Below, piece after piece: positions 1 to 52,672 of a DNA stretch of 52,672 nt (within the stretch, counting starts at the first letter, position 1; each line of letters starts with the position of its first letter). The position numbers and the translations under genes are program-made. Source of the DNA: a virus (lineage: Duplodnaviria > Caudoviricetes); the IMG/VR virus record IMGVR_UViG_3300021356_000024, positions 1-52,672 of that record; one strand, 5' to 3'. The notes under the pieces are model-generated. The model saw nothing but the letters and a program-made list of their open reading frames with translations. It was not told where the DNA came from and searched no databases.

Positions 1-31
1 TAAAAAGTCACAAAAAGAGAATATGTAATAA

Positions 32-44
32 AATCAATGACTTA
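32..44 (+). promoter_or_regulatory. IHF-consensus site upstream of early promoter
   Basis: AATCAA-TGAC-TTA matches WATCAA-N4-TTR. Confidence 0.45.
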
Positions 45-70
45 CGGTAAAACTTTTTTTAAAAAAAGTC

Positions 71-99
71 TTGACATGGTTCGCCGGTTGTGCGATAAT
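71..99 (+). promoter_or_regulatory. sigma70-type early promoter
   Basis: TTGACA(71-76), 17 bp spacer, GATAAT(94-99); upstream A/T tracts resemble an UP element. Confidence 0.8.
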
Positions 100-129
100 A
101 CTACCGTATTGTGATGAGAGAAGTGTGAT

Positions 130-294
130 ATGGAGTTTTTAGTTGGCCTTTTTTTGATCTTTTTGGCGATGTTGCCTGTGATCATTCCGGCTGGCATCGT
201 CGCTTGGTTGCTGATCAAAATCTTTCCTTGGTTGATGAAAGTGATCGGTTACGGAACTCTCGTTGTGTTGTTGTTTTATTTTGTTTTGGTTTAA
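130..294 (+). CDS. small membrane protein, 54 aa (not in ORF track)
   Basis: MEFLVGLFLIFLAMLPVIIPAGIVAWLL...; GAGAG upstream; two hydrophobic segments. Confidence 0.65.
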   Translation: MEFLVGLFLIFLAMLPVIIPAGIVAWLLIKIFPWLMKVIGYGTLVVLLFYFVLV

Positions 295-303
295 GGTAGT
301 AAA

Positions 304-561
304 GTGATAGAGGAAGATATAAAGCAGTTAAAGAGCATGATTATCAGTCACGACTGGTATTACCACTATTCTGATGATCATCGTTATTATGTGAAAGGAC
401 GAGACAGTTGGCGAGACATTTGTAGTTTTGCTCAAGAAATTGGCGAACAAGGTGAACTTATTCTGAAGTCTGCAATTGATACTTTTGAGTCTGCTCAGTT
501 GAGCGAAGTGCCTGTCGACCTTTCTGAGTTGATCAAACAAAACTGGGGAGACATAGTTTAA
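304..561 (+). CDS. hypothetical protein
   Basis: AAGG RBS; HDWYYHYSDD motif typical of small phage proteins. Confidence 0.7.
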   Translation: MIEEDIKQLKSMIISHDWYYHYSDDHRYYVKGRDSWRDICSFAQEIGEQGELILKSAIDTFESAQLSEVPVDLSELIKQNWGDIV

Positions 562-782
562 TGAACTCTTTATTTTCACTTAAAGAAATTATCGAATTTC
601 GCAATTACGTATTGTCTTTTTATGCCTACGATGGCATTTATCCCATCAATGGCCTGACCGTTTCAACCGTCGAGTCTGCCATTGAGAACCTAATCAACCA
701 GTATGATGAATTCGGCATTAGCTTTCACGGCGACACTATTGACCGTGAACGTGTTCGTGATATCATCTTGGCTGATAAATAA
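561..782 (+). CDS. hypothetical protein
   Basis: TAATG coupling to the previous ORF. Confidence 0.7.
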   Translation: MNSLFSLKEIIEFRNYVLSFYAYDGIYPINGLTVSTVESAIENLINQYDEFGISFHGDTIDRERVRDIILADK

Positions 783-804
783 GATTCCTACTAAGGAGGA
801 AGAT

Positions 805-1167
805 ATGAAAAAAGTAATCACTGCAAGTTTGGCTGCTCTCGCTCTTGGCGCTTCTATGAATGCAGCCGCGTGGGGAGACAAAGAGCAGGGTATCGTGATC
901 GGTATCGTTGGTACTGTCATTGGTGCGGAGATTCTTCAGAATCATCGTAATCATGGCCCTCATACTTCACATCACTATCCTGTCTATACAGGTCCCGCGC
1001 ATGGCGGATATTCTCAAAGTGGTGTACTGAGTGCCTATGAGCGCGGTCTGCAACAACGACTTGAGAACGAACGCCGTCGATACAGTATCGATCAGAATCT
1101 CCGAACGATTCAAGATCGTGCAGAGTGGCGTGCTTATCGGTGTGGTATCAATCCCGCAGAGTGTTAA
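805..1167 (+). CDS. putative exported protein with glycine-zipper-like segment
   Basis: AAGGAGG RBS before ATG 805; signal peptide MKKVITASLAALALGASMNAAA; GIVIGIVGTVIG. Confidence 0.7.
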   Translation: MKKVITASLAALALGASMNAAAWGDKEQGIVIGIVGTVIGAEILQNHRNHGPHTSHHYPVYTGPAHGGYSQSGVLSAYERGLQQRLENERRRYSIDQNLRTIQDRAEWRAYRCGINPAEC

Positions 1168-1170
1168 TCA

Positions 1171-1257
1171 ATTTGGCGGAGAATGCAGTGGAAGGGTGGC
1201 ACCCTGAAACCGCCCAAATAGCTGAAATGAATATGGACCCCACTGCATTCACCTTTT
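1171..1257 (+). other. structured intergenic element (terminator-like long stem or ncRNA)
   Basis: GAATGCAGTGG(1181-1191) pairs with CCACTGCATTC(1240-1250), followed by TTTT; inner GGGTGG/CCGCCC pairing. Confidence 0.5.
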
Positions 1258-1272
1258 GAGAGAGATTATATT

Positions 1273-1746
1273 ATGAGTTTTGCCAAGTTACAGGAAAATC
1301 TGCGTGCTGAAGGTTGGTTCGTTGAGTGGAATATGCCTTGTTGCCAAACGTGTGCATGGGCTGAAGTTGACCACGACGACCTAGAAAAGGTACTTTTCAA
1401 TCACTCACAGGACTGTGAGATTGAAAGCGAGTACGAAGACTGCTACTACTGCGGTGGTGAAGGTGGCATGTGGCTCGAAGAAGGTACCGCAGATGAAGAA
1501 TGGGATGATTGTCCCGAGTGTGGCGGATCTGGTGAAGAGTACTCTTCTGCACCGGCCGATGCCGACACATCTGTTTCTGGTTTCATATGCAATACTCCTG
1601 AGATGCAAGATGGCAGTCACTTCTGTTACGCCGGTGATAAAAAAGGCGTTGAAAACCTAAAATCAATTTTACCCATCATTGAACAGTCTGGTTGTGCGTA
1701 TGACTGGAATGGCGATGGTGCGGCCCGCATTTACATTTCATGGTAG
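1273..1746 (+). CDS. hypothetical Cys-rich protein with DnaJ-like CxxCxGxG zinc-finger insert
   Basis: CCQTC; CYYCGGEG and CPECGGSG motifs. Confidence 0.7.
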   Translation: MSFAKLQENLRAEGWFVEWNMPCCQTCAWAEVDHDDLEKVLFNHSQDCEIESEYEDCYYCGGEGGMWLEEGTADEEWDDCPECGGSGEEYSSAPADADTSVSGFICNTPEMQDGSHFCYAGDKKGVENLKSILPIIEQSGCAYDWNGDGAARIYISW

Positions 1747-1755
1747 GAAATCCAT

Positions 1756-2136
1756 ATGAATACAATTCAATTGAATCTTGACATATTAGAGTTAGAAGCA
1801 AAACTCAGAGGCGTTGAAGAGATAGTTAAACGCATTCGTGAACAAACCGTTGGCGTTGACTATGACGTTGAAAAAAAATCACTGAAAGAACACATCGAAA
1901 TGCCTTATCCAGATGATGTCATTGAGATTGCACAAGATAATCAAATTAGTTTGAACTTCAATCTTGACCCGAATGTGAATGTAGGTTATACTGGTGAAAT
2001 GGATCCTTTTATGCCTTCTGCTAGCGATGTAGAATTTCCTGACGGATGGACAATTACTCTGAGCGATGAAGAGTTGGCGAAACTTGGTGTAACGATGACG
2101 GATGTTAAAGATGAAAATTCTGAAGGAAATAACTGA
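1756..2136 (+). CDS. hypothetical acidic protein
   Basis: AGGA RBS; in operon. Confidence 0.65.
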   Translation: MNTIQLNLDILELEAKLRGVEEIVKRIREQTVGVDYDVEKKSLKEHIEMPYPDDVIEIAQDNQISLNFNLDPNVNVGYTGEMDPFMPSASDVEFPDGWTITLSDEELAKLGVTMTDVKDENSEGNN

Positions 2137-2311
2137 TTGGTCTGGTCTTGAGTATAACGTCAAGAATCATACCTACGCAATTAATGACTCCGGTAAGTGT
2201 GTTGCTTATCGGCGCACTGGCACAAAAGAGTGGTTGACCTTTTCGAAACCCAAATCTTTCAGCCGATCTCACCGTAAGTTTGTGACATTGAAGGAGGAAT
2301 TCAATGAGTGA
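2111..2311 (+). CDS. hypothetical protein
   Basis: MKILKEITDW...FSRSHRKF; typical small phage protein. Confidence 0.65.
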   Translation: MKILKEITDWSGLEYNVKNHTYAINDSGKCVAYRRTGTKEWLTFSKPKSFSRSHRKFVTLKEEFNE

Positions 2312-2561
2312 TAAGTATGACTGGCCTAAAATCTACAAGGCCGAAGAAAACCTTGAACAACAAATCAATGAATCGGTATTTGATCATATCTGCTGGTTTT
2401 TTGATGTTGAAGATGTGTCCGAGTTGACTGAAGAACAATATGAGGAAGTTGTTGCCTTTCGTGAAGAATTGAACGAATATAGTCCTATGCAATGGGGATT
2501 TTCAAACTTCATACAGTATTGGGAGAACGAATCGCCAAATTCAGAATGGAACTCTGCATGA
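2304..2561 (+). CDS. hypothetical acidic protein
   Basis: AGGAGG RBS. Confidence 0.7.
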   Translation: MSDKYDWPKIYKAEENLEQQINESVFDHICWFFDVEDVSELTEEQYEEVVAFREELNEYSPMQWGFSNFIQYWENESPNSEWNSA

Positions 2562-2767
2562 AGGACCTATACGAACGTTACGGTTTGATTCGAAACCGAA
2601 GTTACAACATTCGCACAGAACCAGTGAACGATATTATCACTGATAGGGTTCTTGTGCTCGACCTAATTGAAAATAACGAAGTAGTTGACAGCAGAACTTT
2701 TCCTGATAAAAGTTATTATTACTATGAATCAGCCGGTGAAAACTGGATGACAGGAGTGTTAAGTTGA
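2558..2767 (+). CDS. hypothetical protein
   Basis: ATGA overlap with the previous stop. Confidence 0.6.
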   Translation: MKDLYERYGLIRNRSYNIRTEPVNDIITDRVLVLDLIENNEVVDSRTFPDKSYYYYESAGENWMTGVLS

Positions 2768-3348
2768 ATATATTCCCCTTGGAGTATATGCCAAATCAAA
2801 AGATTCCTTGTCCTATTGAATCTGCCATGGCACAGTGCGACAAACACGTGGTCAAGATGCCAACTGAATCTGGTCAAATGTTGTCTACCGTGCATCGTAT
2901 GCTCGACGGCAAACTAGAAATGCGGCCTTCTAAATCAGGCAAACGCATGGTCAAATACTGGGATTTATTCGAAGGTCGTGATGACCTTGAAGCAGAAATG
3001 ATTTACTACAAGGCGGTGCATATGGGACATCCTTGCACTGTCTGGTCTATGCAGACCGAAGATAATTACAGGTGGCACTGGGAACATTTCTATGCCTTGT
3101 GTCAAGAATACACCTATCGATATGGCAAAATTCACGGCGCAGAAAAAGTTTTGTGGCCGTTGCGAACACCGCCCAGAAATATTCCCAAGGGTCCTCTGAC
3201 AAAGATGCCTTTGGCGATGAAGTCAAATCCAGAATGCATGAAGGATGACGTTGTAGAGTCTTACCGTCTTTTTTATCAAACAAAACAAGAACGATTCTCT
3301 ATGACATGGAAGAATCGTAAAACTCCTGAGTGGTTTCAAATTGCCTGA
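2764..3348 (+). CDS. pyrimidine-dimer DNA glycosylase / endonuclease V-like protein
   Basis: MNIF...CDKHVVKMPTESGQMLSTVH...HMGHPCTVW...EYTYRYGKIH, characteristic of the DenV-like phage family. Confidence 0.7.
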   Translation: MNIFPLEYMPNQKIPCPIESAMAQCDKHVVKMPTESGQMLSTVHRMLDGKLEMRPSKSGKRMVKYWDLFEGRDDLEAEMIYYKAVHMGHPCTVWSMQTEDNYRWHWEHFYALCQEYTYRYGKIHGAEKVLWPLRTPPRNIPKGPLTKMPLAMKSNPECMKDDVVESYRLFYQTKQERFSMTWKNRKTPEWFQIA

Positions 3349-3350
3349 CG

Positions 3351-3357
3351 ATAAATA
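3351..3357 (+). promoter_or_regulatory. T4-type late promoter (ATAAATA)
   Basis: ATAAATA in the intergenic gap before ORF 3395. Confidence 0.55.
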
Positions 3358-3394
3358 GTTGTGAATATCCGCAACGCTTATCGGAGTACCGAAG

Positions 3395-4777
3395 ATGGCA
3401 AATCTTTCTGGTGGTAAATATATCACTTTTGAAAAACCGTATCTTGAAATGCTTGCCGAGAAAATCGACGCAGGCGATGATGTCAAGTTTGATGGAAACG
3501 TTTCTCAGAAAGTCAATAAGACTAAAGATGTCAAGAAATTCCTCACGGCTGTAAAAAACAAAAATGAAATCAATGTCGCCAGTGTTCTGAAGATTGGCAG
3601 CAGTTTTTCTCCTCTGTTCAACGGTTATCGTTGGACTGAAATCGACAAAGGCCAATTCACCAAAAAAGGTGGATCTGACGGTCAGTCTACAGCACAACAA
3701 GAACGTGCTTCTCTATACGCAATTCAAGTCGGTATCGAAAACAACGGATACACCGATCAAAAGAAATTCATGCAACTGTATCGTGAAGACTTGAGAGAAC
3801 TTTATCCCGCCATGAATGAAGAGTGGGAGAATACTTTCTTCCAACAACAACTGACAACCTATCGACAGGTTGGTAATACCAAGTACAAACACTATTCACG
3901 TGACGGCGGTTTCATGGACTACATATCGGCGTTATGTAAATCGATGTATGGTATTTCCCAGAAAGATACGTGGAATCCCGCCGACATCTGGTTGGTTTCC
4001 GATTTGAGCGCGGTGAAGAGACAGTTAGATAAGGCCGTAAAAGACAACACGACCTCTCTTCAAGAATTCAACGCCATTCTCCGAGATATGTTTCATGAAA
4101 GAAAAATTATCGGCATTTCTTTGAAGTTGATGTCTGGCAAAACTGCGAAGTGGGAACTAGTCAACCTTGAAAACGCAGACATGTTCGATGACGATACATA
4201 TACTTTTGAATATGATTCTGCTGAACTGAATTTGAAAATGAAAACGGACAAAGAATTCATTAACACAGATTCAAAAATTACTATGAAAGGAAAAACGCAG
4301 ACGATTAAGTTTCAGATTCGACAGAACAGTGCCGGCTTTAACAACCTGAAGATCGAAGGAACGGATGTCGGTTCTTCTGCCGCTCGTCTCGGTAAGGTGC
4401 CTCTCGACATGGCGTCCTCAGTCTTTTCTGGCGCAGGTCTAGAATCAAGTCGTTGGAGAAATCACAGAAATTATCCGAAGACTGCCGAAGAATATGCAAA
4501 TGAACAGAGAACACATGAAGCGAGATTCACAAAGTTGAAAGCAACAAACAAAGTAAACCTCGGCGGTGTGTCTACTGCAAAACAGTTTTCAGAAAATATG
4601 ATTGCTGTTTACTCTGAAGGCAAGGCAGACATTGCAATGAGTAAGTTGATGCAGTTAGATTTGCTCAACGAGATTTTTTCTTTGAGAGGAAAAAAACTAG
4701 ATAACTTTTTGACTGGCCTTGCCTTCCTTGCACAGAAGAAAGGTTCGGTCTTTGGTCCTTTTGCGAAACTGTATTGA
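3395..4777 (+). CDS. conserved phage protein, possible PD-(D/E)xK-like nuclease
   Basis: 460 aa; QQE...KDTWNPADIW...IIGISLK arrangement resembles a restriction-like catalytic core. Confidence 0.6.
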   Translation: MANLSGGKYITFEKPYLEMLAEKIDAGDDVKFDGNVSQKVNKTKDVKKFLTAVKNKNEINVASVLKIGSSFSPLFNGYRWTEIDKGQFTKKGGSDGQSTAQQERASLYAIQVGIENNGYTDQKKFMQLYREDLRELYPAMNEEWENTFFQQQLTTYRQVGNTKYKHYSRDGGFMDYISALCKSMYGISQKDTWNPADIWLVSDLSAVKRQLDKAVKDNTTSLQEFNAILRDMFHERKIIGISLKLMSGKTAKWELVNLENADMFDDDTYTFEYDSAELNLKMKTDKEFINTDSKITMKGKTQTIKFQIRQNSAGFNNLKIEGTDVGSSAARLGKVPLDMASSVFSGAGLESSRWRNHRNYPKTAEEYANEQRTHEARFTKLKATNKVNLGGVSTAKQFSENMIAVYSEGKADIAMSKLMQLDLLNEIFSLRGKKLDNFLTGLAFLAQKKGSVFGPFAKLY

Positions 4778-5349
4778 TGAGAATTTGGTTTGCGAAGACA
4801 ATGACAAAGTTTTTTCGGTTCTTTGCCGATACATTCTTTGCCAAACGATACGGTCATAGAGCAGTCGTATTAGAGACTGTTGCAGGCGTACCGGGTATGG
4901 TTGCAGGTATGCTTGTACACTTACGCAGCCTGCGACGAATGGAAAAAGGCAACGGCACAATGATACATGAAATGTTGGCCGAGGCAGAGAATGAACGTAA
5001 ACACCTCATGTTCTTTATTGAGTTGGTGCAACCAAACTGGTTTGAAAGGTGGTTAATCGTAATTGCACAGTGGATATTTTGGCACTACTATCTTGTCATG
5101 TATCTGTTATCACCAAAGACCGCACACTTGATGACACACTACTTTGAGGAAGAGGCAGTCAAGAGTTACACAAATTATTTGGAGATGATCAGAAACAAAC
5201 AGCTGGCAAATCCACCTGCGCCGTTAAGTGCTATAAAGTATTACAATCTAAAAGACAGCGCTCGTTTGTCTGACATGATAGAGTGCATTCGAGCTGACGA
5301 ACAAAAACACGCAGATGTTAACCTAAGGTATTCTAATGTTAAAGTATAA
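4777..5349 (+). CDS. aox: alternative oxidase (di-iron ubiquinol oxidase)
   Basis: LETVAGVPGMV, EAENERKHL, FEEEAVKSY and RADEQKH di-iron motifs; start at 4774 (TTG) or 4777 (ATG). Confidence 0.93.
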   Translation: MRIWFAKTMTKFFRFFADTFFAKRYGHRAVVLETVAGVPGMVAGMLVHLRSLRRMEKGNGTMIHEMLAEAENERKHLMFFIELVQPNWFERWLIVIAQWIFWHYYLVMYLLSPKTAHLMTHYFEEEAVKSYTNYLEMIRNKQLANPPAPLSAIKYYNLKDSARLSDMIECIRADEQKHADVNLRYSNVKV

Positions 5350-6565
5350 TCAGTTTATTGTAGAGTCCAAGAACACACACATGGAACACATCGAAGATTT
5401 GATGTTTAACGAAGGTGTGGCTGGTACGAGAAAGGCAATCAACTTTTTACGTGATCTACGAGACATGTTGTCTGGTCATTCGAAGACCAGTATTTCTCGC
5501 ACAGTGAAATGGGATGGCGCACCCGCTGTTTTTGTTGGTGTCGATCCAACTGACGGTAAATTCTTTGTTGCTAAGAAAGGAGTGTTCAATAAAAATCCAA
5601 AGGTGTATAAGACACCCGAAGATGTTAAGGCCGATACAAGCGGTGATCTACAGAAAAAACTTCTGATTGCACTGGAAGAATTTAGTAAGTTAGGTATTAA
5701 GAGTGGCGTTTACCAAGGAGATTTGATGTTTACTAAGGGAGACGTTGCTAGGGAAAAGATCGATGGAGATTCTTATTTTACTTTCCAACCTAATACTATT
5801 GTTTACGCTGTTCCTGTCGGTTCTCCGTTGGGCAGACAAATATCCAGAGCAAAGATTGGTGTGGTCTGGCATACTACTTATACAGGTAATTCTTTTGAGT
5901 CTATGTCTGCAAGCTTTGGCAAAGATATAACGTCGAAGTTTAATTCTGTGTCTTCTATCTGGCAAGACGATGCAACGTATCGTGATGTTTCCGGTAATGC
6001 CACATTCACGCAGTCAGAAAACACACACATCTCAACCATCATCTCAATGATCGGCCGAGAGTTTAAAAAGACAAACGGCCGACTGTTAGACGAATTCAAG
6101 AATGATGATGAACTGCGAGAAAGAACAAAGACTTTTAACAACACATTCATTCGTGCAGGCAAGCGTTTCAATCCTAAAACACACACGAAAGGATTGATGG
6201 ACTATATTCACGATTACTACCAGAAACAAATCGATACCAAGAAACAACAAAAGACAAAAGACCAGTGGAAAGAAAAACAGAAAGTTGCTATGTCCGTTTT
6301 CACTAAGTATAGTAAACGAGACATAGATCAACTGTGGAAACTGTTTGTTTTGTTGGTCGAAGCGAAAGAGATTATTGTTGACAAGATGAATCAGGCGAGT
6401 GGATTAGGAACATTTCTCAGAACACGCAACGGTTTTAAAGTCACTGATCAAGAAGGATATGTCGCCATCGACCATCTGAGTAACGATGCTGTGAAAATTG
6501 TAAACCGTATGGAATTCTCAAGGGCAAATTTCTCAGCTGATGTAATTAAAGGCTGGGAGAAATAA
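5336..6565 (+). CDS. DUF6267-like protein, predicted ligase/capping-type nucleotidyltransferase fold
   Basis: KNTHMEHIED; VKWDG (motif I KxDG), YQGDLMF, EGYV, KIVNR; N-terminus MLKYNQFIVE resembles the T4 capsid targeting sequence. Confidence 0.7.
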   Translation: MLKYNQFIVESKNTHMEHIEDLMFNEGVAGTRKAINFLRDLRDMLSGHSKTSISRTVKWDGAPAVFVGVDPTDGKFFVAKKGVFNKNPKVYKTPEDVKADTSGDLQKKLLIALEEFSKLGIKSGVYQGDLMFTKGDVAREKIDGDSYFTFQPNTIVYAVPVGSPLGRQISRAKIGVVWHTTYTGNSFESMSASFGKDITSKFNSVSSIWQDDATYRDVSGNATFTQSENTHISTIISMIGREFKKTNGRLLDEFKNDDELRERTKTFNNTFIRAGKRFNPKTHTKGLMDYIHDYYQKQIDTKKQQKTKDQWKEKQKVAMSVFTKYSKRDIDQLWKLFVLLVEAKEIIVDKMNQASGLGTFLRTRNGFKVTDQEGYVAIDHLSNDAVKIVNRMEFSRANFSADVIKGWEK

Positions 6566-7086
6566 TGCCATCGACACTGACGATTCGAAAAAAAGTAGAT
6601 GACAAAAAGACTATATGGGTACACTCTGCGGATTTGTTTGAGTCTATTCATACGTCCAGAGTAGTCACTGCTAAAGAACTTTCTGATATACTCAAGGAAG
6701 GAAAAATTATTTTAACTCAGAGAAAAAACTTTCTCTCTGATGCCTCGTTTCGCAACTTAAAATTTTTCTTCTCAAAACTTTCTGACCGTAAACCTATTCC
6801 TGTAATCTGTCCAGAAGAACAGTTTTCTCGGTATTGCAAGTCTGATAGAGAACTGAAAGATGAATGGAAGAAAGTATTCGGCGCAGTCGTTGAGACTGGC
6901 GGTTCACGTATCTTCAAACCAGACAATTTTCTTGCGCCTTTAACAAAAGAACATCAATCACTTTTAATTAATACGCCTATCTTCAACCATGATGACTGGT
7001 TCTATACCGCGTTTAACTTATTGACTAAACGCAGAATCGATTATTTCATGGTTTGGCATGAGAACAACTATCATCTAATATCATGA
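6565..7086 (+). CDS. hypothetical protein
   Basis: TAATG coupling; 173 aa. Confidence 0.65.
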   Translation: MPSTLTIRKKVDDKKTIWVHSADLFESIHTSRVVTAKELSDILKEGKIILTQRKNFLSDASFRNLKFFFSKLSDRKPIPVICPEEQFSRYCKSDRELKDEWKKVFGAVVETGGSRIFKPDNFLAPLTKEHQSLLINTPIFNHDDWFYTAFNLLTKRRIDYFMVWHENNYHLIS

Positions 7087-8957
7087 AACCATGGATTGCC
7101 GTGAGCCTTGCAGGCCACGATAACAGCATTACTATCTACGACAATGGTAAATTCTATATGTTTGAATTTGCTAAGGTCTCTGGTATCAAACACCATCATT
7201 TTTCTTGGAAAACACATCCCGAATGGTATGAAGAACGAAAGGTCGGTGAAGAGGTCTATTCGAATATGACCTTTAGAAAATTGTGGGTGAGAGACCCGAA
7301 AAATCCGAATGACCATCGGCTGAAAGAGGTGTGTGACAACGAAATCAGAATTAACAATGAAACTGTGCAAAGGGTTTTAGAACTTGCTGAAGAACAATAC
7401 GGAATCAAAAACGATTTTGAGTACTGCATTTATAAAGGCACGTTTGTAAATCCATTCACAGGTTCACATACATTTGCCTTGAATCAATATAAAAATTTTG
7501 AAGACTTAGAAAATCCTATGGAAGAGTATGAGTTTTATTTTGATACAAAATTAATCAAGTGCGACAACTGGGTTATGTCGAAGTGTTTTCACCATAAAGC
7601 ACACTATTACGTGGCCGCTGTTCAATCTCCTTTTGATAACACATATGCCTGTATCACAGTAGACGGTGGTGGCGACGATGTTGCAACTGTCTGTCACGTA
7701 GTCAAAAACGGTAAATATGGTTTTGCAGAACGAGAAAGATTCTGGGGTCACACTTGGTTGAACTTGAACAGATTCACACAGAATTTCGCAACACCAAACG
7801 CTGGTGTTTTTGTTAAAGGTACTCAGAAAGTTTATCCGCCTCCAGTGAACTTAGCGAATGGTCTTGACTTTGCTGGTAAATTTATGGGATTGGCCGCATA
7901 TGGTGAAGTCGATGAAGGTCTCTATGATATTTTTAGAAAGGCGTTTCTCTATCCCACAACCACCGGATGTCCAATCAAACCATACCTGTTGAATGAAGAA
8001 CTCAAGAAACATAATATTGGTTGTGATCCTGGTAAATCCGTTCTCATGGACTATATCAAAGAAAATAAAATCAATGATGCGAATATGGCCGCTACGGTTC
8101 AAAAAGCATTTGAAGATGACTTCATTGACTTCATCAAGGAAGAAAACGACAAGTTAGGATTAGAATACCACAAAAATCTAATGTTGTGCGGCGGCGTGGC
8201 ATATAACGTATTATTGACTGAGAGAATTAAAAACGAATTAGGTTACAATGTTTACGTGCCTTCTGTGTGTGACGATGCTGGACTGTCACTTGGTATCTTG
8301 ATAAACGAATTGACTGAACACGGACTATATGATGTGAATAAAAAGAAAGTTGATCTCACATTCAGTGGATTCGATATCACAGATAAAAAGAAATTGACAC
8401 AGTATAGAAAACCGAAGAACAGTAGTGTGTCTGAGATTCATGATATGTTACGCAAAGGAAAAGTTATTGGTCTGATACAAGGCAGATGCGAAACAGGACC
8501 TAGAGCGTTGGGCCGAAGGTCGATACTTTGTGATCCTACTTTTCCCAATATGAAAGATATCGTGAATAAAATTAAGAACAGAGAATACTATCGACCGTTC
8601 GCACCTGTATGTACGTATGAAAGTTTTGAAAGATACTTTGATAGTCCTTCAAAAGAAAATCTTGAGTCGATGAACTTTGCTGTCAAAGTAAAACCCGAAT
8701 GGCAGAAAAAATTAAAACCGATTACTCACGCTGACAACACTGCGAGAGTGCAGACGGTTCGAAAACAAAACAATGCTTGGTTCTGGAACTTTCTAAGAGA
8801 CTATGATGGTGTGTTGCTAAATACTTCATTCAATCGATCCGGTAAACCCACGTTAAACTCACTAGAAGACGCCTTTTGGATTTTAGACAACACGGCGCTT
8901 GACGCCTTTGTTTACGTGAACGGAAAGAATATATTGCTTTGGAGAAAGGATGTCTGA
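7083..8957 (+). CDS. carbamoyltransferase (NodU/CmcH family)
   Basis: GHDNS, HHKAH, VDGGGD, GKFMGLAAYG, GGVAYN, DDAGLSLG, ETGPRALGRRSIL, REYYRPFAP, LLNTSFN. Confidence 0.92.
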   Translation: MKPWIAVSLAGHDNSITIYDNGKFYMFEFAKVSGIKHHHFSWKTHPEWYEERKVGEEVYSNMTFRKLWVRDPKNPNDHRLKEVCDNEIRINNETVQRVLELAEEQYGIKNDFEYCIYKGTFVNPFTGSHTFALNQYKNFEDLENPMEEYEFYFDTKLIKCDNWVMSKCFHHKAHYYVAAVQSPFDNTYACITVDGGGDDVATVCHVVKNGKYGFAERERFWGHTWLNLNRFTQNFATPNAGVFVKGTQKVYPPPVNLANGLDFAGKFMGLAAYGEVDEGLYDIFRKAFLYPTTTGCPIKPYLLNEELKKHNIGCDPGKSVLMDYIKENKINDANMAATVQKAFEDDFIDFIKEENDKLGLEYHKNLMLCGGVAYNVLLTERIKNELGYNVYVPSVCDDAGLSLGILINELTEHGLYDVNKKKVDLTFSGFDITDKKKLTQYRKPKNSSVSEIHDMLRKGKVIGLIQGRCETGPRALGRRSILCDPTFPNMKDIVNKIKNREYYRPFAPVCTYESFERYFDSPSKENLESMNFAVKVKPEWQKKLKPITHADNTARVQTVRKQNNAWFWNFLRDYDGVLLNTSFNRSGKPTLNSLEDAFWILDNTALDAFVYVNGKNILLWRKDV

Positions 8958-9765
8958 TAAAGTTACAACAGATATGACTGTGTTTGGTCTGCAACGCAGT
9001 GGTACAAATTTTCTTGAACAATTAATTCGTAGAAACATGAATGGTGCGACCGTGATCAACACGTGGGCAAAAGGTATCTGGAAACATATCTACGACATCG
9101 AAAATAACACACCATTTTCTGATGATAATAATAATTTGAAAAGACGTATACTCGGCCACTGGGGCGGCCAATACAAGTATGACTTGTTACTTCAACAAAA
9201 AATTTTGCCGATTTATATTCACAAACATCCGTATAGTTGGTTAGAAAGTATCGTCAATAAATCGGTTGACATCACAAAGGTATATCCTCAGATAAGTGAG
9301 AATCAGACAAAGAACACTTATTTTCAGTTTGAGAATATCAACCTGATCAGCGCAACAAAGTTGTGGCAGGCACACACTAAATACTGGTATAGTAAAAAAC
9401 AAAAAGATTTGTTTCCTATCTACATTCTCAGTTATGAGAACTTGATACGTGATGAGGCCTCGACACGGCACCACGTTGATGCGATTGCTACTTTCTTTGG
9501 AAAGACCTGCAAGCCGACAAAACAGAACTTGCCGATTGATATACCAGAGAAAGTAGGTCAGTCAGATAAATTTACTGAAGAAAAAAGACAACGTTACAAC
9601 GAAGTGAGAGTAACACACTTTAGTTGGGAACACATTCAAGAGATAAATAAACATTTGGACCGTAATTTTGTTCGTAATATCTGCGGTTACACTCTGTGGA
9701 ACGACGAAGAAACTTACTGGAAACATAAGAAACCAATTGTTATAAATAAAGATGACAAACAATAA
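8950..9765 (+). CDS. sulfotransferase-like protein
   Basis: PAPS-loop-like GLQRSGTNFLEQL; KHPYSWLES; SYENL. Confidence 0.7.
   Translation: MSDKVTTDMTVFGLQRSGTNFLEQLIRRNMNGATVINTWAKGIWKHIYDIENNTPFSDDNNNLKRRILGHWGGQYKYDLLLQQKILPIYIHKHPYSWLESIVNKSVDITKVYPQISENQTKNTYFQFENINLISATKLWQAHTKYWYSKKQKDLFPIYILSYENLIRDEASTRHHVDAIATFFGKTCKPTKQNLPIDIPEKVGQSDKFTEEKRQRYNEVRVTHFSWEHIQEINKHLDRNFVRNICGYTLWNDEETYWKHKKPIVINKDDKQ
9741..9748 (+). promoter_or_regulatory. T4 late promoter
   Basis: exact TATAAATA, 84 nt upstream of ATG 9832. Confidence 0.75.
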
Positions 9766-9767
9766 CA

Positions 9768-9834
9768 CATTGTACAGTTTAGGCTACGGCAGACCTGTGC
9801 GACTAAGGATAAGGTTAAGGCAAACTCCACAATG
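9768..9834 (+). ncRNA. candidate cis-regulatory leader with two similar-loop hairpins
   Basis: GTACAG-[TTTAGGCTACGGCAGAC]-CTGTGC and GGA-[TAAGGTTAAGGCAAAC]-TCC; CATTGT can pair with ACAATG, which contains the start codon. Confidence 0.45.
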
Positions 9835-11580
9835 AAAGACGATAATACTCCTATCGAGGATCTGGGCACTCCTCAAACAAGTGAAACCTCTATTGTATCC
9901 GAAGACGCAAGGTCTGCCGTTGTCCTTTCTTTTGGCCGATTAAATCCTCCCACCTCCGGTCACCAGAAACTTGTTGATAAAATAGTATCGGTTGCTCGTC
10001 GTAAGAAAGCAACGCCGATGTTGTTTATGTCACAATCACAGGACAAAAAGAAAAACCCTCTCTCATACGCCGACAAAGTAAAGTACGCTACAAAAGCATT
10101 TGGTAAGATCGTGCAAAAGTCCAAGGCACGTACTATCATTGAAGTACTGAAAGAACTCACAGGCAAGTACGATGAAGTTACTATCGTAGTTGGCGGCGAC
10201 AGAATTGAAGAGTTTAAGAAACTAATTTCAAAGTACAACGGCAAAGACTATAACTTTAAGAACATTGATTATATGTCCGCTGGCGAACGTGACCCAGACG
10301 CAGATGACGTAACAGGTATGTCTGCATCAAAACTCAGAGGTCATGCTGTTGCGGGCGAATATAAACAATATCGTGCCGGTTTGCCCCGTCGATTCTCGGA
10401 TAGAGATGCGAAGGAAATGTATAATAAAATACGTAGTGCAATGGGTATTTCAGAAGAGATGACATTGCAAGAGGTATTGACCTTTCAACAGCGCATGAAG
10501 AAAAAAATGATGATGCGCCGAATCAAAGGTCGTATCAAGCGTGGTCGTCTCATTGCCAAAAGGCGTTTAGCCAGTCCAGAAAAACTCAAGACCCGATCTG
10601 CCAAGAAGGCTCGTCAGATTATGCGCTCGCGATTGGCCGGCGCACAAGGTAAAAAGTATAATCAATTGCCTTACAGCGCTCGAATGCAGATCGATAAGAA
10701 ACTCAAAAACAAGCAAGCAATCATATCTCGTCTCGCTAAGCGACTGTTGCCAAAAGTACGTGCAGCAGACCGCGCTCGACTCGCAAAACTACGTTCAGGC
10801 GGAACAAAGAAAGAATCATTTGATGTAGAGTACATCCGTTCTGTTGATGAAGTTTTACGCCGAATCGAACGTGAACAAATCTCCGAAGCAGTAGAGAAAA
10901 ACCTGCGAAAGAAAAGTGAGAAGTATGGTGTATCGATCAGTCAACTAAAAGAAAAGTATATCGGCTTCAAGATGGGATACATTGACACCGATGCACAGAC
11001 TGCCGAACAACAGGCCTTTAATTCTTTGAATGTGATGTTAGCAAATGAACAGAAGACACGTATGCAAGAAGCATATGATTATCACATTCAGGAAGGCATC
11101 TCGTTTGTCGAAAACGTTTATCGTGTTGGTTCAATGAACTACTTTAAACTGATCGAAGAAGCAAAGAAACGATTTGAGGCAGGTGAATATAATCCTGATC
11201 CTTTTGAAGCAGAGTTTTTGCAAACAGATATTGGCGAGTTTGCCATGTATGAAGGCGAACACGTACCTCTCGACTGTCCGATGGAAGAACCAATTGCAGA
11301 GGAAGAAAAGAAGCCTCTTGGTAAACCCATGCGTGGTGGTCCCAAAAAGTTTTATGTTTACGTAAAAGATCCATCAACAGGCAATATTAAGAAAGTTACT
11401 TTCGGCGATACTACTGGCCTGAAAGTTAAGTTAGACGATCCTAAGGCACGTAAATCTTTTGCTGCTCGTCATCAATGTTCAACACAAAACGACCGAACTA
11501 AGGCGGCATATTGGGCATGTAGATTGCCACGTTATGCGAAACAATTAGGCCTATCAGGCGGTGGTAATTTCTTCTGGTGA
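9832..11580 (+). CDS. HIGH-type (cytidylyltransferase-like) nucleotidyltransferase fused to basic, acidic and DUF6321-like modules
   Basis: SFGRLNPPTSGHQKL, KNPLSY, VVGGDR, SAGERD, MSASKLR; C-terminal RKSFAARHQC...AAYWAC. Confidence 0.8.
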   Translation: MKDDNTPIEDLGTPQTSETSIVSEDARSAVVLSFGRLNPPTSGHQKLVDKIVSVARRKKATPMLFMSQSQDKKKNPLSYADKVKYATKAFGKIVQKSKARTIIEVLKELTGKYDEVTIVVGGDRIEEFKKLISKYNGKDYNFKNIDYMSAGERDPDADDVTGMSASKLRGHAVAGEYKQYRAGLPRRFSDRDAKEMYNKIRSAMGISEEMTLQEVLTFQQRMKKKMMMRRIKGRIKRGRLIAKRRLASPEKLKTRSAKKARQIMRSRLAGAQGKKYNQLPYSARMQIDKKLKNKQAIISRLAKRLLPKVRAADRARLAKLRSGGTKKESFDVEYIRSVDEVLRRIEREQISEAVEKNLRKKSEKYGVSISQLKEKYIGFKMGYIDTDAQTAEQQAFNSLNVMLANEQKTRMQEAYDYHIQEGISFVENVYRVGSMNYFKLIEEAKKRFEAGEYNPDPFEAEFLQTDIGEFAMYEGEHVPLDCPMEEPIAEEEKKPLGKPMRGGPKKFYVYVKDPSTGNIKKVTFGDTTGLKVKLDDPKARKSFAARHQCSTQNDRTKAAYWACRLPRYAKQLGLSGGGNFFW

Positions 11581-11586
11581 TTCTAT

Positions 11587-11859
11587 ATGAAACCTTACAG
11601 ACAGACTCAATTCAATATTGATGATAATTCTTTTTATAGAATTTTTGATATGGATATCGAAGATCCTGAGTTGGTGTGGCACCGAGACAAAACTAACCGA
11701 GAATGTTATGTTGTAGAAGGTGAAGGCTGGATGTTTCAGTTTGAAGATGAACTGCCTTTCACAATACGAGAAGGCGACACAATACACATAAGTCGTATGG
11801 ACTACCATCGTTTGATTGCAGGTCAATCAAGACTAGTACTTAAAATATACGAGAGCTAA
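11587..11859 (+). CDS. cupin-like small protein
   Basis: ELVWHRD...VVEGEGW.FQ...DYHRLIAG. Confidence 0.65.
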   Translation: MKPYRQTQFNIDDNSFYRIFDMDIEDPELVWHRDKTNRECYVVEGEGWMFQFEDELPFTIREGDTIHISRMDYHRLIAGQSRLVLKIYES

Positions 11860-11861
11860 GA

Positions 11862-13454
11862 ATGAAAAGTTTCAAAGAAGCAAGAGGCGATGGCCAACAC
11901 ACCAGATCGGCGAAAGAAAGAATCAAAAGAGAACGTCGAAGTGATGCACAGAAGTTTGATCGTATCCTAGATCGAGCGGCCGTTGCAGATGCAAAGGAAC
12001 GTGCTGCAGTTTCTAAGCCAAGAATGGAAGAAACTCAGGTTGATGAAGTATATAAAGTACCTGCTGGTATGAAGTTTATCGCTTCCTATGTTTACAAAGA
12101 CGCGAAAGGCAAAGACCACACTCACAGACATCTACGCAAAGGAACCAAGATGACTGATCCTGTTGTTGTCTATATTGACGGCAAAGAGTGGAAGACTTTT
12201 GATCGTTTTACAAAGGCAAAGCAAGCCGCGATTAATCACATCAAGACGATGAAAGAAGAAACACAGATTGATGAACGCCGCAATGCTGGCCAGTCTGCGA
12301 CTGGTTATGATATCTATCATAAGACATATTCTGACGCAATGCAACACGCATACGCTCATGCGAAAAAGAAACACGGTGTAACGGTTCGGTCCAGTGAAAT
12401 AGATAGAAAAGTCGCCATGGGTCCACGTAAACCTTCTACTGGCAAAACCGTTTCTCACATTTTAAAAACAGACTCAAGAAAAAATTTACATGTTCAGGTT
12501 TACAACACTGGCAAGTCATATGAACTGAATATGTACGTTGAAGATGTCAGATCATACACTCAACAACCAGACGTTGATCGGTTTCTTGACCGTGTGATTA
12601 ACAAGTCAAAGTATAAGAAAGCAATCCGTTTTTATCTTGACCTGCGTAAGAAAAATCCAGGTAAGGCAAAAGAGAATGCAATCAAGGCCTCTAAGATTAC
12701 AGGCGGTGACTTCCGCAATCTTGAAAAAGTCTTTCATGATATGATCAAGAAAGGCAAACTGCCAAAACATCTCGCATGGCGCAAAGACCTTGTGGAGAGA
12801 ATTGCTTACGTTGTAGAACAAGTAAAGACAATCAAAGTTGGTGAAGATGTTTTTGGTGCTGATGAAGCACACTACATCCTTGTCAAAGAAAGAAAAGTAA
12901 TGGCACGTGGCAGCAAGAAAGAAATGTTGTCTCGTTGTCAGAAAGAAGGCGGCCGAGTTTGGTTGTCAACAAAAGATGTGGGTGATATTGTCGAAGGCGT
13001 TGCTCAGGATCCCGATATCAAAGATAAGAAAGGGACGCAACCTAAGAAATATTATTCAGGAATGAAAAAGTCCACGAAGTCTAAAAGAGACGCACACTTT
13101 AAGAAAGGTGCGAAGATGGACGATGACAATCCTGAGGCATACAAGCCTGCACCCGGTGATAAAGGCGCTAAAACCAAGCCGTCTAAATACACCACCAAAT
13201 TTAAAAAGATGTATGGTGAAGAAAACATCGAAGAGTCTGCTGAAGCTGGCCTGAAGAACAAAGCAGAGAAAAGTGGAATCTCAGTAGGAATATTGAGACA
13301 AGTTTATAAGCGTGGCGTTGCTGCGTGGAGAACAGGTCACAGACCAGGCACTACACCTCAACAGTGGGGCATGGCGAGAGTCAATTCGTTCATCACCGGC
13401 GGCAAGACACGCAGAACTGCGGATGCCGATTTGTGGAAAAGAGTAAGGAAATAG
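11862..13454 (+). CDS. modular putative internal head polyprotein with C-terminal DUF5824-like module
   Basis: MKSFKE N-terminus; basic modules separated by EETQVDE, EETQIDE, IVE and NIEE; C-terminal RGVAAWRTGHRPGTTPQQWGMARVNSF. Confidence 0.75.
   Translation: MKSFKEARGDGQHTRSAKERIKRERRSDAQKFDRILDRAAVADAKERAAVSKPRMEETQVDEVYKVPAGMKFIASYVYKDAKGKDHTHRHLRKGTKMTDPVVVYIDGKEWKTFDRFTKAKQAAINHIKTMKEETQIDERRNAGQSATGYDIYHKTYSDAMQHAYAHAKKKHGVTVRSSEIDRKVAMGPRKPSTGKTVSHILKTDSRKNLHVQVYNTGKSYELNMYVEDVRSYTQQPDVDRFLDRVINKSKYKKAIRFYLDLRKKNPGKAKENAIKASKITGGDFRNLEKVFHDMIKKGKLPKHLAWRKDLVERIAYVVEQVKTIKVGEDVFGADEAHYILVKERKVMARGSKKEMLSRCQKEGGRVWLSTKDVGDIVEGVAQDPDIKDKKGTQPKKYYSGMKKSTKSKRDAHFKKGAKMDDDNPEAYKPAPGDKGAKTKPSKYTTKFKKMYGEENIEESAEAGLKNKAEKSGISVGILRQVYKRGVAAWRTGHRPGTTPQQWGMARVNSFITGGKTRRTADADLWKRVRK
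12027..12275 (+). repeat. direct repeat encoding the EETQ(V/I)DE linker
   Basis: gaagaaactcaggttgatgaa(12027-12047) versus gaagaaacacagattgatgaa(12255-12275). Confidence 0.7.
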
Positions 13455-13969
13455 GTCCTTTTTTTAGTGAGGAATATAGAGACTATATAACCGAGATACA
13501 CAAAAAAATTCCTCACTGGGGAAGAACGAGAAAAAGGTTAGTTAGATTCTATAAATTTCTTCACGATGAAAGAGTTACAAGTTTCGTAGACTACGGATGT
13601 GGTAAAGGCTGGTTAGAACAGTTTTTGGATCCCATGCCAGTATCAAGTTACGATCCGATGGTTGAGGAGTTTAGCAATCCTGACTATAAGTCACAAGGAT
13701 GGCTAGTGTGTTTAGATGTACTTGAACACGTAGAAGAAAAATATTTAGATAACGTTTTGCGACACATTTATAGAAGTTTTATACACAAAGCGTTATTTTA
13801 TATTTCATGGGCGGATACTGATATCTTCCCAGACGGAACAGATGCACATATCACCAAACACGATTTTCATTGGTGGTATTTGCGACTAACAAAGTATTTT
13901 GTGGTTGAACAAATTGAACTGAAGCACGCTGACATGGGTGCTTTTTACATTGTAACGAAGAGAAGGTAA
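13433..13969 (+). CDS. class I SAM-dependent methyltransferase-like protein (start uncertain)
   Basis: FVDYGCGKG, SYDP, CLDVLEHVEE, AHIT; nearest in-frame start is GTG at 13433. Confidence 0.75.
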   Translation: MEKSKEIGPFFSEEYRDYITEIHKKIPHWGRTRKRLVRFYKFLHDERVTSFVDYGCGKGWLEQFLDPMPVSSYDPMVEEFSNPDYKSQGWLVCLDVLEHVEEKYLDNVLRHIYRSFIHKALFYISWADTDIFPDGTDAHITKHDFHWWYLRLTKYFVVEQIELKHADMGAFYIVTKRR

Positions 13970-13974
13970 TTATA

Positions 13975-14259
13975 ATGGATTTTGAAAACACGAAGAAGCA
14001 TCAAGGCTTGATGTCTGCTGTCCGTGATATCATGATGAAGAATCAAGATTTGCGAGCACAAGAACTAGAGAAACAATACGGTCATTACGGTAAAGAGCCT
14101 GAAGTTGAACAACAGGCCGCACCAGAGGTAGAAGTGCCTACTGAACCTGTTGTCGATGCAGAACGAGACGCAGGCGCCGAGATGGTCGATCCAGATACAG
14201 TAACAGGAGCTGAGAGTGAGTCAGGAGAAGGATCAGAACCAGAACAACCAACTGGATGA
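13975..14259 (+). CDS. hypothetical acidic protein, possibly prohead-core associated
   Basis: AAGG RBS; E/P-rich tail. Confidence 0.65.
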   Translation: MDFENTKKHQGLMSAVRDIMMKNQDLRAQELEKQYGHYGKEPEVEQQAAPEVEVPTEPVVDAERDAGAEMVDPDTVTGAESESGEGSEPEQPTG

Positions 14260-15157
14260 AGCGAAGTACGCTGTCACGGTTGATACGTTGCCCAAGTTTT
14301 ACATGGACGCAGAAAGTCCAGGTAAGGTTGCGATTGCCTTGCGTAAATTGCTGAAGAAATCTTCCTCTATCATTGACATCGAAAGAGTGACACCTACGAA
14401 GATGAAACAAGATTATAGGGAGAGAGTTGTGGGTAAAGACGAACTCGACGAACAGTTTACTGTTAAGTATGCCAAGCGAAAGACCGGCCCAATCAAACAA
14501 GAGAAGTTTAAGAAACTTGATGACGCAAAAGAGTTTCTTGCAACAGTACGTGCCGCAGGCATGAACGGTCTGATCTCTAAAAACGGCAAGCCAATCAAAG
14601 AAGCGGCTGAAGACAAAGAACCTGCCTCGCCTGACGAAATGTCAATGGCGTTGAAGCAGGCTGAGTATATCGGATACGTTGCACGTGAAGTCAAAGAACA
14701 CCTTCAAGGTAAAAAAGAATTTCCAGAGTGGATGCAAAACAAACTGACCAAGTTGCACACCAATGCTGAATCGATGCACTCTGCATTAGGTTCTCACGGT
14801 CCAGTATCCGAACAGGTAATTGACGAAAAGTCTGTATCTAAGGCGCAACAGAAGTTAATGGCTATGGCGCTTGCATATAAGCGAGGCGAAATGGACGATG
14901 CTTCTGACACAGTTAAGAATCTTGCGAAGTCTATGTCAGAGAAGGACCTTGAAGATTTTGCAAAAACAAAACACAAGGGTCTACCTGATAAAGTAGAGGA
15001 ATCTGAAATGAAAAACTTTAAAGAATTCGTTGCAGAGAAAAAAGAACTTTCACCTGCACAGAAAAAGCATCTTGACCAAGACAACGATGGCGACATCGAT
15101 GGTAAGGATTTTGAGAAGCTCCGTTCCAAGAAAAAGAAAGATGGTGACGAAGAATAA
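14216..15157 (+). CDS. modular putative internal head polyprotein (DUF3008-like module, EF-hand-like tail)
   Basis: QLDE, ELDE, IKE and VIDE linkers; KSVSKAQQKLMAMALAYKRGE...FAKTKHKGLP; MKNFKEFVAE; DQDNDGDIDGKDF. Confidence 0.75.
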   Translation: MSQEKDQNQNNQLDEAKYAVTVDTLPKFYMDAESPGKVAIALRKLLKKSSSIIDIERVTPTKMKQDYRERVVGKDELDEQFTVKYAKRKTGPIKQEKFKKLDDAKEFLATVRAAGMNGLISKNGKPIKEAAEDKEPASPDEMSMALKQAEYIGYVAREVKEHLQGKKEFPEWMQNKLTKLHTNAESMHSALGSHGPVSEQVIDEKSVSKAQQKLMAMALAYKRGEMDDASDTVKNLAKSMSEKDLEDFAKTKHKGLPDKVEESEMKNFKEFVAEKKELSPAQKKHLDQDNDGDIDGKDFEKLRSKKKKDGDEE

Positions 15158-15159
15158 AT

Positions 15160-15167
15160 TATAAATA
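15160..15167 (+). promoter_or_regulatory. T4 late promoter
   Basis: exact TATAAATA. Confidence 0.8.
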
Positions 15168-15201
15168 CACTCACCTTGTATAACAATAAGAGGAAACTAA
15201 A

Positions 15202-15495
15202 ATGGCACTTTGGGGCACGTTAGATCAAGCAGATAATGCACCTAAGTTTACTACTACAGCAGCGTCTGGAAACACAGGTTCCCAAGACTTTGGTACAGTG
15301 GTATTTGGTGTTGATGTAGCAGAAGCACAGGAAGTACGAGACGACAACAACGGCGGTGTTGCTCCTGGTTGGGTACGCAAAACAACTGGTACTGGAGGCC
15401 GAAGTGGCCGCGTCCAGCACGAAACGTTGGTTGCTATGTCTAATCAAGGCGGTATTACTACTGACGCTGAAGACGTTGAATTCCCTGACGCTTAA
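15202..15495 (+). CDS. putative virion structural protein
   Basis: own late promoter, GAGG RBS and terminator; MALWG...PGWV...GR..HETLVAM as in T4-like marine phage virion proteins. Confidence 0.7.
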   Translation: MALWGTLDQADNAPKFTTTAASGNTGSQDFGTVVFGVDVAEAQEVRDDNNGGVAPGWVRKTTGTGGRSGRVQHETLVAMSNQGGITTDAEDVEFPDA

Positions 15496-15503
15496 TTTAA
15501 AAT

Positions 15504-15533
15504 AATAAACCCCCCGACAGGGGGGTTATTTTT
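15504..15533 (+). terminator. rho-independent terminator
   Basis: AACCCCCC-GACA-GGGGGGTT followed by ATTTTT. Confidence 0.85.
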
Positions 15534-15542
15534 CGGTAGATT

Positions 15543-15929
15543 ATGATTACACTTTCTGAGTCCAATTTTTTGTTATATGCGGCGGCGAACTACAACGCAC
15601 AATGTTACGACACCGACGAGTTTTATGATGACCTGAAAAGATTCAAGTACATCAAAAGACTCTTTTCTCGGTACGTAGACAAAAAAGAACTCAAAGAAAG
15701 ACTGATATTGAATCACATGATTACGTTGTATAATGTGTTTGAATATCGAGCTTGCACACGGATGTTGTTTCATAAAATAGATGACAAGCACTGGCATCTA
15801 TTAAAAACATTTTTGATCTTCATGGAAAGGATGCCTGACCACATTGAAGGTATCAGAGAAAAAGAAATAATTAGGGCATCGGATATCGGTGTCGATTTGA
15901 ACATTGCCAAAACGCTGAGGCGATTATAG
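15543..15929 (+). CDS. conserved T4-like hypothetical protein
   Basis: NFLLYAA..Y...EFYDDLKRFKYIKRL...ERLILNH. Confidence 0.8.
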   Translation: MITLSESNFLLYAAANYNAQCYDTDEFYDDLKRFKYIKRLFSRYVDKKELKERLILNHMITLYNVFEYRACTRMLFHKIDDKHWHLLKTFLIFMERMPDHIEGIREKEIIRASDIGVDLNIAKTLRRL

Positions 15930-15940
15930 AGGATTGAAAA

Positions 15941-16084
15941 ATGGCAAAGAGAGTGGGATTGGGTATGGCTGCGAACATCACGCCAACCAACAAAGGCACA
16001 AGCATTGGCCGCAAAAATATTAAAATGGCATCGATGAATAAAAACCGCAAACGTAGTTTTAAAAAGTATAGAGGTCAAGGTTAA
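15941..16084 (+). CDS. small basic protein ending KKYRGQG, 47 aa (not in ORF track)
   Basis: GAGG RBS; MAKRVGLG...KRSFKKYRGQG; TAATG coupling to the next gene. Confidence 0.75.
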   Translation: MAKRVGLGMAANITPTNKGTSIGRKNIKMASMNKNRKRSFKKYRGQG

Positions 16085-16683
16085 TGGCAAAAGGCGTTTT
16101 CGACATTGCAGCTATCTACATGTTTCTGAAGCGCCTAGTCACGCCTTTCGAACAATGGGACGCTTATAAGACCGGACTGATCGACAAAGACGGCAAAGTA
16201 ATAGTACCAAAGAACGAGAGAACTCAGGAACAAAACAAGTCATACGGGTATTTTGACCGACTCGTAGCCAACCTGAAAAAGTTGATGGCAAAGATTCCAG
16301 GCGGCAAGACACGTATTGCGTCTTTTGCAGCTGCACTACTTTTGTTGAAAGAAAAAAATCTTGATCCAGATGATATCGATTATCTGGAAGAGTGTTTGAA
16401 CCACTACATGAAAGAGGCGACATTGCTCTACGAAGAGGTGCCTACTGTAAGTGCAAGTGGTGGTCAGATTGCAGGCATTGGTGTTGGACCAAAGGGTGAA
16501 CCCGGACTGACACCTGCACAGGTTAAGAAGCACAAACGAAGAGTGAAGAAAACCAAAGAGCAACTGAAGAAAGCCGTAAATGAAAAGTGGTCTGAAAAAT
16601 ATAAGAGATCGATTGATTGCGAAAATCCTAAAGGATTCAGCCAAAAAGCTCATTGTCAAGGAAAGCAAAAAAAGAATGCTTAG
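16084..16683 (+). CDS. T4-like gp61.1-type conserved protein with appended small modules
   Basis: KRLVTPFEQWDAYKTGLIDKDG; C-terminal KWSEKYKRSIDCENPKGFSQKAHC. Confidence 0.7.
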   Translation: MAKGVFDIAAIYMFLKRLVTPFEQWDAYKTGLIDKDGKVIVPKNERTQEQNKSYGYFDRLVANLKKLMAKIPGGKTRIASFAAALLLLKEKNLDPDDIDYLEECLNHYMKEATLLYEEVPTVSASGGQIAGIGVGPKGEPGLTPAQVKKHKRRVKKTKEQLKKAVNEKWSEKYKRSIDCENPKGFSQKAHCQGKQKKNA

Positions 16684-17098
16684 TTTATTGACTGGAGGAC
16701 TGAAAGGTCCTATGACTATGGTTATGATCGCAGTGCTTGCTTCCGCAGCAGGCGCCGCAGGTCTTTACTATTGGTCTACACAGAAGGAATTACGTGACCT
16801 CAGGCAAGCGAATACAACACTGACTGTACAATTGAACAGTGTACAACAGGCTGCTGAAGAGAGTCAACGTGCGTTTGACAATGCAATGGCTTCAATGGCA
16901 ATTTTGCAAGAAAAGCAAGGCGAATTGCAGATCAGACTGAAAGATGCAACACAGTACAATACGACACTGATCAATAAGTTAAGAAAACACGATCTTACCT
17001 ATTTGTCAAAGAGTAAACCCGGTTTGATAGAGAGACGAGTGAATGATGCAACACAGAAAATATTTTCTGAGTTTGAGTCTATTACTGCTACTGATTAG
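16676..17098 (+). CDS. i-spanin-like (Rz-type) protein
   Basis: N-terminal TM helix plus long coiled coil ending KPGLIERRVN; overlaps a lipoprotein gene. Confidence 0.7.
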   Translation: MLSLLTGGLKGPMTMVMIAVLASAAGAAGLYYWSTQKELRDLRQANTTLTVQLNSVQQAAEESQRAFDNAMASMAILQEKQGELQIRLKDATQYNTTLINKLRKHDLTYLSKSKPGLIERRVNDATQKIFSEFESITATD

Positions 17099-17435
17099 TG
17101 GTTGTAGTACTGTCAAACAACCAGATCCGATTGTCGTAACAAAGACACAGTACATTAAGCAAGAAGTGCCTATTCAACCTAGGCCTGACGCAATCAAACT
17201 GAATAGCGTCTATTTTCATGTGGTGACTGAGGACAACTTACAAGATTTTATAAATAAATTCAAAGAAAAAGAAGGTGAGTTGGTTTTCTTTGCACTGAGT
17301 GTGCCTGATTATGAGAACATGTCCTTGAATATCGCTGAATTAAAGAGATATATCGAGCAACAAAAATCTCTTATTATATACTATGAAGAGGGAGTCAGTA
17401 TCGAATTGCCTGATGCAGACGACCAACCGGAGTAA
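17043..17435 (+). CDS. o-spanin-like (Rz1-type) lipoprotein
   Basis: lipobox LLISG-C; Pro-rich segment; overlaps the 3' end of the i-spanin-like gene. Confidence 0.7.
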   Translation: MMQHRKYFLSLSLLLLLISGCSTVKQPDPIVVTKTQYIKQEVPIQPRPDAIKLNSVYFHVVTEDNLQDFINKFKEKEGELVFFALSVPDYENMSLNIAELKRYIEQQKSLIIYYEEGVSIELPDADDQPE

Positions 17436-17459
17436 ATACAACGTATAATAGAGGTTGAG

Positions 17460-17747
17460 ATGTCTGCCGAACAAGACACAAGACTGGATCGAATTGAAAA
17501 AAAGATAGATGATCTTTCTACAGCGATGATCTCGCTTGCACGAGCCGAAGAGAAGCTCATTGCAATCGAAAAACAGGCGTATGCCACCTACGAACGTATG
17601 AACAAACACTCCAACAAACTAGATGAGTTGGACGAACAGGTTCATGACAACACCCGCGTTATTGGTCTAATAGGAAAAGTATTCTGGCTGGTCGTAACAC
17701 TTGCTACTGGTGCCACTGTAGCGATGTTGACTGGCGTTTCTGGTTGA
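17460..17747 (+). CDS. coiled-coil protein with C-terminal TM helix (holin/XhlA-like candidate)
   Basis: RLDRIEKKIDDL...; hydrophobic C-terminus; TAAATA at 17433. Confidence 0.55.
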   Translation: MSAEQDTRLDRIEKKIDDLSTAMISLARAEEKLIAIEKQAYATYERMNKHSNKLDELDEQVHDNTRVIGLIGKVFWLVVTLATGATVAMLTGVSG

Positions 17748-17772
17748 CAACAACAAACTCCAACGATATAAT
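17744..17772 (+). promoter_or_regulatory. sigma70 consensus promoter for primase
   Basis: TTGACA, 17 bp spacer, TATAAT (perfect consensus). Confidence 0.85.
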
Positions 17773-17809
17773 GTGAGATGTAGTCTCAAAGAATTGGTGG
17801 AGCTTTATT

Positions 17810-18820
17810 ATGTGGTTAGACCACAAGTATATCGGATTGGTCAGCGGTCGTCTAGACCGTTTTAAGAGAGTCAATCCAAAAACATATAACTTCCGTTGCC
17901 CTATCTGTGGCGACTCTCAGAAACACAAACACAAGGCCCGAGGTTTCTTTTTCGAAAAGAACGATGGCGGCTTCCTTTATCACTGTCACAACTGCAACAT
18001 CACACTTGGTCTGGATAAATTTCTAGAACGTATCGACCATCGTATATACAAAGAGTATATACTTGAAAAGTTTGGTGACAGAAAAGGTGTGAATCACGAC
18101 AAAACCGATGTAGAACTCTTTGCAGATAAGATGAAGAAGCCGAAGTTTATCAAGTCAACGGCTCTTTCAAGCATCAAAAAGATATCTCAACTTGCATACA
18201 ATCACCCCGCGAAACTGTACGTACAGAATCGAAAGATTCCCAATCCGTATCACGCTAAACTATTCTATGCACCCAAGTTTAAAAAATGGGTGAATACAAT
18301 TATACCAGACCAATTTGAGAATATCAAGAATGATGAGCCTCGACTGATCATTCCTTTTCTTGACGAAAATAAAAATCTGTTTGGCTTTCAAGGTCGATCA
18401 TTTGATCCAAAGGCGCAACTACGTTATATAACAATCATGATCGACAAGTCAAAATCAAAAGTGTTCAATCTTGATACCTGTGATCGATCAAAGACACACT
18501 ACATATTTGAAGGACCCATTGATGCCATGTTTGTCGGAAACTCAATGGCCATGGCAGGTGGCTCAATTGACTGGGACCTTGTGAATGAGAACTCTGTGTT
18601 TGTTTATGACAACGAACCAAGATCAAAAGAGACGGTCGATAAGATACACAAAGTGGTTGATAAGATACACAAAGTGTGTATATGGCCAGATCAAATAAAA
18701 CAGAAAGATGTGAATGAGATGGTACTAAATAACATTTCCAACGTCACATCTATCTTACGTGACAACACATATCATGGACTTTCTGCCATGAACCGACTAG
18801 CGAACTGGAGTAAAATATGA
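17810..18820 (+). CDS. gp61: DNA primase (T4 gp61-like)
   Basis: NFRCPICGDS...KARG...CHNC zinc finger; FEGPIDAMF and YDNEPR TOPRIM; KDVN. Confidence 0.95.
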   Translation: MWLDHKYIGLVSGRLDRFKRVNPKTYNFRCPICGDSQKHKHKARGFFFEKNDGGFLYHCHNCNITLGLDKFLERIDHRIYKEYILEKFGDRKGVNHDKTDVELFADKMKKPKFIKSTALSSIKKISQLAYNHPAKLYVQNRKIPNPYHAKLFYAPKFKKWVNTIIPDQFENIKNDEPRLIIPFLDENKNLFGFQGRSFDPKAQLRYITIMIDKSKSKVFNLDTCDRSKTHYIFEGPIDAMFVGNSMAMAGGSIDWDLVNENSVFVYDNEPRSKETVDKIHKVVDKIHKVCIWPDQIKQKDVNEMVLNNISNVTSILRDNTYHGLSAMNRLANWSKI

Positions 18821-19029
18821 GCACATTCCTCTCCGAGTATTCTGATCCTGACACCAAACGAAAGGCGACAATTTCACGTGACAATTATCACCTTGTGGTT
18901 GATTTCAAGGAAAACGGCAAACTCATCAAAACGGAACTTGTAACGTTGCCTGTTGGACCACAAGAGTCTCAGGCCGCATCACTCAGCAAGGCTGAATTCT
19001 TGGCGGAAGATTTTGTTCTGAAAAAATGA
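18817..19029 (+). CDS. hypothetical protein
   Basis: GGAG RBS; ATGA overlap. Confidence 0.65.
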   Translation: MSTFLSEYSDPDTKRKATISRDNYHLVVDFKENGKLIKTELVTLPVGPQESQAASLSKAEFLAEDFVLKK

Positions 19030-19712
19030 TAAAATTTAAACCAGAAGGCGTGCATGGTCGTATAGGTTATCCAACGACCATGGAAGACATTCGTTGTCTC
19101 AACGCCGCAGGACATGCTAATTTTGGAACGTGGCACTATCGATCTTTTTTGAAAGACTTGGTAGAACGTTATAAAGAATTGCCGGTGCGTGAAGACGCCA
19201 GAATGTATAACATTTTCGGCACGACTCGTTACTGGACCAGTCAATCACCACGTTATAATAATTATTTTAAAAAAAGATTGCAAGGAACAATCTTTAAACA
19301 CAGTATACATTATATACTAGAATACAAACCGGGAGGATTTACATCAAGACACGTAGACCCAGAAGGTAGAATCTCAACGATCACTTTATTAAAAGATGAA
19401 AACTTAATCGGAGGAGATACAATCTGGGACCGAAGAGAGTATGTACCAGAGTCACTTATAAAAGAGAACGCTTTTAGTGAACAACAGTATATTGAGGCCG
19501 CAGAAAATGATGAAACGTTTGTACATGCGCCAAATATATTTTGTCCTGTTGTGATACCAATGGAACCAGGAGTGACATACGCATTCGGTGAAAAGACATA
19601 CCATTCTGTAAGCGAAGTAAAACAAGGTCGCAGACTAGTATTAGTTGAATGGTTGTACTATGACGCCGATAAAATCAAACTTCACCAGACGGAGAAAGCA
19701 CCGGCTGAGTGA
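19026..19712 (+). CDS. 2OG-Fe(II) oxygenase-like protein
   Basis: Y.PGGF..RHVD...GGD...YHSVSEVKQGRRLVLV (HxD...H...R). Confidence 0.75.
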   Translation: MIKFKPEGVHGRIGYPTTMEDIRCLNAAGHANFGTWHYRSFLKDLVERYKELPVREDARMYNIFGTTRYWTSQSPRYNNYFKKRLQGTIFKHSIHYILEYKPGGFTSRHVDPEGRISTITLLKDENLIGGDTIWDRREYVPESLIKENAFSEQQYIEAAENDETFVHAPNIFCPVVIPMEPGVTYAFGEKTYHSVSEVKQGRRLVLVEWLYYDADKIKLHQTEKAPAE

Positions 19713-19725
19713 ACGAGGAGTCTAT

Positions 19726-19947
19726 ATGACGGATATGCAGTACACAATCGTCACGTTCGGACTTATCTTTATATCATTTCACGTGGGGTACATCATAGGT
19801 AAGAGAACTGGATTATTAGAAGGTTTTTCCGAAGGCGCGGCCCAATCAGTAGGCAGTATGTTAGAAGCCCTTTCAACGCAATTCGGTCTAACCCTAAACG
19901 CCGACATAATTTGCAAGGAAGTCGAGGAAGAGGAAGAAAACTCTTGA
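19726..19947 (+). CDS. small membrane protein
   Basis: GAGGAG RBS; N-terminal TM helix. Confidence 0.65.
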   Translation: MTDMQYTIVTFGLIFISFHVGYIIGKRTGLLEGFSEGAAQSVGSMLEALSTQFGLTLNADIICKEVEEEEENS

Positions 19948-20008
19948 TCATCTTGTATAAGTATGTTAGACTATTCAAACAATACACAATTTAACAAATG
20001 AGTGAACA

Positions 20009-22288
20009 ATGGAAGTATATGTAATAAAAAGAAGCGGTAAAAAAGAACCCATTGATCTTGATAAGTTTCACCGTGTTGCAGGATTTGCCTGTGATAATAT
20101 TGCCGGTGTGAGTGCGTCTCAGTTAGAAATCAAGACACATCTTCAAATCTACAACAATATCAAGACCTCTGACATTCAAGAGATGCTGATTAAAGCGGCA
20201 TCCGATCTTATCACAGAAGACACGCCGAACTACCAGTACGTTGCTGGCCGTTTGATCAACTACGGTCTACGAAAGGAGGTCTACGGTCAATTTCGTCCGA
20301 AGAGTCTTGCTGATCATATTCAAGGCTGCGTAGATTCGGGATACTATGACCAGAAACTTCTGGACGACTACTCAAAGGAAGAGTTGTTCACTCTAAATTC
20401 ATATATAAACCATGACAGAGATTTAAATCTTACCTACGCTGCAATGGAACAAATGCGTGGTAAGTATCTTGTCAAGAATCGTGCAACAGGTCAGATATTC
20501 GAAACGCCTCAAATGGCCATGATGTGTATCGCTATGACACTGTTTGCCGATTACAAAGATGACAGACTGAAGTGGGTCAAAGACCTCTACGATGCGATCA
20601 GTACTTTTGATATTAGTCTGCCTACACCAATTATGGCGGGAGTACGAACGCCTCAACGTCAATTTTCGTCTTGCGTACTGATTGAGACGGATGACTCACT
20701 GGATTCTATCAATGCTACAGCTTCCTCTATTGTCAAGTATGTTTCGCAGAAGGCGGGAATTGGTGTTGGCGCCGGTCGCATTCGTGCTCTGGGTTCTCCT
20801 GTTCGTAATGGGGATACTAGTCACACTGGCGTTATACCTTTCTTTAAGTACTTTCAGTCTGCTGTCAAAAGTTGTTCACAAGGTGGTGTCCGTGGCGGCG
20901 CGGCTACCATCTATTACCCCCTATTTCACTACGAGGTAGAAGACCTTTTAGTACTGAAGAACAACAAAGGCACCGAAGAGAATCGTGTGCGACACATGGA
21001 CTATGGTGTGCAGTTTAACAAGGTGATGTATGAACGATTACTGGAAGGAAAGAACATTACTCTGTTTAGTCCTGATGATGTGCCTGACCTTTATGACGCA
21101 TTCTTTGAGAACACGGACAAATTTAGAGAACTCTACGAACAATATGAACGTAAGACCTCTATACGCAAGAAAAGTATACCGGCAGCAGACCTATTCTCTG
21201 CATTTGTCCAAGAACGAAAGGACACTGGACGTGTTTATCTGATGAATGTTGACAATGCGAACGACCACGGTTCTTTCAAAACGGACCTTGCACCGATTCG
21301 ACAGTCAAACCTTTGTTGTGAAATCAATCTACCAACAAAACCCTTGAATCACATCGATGATGAAGAAGGTGAAATCAGTCTGTGTACTTTGGCCGCGATT
21401 AACTGGGGCAAGATTCGAACACCGCATGACTTTGAAAAACCTTGTACACTCGCAGTGCGAGCGCTAGATGCACTTTTAGACCTGCAAGATTATCCCGTCA
21501 AGGCAGCTCATATCAGTACAATGAATCGACGACCTCTCGGTGTTGGCATTATCAATTTCGCACACTGGTTGGCCAAGAATGATACGGACTACCAAGAACC
21601 GAATCTTGATTTGATTCATGAGTTTGCAGAAGCATGGTCGTACTACCTGATTAACGCATCGGCCGATCTTGCAATCGAAAAAGGTGCATGTCTAAAGTCA
21701 AACGAAACTAAGTACCATGACGGCATCATGCCAATCGATACGTATAAAAAAGATGTTGACGCACTGGTAGGACCCACGTATCATATGCCTTGGAAGATGT
21801 TGCAAAACAAGTGTAAGAATAACGGTATCAGAAATTCAACATTGATGGCATTAATGCCGGCCGAGACCTCTGCACAGATAAGTAACAGTACAAACGGCAT
21901 CGAACCACCTCGTTCACTTGTCTCTGTGAAACAATCGAAAGACGGTGTACTGAAGCAGGTTGTTCCAGAGTTTCGTCGTTTGAAGAATAAATACGATCTC
22001 TTGTGGGATCAGAAGTCGCCTGAAGGTTATCTCAAGATCATGGCGGTACTACAGAAGTTTATCGACCAAGGTATTTCTGTAAACACAAGTTACAATCCAT
22101 TACACTATGATGAGGAAAAGATTCCTCTGAGTGAAATGTTGAAACATATATTAATGTTTTACAAGTATGGCGGCAAACAACTTTATTACAATAACACCTA
22201 CGATGGTGCAGGCGAGATGGAAGACAGAGAAGAACCTACTGCCTTGGCCGAACCAGAGGACGAAGATTGCGATTCTTGTAAAATCTGA
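20009..22288 (+). CDS. nrdA: ribonucleotide reductase class Ia alpha subunit
   Basis: ATP cone (VIKRSG), PTPIMAG, FSSCVL, SQGGVRGG, QSNLCCEI, KQLYY, C-terminal CDSC. Confidence 0.98.
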   Translation: MEVYVIKRSGKKEPIDLDKFHRVAGFACDNIAGVSASQLEIKTHLQIYNNIKTSDIQEMLIKAASDLITEDTPNYQYVAGRLINYGLRKEVYGQFRPKSLADHIQGCVDSGYYDQKLLDDYSKEELFTLNSYINHDRDLNLTYAAMEQMRGKYLVKNRATGQIFETPQMAMMCIAMTLFADYKDDRLKWVKDLYDAISTFDISLPTPIMAGVRTPQRQFSSCVLIETDDSLDSINATASSIVKYVSQKAGIGVGAGRIRALGSPVRNGDTSHTGVIPFFKYFQSAVKSCSQGGVRGGAATIYYPLFHYEVEDLLVLKNNKGTEENRVRHMDYGVQFNKVMYERLLEGKNITLFSPDDVPDLYDAFFENTDKFRELYEQYERKTSIRKKSIPAADLFSAFVQERKDTGRVYLMNVDNANDHGSFKTDLAPIRQSNLCCEINLPTKPLNHIDDEEGEISLCTLAAINWGKIRTPHDFEKPCTLAVRALDALLDLQDYPVKAAHISTMNRRPLGVGIINFAHWLAKNDTDYQEPNLDLIHEFAEAWSYYLINASADLAIEKGACLKSNETKYHDGIMPIDTYKKDVDALVGPTYHMPWKMLQNKCKNNGIRNSTLMALMPAETSAQISNSTNGIEPPRSLVSVKQSKDGVLKQVVPEFRRLKNKYDLLWDQKSPEGYLKIMAVLQKFIDQGISVNTSYNPLHYDEEKIPLSEMLKHILMFYKYGGKQLYYNNTYDGAGEMEDREEPTALAEPEDEDCDSCKI

Positions 22289-23046
22289 TGGCATTTTTAG
22301 TACATAATCTACCACCGATTCCAGTACTTGTCAGAAAAGAATATCTCTATGATCTAGAAAAGGGTCACGGCGAGTATACGCCTGGTATTTGGGTATCGGT
22401 CAAGTCTGTACAAGGCAAGGCACTCTATTTTGAGACCTTGCTGACAGACTATGGTGCATTGTACGACAAACTGCCGTTGTCTGCATTTGTTTGGAAGGAA
22501 GATCACGGTGATCTGCCACTAGATACATTGCAATTATGGGATTGTTTCGATTATCATATCACTGTGATAGAAAAACCCATACTGTCAAGATGTGAGTATT
22601 TCGGTAAAGACAAACAGATGCACGCTGGTGAGTATATGTTTACAATAGACAATGCTCATCCAGACAACAATGTTCTTGATCAAAATTTCAGTGAACATGA
22701 TCCAGAACACAAGTCGTTTAATATTATAAAACTAGATAATGGTCAATTCGCGGCACAACCAAATAATCGTGTTCGTTGGTTTGACTCTAGTTTAACATTA
22801 GATAAACCCTTGATACCAGATTTTAAGGTCTGTACTCAAAACTACTGTGTTGAGACTGAACCTAAATGGAGTGTTGGCCACACCGATGAGTGGCAATATA
22901 AAACTAGAGATGAAGAAAACTTAACCTTAGAGAATGAAAAAGATGAACAACGACAATACAAACAATCTGCCGCTGCCAGAGAACACCACAGACGAGCAAA
23001 GTCTCTTCGCGCCAGACGAAATAAAAAACAGCAAGAGAATATTTAA
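22288..23046 (+). CDS. conserved hypothetical protein
   Basis: MAFLVHNLPP...GALYDKLPLSAF...LQLWDCF...NGQFAAQPNNR. Confidence 0.8.
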   Translation: MAFLVHNLPPIPVLVRKEYLYDLEKGHGEYTPGIWVSVKSVQGKALYFETLLTDYGALYDKLPLSAFVWKEDHGDLPLDTLQLWDCFDYHITVIEKPILSRCEYFGKDKQMHAGEYMFTIDNAHPDNNVLDQNFSEHDPEHKSFNIIKLDNGQFAAQPNNRVRWFDSSLTLDKPLIPDFKVCTQNYCVETEPKWSVGHTDEWQYKTRDEENLTLENEKDEQRQYKQSAAAREHHRRAKSLRARRNKKQQENI

Positions 23047-23302
23047 ATCTGCTACGCCTAAGGGTACCATTGATTGGTACGTGAAATGGGCGAGTAGCAT
23101 TATCATTCTCTGCGCTATTACAGTCCGCGCTTCTGGTGTACAAGAATTGATGTGGCTTGATATGTTGTTATCTTGGATCGGTGCGTGTGGTTGGTTTGTC
23201 GTATCTTGGTTGTGGAAAGATAGAGCACTGATTCTTTTAAACGGCGTCATTGGTGTTATGTTATTTGGGGGATTGATTAACTGGTTCTTTGGTCCGGCAT
23301 GA
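22934..23302 (+). CDS. small membrane protein (DUF6552-like)
   Basis: DWYVKWASS...W.DRALILLN; three hydrophobic segments. Confidence 0.7.
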   Translation: MKKMNNDNTNNLPLPENTTDEQSLFAPDEIKNSKRIFKSATPKGTIDWYVKWASSIIILCAITVRASGVQELMWLDMLLSWIGACGWFVVSWLWKDRALILLNGVIGVMLFGGLINWFFGPA

Positions 23303-23700
23303 GATTTTTTCAAGGGTTTATTGTAGGCTCTATATTCTTTGCGGCGATGTCGCAGGCCTATAACTGGATGCCCACAAAACCAAAAGCGAAAGGTTATGCC
23401 GCTGATGGTTATTATTTTGAAGAAAAAGAATATGTCAAGGACACTATGACCGTTCAGATGGTCATTGCAGAAAATCGAGCTGAATGGACTCGGTTCGTAA
23501 GAGCCAAAGTTGGTGATGAAGCAGAACCTAGATTACTAGGTGCATTCGCAGCCTTGCAGCAAGATGAAAATAGTTGTACAATATATGCAAGGGACCCAGA
23601 ATGGTTGTATGAACCTGAGTTTATCGGCCATGAACTATTACACTGTTTCTATGGTGACTTCCATAAGAAACAAACAAAGCAAAGGAGCTTTTTGCAGTGA
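23299..23700 (+). CDS. exported or anchored HExxH metallopeptidase-like protein
   Basis: N-terminal hydrophobic segment; IGHELLHCFYGDFH. Confidence 0.65.
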   Translation: MRFFQGFIVGSIFFAAMSQAYNWMPTKPKAKGYAADGYYFEEKEYVKDTMTVQMVIAENRAEWTRFVRAKVGDEAEPRLLGAFAALQQDENSCTIYARDPEWLYEPEFIGHELLHCFYGDFHKKQTKQRSFLQ

Positions 23701-24755
23701 CCGTTTTTAACACAAAGAAAATAGACGCAACGAGTCAACCCGCATTTTTTGGTGACTCGGTGAATATTGCTCGTTATGATAAGCAACGTTATGCAATTTT
23801 TGAAAAACTTACTGACAAACAGTTGGGGTTTTTCTGGCGACCTGAAGAGGTTGATATCAGTCGAGACAGTAAAGACTTTAAATCGCTGACAGACCACGAA
23901 CAACACATCTTTACAAGCAACCTCAAGCGACAGATTCTACTTGACTCTGTACAAGGTCGTGCGCCTGTCGAGGCTTTCTTGCCAATCTGTTCTCTGCCAG
24001 AACTTGAGAACTGGATTCTCACATGGTCTTTTTCAGAGACAATTCACAGTCGAAGTTACACACACATCATTCGTAACATCTATAATGATCCTTCAACAGT
24101 GTTTGATGAGTTGTTGGACATTCAAGAGATTGTTGACTGCGCTGGATCGATTTCGAAGTATTACGATGAGTTAATTTCTTTCAAAGGAAATGAATACGAT
24201 CACAAGAAAGCTTTGTGGATGTGTTTGAATGCCGTCAACGCACTTGAAGGTATTCGTTTCTATGTTTCTTTCGCATGTAGTTGGGCATTCGCCGAACTGA
24301 AAAAGATGGAAGGCAATGCGAAGATTATCAAGTTGATTGCACGTGATGAAAACATTCACATGGCATCAACGCAACAGATGATCAAGTTGTTAAAGAAAGA
24401 AGATTCAGATTACGCAAAGATCGCTGAAGAGACTCAAGATCAGGTCAAACAAATCTTTGCAGAGGTGATTCAACAGGAAAAAGATTGGGCCAAGTATCTG
24501 TTCAAAGAGGGTACAATGATCGGTCTCAACGAAGAATTATTAAACGAGTACGTTGACTGGCTGGGCAACAAACGCATGTATGCAATTGGACTGTCCAACG
24601 AACGAGGCGGATCTGATCCTCTGCCTTGGACTCAGAAGTGGATTTCTGGTTCTGAAGTACAAGTTGCCCCACAAGAGACGGAAATAACCTCATATATAAT
24701 CGGTGGTATCAAAAAGGATATTGACGAAGACACCTTCAAAGGTTTCTCTTTATGA
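23697..24755 (+). CDS. nrdB: ribonucleotide reductase class Ia beta subunit
   Basis: FFWRPEE, LLDSVQG, ETIHSRSY, LEGIRFYVSFAC, IARDENIH, VAPQETE. Confidence 0.98.
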   Translation: MTVFNTKKIDATSQPAFFGDSVNIARYDKQRYAIFEKLTDKQLGFFWRPEEVDISRDSKDFKSLTDHEQHIFTSNLKRQILLDSVQGRAPVEAFLPICSLPELENWILTWSFSETIHSRSYTHIIRNIYNDPSTVFDELLDIQEIVDCAGSISKYYDELISFKGNEYDHKKALWMCLNAVNALEGIRFYVSFACSWAFAELKKMEGNAKIIKLIARDENIHMASTQQMIKLLKKEDSDYAKIAEETQDQVKQIFAEVIQQEKDWAKYLFKEGTMIGLNEELLNEYVDWLGNKRMYAIGLSNERGGSDPLPWTQKWISGSEVQVAPQETEITSYIIGGIKKDIDEDTFKGFSL

Positions 24756-24949
24756 AAGAGGTCGTCTTTACTCATTTGACAACCGGAGAAACAGTAGTCA
24801 AGAGGATTAAAATGCTTGGCTCGAACTACAACAATCCACAAAGCAACAAAATGGTTGTGTGGAGTTATACCGATGACTGTTATATGGACATAGAGAAGTC
24901 ATCGATTATCGAAGTAAAGGATTTAAATGATGAGGAAGAAAACAATTAA
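24752..24949 (+). CDS. hypothetical protein
   Basis: ATGA overlap. Confidence 0.6.
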   Translation: MKEVVFTHLTTGETVVKRIKMLGSNYNNPQSNKMVVWSYTDDCYMDIEKSSIIEVKDLNDEEENN

Positions 24950-25100
24950 TTGTCTTTCATGCGAAGTAAAGACAGACGTTATCATTAGACAGTCAAACTA
25001 CGAAGACGATGATATCGAAGTTGAATTCTGCCCCATTTGCAGTGCATCAATTGAAGATGTTGACTACACAATCGACGATGATGAATCGGAAGAATGGTAG
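24927..25100 (+). CDS. small zinc-ribbon protein, 57 aa (not in ORF track)
   Basis: CLSC...FCPIC and an acidic tail. Confidence 0.7.
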   Translation: MMRKKTINCLSCEVKTDVIIRQSNYEDDDIEVEFCPICSASIEDVDYTIDDDESEEW

Positions 25101-25507
25101 GTGAATGGTTATATAATGGACAGCCACTGCAAACAGAGGACGTTGAAGACTATGTTGGCATGGTTTATTTGATCGTAAATAAAAACACTGGCAAGAGTTA
25201 TATTGGCAAAAAGTTTTTCTGGGCAACCAAAAAGTTGCCGCCTCTCAAGGGTATGAAAAGAAAACGAACAAAGAGAGTAGAGTCGGACTGGAAGAAATAT
25301 TACGGTTCGAACACACAGTTGACGAAAGACCTTGAAGAAAAAGGTTTTGACAATGTAGAACGTTATGTGTTAAGATTATGTAAGACAAAAACAGAATGCG
25401 CCTATTATGAATTGGAAGAACAAGTGCTTCGCAATGTACTCTTCACCGAAGAATACTACAATGAATTCATAGGCGTTAAAATAAACGGTAGAAATTTAAG
25501 GGAGTAG
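25094..25507 (+). CDS. GIY-YIG-like endonuclease
   Basis: GMVYLIVN...KSYIGKK...ESDWKKYYGS...YYN. Confidence 0.8.
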   Translation: MVGEWLYNGQPLQTEDVEDYVGMVYLIVNKNTGKSYIGKKFFWATKKLPPLKGMKRKRTKRVESDWKKYYGSNTQLTKDLEEKGFDNVERYVLRLCKTKTECAYYELEEQVLRNVLFTEEYYNEFIGVKINGRNLRE

Positions 25508-25511
25508 TGTT

Positions 25512-25643
25512 ATGTTAGACGCACTTTTTTGGATCGCAGTTGGAGCATTCATTGGCTGGAATATGCCGCAACCTGCATGGGCAAAGTTTGTAACCGACAA
25601 GATTGTTGGTTTTGTTAAAGGAATTCCCGCTGACAAGGAATAA
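25512..25643 (+). CDS. small membrane protein, 43 aa (not in ORF track)
   Basis: GGGAG RBS; MLDALFWIAVGAFIGWNMPQPAWAK. Confidence 0.7.
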   Translation: MLDALFWIAVGAFIGWNMPQPAWAKFVTDKIVGFVKGIPADKE

Positions 25644-25649
25644 TATATA

Positions 25650-25901
25650 ATGAGTAGTGATAAAGAATTTGTTATTTACTCTTTGCCGTCTTGCATGTAT
25701 TGTGATTCGGCAAAGACACTTCTATCATCGAAAGGCCGAACGTATGAAGAGTATATGATCGGCTCAGATATCTCACGTGATGATTTTGTTGAACAGTTTC
25801 CAGATGTAAGGTCTGCGCCTCTGATTTACAAAGACTATGAACGTGTTGGTGGTTATGATGATTTGGTTAAATTGATGGCGACAGAGGCAGAGAATGGCTG
25901 A
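25650..25901 (+). CDS. glutaredoxin
   Basis: CMYC, SAPLI, VGGYDDL. Confidence 0.9.
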   Translation: MSSDKEFVIYSLPSCMYCDSAKTLLSSKGRTYEEYMIGSDISRDDFVEQFPDVRSAPLIYKDYERVGGYDDLVKLMATEAENG

Positions 25902-26916
25902 GATTATTAACGGTGAATTTAAATTCATCGAAGAAAACAAAAATTCATTTGGTGGTACAGAAAGGTTAACACAGAAACTTGTTGAGATTATTCCACAGGA
26001 AATTCTTAAAGAGTTTCAGATTATCTCTTCACGTGTGCGTAACGAACTAGACGAATCAAAGATTCGAATCTTTTGGGCACATGATCTACCCACCGACACA
26101 TCATCCGCATTTCTAAGTGATAAGGCAACACACGAATCTTTTCATAAGTTTGTGTTTGTGTCTAACTGGCAAATGCAGGCCTACATGAACACCTTCAACC
26201 TGCCTTGGTCGAAGTGTTGTGTCATGAAGAACGCAATCGATCCGTTTACAGAAGAATGTGTAAAACCTGATCCGAAAGAAGAGTTGCGTCTGATCTACAC
26301 CTCGACACCACAACGCGGACTGCACATTCTTGTGCCTGCTGTTGCACATCTCGCCAAACAGTATCCTCATATTCACTTGGATGTTTTTTCTTCATTCAAA
26401 ATTTATGGTCGTGATGATGACGATGCGGCATATACAGAACTGTATCAACAGATTGAAGAACATCCTAACATGACGTATCATGGTTTTCAACCGAACGATG
26501 TTGTACGTGAACACGTTGCAAAGGCACACATGTTTGTATATCCGTCGATTTGGGCAGAAACCTCATGTATGTCATTGATGGAGGCCATGGCCGCTGGTTG
26601 TATTTGTGTACACAGTAATTATGGTGCCTTGTTTGAAACAGCTGCCAATTGGACGCAAATGTATCAGACAAATGAGAATGTTAATCAGCATGCCGGTACA
26701 CTGGTCAAGTTGTGTGAGACCATGATTGAGAATATTAATGATGAAGGTATTCAGAGTCGGTTGCCTGCTCAGTCAAACTATGCGAACATCTTCTATGGTT
26801 GGCCTGCACGTAGATACGAGTGGGAAGGATTGTTGCGAAACCTCATCAATGCTTATCCGCCAGAAGAACGATCAATTCCTGTTTTCGAAGAGATGTTTGA
26901 GATCAATACAGGATGA
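25894..26916 (+). CDS. glycosyltransferase (GT-B, GT4-like)
   Basis: GGTE, WAHD, VSNWQ, YTSTPQRGL, YPSIWAETSCMSLMEAMAAG. Confidence 0.88.
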   Translation: MAEIINGEFKFIEENKNSFGGTERLTQKLVEIIPQEILKEFQIISSRVRNELDESKIRIFWAHDLPTDTSSAFLSDKATHESFHKFVFVSNWQMQAYMNTFNLPWSKCCVMKNAIDPFTEECVKPDPKEELRLIYTSTPQRGLHILVPAVAHLAKQYPHIHLDVFSSFKIYGRDDDDAAYTELYQQIEEHPNMTYHGFQPNDVVREHVAKAHMFVYPSIWAETSCMSLMEAMAAGCICVHSNYGALFETAANWTQMYQTNENVNQHAGTLVKLCETMIENINDEGIQSRLPAQSNYANIFYGWPARRYEWEGLLRNLINAYPPEERSIPVFEEMFEINTG

Positions 26917-27239
26917 CAAACGTAATACCTTTTCCGCTAGACAGACGGCAGAAAGAACAAGAAGACCGTGAGTGGGATGAAATTGTTGAACAGGTGCGTA
27001 TAATCGATGAACGCACCGAGATGGTTGTAACAGAACTCATGGAAGAGTTGTTAGTCGATGAACCAGACATCGTAGAGGATAAATACCTGTATGATGTATC
27101 TTTTGTTTATGAGTGTGTTCGATCACTGTTGTTGAAACAGAGAGAACTTCACCACCCTATACAGGCTCTCGCATCTAACATTTACGAGGCCGACAACCAG
27201 TCTATTGAGAATCCGTTTCAATACGAGTTTGATTTTTAG
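26913..27239 (+). CDS. hypothetical protein
   Basis: MTNVIPFP...HHPIQ; conserved position upstream of rnh in T4-like phages. Confidence 0.7.
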   Translation: MTNVIPFPLDRRQKEQEDREWDEIVEQVRIIDERTEMVVTELMEELLVDEPDIVEDKYLYDVSFVYECVRSLLLKQRELHHPIQALASNIYEADNQSIENPFQYEFDF

Positions 27240-27242
27240 TGG

Positions 27243-27271
27243 TTGACATCATTAGGTAATTATACTATCAT
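27243..27271 (+). promoter_or_regulatory. sigma70-type promoter
   Basis: TTGACA, 17 bp spacer, TATCAT. Confidence 0.7.
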
Positions 27272-27298
27272 GGTAGTCCATGGTATAGGTATAAGAGA

Positions 27299-28138
27299 AT
27301 GATAATTTTAGATTTGAACCAAGTAATGATTTCAAATCTGATGGCTTCCTTGAAGCACTCTGATTTGAATGAAAATTTATTAAGACATATGATACTAAAC
27401 TCTATTCGTTTGTATCGTAACAAGTTTTACTCAAAGTATGGCGAACTGGTGATTGCCTGTGACGATAAAGATTATTGGCGCAGAAAAATGTTCCCTTACT
27501 ACAAAAGTAACCGCAAGAAAATGCGTGAACAGTCTGATCTCGACTGGACGGAAATCTTCCGTGTACTCAACATGGTGCGTGATGAACTCAAAGAATTCTT
27601 CCCGTATCCCACCATTCAAATATCGTCCGCTGAGGCAGATGATATTATCGCTAGTATCTGTAAGAAATACGGCCGACAACTAGGCGGCGATCCTCTCCTG
27701 ATTCTATCAGGCGACAAAGACTTTCAACAACTTCAAAAGTACGCAAATGTAGATCAGTATGATCCTGTACGAAAGCGCTGGCTCAAGTGTAATGACCCAG
27801 CAGGTTTTCTCATGGAACATATTTTTCGTGGTGACACCAGTGACGGTGTGCCAAACATACTAAGCGCAGATGACACCTTTGTATCTAATGCTCGTCAACG
27901 TCCTTTAAGAGCGAAGAAAATGGATGAGATGATACGTCAAAGTATCGCAGATTGGCCAGAAGATTTGCAAAGAAACTACTACCGCAACAAGCAGATGATT
28001 GACCTTGACCTTGTACCAGAAGACATCTACGAAGAGGTGATGTCTCAGATGAACCAAGAGAAAGATCGATCAAAACTGTGGAACTATTTTATTAAGAAAA
28101 AGTTAAAAAACTTAACTGAATGCATATCGGAGTTTTAA
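27299..28138 (+). CDS. rnh: T4 RNase H (5'-3' exonuclease/flap endonuclease)
   Basis: LDLNQ, YWRR..FPYYK..R, EADDII, SGDKDFQQL, GDTSDGVPN. Confidence 0.95.
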   Translation: MIILDLNQVMISNLMASLKHSDLNENLLRHMILNSIRLYRNKFYSKYGELVIACDDKDYWRRKMFPYYKSNRKKMREQSDLDWTEIFRVLNMVRDELKEFFPYPTIQISSAEADDIIASICKKYGRQLGGDPLLILSGDKDFQQLQKYANVDQYDPVRKRWLKCNDPAGFLMEHIFRGDTSDGVPNILSADDTFVSNARQRPLRAKKMDEMIRQSIADWPEDLQRNYYRNKQMIDLDLVPEDIYEEVMSQMNQEKDRSKLWNYFIKKKLKNLTECISEF

Positions 28139-28139
28139 G

Positions 28140-28559
28140 ATGGGACTACCATTAGTAAGTGACATTCTAGAACAGGTCGAAAAGACCTCTTCAAGGAAAG
28201 AGAAAGTGAAAATTCTACAGTACCATGGTAAGAATCCGGTGTTGATCGAATTTTGCAAATATGTTTTCGATGACAACATTAAGTTTGATCTGCCTGAGGG
28301 TGATCCACCCTACGAGACAGATAAGTTTGTTGACGAAAACCAATCTGGTCTCTATCAACAGTTGAGGAAGTTTTATCTCTTTTTAGAAGGCGGCAATCCC
28401 AACCTGCGGCCTGTGCAGAGAGAAAGACTATTCATCGAACTGATAGAGTCTATTCATCCTAAAGAGGCCAAACTTGTACTTTCGGTGAAAGACAAAAAAT
28501 TCCCTTACAAGGGCATCACCAAGAAGTTGATTCAGGAGGCCTATCCCGGTCTAGTATAA
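28140..28559 (+). CDS. conserved T4-like protein (DUF6433-like)
   Basis: LPEGDPPY...RERLFIELIESIHPKEA. Confidence 0.75.
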   Translation: MGLPLVSDILEQVEKTSSRKEKVKILQYHGKNPVLIEFCKYVFDDNIKFDLPEGDPPYETDKFVDENQSGLYQQLRKFYLFLEGGNPNLRPVQRERLFIELIESIHPKEAKLVLSVKDKKFPYKGITKKLIQEAYPGLV

Positions 28560-28570
28560 AGGAGTATGAT

Positions 28571-28744
28571 GTGAGCAAGACAAACAAAGATAAAAACACT
28601 ATGTTTGATTTTGTAGATCCACTGAAGAAAAAGAAAAGAAGGAACCAGACACGTAAAGGTGAACAACGCTTCAATGAGAAGCGGTTGAATAACGCCATTC
28701 GCTCAAATAATATTGATGATTTGATGAACTGGCAGTCGTTTTGA
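28571..28744 (+). CDS. small basic hypothetical protein (not in ORF track)
   Basis: AAGGAG RBS; GTG start; 57 aa. Confidence 0.55.
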   Translation: MSKTNKDKNTMFDFVDPLKKKKRRNQTRKGEQRFNEKRLNNAIRSNNIDDLMNWQSF

Positions 28745-28770
28745 AAAACTAGGAAAACTAAATACTAACA

Positions 28771-29004
28771 ATGCCTACCTACACTTTCCTCAATAGTGAT
28801 ACGGGAGAGGAATTCGATATTGTTCTCCGTATCGCAGAGTTAGATGATTACAAACGTGATCATCCACAACTATCTCTCGTACACCGATCCGCGCCACGTA
28901 TACACCGAGATTCTGGTAAACAAAAACCAGATGAAGGGTTTCGTGACGTTCTTAAATCCATCAAAAAAGCTTCAGGGAGGGGTAACCACATAAACACCTT
29001 TTGA
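28771..29004 (+). CDS. FmdB-like small protein
   Basis: MPTYTF...TGEEF...GFRDVLKSI; CTAAATA upstream. Confidence 0.7.
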   Translation: MPTYTFLNSDTGEEFDIVLRIAELDDYKRDHPQLSLVHRSAPRIHRDSGKQKPDEGFRDVLKSIKKASGRGNHINTF

Positions 29005-29063
29005 TATGTTGGCGAGTAAGTTTAGTACTCAAAACCTAAAACAACAAAAACAAGGGTTCACAT

Positions 29064-29834
29064 ATGGCACTTTCAAAGAAACAGAGGAGATCGTTAAGAA
29101 GGCAGGGTATACTTGACGAGCGAGACTCCGTTCCACAGAGAGGTATGAAATTAAGTGAAATAAGTCCTAAGACTACCAATCAGCAACTAACGTTTGAAGC
29201 ATACGATGCTGACAAACACATCCTTCTACACGGTTCACCCGGGACCGGCAAAACATTTCTCAGTTTATATCTTGCACTGTTTGATCTATTCGAATACGAC
29301 CACAACACAAGAGACAAAATTGTAGTCATTCGATCCGCAACACCATCGAAAGAAATAGGTTTCTTACCTGGAAAAGAATCCGAAAAGATGGCCAACTACG
29401 AAGCACCCTATAAAGATATTGCTGCTGAACTGTTTAACAGAGGAGACGCTTACGATATTCTGAAGACTAAGAACCTGATAGAATTTCAATCAACATCCTT
29501 CCTTAGAGGACAGACACTTGATAACGCTATCATAATTTTAGACGAAGCACAGAACCTAACTTACATGGAACTAAAGACTGTGCTGACCAGAGTAGGAGAC
29601 AATTCAAAGATTATTATATGTGGCGACTTGTACCAAGACGATTTAACAAGCGCTAGATATAACCAAGAGTCCGGTTTATCCCGCATCATGAAAATATTTG
29701 ACCGTATGGATTGCATGGAGAGGATAGAATTCGGAATAGACGATATTGTACGAAGTGGATTTGTTCGTGAGTTTATCATTGCCGAACACGAACTTGGTAC
29801 ATATAATCCTAGGGAGATGCTAAGAGCAGTATAA
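29064..29834 (+). CDS. phoH: PhoH-family ATPase
   Basis: GSPGTGKT, IGFLPG, SFLRGQT, LDEAQN, TRVG, GD..Q.D, DIVRS. Confidence 0.95.
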   Translation: MALSKKQRRSLRRQGILDERDSVPQRGMKLSEISPKTTNQQLTFEAYDADKHILLHGSPGTGKTFLSLYLALFDLFEYDHNTRDKIVVIRSATPSKEIGFLPGKESEKMANYEAPYKDIAAELFNRGDAYDILKTKNLIEFQSTSFLRGQTLDNAIIILDEAQNLTYMELKTVLTRVGDNSKIIICGDLYQDDLTSARYNQESGLSRIMKIFDRMDCMERIEFGIDDIVRSGFVREFIIAEHELGTYNPREMLRAV

Positions 29835-29840
29835 AATGAA

Positions 29841-30515
29841 ATGAATGAAAAATTTAGTTATGAGTTACTTGATGAGAAGAAACTCACACGTGTAAATGAG
29901 AATGGGAAAAGACTGTATGTGACCGAAGACGGAAACAAATATCCCTCGGTCACTACAGTCTTATCTTATTTGAGTAAAAAAGGTATCGCTAAGTGGCGTG
30001 CAAGAGTTGGTAATGAAGAAGCAAACCGAATCTCTACACAGGCCGCAAGGGCCGGCACTGCCATGCACCAAGTGGCAGAAGATTATGTGTTAGGTGTGAA
30101 AAGAGACAAAGAACCTAATCCACTGGCAGTCGCCGCATTCAACCAAGTCAAACCTCTTTTAGATCAAAACGTTTCGACCATTTATGGTGTCGAATTACAA
30201 ATGCACTCAGACGAACTCAGAGTTGCTGGTACTGCTGATCTGATTTGTAAGTACAATGGCAGAAACACGGTACTTGACTTCAAGACCTCTCGCAGACCGA
30301 AGACATACGATCATATCACCAATTACCTCATACAGGCCGCCACGTATGCAATCATGGTTGAAGAAAGATATGGTTTAGAAATAGACCAGTACGCCATTCT
30401 TATGGCAGTCGGTGATGGATCAACGCTTGACTTTGTTGGTGATATAGAATACCATAAACAGATGGCGAGACAGTTTTTCAATTTATATAATAAAGGTATG
30501 TTAAAAGATGTATGA
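29841..30515 (+). CDS. PD-(D/E)xK exonuclease
   Basis: YPSVTTVL, GTAMH, AGTADLI, LDFKTS, Q...YA. Confidence 0.9.
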   Translation: MNEKFSYELLDEKKLTRVNENGKRLYVTEDGNKYPSVTTVLSYLSKKGIAKWRARVGNEEANRISTQAARAGTAMHQVAEDYVLGVKRDKEPNPLAVAAFNQVKPLLDQNVSTIYGVELQMHSDELRVAGTADLICKYNGRNTVLDFKTSRRPKTYDHITNYLIQAATYAIMVEERYGLEIDQYAILMAVGDGSTLDFVGDIEYHKQMARQFFNLYNKGMLKDV

Positions 30516-30882
30516 ATATAATGCCAAGGTAATTAAATGGGTAGACGGTGATACCGTCGATGTTGATATTGATTTAGGATTCGGTATCATTTATGCCAAT
30601 CAACGTATTCGGTTGCATGGTATCAATGCGCCTGAGACTCGCACCAGAGACCTTGCCGAAAAAGAGAAAGGTTTGATTGCAAAAGAGTACGTTAATCGAA
30701 TGGCTCCCGTAGGATCAGAAATTATACTCAAGACACACCTTGATAAGAAAGGAAAGTTTGGTCGTATTCTGGGCGAAGTGTTGATTCACCAAGAAAGACC
30801 CGGCGTACCAGATACGTATCTGAATCTCAACAGTCATATGTTACAAGAAGGAATTGTACGTGTTTATGGAGCAAAAGCATGA
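30508..30882 (+). CDS. thermonuclease (SNase-like)
   Basis: VDGDTVD, RIRLHGINAPE, GKFGRILG. Confidence 0.9.
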   Translation: MYEYNAKVIKWVDGDTVDVDIDLGFGIIYANQRIRLHGINAPETRTRDLAEKEKGLIAKEYVNRMAPVGSEIILKTHLDKKGKFGRILGEVLIHQERPGVPDTYLNLNSHMLQEGIVRVYGAKA

Positions 30883-31601
30883 AGATGAGCGGACCAAAAG
30901 TAAACGTTGTTAGTTACTCGCAACCAGATGACTGGTTTGCATCCCGTAATTTTGTTGAGGGTGGAATTCCCAGTGATACTGATCTAGTAGACTTGGTGGC
31001 ATTTTGCGCCAGAGTTAGTAATCCTACTAACCAGAGCAACACAAAGACCAATGAGAAGTTGCTCAAGTATTTGATCAAACACAAACACTGGTCTCCCTTT
31101 GAAATGGTATCAGCCTGTTTAGAGATCGACACCACACGTGACATTGCTCGACAGATTCTACGACATCGATCTTTTTCTTTTCAAGAATTTTCTCAACGAT
31201 ATGCAAATCCCGAGGACATGGGTGACATGTTCGAATTGCGAGAAGCACGGTTGCAGGACGAAAAGAATCGACAGAACTCTATTGAGACCGATGATGCAGA
31301 CCTAAAAGTTGATTGGCTATATCAACAAGCAAAAGTGATTCAACAGGCCAAGGAATCGTATGCATGGGCACTAGAACATGGTATTGCAAAAGAACAGGCA
31401 CGTGCTGTGTTACCCGAAGGACTGACACGATCCCGCATGTATGTGAACGGCACACTGCGTAGTTGGATTCATTATATCGAATTACGTGCTGCGAACGGTA
31501 CACAGAAAGAACACATTGAGATTGCGAAGGCCTGCGCTAAAGTTATCTCTGAAATCTTTCCACTAATAAAACTTGACGGTGATGTAGTTGGCTTCCTCTA
31601 A
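30879..31601 (+). CDS. thyX: flavin-dependent thymidylate synthase
   Basis: HWSPFE, QILRHRSFSFQEFSQRY, EQARAVLP, TQKEH. Confidence 0.97.
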   Translation: MKMSGPKVNVVSYSQPDDWFASRNFVEGGIPSDTDLVDLVAFCARVSNPTNQSNTKTNEKLLKYLIKHKHWSPFEMVSACLEIDTTRDIARQILRHRSFSFQEFSQRYANPEDMGDMFELREARLQDEKNRQNSIETDDADLKVDWLYQQAKVIQQAKESYAWALEHGIAKEQARAVLPEGLTRSRMYVNGTLRSWIHYIELRAANGTQKEHIEIAKACAKVISEIFPLIKLDGDVVGFL

Positions 31602-31953
31602 TATCAAAAGACGATACGACCACTGGTTACCTAAACTTTTGAAAGTACATGGCATTGTACTTTACCCATACATGTTTTTTGCCTTGACAAAAGACCAGAT
31701 GATGAGTTATCCTAAGAGATCATGGTCACCAAATTATTCTGAAAAACTTTATCGACATGAGTGGATTCATGTAGAACAGGTTCGACGAATGGGTTGGTTT
31801 AAATTTTATGCAACTTACCTGTTTAGAATGATCGGCAAAAATAGGTTCACGCACCCATATGAAAAAGAAGCATATGGTCGGCAGAAAGATCCTTGGACTG
31901 ACGAGATTCGACAGGCATGGAAGGAAGATTTTGATGACGAAGTTAATTGGTAA
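31588..31953 (+). CDS. HExxH metallopeptidase-like protein
   Basis: YRHEWIHVEQ...PYEKEAY. Confidence 0.7.
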   Translation: MASSNIKRRYDHWLPKLLKVHGIVLYPYMFFALTKDQMMSYPKRSWSPNYSEKLYRHEWIHVEQVRRMGWFKFYATYLFRMIGKNRFTHPYEKEAYGRQKDPWTDEIRQAWKEDFDDEVNW

Positions 31954-32350
31954 GGTAATCGATCACGCCGAAAGTTTCTTACTACTATTCATTGTTGCCG
32001 GCACCGTATGGGCGGCCGGTTTCGATATCATTCACATGTTCGGCAGTCAAGGCAAAATGGCCTTGGGTGACTTGTTTATGTTGTTCATATATGCCGAGAT
32101 TCTAGGAATGGTCGGTGCGTTTTACAAAAGTCACCGAATCCCTGTCACACTACCCATCATCATTGCAATCACTGCTTTGACCAGAATGATACTACTGCAA
32201 ACAAAAGGCGAACAGTCGCTTGATATCTTGTTTGAGGCTGGTGGTATCTTCATTCTCGCGGTCTCCGCGTACATACTCAGTTACAAGGACAAACTGTCAC
32301 TTGAAAAAGAGTCTCTCCGTAAAAATGTTAAGGAAATCAAGAAGTTATAA
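31934..32350 (+). CDS. psiE: phosphate-starvation-inducible PsiE-family membrane protein
   Basis: four TM segments; DLFMLFIYAEILGMV..FYKSHRIPVTLPIIIAITALTR. Confidence 0.85.
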   Translation: MTKLIGKVIDHAESFLLLFIVAGTVWAAGFDIIHMFGSQGKMALGDLFMLFIYAEILGMVGAFYKSHRIPVTLPIIIAITALTRMILLQTKGEQSLDILFEAGGIFILAVSAYILSYKDKLSLEKESLRKNVKEIKKL

Positions 32351-32365
32351 GCTATTGATTTCCTT
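32330..32365. promoter_or_regulatory. inverted repeat carrying two opposed IHF-consensus sites
   Basis: AAGGAAATCAA...TTGATTTCCTT; AATCAA-GAAG-TTA on + and AATCAA-TAGC-TTA on -. Confidence 0.55.
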
Positions 32366-32436
32366 GCTTATTCTAAAAAGTTATTTACTTATAAAAAAAT
32401 AATCTAAAAAACCATGAAAAAAGCGCTGTTTTGGGC

Positions 32437-32464
32437 TTGTGCTGGTCCATGGTTCCTGTATAAT
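32437..32464 (+). promoter_or_regulatory. sigma70-type early promoter
   Basis: TTGTGC, 16 bp spacer, TATAAT; A-tracts upstream; downstream sequence resembles the promoter at 71-99. Confidence 0.6.
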
Positions 32465-32500
32465 TACTCCGTAATCTGATGAATAGAGAGAGTAATTGAT

Positions 32501-32782
32501 ATGGCACGAATTATTTACCAAGATTCTTTTGACCGCGATGGTCTTGAAAACGAAATCGACTTCAACCAAGCACTGCGAATCATCAAAGGTTTCATGGGAA
32601 CCGACGATACTCTTGATGCTCTCAAAGGTTTTGAGAAGCGTTACGAGAAAGCAGAAAACGAATTGATGAATGGTGAAAGTATTTACGACGACCTCGATTA
32701 TGAGTGGCGATATGAGATATTCTCTTACAATCTTCTGATCGAAGGTTTCTCTAAATTGTTTGCGCCTAAGGAAGCCGCGTAA
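32501..32782 (+). CDS. hypothetical early protein
   Basis: GAGAG RBS after the promoter. Confidence 0.7.
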   Translation: MARIIYQDSFDRDGLENEIDFNQALRIIKGFMGTDDTLDALKGFEKRYEKAENELMNGESIYDDLDYEWRYEIFSYNLLIEGFSKLFAPKEAA

Positions 32783-32958
32783 TGATTGAATCTGTTGAAC
32801 AGTTTTTGGCGAGAGGCGGCAAGATTGATGTCTTGCCTCCTCAAAAGGAGAAGAAATCGTTGAGCATGTCTCGCAAGATGGGTTTCAACGAATCACAGTA
32901 TAATGTTGGTCGTAAGAAAGTTTTGGCACGCCAACTTGCAAATAGGAAAGCAGCATGA
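32782..32958 (+). CDS. small protein with SutA-like RNAP-binding motif, 58 aa (not in ORF track)
   Basis: MIESVEQFLARGGKIDVLPP resembles the SutA EEFLSRGGKVQEI motif. Confidence 0.6.
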   Translation: MIESVEQFLARGGKIDVLPPQKEKKSLSMSRKMGFNESQYNVGRKKVLARQLANRKAA

Positions 32959-33131
32959 GTGAAGTAGCATGGTACGCGGTCGGTTCGACCGGCGAAAAGG
33001 TTTTAGATGTGGTCGAATCTGCCATTGATGGCATGATCACCGACCAACAGTTTATCAATAAGTTGTATGCGCTCGGTCTAAATGATCAGGAGATCATGAC
33101 CGTTTTTTCTGAGAACGTTTTAGGAGTTTAA
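32955..33131 (+). CDS. hypothetical protein, 58 aa (not in ORF track)
   Basis: AGGA RBS; ATGA overlap. Confidence 0.6.
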   Translation: MSEVAWYAVGSTGEKVLDVVESAIDGMITDQQFINKLYALGLNDQEIMTVFSENVLGV

Positions 33132-33132
33132 C

Positions 33133-33372
33133 ATGGGTTGGAATCTTGAGGGTTTACGTGTTGTAGCTGGTTACCTTGACGGTGCCGTAACCGTTACAGG
33201 TCTTGTTACGCACAGCCGCGTCAAGTATGGCGGCGGTGTATCTCACCACGTCCAGTTGGACGAAGGTTTTGCGTGGCGCAATGATGCCGGCAAAGTAGTT
33301 GTCAGCCGTCCCGCCGGTGATACCGTCATCGTCGGTCATGCGAATGTGACCCGCGTTATGGAGGCCGCGTAG
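33133..33372 (+). CDS. hypothetical protein
   Basis: AGGAG RBS; WNLEG...SRVKYGG.VSH. Confidence 0.7.
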   Translation: MGWNLEGLRVVAGYLDGAVTVTGLVTHSRVKYGGGVSHHVQLDEGFAWRNDAGKVVVSRPAGDTVIVGHANVTRVMEAA

Positions 33373-33509
33373 TGATGGTTTTACCTGTTTTGTTATTGAC
33401 TGCGTGGTTTGTCTACGTAGAAGTTGAGATGCCTAACCGCACCAACGAATGTCCTTACAATGAGTATGCTTGTGAGACCGAGGAGGCCGAGAATGGTGAC
33501 GCCAGCTGA
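33372..33509 (+). CDS. small membrane-anchored protein (not in ORF track)
   Basis: GGAGG RBS; hydrophobic N-terminus. Confidence 0.45.
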   Translation: MMVLPVLLLTAWFVYVEVEMPNRTNECPYNEYACETEEAENGDAS

Positions 33510-33699
33510 TCTGATTCAACAGATCGAAGACCGCATTTACAATTTGCGTAAAGAGTCTGAGACGATTCTGCGAGAGAGTCCGACTACGTTCAATGTCGCC
33601 TACCTTGAAGGCGTCGAAGAGTTAGCGAACTCAATTGAAGCTGCCATCTATGAGTATGGCGAAATGATATCTGCACAAAATGATGAGGCAATGAATTGA
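33493..33699 (+). CDS. hypothetical protein
   Basis: AGGAGG RBS before ATG 33493. Confidence 0.65.
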   Translation: MVTPADLIQQIEDRIYNLRKESETILRESPTTFNVAYLEGVEELANSIEAAIYEYGEMISAQNDEAMN

Positions 33700-34301
33700 T
33701 GTTAGATTGGTCTGATGAAGAAAGAGACGCTTACAAAGCTTATGAGAGAAAGAAAGAACTATTCTATAGGCGTGGTGGTCGTAATTCTTCACGTGATTCA
33801 GAGCGCAGTAAAACCTATCGTTCAGAGTGGGCGTTTCAATCTAAGATGGGAAGCGGTAAAGAATTTAAAACCATCAAAGAAGCGCAAAAGTATGCCGATA
33901 AAGTAACCAAGTCTGTGACTTGGGGAAAGGTGACTCGCAAGAACGGCGGCGTTGGAGTCAATAAGACTCGCCTTGAATATGCCGCCTCTCGCCGCAACGG
34001 CACCACGGCAGGTTATGCCTTTATTGGTGGTCGAATCAAACTGTACAGTAGTGGCATGAATGAATACACGCTGTTGCACGAACTGGCACACCAAGCAGGT
34101 TACATGCACCACGGTCAAGGATTCCGTCAGTGTTTGGTCAAGTTAGTATCACGATTTATGGGTCGAGATGCCGCTAAGGCACTCAAGGCAGAATTCAAAG
34201 AACGCAAGTTGAGGATGACTGTGCCTAAGATCAAAGAGCCTGAGGTGTGGTTGAAATCTTATCGACGAATGAAAGAGTTGCGAGCAAGAAAAAACTCTTG
34301 A
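33696..34301 (+). CDS. HExxH metallohydrolase (SprT/Rv0185-like)
   Basis: RDSERSKTYRSE...TLLHELAH....HHGQGF. Confidence 0.75.
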   Translation: MMLDWSDEERDAYKAYERKKELFYRRGGRNSSRDSERSKTYRSEWAFQSKMGSGKEFKTIKEAQKYADKVTKSVTWGKVTRKNGGVGVNKTRLEYAASRRNGTTAGYAFIGGRIKLYSSGMNEYTLLHELAHQAGYMHHGQGFRQCLVKLVSRFMGRDAAKALKAEFKERKLRMTVPKIKEPEVWLKSYRRMKELRARKNS

Positions 34302-34326
34302 CAGAAATTACTGGAGATAGTAAAGT
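34298..34326 (+). promoter_or_regulatory. sigma70-type promoter
   Basis: A-tract, TTGACA, 17 bp spacer, TAAAGT. Confidence 0.5.
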
Positions 34327-34521
34327 ATGAAGAAGAGTGACGCAAATCGTTTTGGTCCGAAAAAGATCAAAGTTGGTGATGCGATTAAATTTACCTATCA
34401 CGGTGATCCTTTTGAAGGCACCGTGGTTCAAAAACTGGCGGCACAGATGATTGTGGATGTAGATGATGTGCCTCAGTTTTTCCTTTATTCTAATCAACGT
34501 CAGATGGAGAAGTTGAAATGA
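34327..34521 (+). CDS. small SH3/KOW-like hypothetical protein
   Basis: IKVGDAIKF...EGTVVQK. Confidence 0.6.
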   Translation: MKKSDANRFGPKKIKVGDAIKFTYHGDPFEGTVVQKLAAQMIVDVDDVPQFFLYSNQRQMEKLK

Positions 34522-34685
34522 AAAAGAAAAACGTGCAAGCACGCCGTGCTGTTGCCTTGGCTAACCTAAAGAGCGCCAAGTTTTTCCCGAAGACAATGCG
34601 AGACGGCAAAGAACGTTCGCAAGAGAAGTGGGAGGAGAAGCGACAGCTTCAAATTGAAATTCTTGAGAAGAGGTTGGCGTTATGA
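34518..34685 (+). CDS. small basic hypothetical protein (not in ORF track)
   Basis: GGAG RBS; ATGA overlaps at both ends; 55 aa. Confidence 0.6.
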   Translation: MKKKNVQARRAVALANLKSAKFFPKTMRDGKERSQEKWEEKRQLQIEILEKRLAL

Positions 34686-35122
34686 GAGTCGAAGTAACCA
34701 ACCGTCACAAAAAGAGTTTCGAAGAAATCGAAATGTTTCGAAACAGTGAGACCGGCTGGATCTGTACAATCACCAGCGGTTGGCGCCGAGGCACGGTTCG
34801 ATTTGACATTGAGTCCATGGATGACCTAAATATTGACGAAGAGTGTGGTCCAGATTCAGCAGATTATGAACTTGATGCAACCGCGTTTGAAGAGTTTGAA
34901 TTTATCGATTCATACGATGGTTGTTGGACTGATATCAGTGTATATCATCCTACTCTAAAAGAAGAGGAAGAGGATGACATGCAAGAGAAAGTCGAAGAAG
35001 CATGGGATGAAGACGGTTTCATGGGCCTTGAAGAGTTGGGATTTGTCAGCGAACAATACGAGGCGATGTTTTATGGTCCCGTTGATGTCGAAGAAATCCT
35101 TGATAGGGACAAGTATCTCTAA
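34682..35122 (+). CDS. acidic hypothetical protein
   Basis: GAGG RBS; GWRRG motif; D/E-rich. Confidence 0.7.
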   Translation: MRVEVTNRHKKSFEEIEMFRNSETGWICTITSGWRRGTVRFDIESMDDLNIDEECGPDSADYELDATAFEEFEFIDSYDGCWTDISVYHPTLKEEEEDDMQEKVEEAWDEDGFMGLEELGFVSEQYEAMFYGPVDVEEILDRDKYL

Positions 35123-35151
35123 GGAGAAACTATGAAGCAGACCAAGGAAAG

Positions 35152-36699
35152 ATGTTACGACATCTGACCTTATTATCGATTTTATTTTTGGCAGCCTGCG
35201 GTAGTGATGACGCCAGTGAAGAAACAACACCAAACTACCCAATATCAGGTACCGTTATTTCAGAGAGTTGCGATGGCACTACTCTCATCCAAGAAATCGC
35301 CGATGGTGTCGGCGGTTCCTCACAACAAGAAACGCCAGAGTCCGAACAATGCGGTTACGTAGCACCGCCGGCCGAAGGCACAATTTTAGATGAGTACTGT
35401 GAAGAATATACACTTGTAACTGTAAAAGCTGATGGAAACGGCGGTGAGACATATTCATACGATGAAGAAAATGAAGAAATATGTGGTTATGAACCTCCAC
35501 AATTCGCTCCAGCAGGTACACCAGAAGGTGAACCATACTGTGCGAATTCTCTAGCACAGGACAGATTTCTTGAACTCTTAAACACCGTGAATCACTTTTT
35601 AGATAATGATCTTTTACAAGACTATGCTGATGGTGAAGGCGGCACTTATACTGAGCGAGTCGAACATATATCGCAACAGTGTTTGGTTCAAATGGAACCA
35701 CCGCCTGAATGTCCAACAGACGCAACAGATACAGGTGATTCAAGATACGACTACATGACTTGTGATGGTATCAAACAGAGAACGAGTACAGACTTTGCCT
35801 ATGCAGATCAACACGAAGGCACGGCTGTTGTTGACATACTGATTGTTTATGATACTAAGTTAACGCATCAAGACCGCGGTGAAAGAACACGTGATGAGTT
35901 TATACTTGATCAGATTTTTCACGCCAACCATATGTTCGAAGAGTCAGGTGCTGATATTGCACTGAGACTGGCCGGCATCATTGATGTTAACGTAGAACCT
36001 GGAGACCTTTATAGGCAGTATCGATCATTCTTCAACGCACGTGATGAGTTTGCCGATATAGACAAGTGGCAGTTAGACGCAAACGCTGACATTGCATTTT
36101 TGTTTAAAAAGAAAGAGGAAGATCCTATTGCGTGTGGTGTTGCACAGCTTGACGGCACACGTGGTTTACAGTATACTAGGGGCATTACACAGTGTTACGA
36201 TAACAGTACCTTTCAAGAGGCCGAAAACACACGATACTATGAAAGGGCAAACGAAACATTTGTACATGAAGTCGGACACATATTTGGCCTAGAACACGAA
36301 AAGGAAGATGCTAGTCTCGGATTGTTTGAATACAGTTATGGATATAATCTACCCGGTTACAATCCTCAGAAAGCGAATCCAGAATACGAAGGCATATATG
36401 GTGGTTACGGTACGATTATGTCATACGCTGATCTTGCGACTGGCAGATTCTCCGATCCAACTGTGTCTTGCACCTTTCCTGAAGAGGCAGGTGAATACGC
36501 TGGGAAATCAGTGCAATTAGGAACCAATGGTGGTTGTTTCTGTTTAGATCCAATTGAAGAACAACCGCCTGAAACAAACGCCGTCGAACATTTACGTAGA
36601 GTGAGATGGGTAATGAGTCAGCTGGCAGAGAATGATCATGAACTACGATTTAACATGCCAGCAATTTTTGATCAAGGAATAAAACCATGTCTGTTTTAG
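35152..36699 (+). CDS. lipoprotein with reprolysin-like (metzincin) protease domain
   Basis: lipobox FLAA-C; three Cys-containing ADGxGG repeats; HEVGHIFGLEH plus Met-turn TIMSY. Confidence 0.85.
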   Translation: MLRHLTLLSILFLAACGSDDASEETTPNYPISGTVISESCDGTTLIQEIADGVGGSSQQETPESEQCGYVAPPAEGTILDEYCEEYTLVTVKADGNGGETYSYDEENEEICGYEPPQFAPAGTPEGEPYCANSLAQDRFLELLNTVNHFLDNDLLQDYADGEGGTYTERVEHISQQCLVQMEPPPECPTDATDTGDSRYDYMTCDGIKQRTSTDFAYADQHEGTAVVDILIVYDTKLTHQDRGERTRDEFILDQIFHANHMFEESGADIALRLAGIIDVNVEPGDLYRQYRSFFNARDEFADIDKWQLDANADIAFLFKKKEEDPIACGVAQLDGTRGLQYTRGITQCYDNSTFQEAENTRYYERANETFVHEVGHIFGLEHEKEDASLGLFEYSYGYNLPGYNPQKANPEYEGIYGGYGTIMSYADLATGRFSDPTVSCTFPEEAGEYAGKSVQLGTNGGCFCLDPIEEQPPETNAVEHLRRVRWVMSQLAENDHELRFNMPAIFDQGIKPCLF

Positions 36700-36959
36700 A
36701 TCCTTTTGAAAATCTGGAGGTGCTTGCAGTGGCAAAATACCAAGTTTTAAGAAACGACCTAACCGATGATGACTATCGATCAAGTGCCTGTACAGCTTTG
36801 TTCGAAGAAAAGAGTGAAGCAGTCGAGTGGGTACAGAAGGCGCTGGCCAATTGGCCGCGTCATGAATGGGATGGTGAACAGTGGATGGCTGCATGTTTTG
36901 ATGAGAAAAATACTTGCACCACGCAATTTGTCATCCAAGCTGTTGTTCGGTATACATAA
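36687..36959 (+). CDS. hypothetical protein
   Basis: AAGGA RBS. Confidence 0.6.
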   Translation: MSVLDPFENLEVLAVAKYQVLRNDLTDDDYRSSACTALFEEKSEAVEWVQKALANWPRHEWDGEQWMAACFDEKNTCTTQFVIQAVVRYT

Positions 36960-36988
36960 ATTTTTTTCATTTATTTTGAAGAAAACGC

Positions 36989-37017
36989 TTGACAATTGAT
37001 TATTTTTTTGAGATAAT
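36989..37017 (+). promoter_or_regulatory. sigma70-type early promoter
   Basis: T/A tracts, TTGACA, 17 bp spacer, GATAAT. Confidence 0.8.
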
Positions 37018-37072
37018 TATTCCATAGAGTGAAAAAACACTCTCTGATCTCAACTTGATAGGAAACTATATT

Positions 37073-38077
37073 ATGTCGCATGAAATTGAAATCGTTAACG
37101 GTCAGGCGCAGATGGCATACGCTGGCGAAGTACCTTGGCATGGCCTTGGTGTGAAAGTCGGTGATAACCTGTCTGCAAATGAAATGATGAAGGCCGCGGG
37201 TCTTGACTGGAATGTAGAACGCCATGATCTCTTCACCGAGATTGGCGGCGAACAAGTCAACATTCCTGCCAAAAAGGCACTGGTTCGTTCCTCTGATGAC
37301 AAGGTTCTTGATGTCGTTGGTAAGGACTGGATTCCTGTACAGAACGAAGAGGCGTTTGAGTTTTTTGAGTCTTATGTGAAAGCAGGCGGCATGACAATGC
37401 ACACCGCTGGTTCACTCAAAGATGGTCAACAAATCTGGGGTCTCGCTAAAGTGAACGAGTCTTTCAGTCTGTTTGGCGGAAAAGACGAAGTAGAATCTTA
37501 CTTGCTTCTGTCTAATCCTCACAACTACGGCAAAGGTGTTGATATTCGTTTCACACCGATCCGTGTAGTGTGTAACAACACACTTTCAATGGCACTTGGA
37601 GGAAAAGCAACTCTGGGTATTTCTTTGAATCACCGCGCTGAGTTTAATCCTGAGAAGGTACGTGATGCGTTGGCTGAGGCGTCTAAGAAACTGGACACCT
37701 ACAAAGACATGGCCGATTTCTTGTCACGTAAAAAGTTTAACGAAGAGCGTTTGTTCGAATACTTCACACGTGTTTTCCCCAAAACAACCAACAAAGCAGG
37801 TTCTGTCAGCTTTGATGAACTCATGAAGTCCTTCAAAGCAGGCGAGAAAGTTGCGTCACGCAATGCTCTACGAGCGATGGAAGTTGTCGATACACAACCT
37901 GGTGCAAACCTTGGACGTGGTACTTGGTGGTCTGCCTACAACGCAGTTACCTTTATGACCAACCACGAATTGGGACACAATCCCGATACCAGAATGCAGT
38001 CAGTGTGGTACGGTAGCAACAAAGATCGTAACATTGAAGCGCTTGGGCTGGCAGTCGAATACGCTGAGGCTGCCTAA
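37073..38077 (+). CDS. DUF932 family phage/plasmid protein
   Basis: MAYAGEVPWHGLG, AGLDW, PVQNEEAFEFF, TPIRVVCNNTL, GTWWSAYNAVT. Confidence 0.9.
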   Translation: MSHEIEIVNGQAQMAYAGEVPWHGLGVKVGDNLSANEMMKAAGLDWNVERHDLFTEIGGEQVNIPAKKALVRSSDDKVLDVVGKDWIPVQNEEAFEFFESYVKAGGMTMHTAGSLKDGQQIWGLAKVNESFSLFGGKDEVESYLLLSNPHNYGKGVDIRFTPIRVVCNNTLSMALGGKATLGISLNHRAEFNPEKVRDALAEASKKLDTYKDMADFLSRKKFNEERLFEYFTRVFPKTTNKAGSVSFDELMKSFKAGEKVASRNALRAMEVVDTQPGANLGRGTWWSAYNAVTFMTNHELGHNPDTRMQSVWYGSNKDRNIEALGLAVEYAEAA

Positions 38078-38082
38078 CGTTT

Positions 38083-38126
38083 GGCGGCACGGGGCCATGG
38101 CAAGACATGGCCCGCCGCCTTTTTTT
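38083..38126 (+). terminator. rho-independent terminator
   Basis: GGCGG..GGGCCATG/CATGGCCC.GCCGCC followed by T7. Confidence 0.75.
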
Positions 38127-38145
38127 AATCAAAAGGAGAAACAAG

Positions 38146-38364
38146 ATGTTGGACTATGTTATCAATCTTTTGCAAAAACTGTTTGGTAGCGTTGAAAATG
38201 TTGTGGTCGAGGTCGAAGAGAATGTAGTGCCTGATTTTGAGGCAATGCCTAAGATGACCAAGGCACAGATCGAAGAGGATGCTCGTCAGTACGGTATCGA
38301 ACTTGATCGTCGTCAGACCAAGGCAAACATGATTCAACAATACAAAGACATGGTAGGTGCTTAA
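38146..38364 (+). CDS. hypothetical protein with HeH/Rho-N-like tail
   Basis: AAGGAG RBS; MTKAQIEEDARQYGIELDRRQTKANMI. Confidence 0.65.
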   Translation: MLDYVINLLQKLFGSVENVVVEVEENVVPDFEAMPKMTKAQIEEDARQYGIELDRRQTKANMIQQYKDMVGA

Positions 38365-38620
38365 TATGGTATCTAGCAGTGATGATGCTTCACGATCAAA
38401 GGCGGTGAATGATTTCATTGTTGAGATTGAGTCTATGCAATCCTCGGATCACGTAGACTACATGGACGCCATACTGTGTTACTGTGAAAAGCATAACCTT
38501 GAAATTGAGACCGTTGCCAAGTTTGTTCGAAACAACGCAATACTCAAGGCCAAGGTTCAGGAAGAAGCCGAGAACTTGAACATTCTAGAGAAGACTTGCA
38601 GACTGCCTTACGATGACTGA
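38357..38620 (+). CDS. gp33: late transcription coactivator (gp33-like)
   Basis: F..EIE......YMDAILCYCEKHNLEIE...LKAKVQEEA..LN.L; synteny gp33-gp59-gp32. Confidence 0.85.
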   Translation: MLNMVSSSDDASRSKAVNDFIVEIESMQSSDHVDYMDAILCYCEKHNLEIETVAKFVRNNAILKAKVQEEAENLNILEKTCRLPYDD

Positions 38621-39191
38621 TTTTGACGTTTACCAATTATACCGTTCGATATCATTACACTTCAGTACGAGTTATGATTTCTTTCGGTACAACGGTAAGA
38701 GCAACGTATCAAAATCAAAGTACGACCTAAGGAATGACAGGTACTATTATCAGAAGTTGGCGAAAGCACAATTTCATAGTGGCGACCTGAAACAGTTTCT
38801 TGCTTGTAATTTTTTTCGTGAAGATAACATTTGGGTTGGAAATATATTTGATGAAAAATATAAAGACAACCACAATGCGACACAGAAAAGATTGCAGTCT
38901 CTAGAATACATTTTTAAAACCGAGATGTCTCAGTTTGATAGTCTGGACGAAGCATTTGTTGTGAACAACGGCCAATGGCCGAAGATTCTTGAAGCATACA
39001 AATGGGATGATGTGAGTCCAGAAACCATGTTAATTGTAATGCAAACCGCTAGGTGTTTTGATTACTGGTCACAGAAAATATCAGAACACATTTTATGGCC
39101 TAGATTGCGTAACAGATTGGAAAAGTATAGTCCGTTTGTTTCGATTGATGTACCTAGGTTCTCTGTAGTCCTACATGAGCTTGACAAATAA
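38613..39191 (+). CDS. gp59: helicase loader (gp59-like)
   Basis: FDVYQLY.SISLHF..YDFFRYNGK...RNDRYYYQKL; SPET. Confidence 0.88.
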   Translation: MTDFDVYQLYRSISLHFSTSYDFFRYNGKSNVSKSKYDLRNDRYYYQKLAKAQFHSGDLKQFLACNFFREDNIWVGNIFDEKYKDNHNATQKRLQSLEYIFKTEMSQFDSLDEAFVVNNGQWPKILEAYKWDDVSPETMLIVMQTARCFDYWSQKISEHILWPRLRNRLEKYSPFVSIDVPRFSVVLHELDK

Positions 39192-39214
39192 CGTCTGGTG
39201 GAGTAGGATAAATA
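39181..39214 (+). promoter_or_regulatory. overlapping sigma70 and late promoters for gp32
   Basis: TTGACA, 17 bp spacer, TAGGAT; ATAAATA at 39208-39214. Confidence 0.65.
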
Positions 39215-39283
39215 GAACATATTATGAAATATGTGGATAAGCTGAACAATACACTGTCATACATTGAATACGAGGAAATACTC

Positions 39284-40204
39284 ATGACAAATTCTTTTGC
39301 ACAACTGAAGAAGAGCCGCTCTTCTCAATTCGAAAAACTCGCCAACGCTGTAGAAAAGGCGTCTTCAAACACACAACAAAAATCCTCTGGCGATGACCGG
39401 TTCTGGAAACCCACAATCGATAAAGCAGGCAACGGTTCTGCAATCATTCGATTCCTTCCCGCACCTCCAGGTGAAGATGTACCATTCGCTCGATACTGGG
39501 ATCACGGCTTTCAAGGTCCCGGTGGTTGGTATATCGAAAAGTCTTTGACCACCCTCGGTCAAGACGATCCGGTATCAGAGTACAACTCTAAGTTGTGGAA
39601 CTCTGGCATTGAAGCGAACAAAGAAATTGCACGTAAGCAAAAACGCCGACTGCACCACGTTTCAAACATTATGGTCGTAAGCGACCCGGGTAATCCCGAC
39701 AACGAAGGTAAAGTCTTTCTGTACGAGTACGGTAAGAAAATCTTTGATAAGCTGAACGACATGATGCATCCTCAGTTTGATGATGAGGATCCCATCAACC
39801 CGTTTGATATGTGGGAAGGTGCAAACTTCCGTCTACGTATTCGCAACGTAGAAGGTTATCGTAACTACGATAAGTCCGCATTCGATTCTCCGTCAGCAAT
39901 CAGCAATGACGATGAAGAACTTGAAAGTATCTGGAACACTCAGCACTCTCTCACTGAGTTTACCGATCCTTCCAACTTCAAGTCTTACGCTGATCTGCAA
40001 CAGCGTCTTGCGAAAGTATTAGGTGAAACCGCACCTACTACGACTGCCGAGACCGAGACGGCGGATGATGTCCAACCTGCTTGGACCCCACCCGCTGAGA
40101 CTGCACCCGAACCTGCGGTTGCAGAATCACCAAGCGATAACGTAGTCAACTTTGAAGATGAAGATGAGTCGCTCGACTTTTTCAAAAAGTTAGCGAACGA
40201 GTGA
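39284..40204 (+). CDS. gp32: single-stranded DNA-binding protein (gp32)
   Basis: DDRFWKP..DKAGNG.AIIRFLP, HGFQGPGGWYIE, GYRNYDKS, acidic tail FFKKLA; GAGG RBS before ATG 39284. Confidence 0.97.
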   Translation: MTNSFAQLKKSRSSQFEKLANAVEKASSNTQQKSSGDDRFWKPTIDKAGNGSAIIRFLPAPPGEDVPFARYWDHGFQGPGGWYIEKSLTTLGQDDPVSEYNSKLWNSGIEANKEIARKQKRRLHHVSNIMVVSDPGNPDNEGKVFLYEYGKKIFDKLNDMMHPQFDDEDPINPFDMWEGANFRLRIRNVEGYRNYDKSAFDSPSAISNDDEELESIWNTQHSLTEFTDPSNFKSYADLQQRLAKVLGETAPTTTAETETADDVQPAWTPPAETAPEPAVAESPSDNVVNFEDEDESLDFFKKLANE

Positions 40205-40223
40205 TAACAGCTTGGGAAGCGAC

Positions 40224-40249
40224 AGGGGGCCGCAATGGCCCCCTTTTTT
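40224..40249 (+). terminator. rho-independent terminator at the convergence point
   Basis: AGGGGGCC-GCAAT-GGCCCCCT followed by TTTTT. Confidence 0.85.
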
Positions 40250-40505
40250 ATACTTCAAATCTACCGCCGATAGTCAATTCAACCTTGTCAACACCCGTCA
40301 TTTGATAGTATAGAAATTCTGTGTCACAGGAATATAACCATTCACTTTTTACTGGACTATCTACGACTACTTTTCTTTCTTTTGCCCAACATGTAACAAT
40401 TGGATGAGGAGACAATATCGTTTCTTCTCTAGGCACCACACTAATTATTTTCTTTTCAAAATCCACAGCAAGCATCACATATACTAATACTGTGTAAACT
40501 CCCAT
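40248..40505 (-). CDS. hypothetical protein
   Basis: TAATG-coupled to the long upstream ORF. Confidence 0.55.
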   Translation of the reverse strand: MGVYTVLVYVMLAVDFEKKIISVVPREETILSPHPIVTCWAKERKVVVDSPVKSEWLYSCDTEFLYYQMTGVDKVELTIGGRFEV

Positions 40506-43500
40506 TAGGTTGATCCTGTACTGAAGAATTTATCTTTTGCTTTGTAACTTGGTCTTGCTGATCCAGCAAATCCTCTTTCATTTTGGCCTGTACTTCCTGG
40601 AGTTTCACCGCCTCTGGCCGCAGGAGAACCCGTTCGTTTTGTTCTTGGGTTGAACGGCAACATCATAGGAATAATTTTTGTTGTAGCAGCCTTTATATTC
40701 GAAATCGTAGGATTCTTCACTGCTTGTTGAATTCTTCCCGCTTGAGACATTGCAGTGCGAATCTTGTTACCCGTTTCACCAGAAGGCAAATTTCTCCTGA
40801 CAGATGTTTCTATATTGCCAAGTGTTGGATTTTCAATGACACGTGCAACGTCTCGCATCTTTGAGATGTTACCCGCTTGACCAGGTCCCGCAACTTTTCT
40901 TAAAATTCTTTCTGCGGCGCCGACTGAAGGATTCTTGATTGCATTCGCAACACTCTCAGCTTCACGCATTACCTGTCTTGCGTTACCGACACCGGGAATT
41001 GCCAACTCTCGGCCTGCTTCACCGACAAGATACTTGCCTGCGTTTTTAATGAAACCACCAAACTCTCTGCGGCCGTCAAGCAACGTCTTGGTCGTATCGG
41101 CAGGTATGATCACACCGTCTTGAGCGGGAACCATCAACTCAGGTCCTTCTTCACCCACAAGATAGTCGCTGCCGTCTTCTACAGGTCCGCCTTTGGCTCT
41201 TGTCTGCATTACAGTGGTTAGACCACCACCAAACATCTTTTGACCGGTTGTTCCCTTAAATGAGTCTGCATTACCGTACTCACGTATTCTCAACCTTTGT
41301 TCGCGGTTACCGCGAATTTGCGTGGCGCTAATGTTATCAACCGCAACTCTTCCTTTCGGTGAAATTTTTTGATAATAATTACCCTCATCACCATTCAGTG
41401 ATAAGTCACCTTTTCCAGGGTATCCATTCTTGATAATCCAACCACTGGGCATTCCTGGTATTTGTTTGCCTTCTCCTATTTCTGAGAATGTTGCCCATTC
41501 ATCAGGACCACCAAACTGAATCATTTCTGGTCCGGCGCCACTGCCTGTCCAGTTGCCAGCAATAATTCTTTCGGCATCGAACTGAATTCTTCCGCGATCT
41601 TCACCCGCGGCTGCACGTGCTCTCAACGATTCTTTTCTTTGTGTTTTGATTGCATTATGATCAGCAGAGTAAGCACGTTTGATTGCAAGTATCTTATCTG
41701 CGTATCCTTCGGGCCTGAATGCTTCTACGCCTTGTTCGCCTGTCAGATACACCTGACCTTCTTCAACAGGACCACCTTCTGCTCTGGCTTCAATGCCTGA
41801 AAGATATTTTTTTATTTCCTCAGTCAGTAGATAACCGTTAACATTTCCTTCAAAATTTCTTGGAAGCAAATTTCTGTCTTGGAGAAATTCGACTTTTTCA
41901 ATTGTATCGCTGGGCAAAGCTCTAGAGAAATCAATGTTTGTGCTGGCTTTTGCGGATCGTAATTCTTTGTGTTTCGCATCTTCATCGGCATCATCATACA
42001 CTTTTTCTTCATCGAATCCCATGTCGTCCATGACCATTTTAAATGTGCCACGTTCTTCACTGTTAACCCAAGACGTATAGGCCTGTTTTGCTTCTTGCGC
42101 TTTGATCTGCAACTTTCTTAACGATTGATCGACTTGATTGATTTGTCGTCCAGGTTTTTGACCGTCAATGGCTCGCACATCTTTCGTCGGTTTAAGACCT
42201 TCTATTTCACGGCCGCGTTTCGTCGGTGTAGGACCTTCTATCTTACTGACATCTTTCGTCGGTGTAGGACCTTCTATCTTACTGACATCTTTCGTCGGTG
42301 TAAGACCTTCTATTTCACGTCCACGCTTGCCTTCTGTTTTGGGTGTTGCGCCTTCTGCCTGAGGGAAAGGATCTGGATTACCCATCGCAGCGGCTGCTGA
42401 TCTTGCTGCATTAATTTTTTGTAATTCTTTCTCTGAGAAGTCTGTGCGAGTTTCGCCATTAACTTCTACATCTACGCCACCAACTTTTTTCGTAAACGTC
42501 TGTTCTTCACGGCGTTGACGATCAGTTGGTCGACCATCGATTGCACGAACATTTTTCGTCGGTTTAAGACCTTCTATTTCACGGCCGTATTTTGTTGACT
42601 TGACTGCTTCTTTGGCTTCTTTGGCCGCTTCTCTAAACTTGTCGGCATCTTGCATGTTGTTGGTTAACAGATCCGCAAATTCTTTATATTCACCTTCACT
42701 TAATTCGCTTTTAGCCGTTGCAATCAAACCGGCGCCGGCCGTTCGAATCATTTCGTCATCTACGGACTTGTATTGTGCATACGTGGTAATATTTTCTGCG
42801 ACATAGTACAAAGCATTTTCGTCTGTACCAATACCTTGTGTTGCTTGCACTGCGATTTCCGAGAGTGTCGCATCTTCACCGTACTCTGCCTTAATCTCAG
42901 GTACAGTAGCGACTCTATCGATCAGAACATCTGGTGTGACAAGATCAATGAAGAATTGTTTTGCAGCGTCAATTGCTCTGTCTGCCAGTTTTCCGAATGC
43001 ATCACGATCACCCATGCCGAAATCATAGAATGCGTTTATAATATGTTCGATGCCTAAAAGATCATACACCGCAGGACCCAAAATGATACCAATCAGAAGA
43101 CCGGCAAGGCCGCCTGCAATGTTACCTAAAACTGGAAATACAGAACCTGCAACAGTCAAGATGAAAGTCATCAAGTAAGGAGCACCAAGTCCTCTTGCGA
43201 GTCGATTTAGTTGTGCCTTGTTACTCTCATGAAACTCTGCTACGGACATGAGACCAAGTGTGAATCGATCTAACACCTTTAACATGAAGGTGATGGCTTC
43301 TGCAATCAGATACCATTTTAGTACGCTCTTGGCACCGCTTGATATTTTTTCAACTACTGACGCGGGAAGTTTGGCAGCAAGCGCATTGATTTTTGCCGCC
43401 ATAGAATCAGATGCTTTAGCGATAGCATCAAAGATACCCTTCATTTTCATGAGGCCAGCACGCCACTTATTTGCAGTTGCAAGTGTGTTACCGGCCGCAG

Positions 43501-44404
43501 GTAAGGCCGCTTGTACTGTAGTTGCTACTTTAGTACCTGTTGAGACCGCTGATGTAAGTGCGGGTACTGCGGAAGGAGTGGCTACTTTTACGGTGCCTTG
43601 TGCAACCGCACCCATCTTATTCATAAACTGTGCTGATTGAGCAACCTTTGTTGACGCACCGGCGGCCATACCGGCGGATGCAGCAATACCTCTAGTTGCT
43701 GCTTCAAAGGTCGTGTCCATGACAGGAATTGCATATTCTACGAAGGTGGCAATTTCGTCACCAAAACCCATAACAAGCCCAGCGACACTGCCGGTAATTG
43801 CATAACCTACTGCTTTAGCAATTTTCGCAAATAAAGATTCCGCTTTGTCTTTGGTGTCATGATACGCTTGTTTCGCATCTTTCAGGTATGAGAAAGCGTT
43901 TTTATTCTCAACGTCATCCTCGTCCTCTTTTCTTTTTCGACGAAGATTTTCTTTTCTGTCGTCTTCAGTCTTTTTCTTGACTGCTTCGGTTAACTTAGCA
44001 ATTATTTTGTTTTGAGTGTCGACCGAAGATTCTAACGAAGCGACTCGCTGAATGATTAGATTGAGATGTTCTGCGTAAAGACCTTCATTAGGTCCTTCTT
44101 TTGGTATGATTTTTTCTTCATCGACACTAACTTTGCCGACAGCAGGAAGTCCTGTGACAGGAACATATCCCGGTCCTGCGGCTGCGCCGCCGCTGCCTGC
44201 GCCGCCTGATCCTGATCCGCCTGAGTTACCCGAGACATCATCACCACCCATCATAAAATCTGCAGCTGCTCCGAATATTGCGCCACTGCCGCCAGTTTTA
44301 GCTATTCTCTTTAGAAAACCGTCTTTCGCGGATTTTCCAGTAGAACCAGCAACATCTTTAGCTTTCTTTGCAGTTTTGCCTAATCTAGCAAGTATTGGTA
44401 ACAT
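40505..44404 (-). CDS. tape-measure / gp29-like tail length protein
   Basis: 1299 aa, Ala/Gly/Lys-rich and helical with TM-like segments; three RAxGGPV..G..YLVGE.G.E motifs; lies downstream of gp26/gp51. Confidence 0.75.
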   Translation of the reverse strand: MLPILARLGKTAKKAKDVAGSTGKSAKDGFLKRIAKTGGSGAIFGAAADFMMGGDDVSGNSGGSGSGGAGSGGAAAGPGYVPVTGLPAVGKVSVDEEKIIPKEGPNEGLYAEHLNLIIQRVASLESSVDTQNKIIAKLTEAVKKKTEDDRKENLRRKRKEDEDDVENKNAFSYLKDAKQAYHDTKDKAESLFAKIAKAVGYAITGSVAGLVMGFGDEIATFVEYAIPVMDTTFEAATRGIAASAGMAAGASTKVAQSAQFMNKMGAVAQGTVKVATPSAVPALTSAVSTGTKVATTVQAALPAAGNTLATANKWRAGLMKMKGIFDAIAKASDSMAAKINALAAKLPASVVEKISSGAKSVLKWYLIAEAITFMLKVLDRFTLGLMSVAEFHESNKAQLNRLARGLGAPYLMTFILTVAGSVFPVLGNIAGGLAGLLIGIILGPAVYDLLGIEHIINAFYDFGMGDRDAFGKLADRAIDAAKQFFIDLVTPDVLIDRVATVPEIKAEYGEDATLSEIAVQATQGIGTDENALYYVAENITTYAQYKSVDDEMIRTAGAGLIATAKSELSEGEYKEFADLLTNNMQDADKFREAAKEAKEAVKSTKYGREIEGLKPTKNVRAIDGRPTDRQRREEQTFTKKVGGVDVEVNGETRTDFSEKELQKINAARSAAAAMGNPDPFPQAEGATPKTEGKRGREIEGLTPTKDVSKIEGPTPTKDVSKIEGPTPTKRGREIEGLKPTKDVRAIDGQKPGRQINQVDQSLRKLQIKAQEAKQAYTSWVNSEERGTFKMVMDDMGFDEEKVYDDADEDAKHKELRSAKASTNIDFSRALPSDTIEKVEFLQDRNLLPRNFEGNVNGYLLTEEIKKYLSGIEARAEGGPVEEGQVYLTGEQGVEAFRPEGYADKILAIKRAYSADHNAIKTQRKESLRARAAAGEDRGRIQFDAERIIAGNWTGSGAGPEMIQFGGPDEWATFSEIGEGKQIPGMPSGWIIKNGYPGKGDLSLNGDEGNYYQKISPKGRVAVDNISATQIRGNREQRLRIREYGNADSFKGTTGQKMFGGGLTTVMQTRAKGGPVEDGSDYLVGEEGPELMVPAQDGVIIPADTTKTLLDGRREFGGFIKNAGKYLVGEAGRELAIPGVGNARQVMREAESVANAIKNPSVGAAERILRKVAGPGQAGNISKMRDVARVIENPTLGNIETSVRRNLPSGETGNKIRTAMSQAGRIQQAVKNPTISNIKAATTKIIPMMLPFNPRTKRTGSPAARGGETPGSTGQNERGFAGSARPSYKAKDKFFSTGST
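42177..42320. repeat. four ~36-bp tandem repeats, plus a dispersed copy at 42549-42587
   Basis: unit acatctttcgtcggtgtaggaccttctatcttactg, encoding (S)KIEGPTPTKDV / REIEGLKPTK. Confidence 0.9.
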
Positions 44405-44410
44405 ATTTTC

Positions 44411-44563
44411 CTACCAAGGTATATTGTCTTGTGGTGTTGATGCCTCTTTCGCTTTTTCATTCATCATGTTTATGTAAACGTCTCTTTCAAACGGTATCAT
44501 GTTTTCAATCTCCGTCAGCGAGAAGTCTGCACTTTGTGACATATCGAACATTGTCTGATACAT
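44411..44563 (-). CDS. gp51: gp51-like hub assembly module, probably expressed by -1 frameshift from the gp26-like gene (not in ORF track)
   Basis: FSLTEIENMIPFERDVY; no SD before the ATG; frame open back to the slippery site at 44602. Confidence 0.8.
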   Translation of the reverse strand: MYQTMFDMSQSADFSLTEIENMIPFERDVYINMMNEKAKEASTPQDNIPW

Positions 44564-44583
44564 CGTAATCAAATTTGTGTAAC

Positions 44584-45294
44584 TCAGGCTAATGCGAAAA
44601 AATCTTCTAATTGTCTAAAAACCACTTTCTTCTCTGTTCCCTCAGAATTGGTGTAGTTGACTACATGTTCAATTCTAGGAATTGCTTCAAAGAAACTTTC
44701 GATTTTCTTATATGTGTCGAGAGGAAGATTATCAATGAATTCTTCCTTTTCTTTCTCAGAAACTTCTTTCCAAGAATAAACGTCTTCCTCATCATACACT
44801 GTGTCAATGCAGTGTTTGATCGTTTCGAAACCAATCTCAGTGACCGTTTCAAGGTTGGCCAACCTCTCAGCGATTGTGGGATTCGGCCAACTTAAAGTCA
44901 GACCCATGTTATCACCGAATGTAACGGTGTTATTGACCTCTTCTGGGTATGTGACTTCAACTTCATTGAGATCGACCTCAAGATCATAGAGAATGCCGTC
45001 ATTACTATCTTGAACCTGAAACTTAACGATGTTGTCAATAGAAACCGCACGTAGTTTCAGAAAAATATATTCAAGATCAAATAATGTTGCATCGTCAACA
45101 CTGAAATCGGGATTGATCACACAGTTGTTTACAATCTGCTTCACAGCTTGAAACATATCTTTGCGTTCACCCGACTCTCTAGCCATCATGAGAATCTTTT
45201 CTTCCTTCACAACAAAAGGACGATAATTCAAAGTCTTTTTATTCGAAGGTTGTGTCAACTCAAACGATGCGGTTTGAATCTTAGGTAATGCCAT
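44584..45294 (-). CDS. gp26: baseplate hub / tail assembly chaperone (gp26-like)
   Basis: MALPKI...YRPFVVKEEKILMMA...FDLEYIFLKLRAVS...LEDFF. Confidence 0.85.
   Translation of the reverse strand: MALPKIQTASFELTQPSNKKTLNYRPFVVKEEKILMMARESGERKDMFQAVKQIVNNCVINPDFSVDDATLFDLEYIFLKLRAVSIDNIVKFQVQDSNDGILYDLEVDLNEVEVTYPEEVNNTVTFGDNMGLTLSWPNPTIAERLANLETVTEIGFETIKHCIDTVYDEEDVYSWKEVSEKEKEEFIDNLPLDTYKKIESFFEAIPRIEHVVNYTNSEGTEKKVVFRQLEDFFALA
44596..44602 (-). other. putative -1 ribosomal slippery site T-TTT-TTC
   Basis: GAT TTT TTC in frame, three codons before the gp26-like stop; the -1 frame reads FFRISLSYTNLITMY... into the gp51-like ORF. Confidence 0.65.
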
Positions 45295-45311
45295 AATTTT
45301 TCACCTCAAGT

Positions 45312-45839
45312 TTAACTTACTTTCCAATCAGTATATTTGTATGATACTGCCAATTTTAATGTGTCATCTGAAGAACCCCATGACATCTGCATTTGATCTA
45401 CAGACAATGGGAATGCTTCGTTAAGTGTAATGGTCTTTTTCAGTGCGCCAGTGTTGTGGTCGTACATTTGAATTATTAAAGGTCGAGCATACTCTTCAAG
45501 ATAATATGCAGTGTATTGCTTATCGCCTTTGTAATCTACAACTTTATTGGCCCACTCGTAGAAATCTTGATAGACGCTGTAATCGGCGTCCAGTGTATGC
45601 ACCATTGAAACTTCTTGTGGGTTGAATGCATAAGGAAGTGTGTACATTCTTCCGTTGCCGTATGGTTTGTAATTGTCAACACTCATCCATGCGGCACCGG
45701 GTGCTGATATCGATTCTGTTCTCAGACTAATTTCTCGACCACTGCCGGCTGCGGGTGTTACAATACAGTCGTAACTGTGTGCGCGAGCAAAACCTTTACT
45801 CGCAACCTGTGATTTAAATTGTGATACATCGAATGGCAT
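45312..45839 (-). CDS. tail tube initiator / tube-fold protein (gp54-like)
   Basis: FKSQV..KGFAR...EAFPLSV......W......KLAVSYKY..W. Confidence 0.7.
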   Translation of the reverse strand: MPFDVSQFKSQVASKGFARAHSYDCIVTPAAGSGREISLRTESISAPGAAWMSVDNYKPYGNGRMYTLPYAFNPQEVSMVHTLDADYSVYQDFYEWANKVVDYKGDKQYTAYYLEEYARPLIIQMYDHNTGALKKTITLNEAFPLSVDQMQMSWGSSDDTLKLAVSYKYTDWKVS

Positions 45840-46432
45840 TATAGCATCCTCTTAGAATCTGTCCAGACTCTACTCTTTTTACCTTTCTTAAATCTTTCTG
45901 TTGGCAACATCAACGCAGTATCCCAGTCTTCCGCAGGCACATACAAAAATCTCGACCTAACATGTGTGTTTAGATACTTTTTAACACATGGTTTGAAGTA
46001 ATTGAATTTGCCCGCGGCATTTAACAGACCGTAACTTGCTCTTAATTTTTTGGAATCTCGCACATTGTCTTGCATTGCGATTGAATACAATCTGTCCATC
46101 AACCTCGCACGATACAAGTGCGGTAGATAATGTAGATTCATTCCAAGAAACCCATCTGGATATCTATCCATCACAAATATCAATGGAAATCTATCGTAGT
46201 AGGGTAGTGTGTCTTTGTGTTTCGGATCATAGAAGTACATATACATTCGACCAACATCTTTCATGGTGATGTTGTTGTACAGTCTTTCTCGGTTACGCAT
46301 TTCTTTCTGTACATTTACAGCCGAGACCTGTTGTGCTCGATCACGGTACCAATCTCTCGCTTCTTCTGAACCTACTTTGACACCGGCCGCTTTGCCTTCA
46401 GCCGCAATTTTCTGAAAGATATATGTTGCCAC
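45839..46432 (-). CDS. gp2: DNA end protector protein (gp2)
   Basis: GRMYMYFYDPKHKDTLPYYDRFPL, GMNLHYLP, CVKKYL..HV; GTG start overlaps the gp4 stop. Confidence 0.92.
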   Translation of the reverse strand: MATYIFQKIAAEGKAAGVKVGSEEARDWYRDRAQQVSAVNVQKEMRNRERLYNNITMKDVGRMYMYFYDPKHKDTLPYYDRFPLIFVMDRYPDGFLGMNLHYLPHLYRARLMDRLYSIAMQDNVRDSKKLRASYGLLNAAGKFNYFKPCVKKYLNTHVRSRFLYVPAEDWDTALMLPTERFKKGKKSRVWTDSKRML

Positions 46433-46875
46433 TATTTGATTCCTAATTCGTGTTCGGTCATAATCATGAATTTCCATCCACGATTATCGCAATACTTTTT
46501 TGCTGCATCCCACTTGCTTTTATTTATCGCCCACGACTTAACTTCATATAAATAACTTTTGGTCATCTTTTTTTGTGGTGTGGGTTCTTGAGTCTGTTTG
46601 TAGGGTTTTACCTCAATCACGACAGTTTCTATCTTTCCTGACTGATTTTTCATCTTCACCCAAAAATCGGTGAAATATCTATGCACTCTGCCGTCTAAAG
46701 GTGATCGATAAGGTATAACTAATTCTTCACTGCCCCACTGTAAAACATCTGGGTGTTTGTCTAAATATACCATAAGACGTAGCTCCCAACTACTACGATA
46801 AATAATGTTAGTGGGATCACCGCGGTATTTCTTGGGATTATTGGGTTTGAAGTAACCCTTGTACGTTTTGACCAT
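46432..46875 (-). CDS. gp4: head completion nuclease (gp4)
   Basis: YKG.FKP.NPKKY.GD..NIIYRSSWE, WGSEE, HRYFTDF, IEVKP, N.SKW.AA. Confidence 0.93.
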   Translation of the reverse strand: MVKTYKGYFKPNNPKKYRGDPTNIIYRSSWELRLMVYLDKHPDVLQWGSEELVIPYRSPLDGRVHRYFTDFWVKMKNQSGKIETVVIEVKPYKQTQEPTPQKKMTKSYLYEVKSWAINKSKWDAAKKYCDNRGWKFMIMTEHELGIK

Positions 46876-46880
46876 AAGCA

Positions 46881-46888
46881 TATTTATA
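46881..46888 (-). promoter_or_regulatory. T4 late promoter for the leftward operon
   Basis: TATAAATA on the minus strand immediately upstream of gp4. Confidence 0.75.
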
Positions 46889-46899
46889 GGACCTAATAA

Positions 46900-48153
46900 A
46901 TGGCAAATACAACAATATCGGTTAACTCTCTTAAAGACGTTAGCCCAAGTGCCGGTCAACTTAAAACAAATCTATCGAATCGTCAAAAAGCTCAGTTAGA
47001 AGTACTGAACGGTCTTCCCGGTTCTGTCGGCCGACCCGGTAGAATCACTGGTTCTGTCTCAAACTCACTGTCTGGTGCGAATAAGACCACGGTCGGTACA
47101 ATGAGCGCCGCCGCATCACTCGCAGGCGCACTTGACAACGCTGGTATTCACAACGATGTGACTCGACGATTGTTGACAGAAAAGGTGTCACCTGCTCTCA
47201 ATGCAAAAGTTGGTATCATTGATCGATCAAACAAGACACCGACTGACCTGAGTATTAAATCGAATCGTCTGCCAAGTATTGCACAAAAGAGTGCTACTGA
47301 GAAAATGGACGAGACACGTATTCGATTGATGGGTGAAGGCGACCTTGGTTATCAGGGTACCGCATTCCCACCTGATCTGGCGGCTAGAACTCCTGCATTT
47401 ATTATGTTACACTTTCACACATATACACGTGGTAATGCCTTCAGTAAGGGTAGTCTCAGTGGCGGTACAAAAGTATTCTTGCCTCTGCCAGAAAACTTTC
47501 AACAGATTTTTGCGATTCAGGCAGACAGTAAAGACCTGACCTCGTTTTCGCCTATGATGAAAGGCGCGCTTGAAAATGGCGGCGCAGATTTCTTAGGTAA
47601 TAAAACGGCCGATCAAGCTTATGAAAGTATCAAAGAAATGGGATCAGCGTTTCTAGACGAAATGAAAAAGGAAGAAAATGCGGTTAGAGATGAGGCCAGA
47701 GCCATCGCCGCTCGTGCTGCAATTGGTGCGTCATCATCTGTCGGCGCAGAAGGTTTGGCCGCGGCCGCCCAAGCTGCTGTAGGTTCGATACCAAATCCAC
47801 ATCCGACTGCATTCTTTCAAGGCATACCATTGCGTCGATTCTCATGGCAATGGAAATTTGTACCACGAAAACAAAGTGAGGCAGACGCACTGCGTTCTAT
47901 TTTAAAAACAATTAAGAAAGAGATTTTGCCAGAGGCCTCGGGTGGTTTCTTGAACTCGCCTTCATTCGTACAACCTTCAGTTGAAGGCCAAAACAAGCTC
48001 GATATCAAATTTAAGAAAAGTATGATTACGCAATTCAGTATCAACTATACCGCAGAAGGCACCTCTGCTTTCTTCCATGACGGATCACCTGTATCTGTAC
48101 TATGTGGTATGGAATTCACTGAGATGGAACTTTTCTTGAAGGGAGATTTGTAA
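46900..48153 (+). CDS. gp48: baseplate tail-tube cap (gp48-like)
   Basis: VFLPLP...PNPH..AFFQG..LRRFSWQWKFVPR...EA...EFTE; precedes gp53. Confidence 0.75.
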   Translation: MANTTISVNSLKDVSPSAGQLKTNLSNRQKAQLEVLNGLPGSVGRPGRITGSVSNSLSGANKTTVGTMSAAASLAGALDNAGIHNDVTRRLLTEKVSPALNAKVGIIDRSNKTPTDLSIKSNRLPSIAQKSATEKMDETRIRLMGEGDLGYQGTAFPPDLAARTPAFIMLHFHTYTRGNAFSKGSLSGGTKVFLPLPENFQQIFAIQADSKDLTSFSPMMKGALENGGADFLGNKTADQAYESIKEMGSAFLDEMKKEENAVRDEARAIAARAAIGASSSVGAEGLAAAAQAAVGSIPNPHPTAFFQGIPLRRFSWQWKFVPRKQSEADALRSILKTIKKEILPEASGGFLNSPSFVQPSVEGQNKLDIKFKKSMITQFSINYTAEGTSAFFHDGSPVSVLCGMEFTEMELFLKGDL

Positions 48154-48154
48154 G

Positions 48155-49147
48155 ATGTCATCGAAAGATTTGTACAAAGATTCGCCTTACTTTAAAAAGT
48201 TTCCTGTTGTAGACTACAAAGGTAATGTTGCACTTGATCTATTGAAAAGGGTCGATATCAACTCACAGGTGCAAAATTTCTATAACGCCTTCTATGCTTA
48301 TACAATGAACCGAGATGATCGTGTTGAAGACGTTGCATTCAACTACTACGATGATGTTGATTATGACTGGATCATTTATATGGCAAACGATGTCGTTGAT
48401 CCTTACTACGATGTTCCTTTGAACAGTGAGAACTTTGATAAATTTCTTATCAAAAAATATGGCACAATAGAGACTGCACAGACAAAAATCTTGTACTACA
48501 AATCCAATTGGGCCGGTGATGATACAATACTTTCATCTTCTGGTTACGAGGCATTGAGTACTAACTTTAATCCTGATGGTCGAAATGATACGAGTGTTCT
48601 GCCTGATGCAGTGGGTAACCCACGCAAATACTGGAAGGCAATTGAAAACAACGCTGGTGTCATTGGTTATCAACGAAACGATGTAGACATCATTGTTACG
48701 ACAAACAGAATAGAAACTTACACCATCGAAAACGCTAACGGAACATTTGTCGAAGGTGAACGATTGCTTGCTGTAGATGATGCAACTCTGCGAGCAAACT
48801 ACAAATCATCGAACACGACCAATATGATCATCGACAGTATCGAAGGTTCTTTCTGTTCTAATGCAGACTTCAGTGTACGTGGTTATGAATCAGGTGCAAC
48901 AGTCACAATCAAGGCACACTCTGCTGGCGCAAGCGAAGCGACGATCAATCAGTTGGCCGCTTTGACAGTCGCAGATAACGGACCCATCATTACACACGTG
49001 ATACCGAAAGTCGAAACACAATACTTTAAACCAGTAACAGCATTCGAACATGAAGAGGAATTGAACGAGAAAAAACGAGATATATATTTGATCGAAGAAG
49101 GATATAAACACGATCTGAACCAACAACTCAAAGATATACTCTCTTAA
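48155..49147 (+). CDS. gp53: baseplate wedge subunit (gp53-like)
   Basis: YFKKFP.VDY...DRVEDVA..YY...YDWII.MAN...DP...KKYG...FEHEEELNEKKR.I. Confidence 0.85.
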   Translation: MSSKDLYKDSPYFKKFPVVDYKGNVALDLLKRVDINSQVQNFYNAFYAYTMNRDDRVEDVAFNYYDDVDYDWIIYMANDVVDPYYDVPLNSENFDKFLIKKYGTIETAQTKILYYKSNWAGDDTILSSSGYEALSTNFNPDGRNDTSVLPDAVGNPRKYWKAIENNAGVIGYQRNDVDIIVTTNRIETYTIENANGTFVEGERLLAVDDATLRANYKSSNTTNMIIDSIEGSFCSNADFSVRGYESGATVTIKAHSAGASEATINQLAALTVADNGPIITHVIPKVETQYFKPVTAFEHEEELNEKKRDIYLIEEGYKHDLNQQLKDILS

Positions 49148-49150
49148 ATT

Positions 49151-50428
49151 ATGGCCTCCAAGAACGTTGAAACAGGTGAATTAGAGGTAGTCGGAAATAA
49201 AATCACGATTACTACCTTTACTGGCGGAAACCCTCAAAACATCCATCACCTTGTACAAAGTTTTGATATTTACGAATCGCTTGATAACAATTGTATCACG
49301 GCGGATTTTATCGTATATGATGGTGTTGAATTGACCAACTATCTTCCCGCGGCCGGCGAAGAAAAGATTTCTCTATCAATTAAAACACCTTCACGTAAAA
49401 CCTGTACGTATAATTTCTTTGTGCATACCATATCTGGTATGAGTGCTACTAATGATGCTCAACATAAGACATATCGTTTTCAATGTGTGTCGATGGATTA
49501 TCTAAACAACTCATACATGAAGATCACCAAAAGATATACTGACAAAAAATATGACGAAGCAGCAAACGAAGTATTGAAAGTAGATTTTCCTGTCAGTAAA
49601 GGCCTTGAAGTGGAACCTACAAAAGGTAAGTTTGATTATGTGGTCAACAACGTGCGGCCGTTTCAGATTATGGATTTATTGTGTGAACGTGCCGTGCCAT
49701 CAAATGACTCTCATGCCGGCAGTAACTATGTTTTCTATGAAGACAACGAAAAATATTATTTCGTAACACTAGAACACCTGATTGAGACACGAAAGGGCAA
49801 GGCCGAAGGATTTACTTTTGTTTACGATACAGGCAACAGGTTTGAAGATTTTGATAAGGTCGTCAACGTTCGAAATATTCTCAATTACGAGGTATATGAT
49901 CTAGGTAAATCAGTAGACAAGGTTCTTGCTGGGGCACAAAGAAATCAGGTTAGAGAGTTTGACATCTATCACGGCGATTATTTTGTGAAAGAAGAATATA
50001 CAAACACTTCTGACTTTAAGAAATTCCAGAAGACAGACAAGAACATTGACCTAAACAGTGCCGCCTATTCTGGTTCAGTAGAAGGTATGCCTGCTCGTAC
50101 AATGATGGCAGTGAAAGACGGACTGCGACCTGAGATGGAACACAATAAGAGTATACCAAAAAAGAGAGCATTCGAATCAAAGATTGCCCAACACGGTATG
50201 AAGATACAGGTATACAACGACACAAATTTATTGCCTGGTGATGTTGTAAAGTGTAAAGTGCCTGAGATTGCGTTTACAACACAAGGCCGAAAAGAACAGG
50301 AAGTATACTCGGGAAATTATTTCATACAAAATATGAGACTAACTGCAACTAAGAGATCGGACGGCCTTGTAGAGGGATTTCATATTCTAGACTTACGACG
50401 ACCGAACTTAGGTAAAGAGATAGGATAA
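49151..50428 (+). CDS. baseplate hub protein (gp27-like)
   Basis: IYESLDNN.ITA...GEEKI...YVFYE...YSGNYFI; lies between gp53 and gp5. Confidence 0.65.
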   Translation: MASKNVETGELEVVGNKITITTFTGGNPQNIHHLVQSFDIYESLDNNCITADFIVYDGVELTNYLPAAGEEKISLSIKTPSRKTCTYNFFVHTISGMSATNDAQHKTYRFQCVSMDYLNNSYMKITKRYTDKKYDEAANEVLKVDFPVSKGLEVEPTKGKFDYVVNNVRPFQIMDLLCERAVPSNDSHAGSNYVFYEDNEKYYFVTLEHLIETRKGKAEGFTFVYDTGNRFEDFDKVVNVRNILNYEVYDLGKSVDKVLAGAQRNQVREFDIYHGDYFVKEEYTNTSDFKKFQKTDKNIDLNSAAYSGSVEGMPARTMMAVKDGLRPEMEHNKSIPKKRAFESKIAQHGMKIQVYNDTNLLPGDVVKCKVPEIAFTTQGRKEQEVYSGNYFIQNMRLTATKRSDGLVEGFHILDLRRPNLGKEIG

Positions 50429-50429
50429 A

Positions 50430-51986
50430 ATGGCAAATTATCAATTAGGCGAATCATTTCGCTGGTTTATTGCAAGAGTGATTGACATAAACGATCCAGA
50501 AAAACTGGGTCGAGTGAAGATTCGTGTGATTCATGAACAGACGGGTGAGTTAGGTAAAAAGAAAAAGACATTTGGTATTCTTGATGAAGACCTGTTATGG
50601 GCATATCCTATCTCTGCAATACAATCTGCTTCTCTCTCATGGAAAAAAATTACCGAACTAGAGAAGTTTGAAACACCTGACTGGATTGATGCTGTTGGTC
50701 TTTCACCGACAGGCCTTGCAGTCTCATCATATGTTTATGGTTTCTATCTTGATGGTCATGAGGCAAATATTCCTCTGATCTTTGGTACTTACCACAAGAT
50801 GTCACGATATCCAGAACCACCACCAAGTAATGCACCCGTTGACGGTGAAGAATCATTGTTGCAGATGGAACCACCACAAGGCGAGACATTCTTTTATTCA
50901 GATATCGCCGCACTTGCAAAAGGTTTCTATGAAGACCCGCAACGACCTGAAGTCAATGGTCCCGGTCAAACACTACCAAAAGATCCACACACAGTCAGCA
51001 CACTTTGGGGTCAGCCAGAAGGTAAAGCACCCGTAGATGAACCGCCGTCTGCATACGCCACAGTTTATCCGTATAACACAACATACACCACAAAATCTGG
51101 TCATGCCATCGAAATGGATGATACCCCTGGATCAGAACGAATTCATATCTGGCATAAATCTGGTTGTTACGAAGAAATCTCAAACGGACCACCCGGTGAG
51201 AATACAGACCAAGACGGCGCAAAGAAAGATCCAAATTATCCCAAGGGTCCCGTCGAATACGTATACACCACAGCCGGCGGTATTACAGAACCTAGTTGGT
51301 CAGGTCGCCGCAATATTGTCACGAATGATAACTATAACTCAACGATTCGAAAAGATAAGAACGAACTCATTCAACGTGACCATAACGTAGAGATTGCAAA
51401 TACACAGATCACTCGACTCGGTGCGACTACATTTATCTCCTCTGGTTATGGTTCACCGACAGGCAACCGAGATCCAGAAGACGGTAAGACATATGCTGAT
51501 GGTGGTCTTGATAAAGGTTATTTGTACGTTGACACAAAAGAAACGGCCGTTCACACCGTCGATAAGAACTTCCTAATCTCCGTCAATAAAGGCGGACCAG
51601 ATGGTGAGTATCGATTCTCTGATGATGAAAAAGGTAACTATCGATTAGAAGTTGCAAACAATGCCAATGAAGAAATTGGCAATAATCACATCGTCACGAT
51701 TGCAAACAACCAGAATATCACCATTGGCAATAACCAAACTGTTTCAGTCGGTGCAAACTGTACAGTCTCTATTGCTGATCATTGTACCGTATCAATTGGT
51801 CAAAACTGTACTATCATCGTGGGTGGTAATGCAAGAGTCACCGTCTCAGGTCAAGCCGATGTATCAGTCGGTGGTAATATGAGTGTGACTGCCGGCGGTA
51901 CTGCTCGAATCGCATCAACCGGTGCCATGGACATTACCTCGTCCTCTGCGATACGAATGTCTGCACCAACAATTGATCTGAACTAA
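50430..51986 (+). CDS. gp5: baseplate central spike gp5-like (OB fold plus beta-helix, no lysozyme domain seen)
   Basis: DPEKLGRVKIR, LLWA, GFYLDG, YPYN....TKSGH.IEMDDTPG.ERI; V/IxGN octad repeats; ends IDLN. Confidence 0.9.
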   Translation: MANYQLGESFRWFIARVIDINDPEKLGRVKIRVIHEQTGELGKKKKTFGILDEDLLWAYPISAIQSASLSWKKITELEKFETPDWIDAVGLSPTGLAVSSYVYGFYLDGHEANIPLIFGTYHKMSRYPEPPPSNAPVDGEESLLQMEPPQGETFFYSDIAALAKGFYEDPQRPEVNGPGQTLPKDPHTVSTLWGQPEGKAPVDEPPSAYATVYPYNTTYTTKSGHAIEMDDTPGSERIHIWHKSGCYEEISNGPPGENTDQDGAKKDPNYPKGPVEYVYTTAGGITEPSWSGRRNIVTNDNYNSTIRKDKNELIQRDHNVEIANTQITRLGATTFISSGYGSPTGNRDPEDGKTYADGGLDKGYLYVDTKETAVHTVDKNFLISVNKGGPDGEYRFSDDEKGNYRLEVANNANEEIGNNHIVTIANNQNITIGNNQTVSVGANCTVSIADHCTVSIGQNCTIIVGGNARVTVSGQADVSVGGNMSVTAGGTARIASTGAMDITSSSAIRMSAPTIDLN

Positions 51987-51987
51987 C

Positions 51988-52672
51988 ATGCCAGAAAAAA
52001 CAGAACATGAAATTAAACTAGTGATCACACCTTGGGCAAATAACGACTCATGTAATGTAAAAGTGTGTGAGTGTATTACCCAAGGTTGGAACGTTGAAAC
52101 ATCCTCTACTCTCGACTATGAGTTTGAAGTTTCGCCTGAAATTCCTCCAGTGGTGAATACTGAAGTCGATGAGTTTTTTGCAAACGGCGATCCAAATCCA
52201 GATTACATCGTTGAAGAAGGTCAAGAGGCCGTCTACGAGACCAGAACTGCCGTTGCCATTGTCACCAGTGCAAACGTCATTGGTATTGATGATGTAACCG
52301 CAAACGAGAAATGCAAAGACCCTTACGTAGCAGGTTGTAATCCAGATGGATCGGCTATTAAGTACGAAGACATCGTGGTCAATCCACAAAAGATGCAAGC
52401 ATATGCTAAGTGGAAGTATTTACAAGAATACTATTTTCCTAATAATCAAATCGAATGGACTACCCGACCTGATCAAACCTTTCCGCCTCTATCCGAAGAA
52501 GGTGTCAATGTAGACCAGTTTCTTTATTACTGTGCAAACACTGAACTGCCACTAGGTAATACCCAGATTCGGGAATACATGAGAATCGAATTAGATAATG
52601 CTCTACAAGTGAATGGCGAATTATCAATTTGTGAATGCAATATCTGTGTCGTCGGTGAGGCGAAATGGGAAG
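51988..52672 (+). CDS. hypothetical baseplate-region protein, truncated by the window end
   Basis: frame open from ATG 51988 to the end of the window (MPEKTEHEIKLVITPW...). Confidence 0.65.
   Translation, partial: MPEKTEHEIKLVITPWANNDSCNVKVCECITQGWNVETSSTLDYEFEVSPEIPPVVNTEVDEFFANGDPNPDYIVEEGQEAVYETRTAVAIVTSANVIGIDDVTANEKCKDPYVAGCNPDGSAIKYEDIVVNPQKMQAYAKWKYLQEYYFPNNQIEWTTRPDQTFPPLSEEGVNVDQFLYYCANTELPLGNTQIREYMRIELDNALQVNGELSICECNICVVGEAKWE

Follow-up and report, generated by a model that had tools for sequence, protein, structure and literature searches.

The two hairpins that precede the gene starting at 9832 in the window (the whole 52,672-nucleotide stretch of Caudoviricetes DNA that was analysed, IMG/VR record IMGVR_UViG_3300021356_000024) are two copies of a small RNA structure that had not been catalogued before and that is kept at a single genomic position by many uncultured T4-like phages. 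The element most likely controls the amount of one late protein. The existence of a structured RNA element of this type is near certain. The hairpins are considered real because of the comparison across phages, since the folding energy alone is unremarkable (minimum free energy, MFE, z −0.76; 41 of 200 shuffles fold equally well). The initial annotation had described a late promoter, two hairpins with near-identical loops and a start codon, and every one of these features was found where it had been placed:

9741–9748, + strand: −10 element of a T4-type late promoter, TATAAATA, exact match
9768–9773, + strand: CAUUGU, 5′ arm of an alternative pairing in the predicted MFE fold, which would bury the start codon
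9772–9800, + strand: hairpin 1, predicted −8.0 kcal/mol
9772–9777 and 9795–9800: outer stem of hairpin 1, GTACAG/CTGTGC, 6 bp with one G-U
9778–9782: UUUAG, 5′ internal-loop strand of hairpin 1
9781–9794: 14-nt core of hairpin 1, AGGCTACGGCAGAC
9783–9784 and 9789–9790: inner helix of hairpin 1, G9783-C9790 and C9784-G9789
9785–9788: UACG, tetraloop of hairpin 1
9791–9794: AGAC, 3′ internal-loop strand of hairpin 1
9807–9828, + strand: hairpin 2, adjoining the ribosome-binding site (RBS), predicted −2.1 kcal/mol
9807–9809 and 9826–9828: outer stem of hairpin 2, GGA/UCC
9810–9813: UAAG, 5′ internal-loop strand of hairpin 2
9812–9825: 14-nt core of hairpin 2, AGGTTAAGGCAAAC
9814–9815 and 9820–9821: inner helix of hairpin 2, G9814-C9821 and U9815-G9820
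9816–9819: UAAG, tetraloop of hairpin 2
9817–9820, + strand: AAGG, Shine–Dalgarno (SD)-like, spanning tetraloop bases and the 3′ side of the inner helix of hairpin 2
9822–9825: AAAC, 3′ internal-loop strand of hairpin 2
9832, + strand: start codon ATG
9832–11580, + strand: gene for a 582-aa protein, the proposed target of control (phrog_3041, 1.5e-68; phrog_395, 5.3e-43)
10450–10794, + strand: conserved, strongly basic domain of four helices in that protein, about 110 aa (alignment A3, 55 sequences)

The promoter element falls in the 3′-terminal part of the preceding gene (8950–9765, sulfotransferase-like) and, by analogy with T4 biology, would be active as a promoter. The first stem begins 23 nt after it, i.e., it is not 5′-terminal in the window. 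The model of the element (R1) matched hairpin 2 at 9799–9836 with 29.3 bits (E 6e-7) and the core of hairpin 1 at 9779–9794 with 14.5 bits, the outer stem of hairpin 1 being out of register with the model because of an extra U. This stem carries a compensatory change in leader L001 (GTGCAG/CTGCGC), and RNAalifold of 18 two-hairpin leaders recovered hairpin 2 together with its inner helix. The core of hairpin 2 ends 6 nt before the ATG, and the AAGG within the hairpin, which presumably serves as the SD, stands at a long distance of 11 nt from it. Two RNA-library contigs cover the leader (X17, 9684–9950; X19, 9782–9942); being contigs, they do not mark 5′ ends and may derive from DNA. From the window alone, the evidence against chance was weak: TATAAATA occurs five times against 1.78 expected, with 2 of 100 shuffles reaching five, and when at most two mismatches were allowed, the degenerate loop pattern matched 5 times against 1.43 expected.

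Compared across phages, the unit is about 30 nt long. Its outer stem is short and unconstrained in sequence and is followed by a symmetric 4×4 internal loop of fixed letters (UWAG on the 5′ side and ARAC on the 3′ side; several "invariant" letters of the motif were fixed beforehand by the search pattern), a 2-bp helix and a tetraloop. The 14-nt loops of the window are indeed near-identical, as first described, but they are not open loops, each containing a covarying 2-bp helix with a tetraloop. With the core pattern leaving paired positions free, 122 of 149 distinct 38-mers had both inner base pairs together with at least 3 bp of outer stem, a combination estimated at less than 2% for random flanks. 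In 122 distinct units, all seven modelled pairs had compensatory changes on both sides (299 cells, a count that overstates independent events since many sequences are related). The covariation score of these units, which had been preselected for the inner pairs and three outer pairs, was 0.776 against 0.229 ± 0.015 after shuffling; none of 500 shuffles reached 0.776, and slid partners gave at most 0.114. Variation was broad: by their closing 3-bp stem, 165 distinct units fall into 18 types, and by their inner helix into 9; the tetraloops are UAAG, UACG, CAAG, UUAG and similar. Position 3 of the tetraloop was A or C in 163 of these 165 units. G-U pairs were also present, including 20 at the inner pair, and the fold is therefore that of the sense-strand RNA. 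A protein site at the DNA level or a cruciform was rejected, since the arms vary freely yet stay complementary and include G-U pairs.

The unit is found ahead of the homologous gene both in uncultured T4-like phages and in the cultured Stenotrophomonas phage DLP6 (KU682439.2, 53999–54035). Conservation of the loop motif upstream of homologues, proposed at the outset as a check, was confirmed at 16 of 30 IMG/VR homologue loci in which the N-terminal part of the gene is covered, in addition to DLP6. Overall, 179 of 268 IMG/VR loci examined carry the motif, and two collection scans gave at least 119 and at least 120 stretches with it. When both strands of 80 gene-selected loci, 484,847 bases in all, were searched with the model, all 18 matches fell on the strand of the gene, and they sit immediately 5′ of the gene wherever its start is included. 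There are two matches only in the window, and exactly one locus in each of five genomes that are 93–100% complete. Each locus holds one to three copies in tandem. By a strict criterion, which missed a degenerate second copy in some cases, 82 of 128 leaders have a single hairpin, and duplication is not essential. The proposal of duplicated binding loops holds as regards conserved recognition units 5′ of the nucleotidyltransferase gene.

A scan of the genomes of 185,579 species returned four matches, three in phage-like contigs binned in metagenome-assembled genomes (MAGs), 5′ of the same gene, and one by chance inside a Methanobacterium coding region; a host-derived motif was rejected on these grounds. 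The motif was absent from the five cultured cyanophages scanned, and weak model matches in Pseudomonas phage Ettore (E about 0.1) and at locus L037 (E 0.034) were left uncounted. The association with late promoters was evaluated in a promoter-free sample of 94 hairpin contexts, where TATAAATA was found within 45 nt upstream in 63 and NATAAATA in 73. The loop core starts 8–30 nt past TATAAATA, commonly 9–16, and the stem presumably starts at, or a few nucleotides past, the expected T4-type start site. A general late-gene signal was discarded, because there is one locus per genome and the other TATAAATA sites in the window have no hairpin motif.

The protein encoded downstream in the window combines three parts: a cytidylyltransferase-like HxGH domain (about aa 25–215), which matches PF01467 at E 0.0016 without reaching the curated cut-off; the conserved basic helical domain; and, at the C-terminus, a DUF5824-like module. 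Homologous proteins are only about 35–45% identical. Among the matches listed in a sample that was not gene-selected, 115 of 119 downstream ORFs group with the window's proteins in one family. The promoter-free contexts were followed by a cytidylyltransferase domain in 58 cases, by DUF5824 only in 23, by neither in 11 and by no ORF in 2. The nucleotidyltransferase is the commonest downstream domain, within 400 nt in 78 of 108 leaders, and a cytidylyltransferase domain is missing from the downstream sequence available in 26 of 108 distinct leaders; the first genes of leaders without it encode DUF5824, LysM, DUF6267 or DUF6321. The gene headed by the element was always that of a late multidomain protein of the cytidylyltransferase/DUF5824 type.

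The position of the hairpins relative to the start codon points to translation initiation. In 62 of 100 distinct leaders (class A), the last core ends 2–10 nt before the start codon and an SD-like AAGGA or ACGGA lies within the last hairpin, with no other SD; the apex word is AAGGAA in 27 of these leaders, ACGGAA in 18 and similar in the rest. RBS-proximal copies prefer an inner helix ending in GA, which completes AAGGA. In the other 38 leaders, the hairpin lies 12–52 nt from the start codon and a separate SD-like word follows it in 36, so direct SD masking is not the whole story there. The window shows the operator-type feature, a hairpin overlapping or abutting the SD and the start codon.

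Starting from the observed structure, conservation, strand, gene and promoter association and SD embedding, the reading we favour, at an even chance of being correct, is a translational operator that works when bound by a factor. A partner that recognises sequence would be expected to fix the internal-loop letters and leave the stems free, as observed, and the hairpins are weak enough (−8.0 and −2.1 kcal/mol) for a ligand to tip the fold. A T4-type late promoter would give a late mRNA with the element at its 5′ end, whose fixed internal loop would be the docking site of a putative trans-acting factor. In the copy nearest the gene, with SD-like AAGG(A) in the apex and its end a few bases before the start codon, the bound factor would hold the weak hairpin shut, and 30S entry would be blocked or set. 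The upstream copy may provide a second, cooperative site, and may also cap the 5′ end of the transcript. We infer that the factor is probably a phage-encoded protein, and likewise the direction of control on translation.

The initial annotation had also suggested that the site binds modules of the downstream protein itself, and the basic domain was the module considered. The domain was modelled by AlphaFold2 as four helices (pLDDT 91) and belongs to no Pfam family; it is a candidate nucleic-acid-binding module, its link to RNA being conjectural. It is encoded downstream of 85 of 108 distinct leaders, and about 14 leaders with at least 2 kb of downstream sequence lack it, as does the 105.7-kb record of locus L119 (63% complete), which has the motif. 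Conversely, the domain occurs without the RNA motif in Melnitz (in the ORF just upstream of the homologue), in HTVC008M (115015–115329) and at loci L022, L037, L045 and L054. No match was obtained between the domain model and known RNA-binding folds (Foldseek best E 2.8). In a wide VIA-align search the top Z was 5.9 and HMG-box folds scored 4.4–5.5, values below what is meaningful for helical models, and the ESM Atlas returned viral hypothetical clusters only. Searching PDB chains and NCBIfam with the product sequence was uninformative. Autoregulation by the basic domain is weakly supported at best, and the suggested autoregulatory site lost weight with this imperfect co-occurrence in both directions.

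A fold that competes with the two hairpins was also evaluated. In it, CATTGT (9768–9773) pairs with ACAATG (9829–9834), and AGTTT pairs with AAACT. This long-range fold is the predicted MFE in the window, at −14.8 against −10.1 kcal/mol for the two-hairpin fold and with pair probabilities of 0.96–0.99, and it is predicted as well for the identical leader of a near-identical relative (L195). Nearest-neighbour energies, in turn, probably undervalue purine-rich internal loops. The CATTGT/ACAATG pairing is missing in the nearest distinct leaders, L001 and L003/L117 (the closest clade), and in L003/L117 the 5′ arm would fall at or before the expected transcript start. The AGUUU/AAACU pairing arises from the motif's own fixed letters, and RNAalifold of the 18 two-hairpin leaders yielded the hairpin elements with no long-range pairs. 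The competing fold was thus reproduced as a prediction, and its conservation was not, the pairing being confined to this phage and L195. A two-state switch built on the CATTGT/ACAATG pairing, alternating between the two-hairpin fold, with the start codon free, and the fold that buries it, is accordingly not supported, and we regard such a switch as highly improbable in spite of the predicted MFE. Pairing between hairpins (AGGCU of copy 1 with AGUCU/AGCC of copy 2 in some leaders) was set aside; it has a central mismatch in the window, L135 and L152, and was treated as a by-product of the near-palindromic motif letters.

Alternatively, the element could act without any factor, as a 5′-terminal cap guarding the late mRNA against 5′-end-dependent decay, with a proximal copy that displays SD bases in its stable tetraloop and tunes ribosome loading. 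The core commonly 9–16 nt after TATAAATA, with the stem at or near the expected start site, would suit a cap, as would the SD-like bases in the apex of the 62 class A leaders and a tetraloop position 3 that fits the stable YNMG class in 163 of 165 units. A cap or scaffold, however, needs a shape and not eight fixed internal-loop letters across proteins of such low identity; moreover, other late genes of the same genomes do without the element and the window stem is not 5′-terminal, so this reading is considered rather unlikely. It is very unlikely that the nascent hairpins make the late transcription complex resist termination along the long operon, directly or via a basic peptide, as lambda nut/boxB does with N and the HK022 put RNAs do. 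The element is always near a promoter, at one site per genome heading a multi-gene late unit, it has one to three stem-loops, and the first product has an arginine/lysine-rich helical domain, all as antitermination would have it. Closeness to the start codon and the embedded SD (62 of 100) favour translation over transcription, and we know of no precedent for hairpin antitermination in T4-type late transcription.

Direct sensing by the RNA is the remaining family of explanations. In a small riboswitch, the internal loop would bind a metabolite or ion, such as a nucleotide related to the enzyme, and stabilise the SD-holding hairpin, tandem copies sensing cooperatively. Fixed unpaired letters within covarying stems, the 5′ UTR position, the SD overlap, the tight tie to one gene family, the occasional tandem copies and the nucleotidyltransferase within 400 nt in 78 of 108 leaders are all as expected of a riboswitch. 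On the other hand, the downstream genes encode multidomain late phage proteins and not a metabolic pathway, the SD is outside the hairpin in 38 of 100 leaders with no alternative pairing evident, a 4×4 loop in a 30-nt hairpin is at the small end of known aptamers, and no Rfam riboswitch matches. The 26 of 108 leaders lacking a cytidylyltransferase in the downstream sequence available likewise speak against it and weaken the earlier suggestion of a riboswitch for a nucleotide substrate; we hold a riboswitch to be quite improbable. Slightly less improbable, and still doubtful, is a phage-only sensory RNA whose 4×4 loop directly binds a small molecule, an ion, or the host ribosome or RNA polymerase. 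If so, T4-like phages of many hosts would gate a late multidomain enzyme, probably virion-delivered, by the state of the infected cell, and tandem copies would give a cooperative response.

Apart from the long-known operators of T4 and a few cyanophage motifs, very few conserved regulatory RNAs have, to our knowledge, been described in T4-like phages. The present element is small, its covariation is clear, and it occurs widely in environmental phages. It marks a single late gene family, in which the nucleotidyltransferase is combined with DUF5824, LysM and other modules, and offers a handle on the control of these late proteins and on which genes belong together. With one cultured carrier, Stenotrophomonas phage DLP6, the partner and the mechanism are directly testable. 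A 30-nt hairpin with fixed recognition letters might also become a portable RNA tag once the partner is known.

The element had been put forward as belonging to no recognised family, and this agrees with Rfam 15, where cmscan of 9000–10500 on both strands gave no match at E ≤ 10; the families covered include the preQ1 and NAD+ riboswitches and T4 gene 32 elements. The motifs manA, wcaG and PhotoRC-II are structured 5′ UTR candidates described mainly from marine metagenomes and T4-like phages (Weinberg et al. 2010, PMC2864571). They differ from the present element in structure and in the genes they accompany, and although each has an Rfam entry, none matches the leader. When the region and two leaders were compared by megablast and blastn with 50,697 named phage records, no match was obtained, at the limited sensitivity that short queries allow. 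No description of the leader was found in the searchable literature text, which does not extend to subscription papers and supplementary motif lists.

Among known tandem elements, guanidine-II (mini-ykkC, RF01068) has two tandem hairpins with ACGR tetraloops closed by C-G. In both cases, small hairpins whose conserved apical letters are nearly identical lie in tandem just ahead of a start codon, and their stems covary. Here, in contrast, there are an internal loop and Y-N-A/C-G tetraloops, single copies are common, no Rfam match exists, and late phage multidomain genes follow instead of transporters or guanidine-related genes. Membership was rejected, since the tetraloops are not ACGR and sit on a 2-bp helix, and 82 of 128 leaders are single-hairpin under the strict criterion. 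In the E. coli thrS operator, two similar leader hairpins that mimic the tRNA anticodon arm form a bipartite site for one regulator. It shares with the present leader a hairpin adjoining the SD and a regulated enzyme with a nucleotide-binding fold, whereas no anticodon-arm mimicry is evident here.

The late switch of T4 genes e and soc has, as here, a T4-type TATAAATA promoter and a leader hairpin near the RBS of a late gene. There, the promoter lies inside the RBS-masking hairpin, so that the late RNA lacks the masking arm, whereas in the window it lies upstream of all arms and the late RNA holds the whole structure. A switch of that type was rejected because TATAAATA lies ahead of both 5′ arms, which start at 9768 and 9772. 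The favoured mechanism is of the type known from T4 gene 43 (DNA polymerase) and from the MS2 replicase gene with its MS2/R17 coat-protein operator, where the protein, once bound, holds the hairpin and restricts initiation. In sequence and structure the present element does not resemble the gene 43 and MS2 operators, in which neither the symmetric 4×4 loop below a 2-bp helix and tetraloop nor the frequent tandem arrangement is found, and membership is not claimed. Nevertheless, the element is like them a short leader hairpin at the RBS, with few fixed unpaired letters and an otherwise free stem, present once per genome before one gene.

The leader, between a predicted late promoter (9741-9748) and the ATG at 9832, carries two predicted hairpins (copy 1, 9772-9800; copy 2, 9807-9828) and is set among the following genes:

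7083-8957, + strand, carbamoyltransferase of the NodU/CmcH type (PF16861, 4.6e-49)
8950-9765, + strand, sulfotransferase-like protein (PF00685, 3.7e-06)
9832-11580, + strand, cytidylyltransferase-like protein of 582 aa with an HxGH domain (phrog_3041, 1.5e-68)
between the 582-aa gene and 11862, + strand, ORF of 90 aa
11862-13454, + strand, DUF5824 protein of 530 aa

The middle of the 582-aa protein is very basic, and the protein shares a C-terminal module with the 530-aa protein. Its PF01467 match (E 0.0016) is under Pfam's cut-off, and its nearest named relatives, from Methylophilales phage Melnitz and Pelagibacter phage HTVC008M, share about 50% amino-acid identity. The carbamoyltransferase and sulfotransferase-like pair directly 5' of it could together make up a cassette for small-molecule, glycan or DNA modification. 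The DNA is a complete IMG/VR virus record of 52,672 bases from a T4-like myovirus, with an estimated completeness of 29%, and near-identical DNA was found in metagenomes from seawater, salt-marsh, estuary and wetland (16 runs with at least half of the sampled window words, 4 of which may be the record's source). Metatranscriptome libraries from two studies yielded contigs over the leader, X17 (9684-9950) and X19 (9782-9942); X17 begins 5' of the late promoter, which would point to either read-through transcription or carried-over DNA. A second exact TATAAATA, at 15160-15167, lies 34 nt 5' of an ORF (97 aa, good SD-like AAGAGGAAA) and, judging from its sequence, is likely a late promoter lacking any leader hairpin.

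The leader features listed in the initial annotation were all found in place. From the window by itself the leader would not stand out. Its minimum free energy is ordinary relative to shuffles (z -0.76), and hairpins 1 and 2 (-8.0 and -2.1 kcal/mol) are weak under nearest-neighbour rules, which probably undervalue purine-rich internal loops. The loop pattern is confined to this leader across the record, where a covariance model run with filters off gave two matches only (9799-9836, 29.3 bits; 9779-9794, 14.5 bits).

Conservation of the loop motif 5' of homologous genes was confirmed with a gene-selected sample of 80 IMG/VR loci coding for relatives of the 582-aa protein. The protein match extends to the N-terminus in 30 of them, and 16 of these 30 carry a late-promoter word and then one or two hairpins sharing a 16-nt core immediately 5' of the start codon, in front of proteins that are only about 37-59% identical. 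In the remaining 14 the gene directly adjoins or overlaps its upstream neighbour, so there is no leader. Over the 80 loci the covariance model matched 17 at E < 1e-4, plus one weak match, with all 18 on the gene's strand and none on the opposite strand (484,847 bases). Nine named phage genomes were scanned whole and only Stenotrophomonas phage DLP6 was positive, with the element at 53999-54035 (24.3 bits) directly 5' of a 'cytitidyltransferase' gene; Ettore gave weak matches only, and the element was not found in Melnitz, HTVC008M, syn9, S-BM3, P-TIM68, S-SRM01 or S-H34.

What had been read as an open loop is structured, as seen when 122 distinct units were aligned in register. An outer stem of 3-6 bp, free in sequence (18 closing triplet types among at least 165 distinct units, the CAG/CTG count being inflated by the scan pattern with that stem), encloses a symmetric internal loop (5' U-W-A-G, 3' A-R-A-C), a 2-bp inner helix and a tetraloop. 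Among the 165 distinct units listed, the inner helix covaries as UC/GA (64), GC/GC (54), GC/GU (27), CC/GG (8), GU/GC (5), AC/GU (4) and 3 singletons. The tetraloops in the same units are UAAG (62), UACG (54), CAAG (19), UUAG (11), CACG (7), CUAG (5), UUCG (4) and 3 singletons, with A or C in 163/165 at position 3, which the search pattern left free; their letters fit the stable YNMG class. Both-side changes occur at 7/7 modelled pairs of the alignment (299 cells, which are not independent events, as changes are common to relatives), and the covariation score is 0.776 versus 0.229 shuffled (0/500 reach 0.776) and at most 0.114 with slid partners. These values are for units chosen because they form the two inner pairs and three outer ones, with 11 atypical-core units dropped and seven 'invariant' columns preset by the search pattern; the unbiased figure is the presence of both helices in 122 of 149 distinct core matches. 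The G-U pairs and the constant orientation with the gene assign the fold to the RNA of the sense strand. Small departures were seen in copy 2 of L001, a locus of the closest clade (AAUC instead of AAAC), in DLP6 (5' loop strand one letter shorter) and in window copy 1 (an additional U). Another short element, CTC-TTAGGATCRGCAAAAC-GYTTTGCTTG, recurs in at least 8 variants at several of the IMG/VR loci; it forms a hairpin from GCAAAAC and its complement, with TTAGG...AAAC letters as in the leader motif and different helices.

Pattern scans of IMG/VR returned at least 119 stretches with late promoter plus core, and at least 120 with the core in a CAG/CTG stem, promoter not required. At least one qualifying hairpin is present in 179 of 268 collected loci, as at least 165 distinct 38-mers. 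Among the matches listed, 115/119 ORFs downstream of promoter plus core join one single-linkage family that includes the window's two proteins. The promoter-free sample, 94 distinct contexts among the matches listed, has TATAAATA within 45 nt upstream in 63 and NATAAATA in 73; the downstream ORF encodes a cytidylyltransferase domain in 58 contexts and only DUF5824-like modules in 23; by BLAST it has neither in 11, and 2 contexts have no ORF. Pfam scans of 8 first genes that BLAST left outside the cytidylyltransferase class gave divergent CTP_transf_like, DUF5824, LysM, DUF6267 or DUF6321, and no Pfam match for 2 of the 8. Of 108 distinct leaders among the matches listed, 78 are followed by a cytidylyltransferase domain within 400 nt and 4 by one located later in the same transcription unit; no such domain was found 3' of the other 26, where the downstream sequence in several cases exceeds 5 kb. 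The varied first genes suggest that these multidomain late proteins form a family that has been shuffled. At L113/L161/L242/L263 and L119, the leader is followed in some phages by a DUF6267 gene, the cytidylyltransferase gene coming about 1.2 kb further, and in others by a gene whose 960-aa product combines DUF5824 with two LysM domains.

Each of five near-complete genomes (93-100% complete, 150-199 kb) has a single element locus, so the element is gene-specific, and a general late-gene signal is ruled out. Three tandem copies precede the same gene in L222, L223/L260 and L237; one clade (L214-L218 and others) carries only one copy, whose inner helix contains a G-G mismatch and whose 5-bp outer stem stops 2-5 nt before the ATG. 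A scan of 185,579 prokaryote species, one genome each, gave four motif matches, three on phage-like contigs in metagenome-assembled genomes 5' of the same gene and one by chance inside a coding region; thus the motif was not borrowed from any cellular RNA found there. The phage-like contigs L288 and L289 are short, carry leader and gene, and sit in assemblies labelled Crocinitomicaceae and Cytophagaceae; L291 (141.7 kb, 'uncultured bacterium' bin) resembles an entire phage genome. Their binning is either a weak host hint or an artefact.

The position relative to the start codon was followed in 100 distinct leaders with a called start among the matches listed. In 62 the final core stops 2-10 nt 5' of the start codon, the apex reading AAGGAA (27), ACGGAA (18), ACGGCA (6), AAGGCA (4) or similar, and another Shine-Dalgarno word would not fit. 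In the other 38 the gap is 12-52 nt, some having a degenerate second hairpin missed by the search pattern, and a separate SD-like word is present in 36. Putative ribosome-binding copies prefer the inner helix UC/GA, completing AAGGA, and upstream copies GC/GC or GC/GU. In the window, the proximal copy places AAGG (9817-9820) 11 nt from the ATG.

It is thus established that the leader hairpin is a conserved, structured, sense-strand RNA element, that it sits in the 5' leader of genes from a single late family, with one locus in each genome, and that its proximal copy usually embeds the predicted ribosome-binding site. Because the internal-loop letters are fixed while the stems vary freely, a sequence-specific partner may dock on the internal loop, and from its position the hairpin would control translation initiation. 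The classic examples in phages are operators bound by a protein. Partner-bound control of this operator type, judged from sequence and analogy, has about an even chance of being correct. A 5' cap that displays the SD without any factor is a doubtful alternative, a small riboswitch is unlikely, and a nut/put-like transcription element is more unlikely still.

The initial annotation had proposed a two-state switch in which CATTGT (9768-9773) pairs with ACAATG (9829-9834), and AGTTT with AAACT, burying the start codon. This fold is indeed the predicted minimum for the window leader (-14.8 kcal/mol, the two-hairpin fold having -10.1 kcal/mol) and for the identical L195 leader, but it is not conserved elsewhere. 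Within the closest clade, neither of the other two distinct leaders (L001 and L003/L117) has the outer CAUUGU/ACAAUG pairing, whose 5' arm would fall at or before the expected transcript start in L003/L117, and the AGUUU/AAACU pairing is a by-product of fixed motif letters. RNAalifold on 18 two-hairpin leaders gave no long-range pair, recovering hairpin 2 and both inner helices; the outer stem of hairpin 1, evident in the 122-unit alignment, did not appear there because the alignment was shifted by one base. The switch is therefore not accepted as a conserved mechanism and is very improbable.

For the operator-type reading, a candidate partner is the very basic segment, roughly 110 aa long (window 10450-10794), that is well conserved among the downstream proteins (mean column identity 51%; invariant R, A, G, Y and D). 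Its AlphaFold2 model has four helices (pLDDT 91), with no Pfam family and no convincing match among solved folds. The domain is encoded 3' of 85/108 distinct leaders among the matches listed, about 9 of the other 23 having too little sequence, and at 5 of 22 motif-less homologue loci checked. Here it is fused within the cytidylyltransferase proteins; in two phages without the RNA motif it is a stand-alone ORF of 130-136 aa:

HTVC008M, NC_020484.1, 115015-115329, stand-alone basic-domain ORF
Melnitz, locus L202, 1070-1462, stand-alone basic-domain ORF

Conversely, the 105.7-kb record of L119 (63% complete) has the motif and lacks the domain. Since the link breaks both ways, autoregulation through the basic domain is a lead, not a finding.

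No Rfam 15 family matched the leader, in agreement with the initial annotation, including manA, wcaG and PhotoRC-II, which PMC2864571 lists as RNA motifs of marine T4-like phages. The literature search, with supplementary files and subscription journals outside its scope, found no description of it. It differs from the late switch of the T4 gene e type, as the promoter here is upstream of the entire structure. Its tandem hairpins superficially resemble the guanidine-II riboswitch, and it would work most like the T4 gene 43 and MS2 operators; with neither does it share testable defining features beyond a hairpin at the ribosome-binding site. In our assessment it is a new family within a familiar class of RNA, the cis-regulatory leader hairpin, and its architecture is both unusual and well defined.
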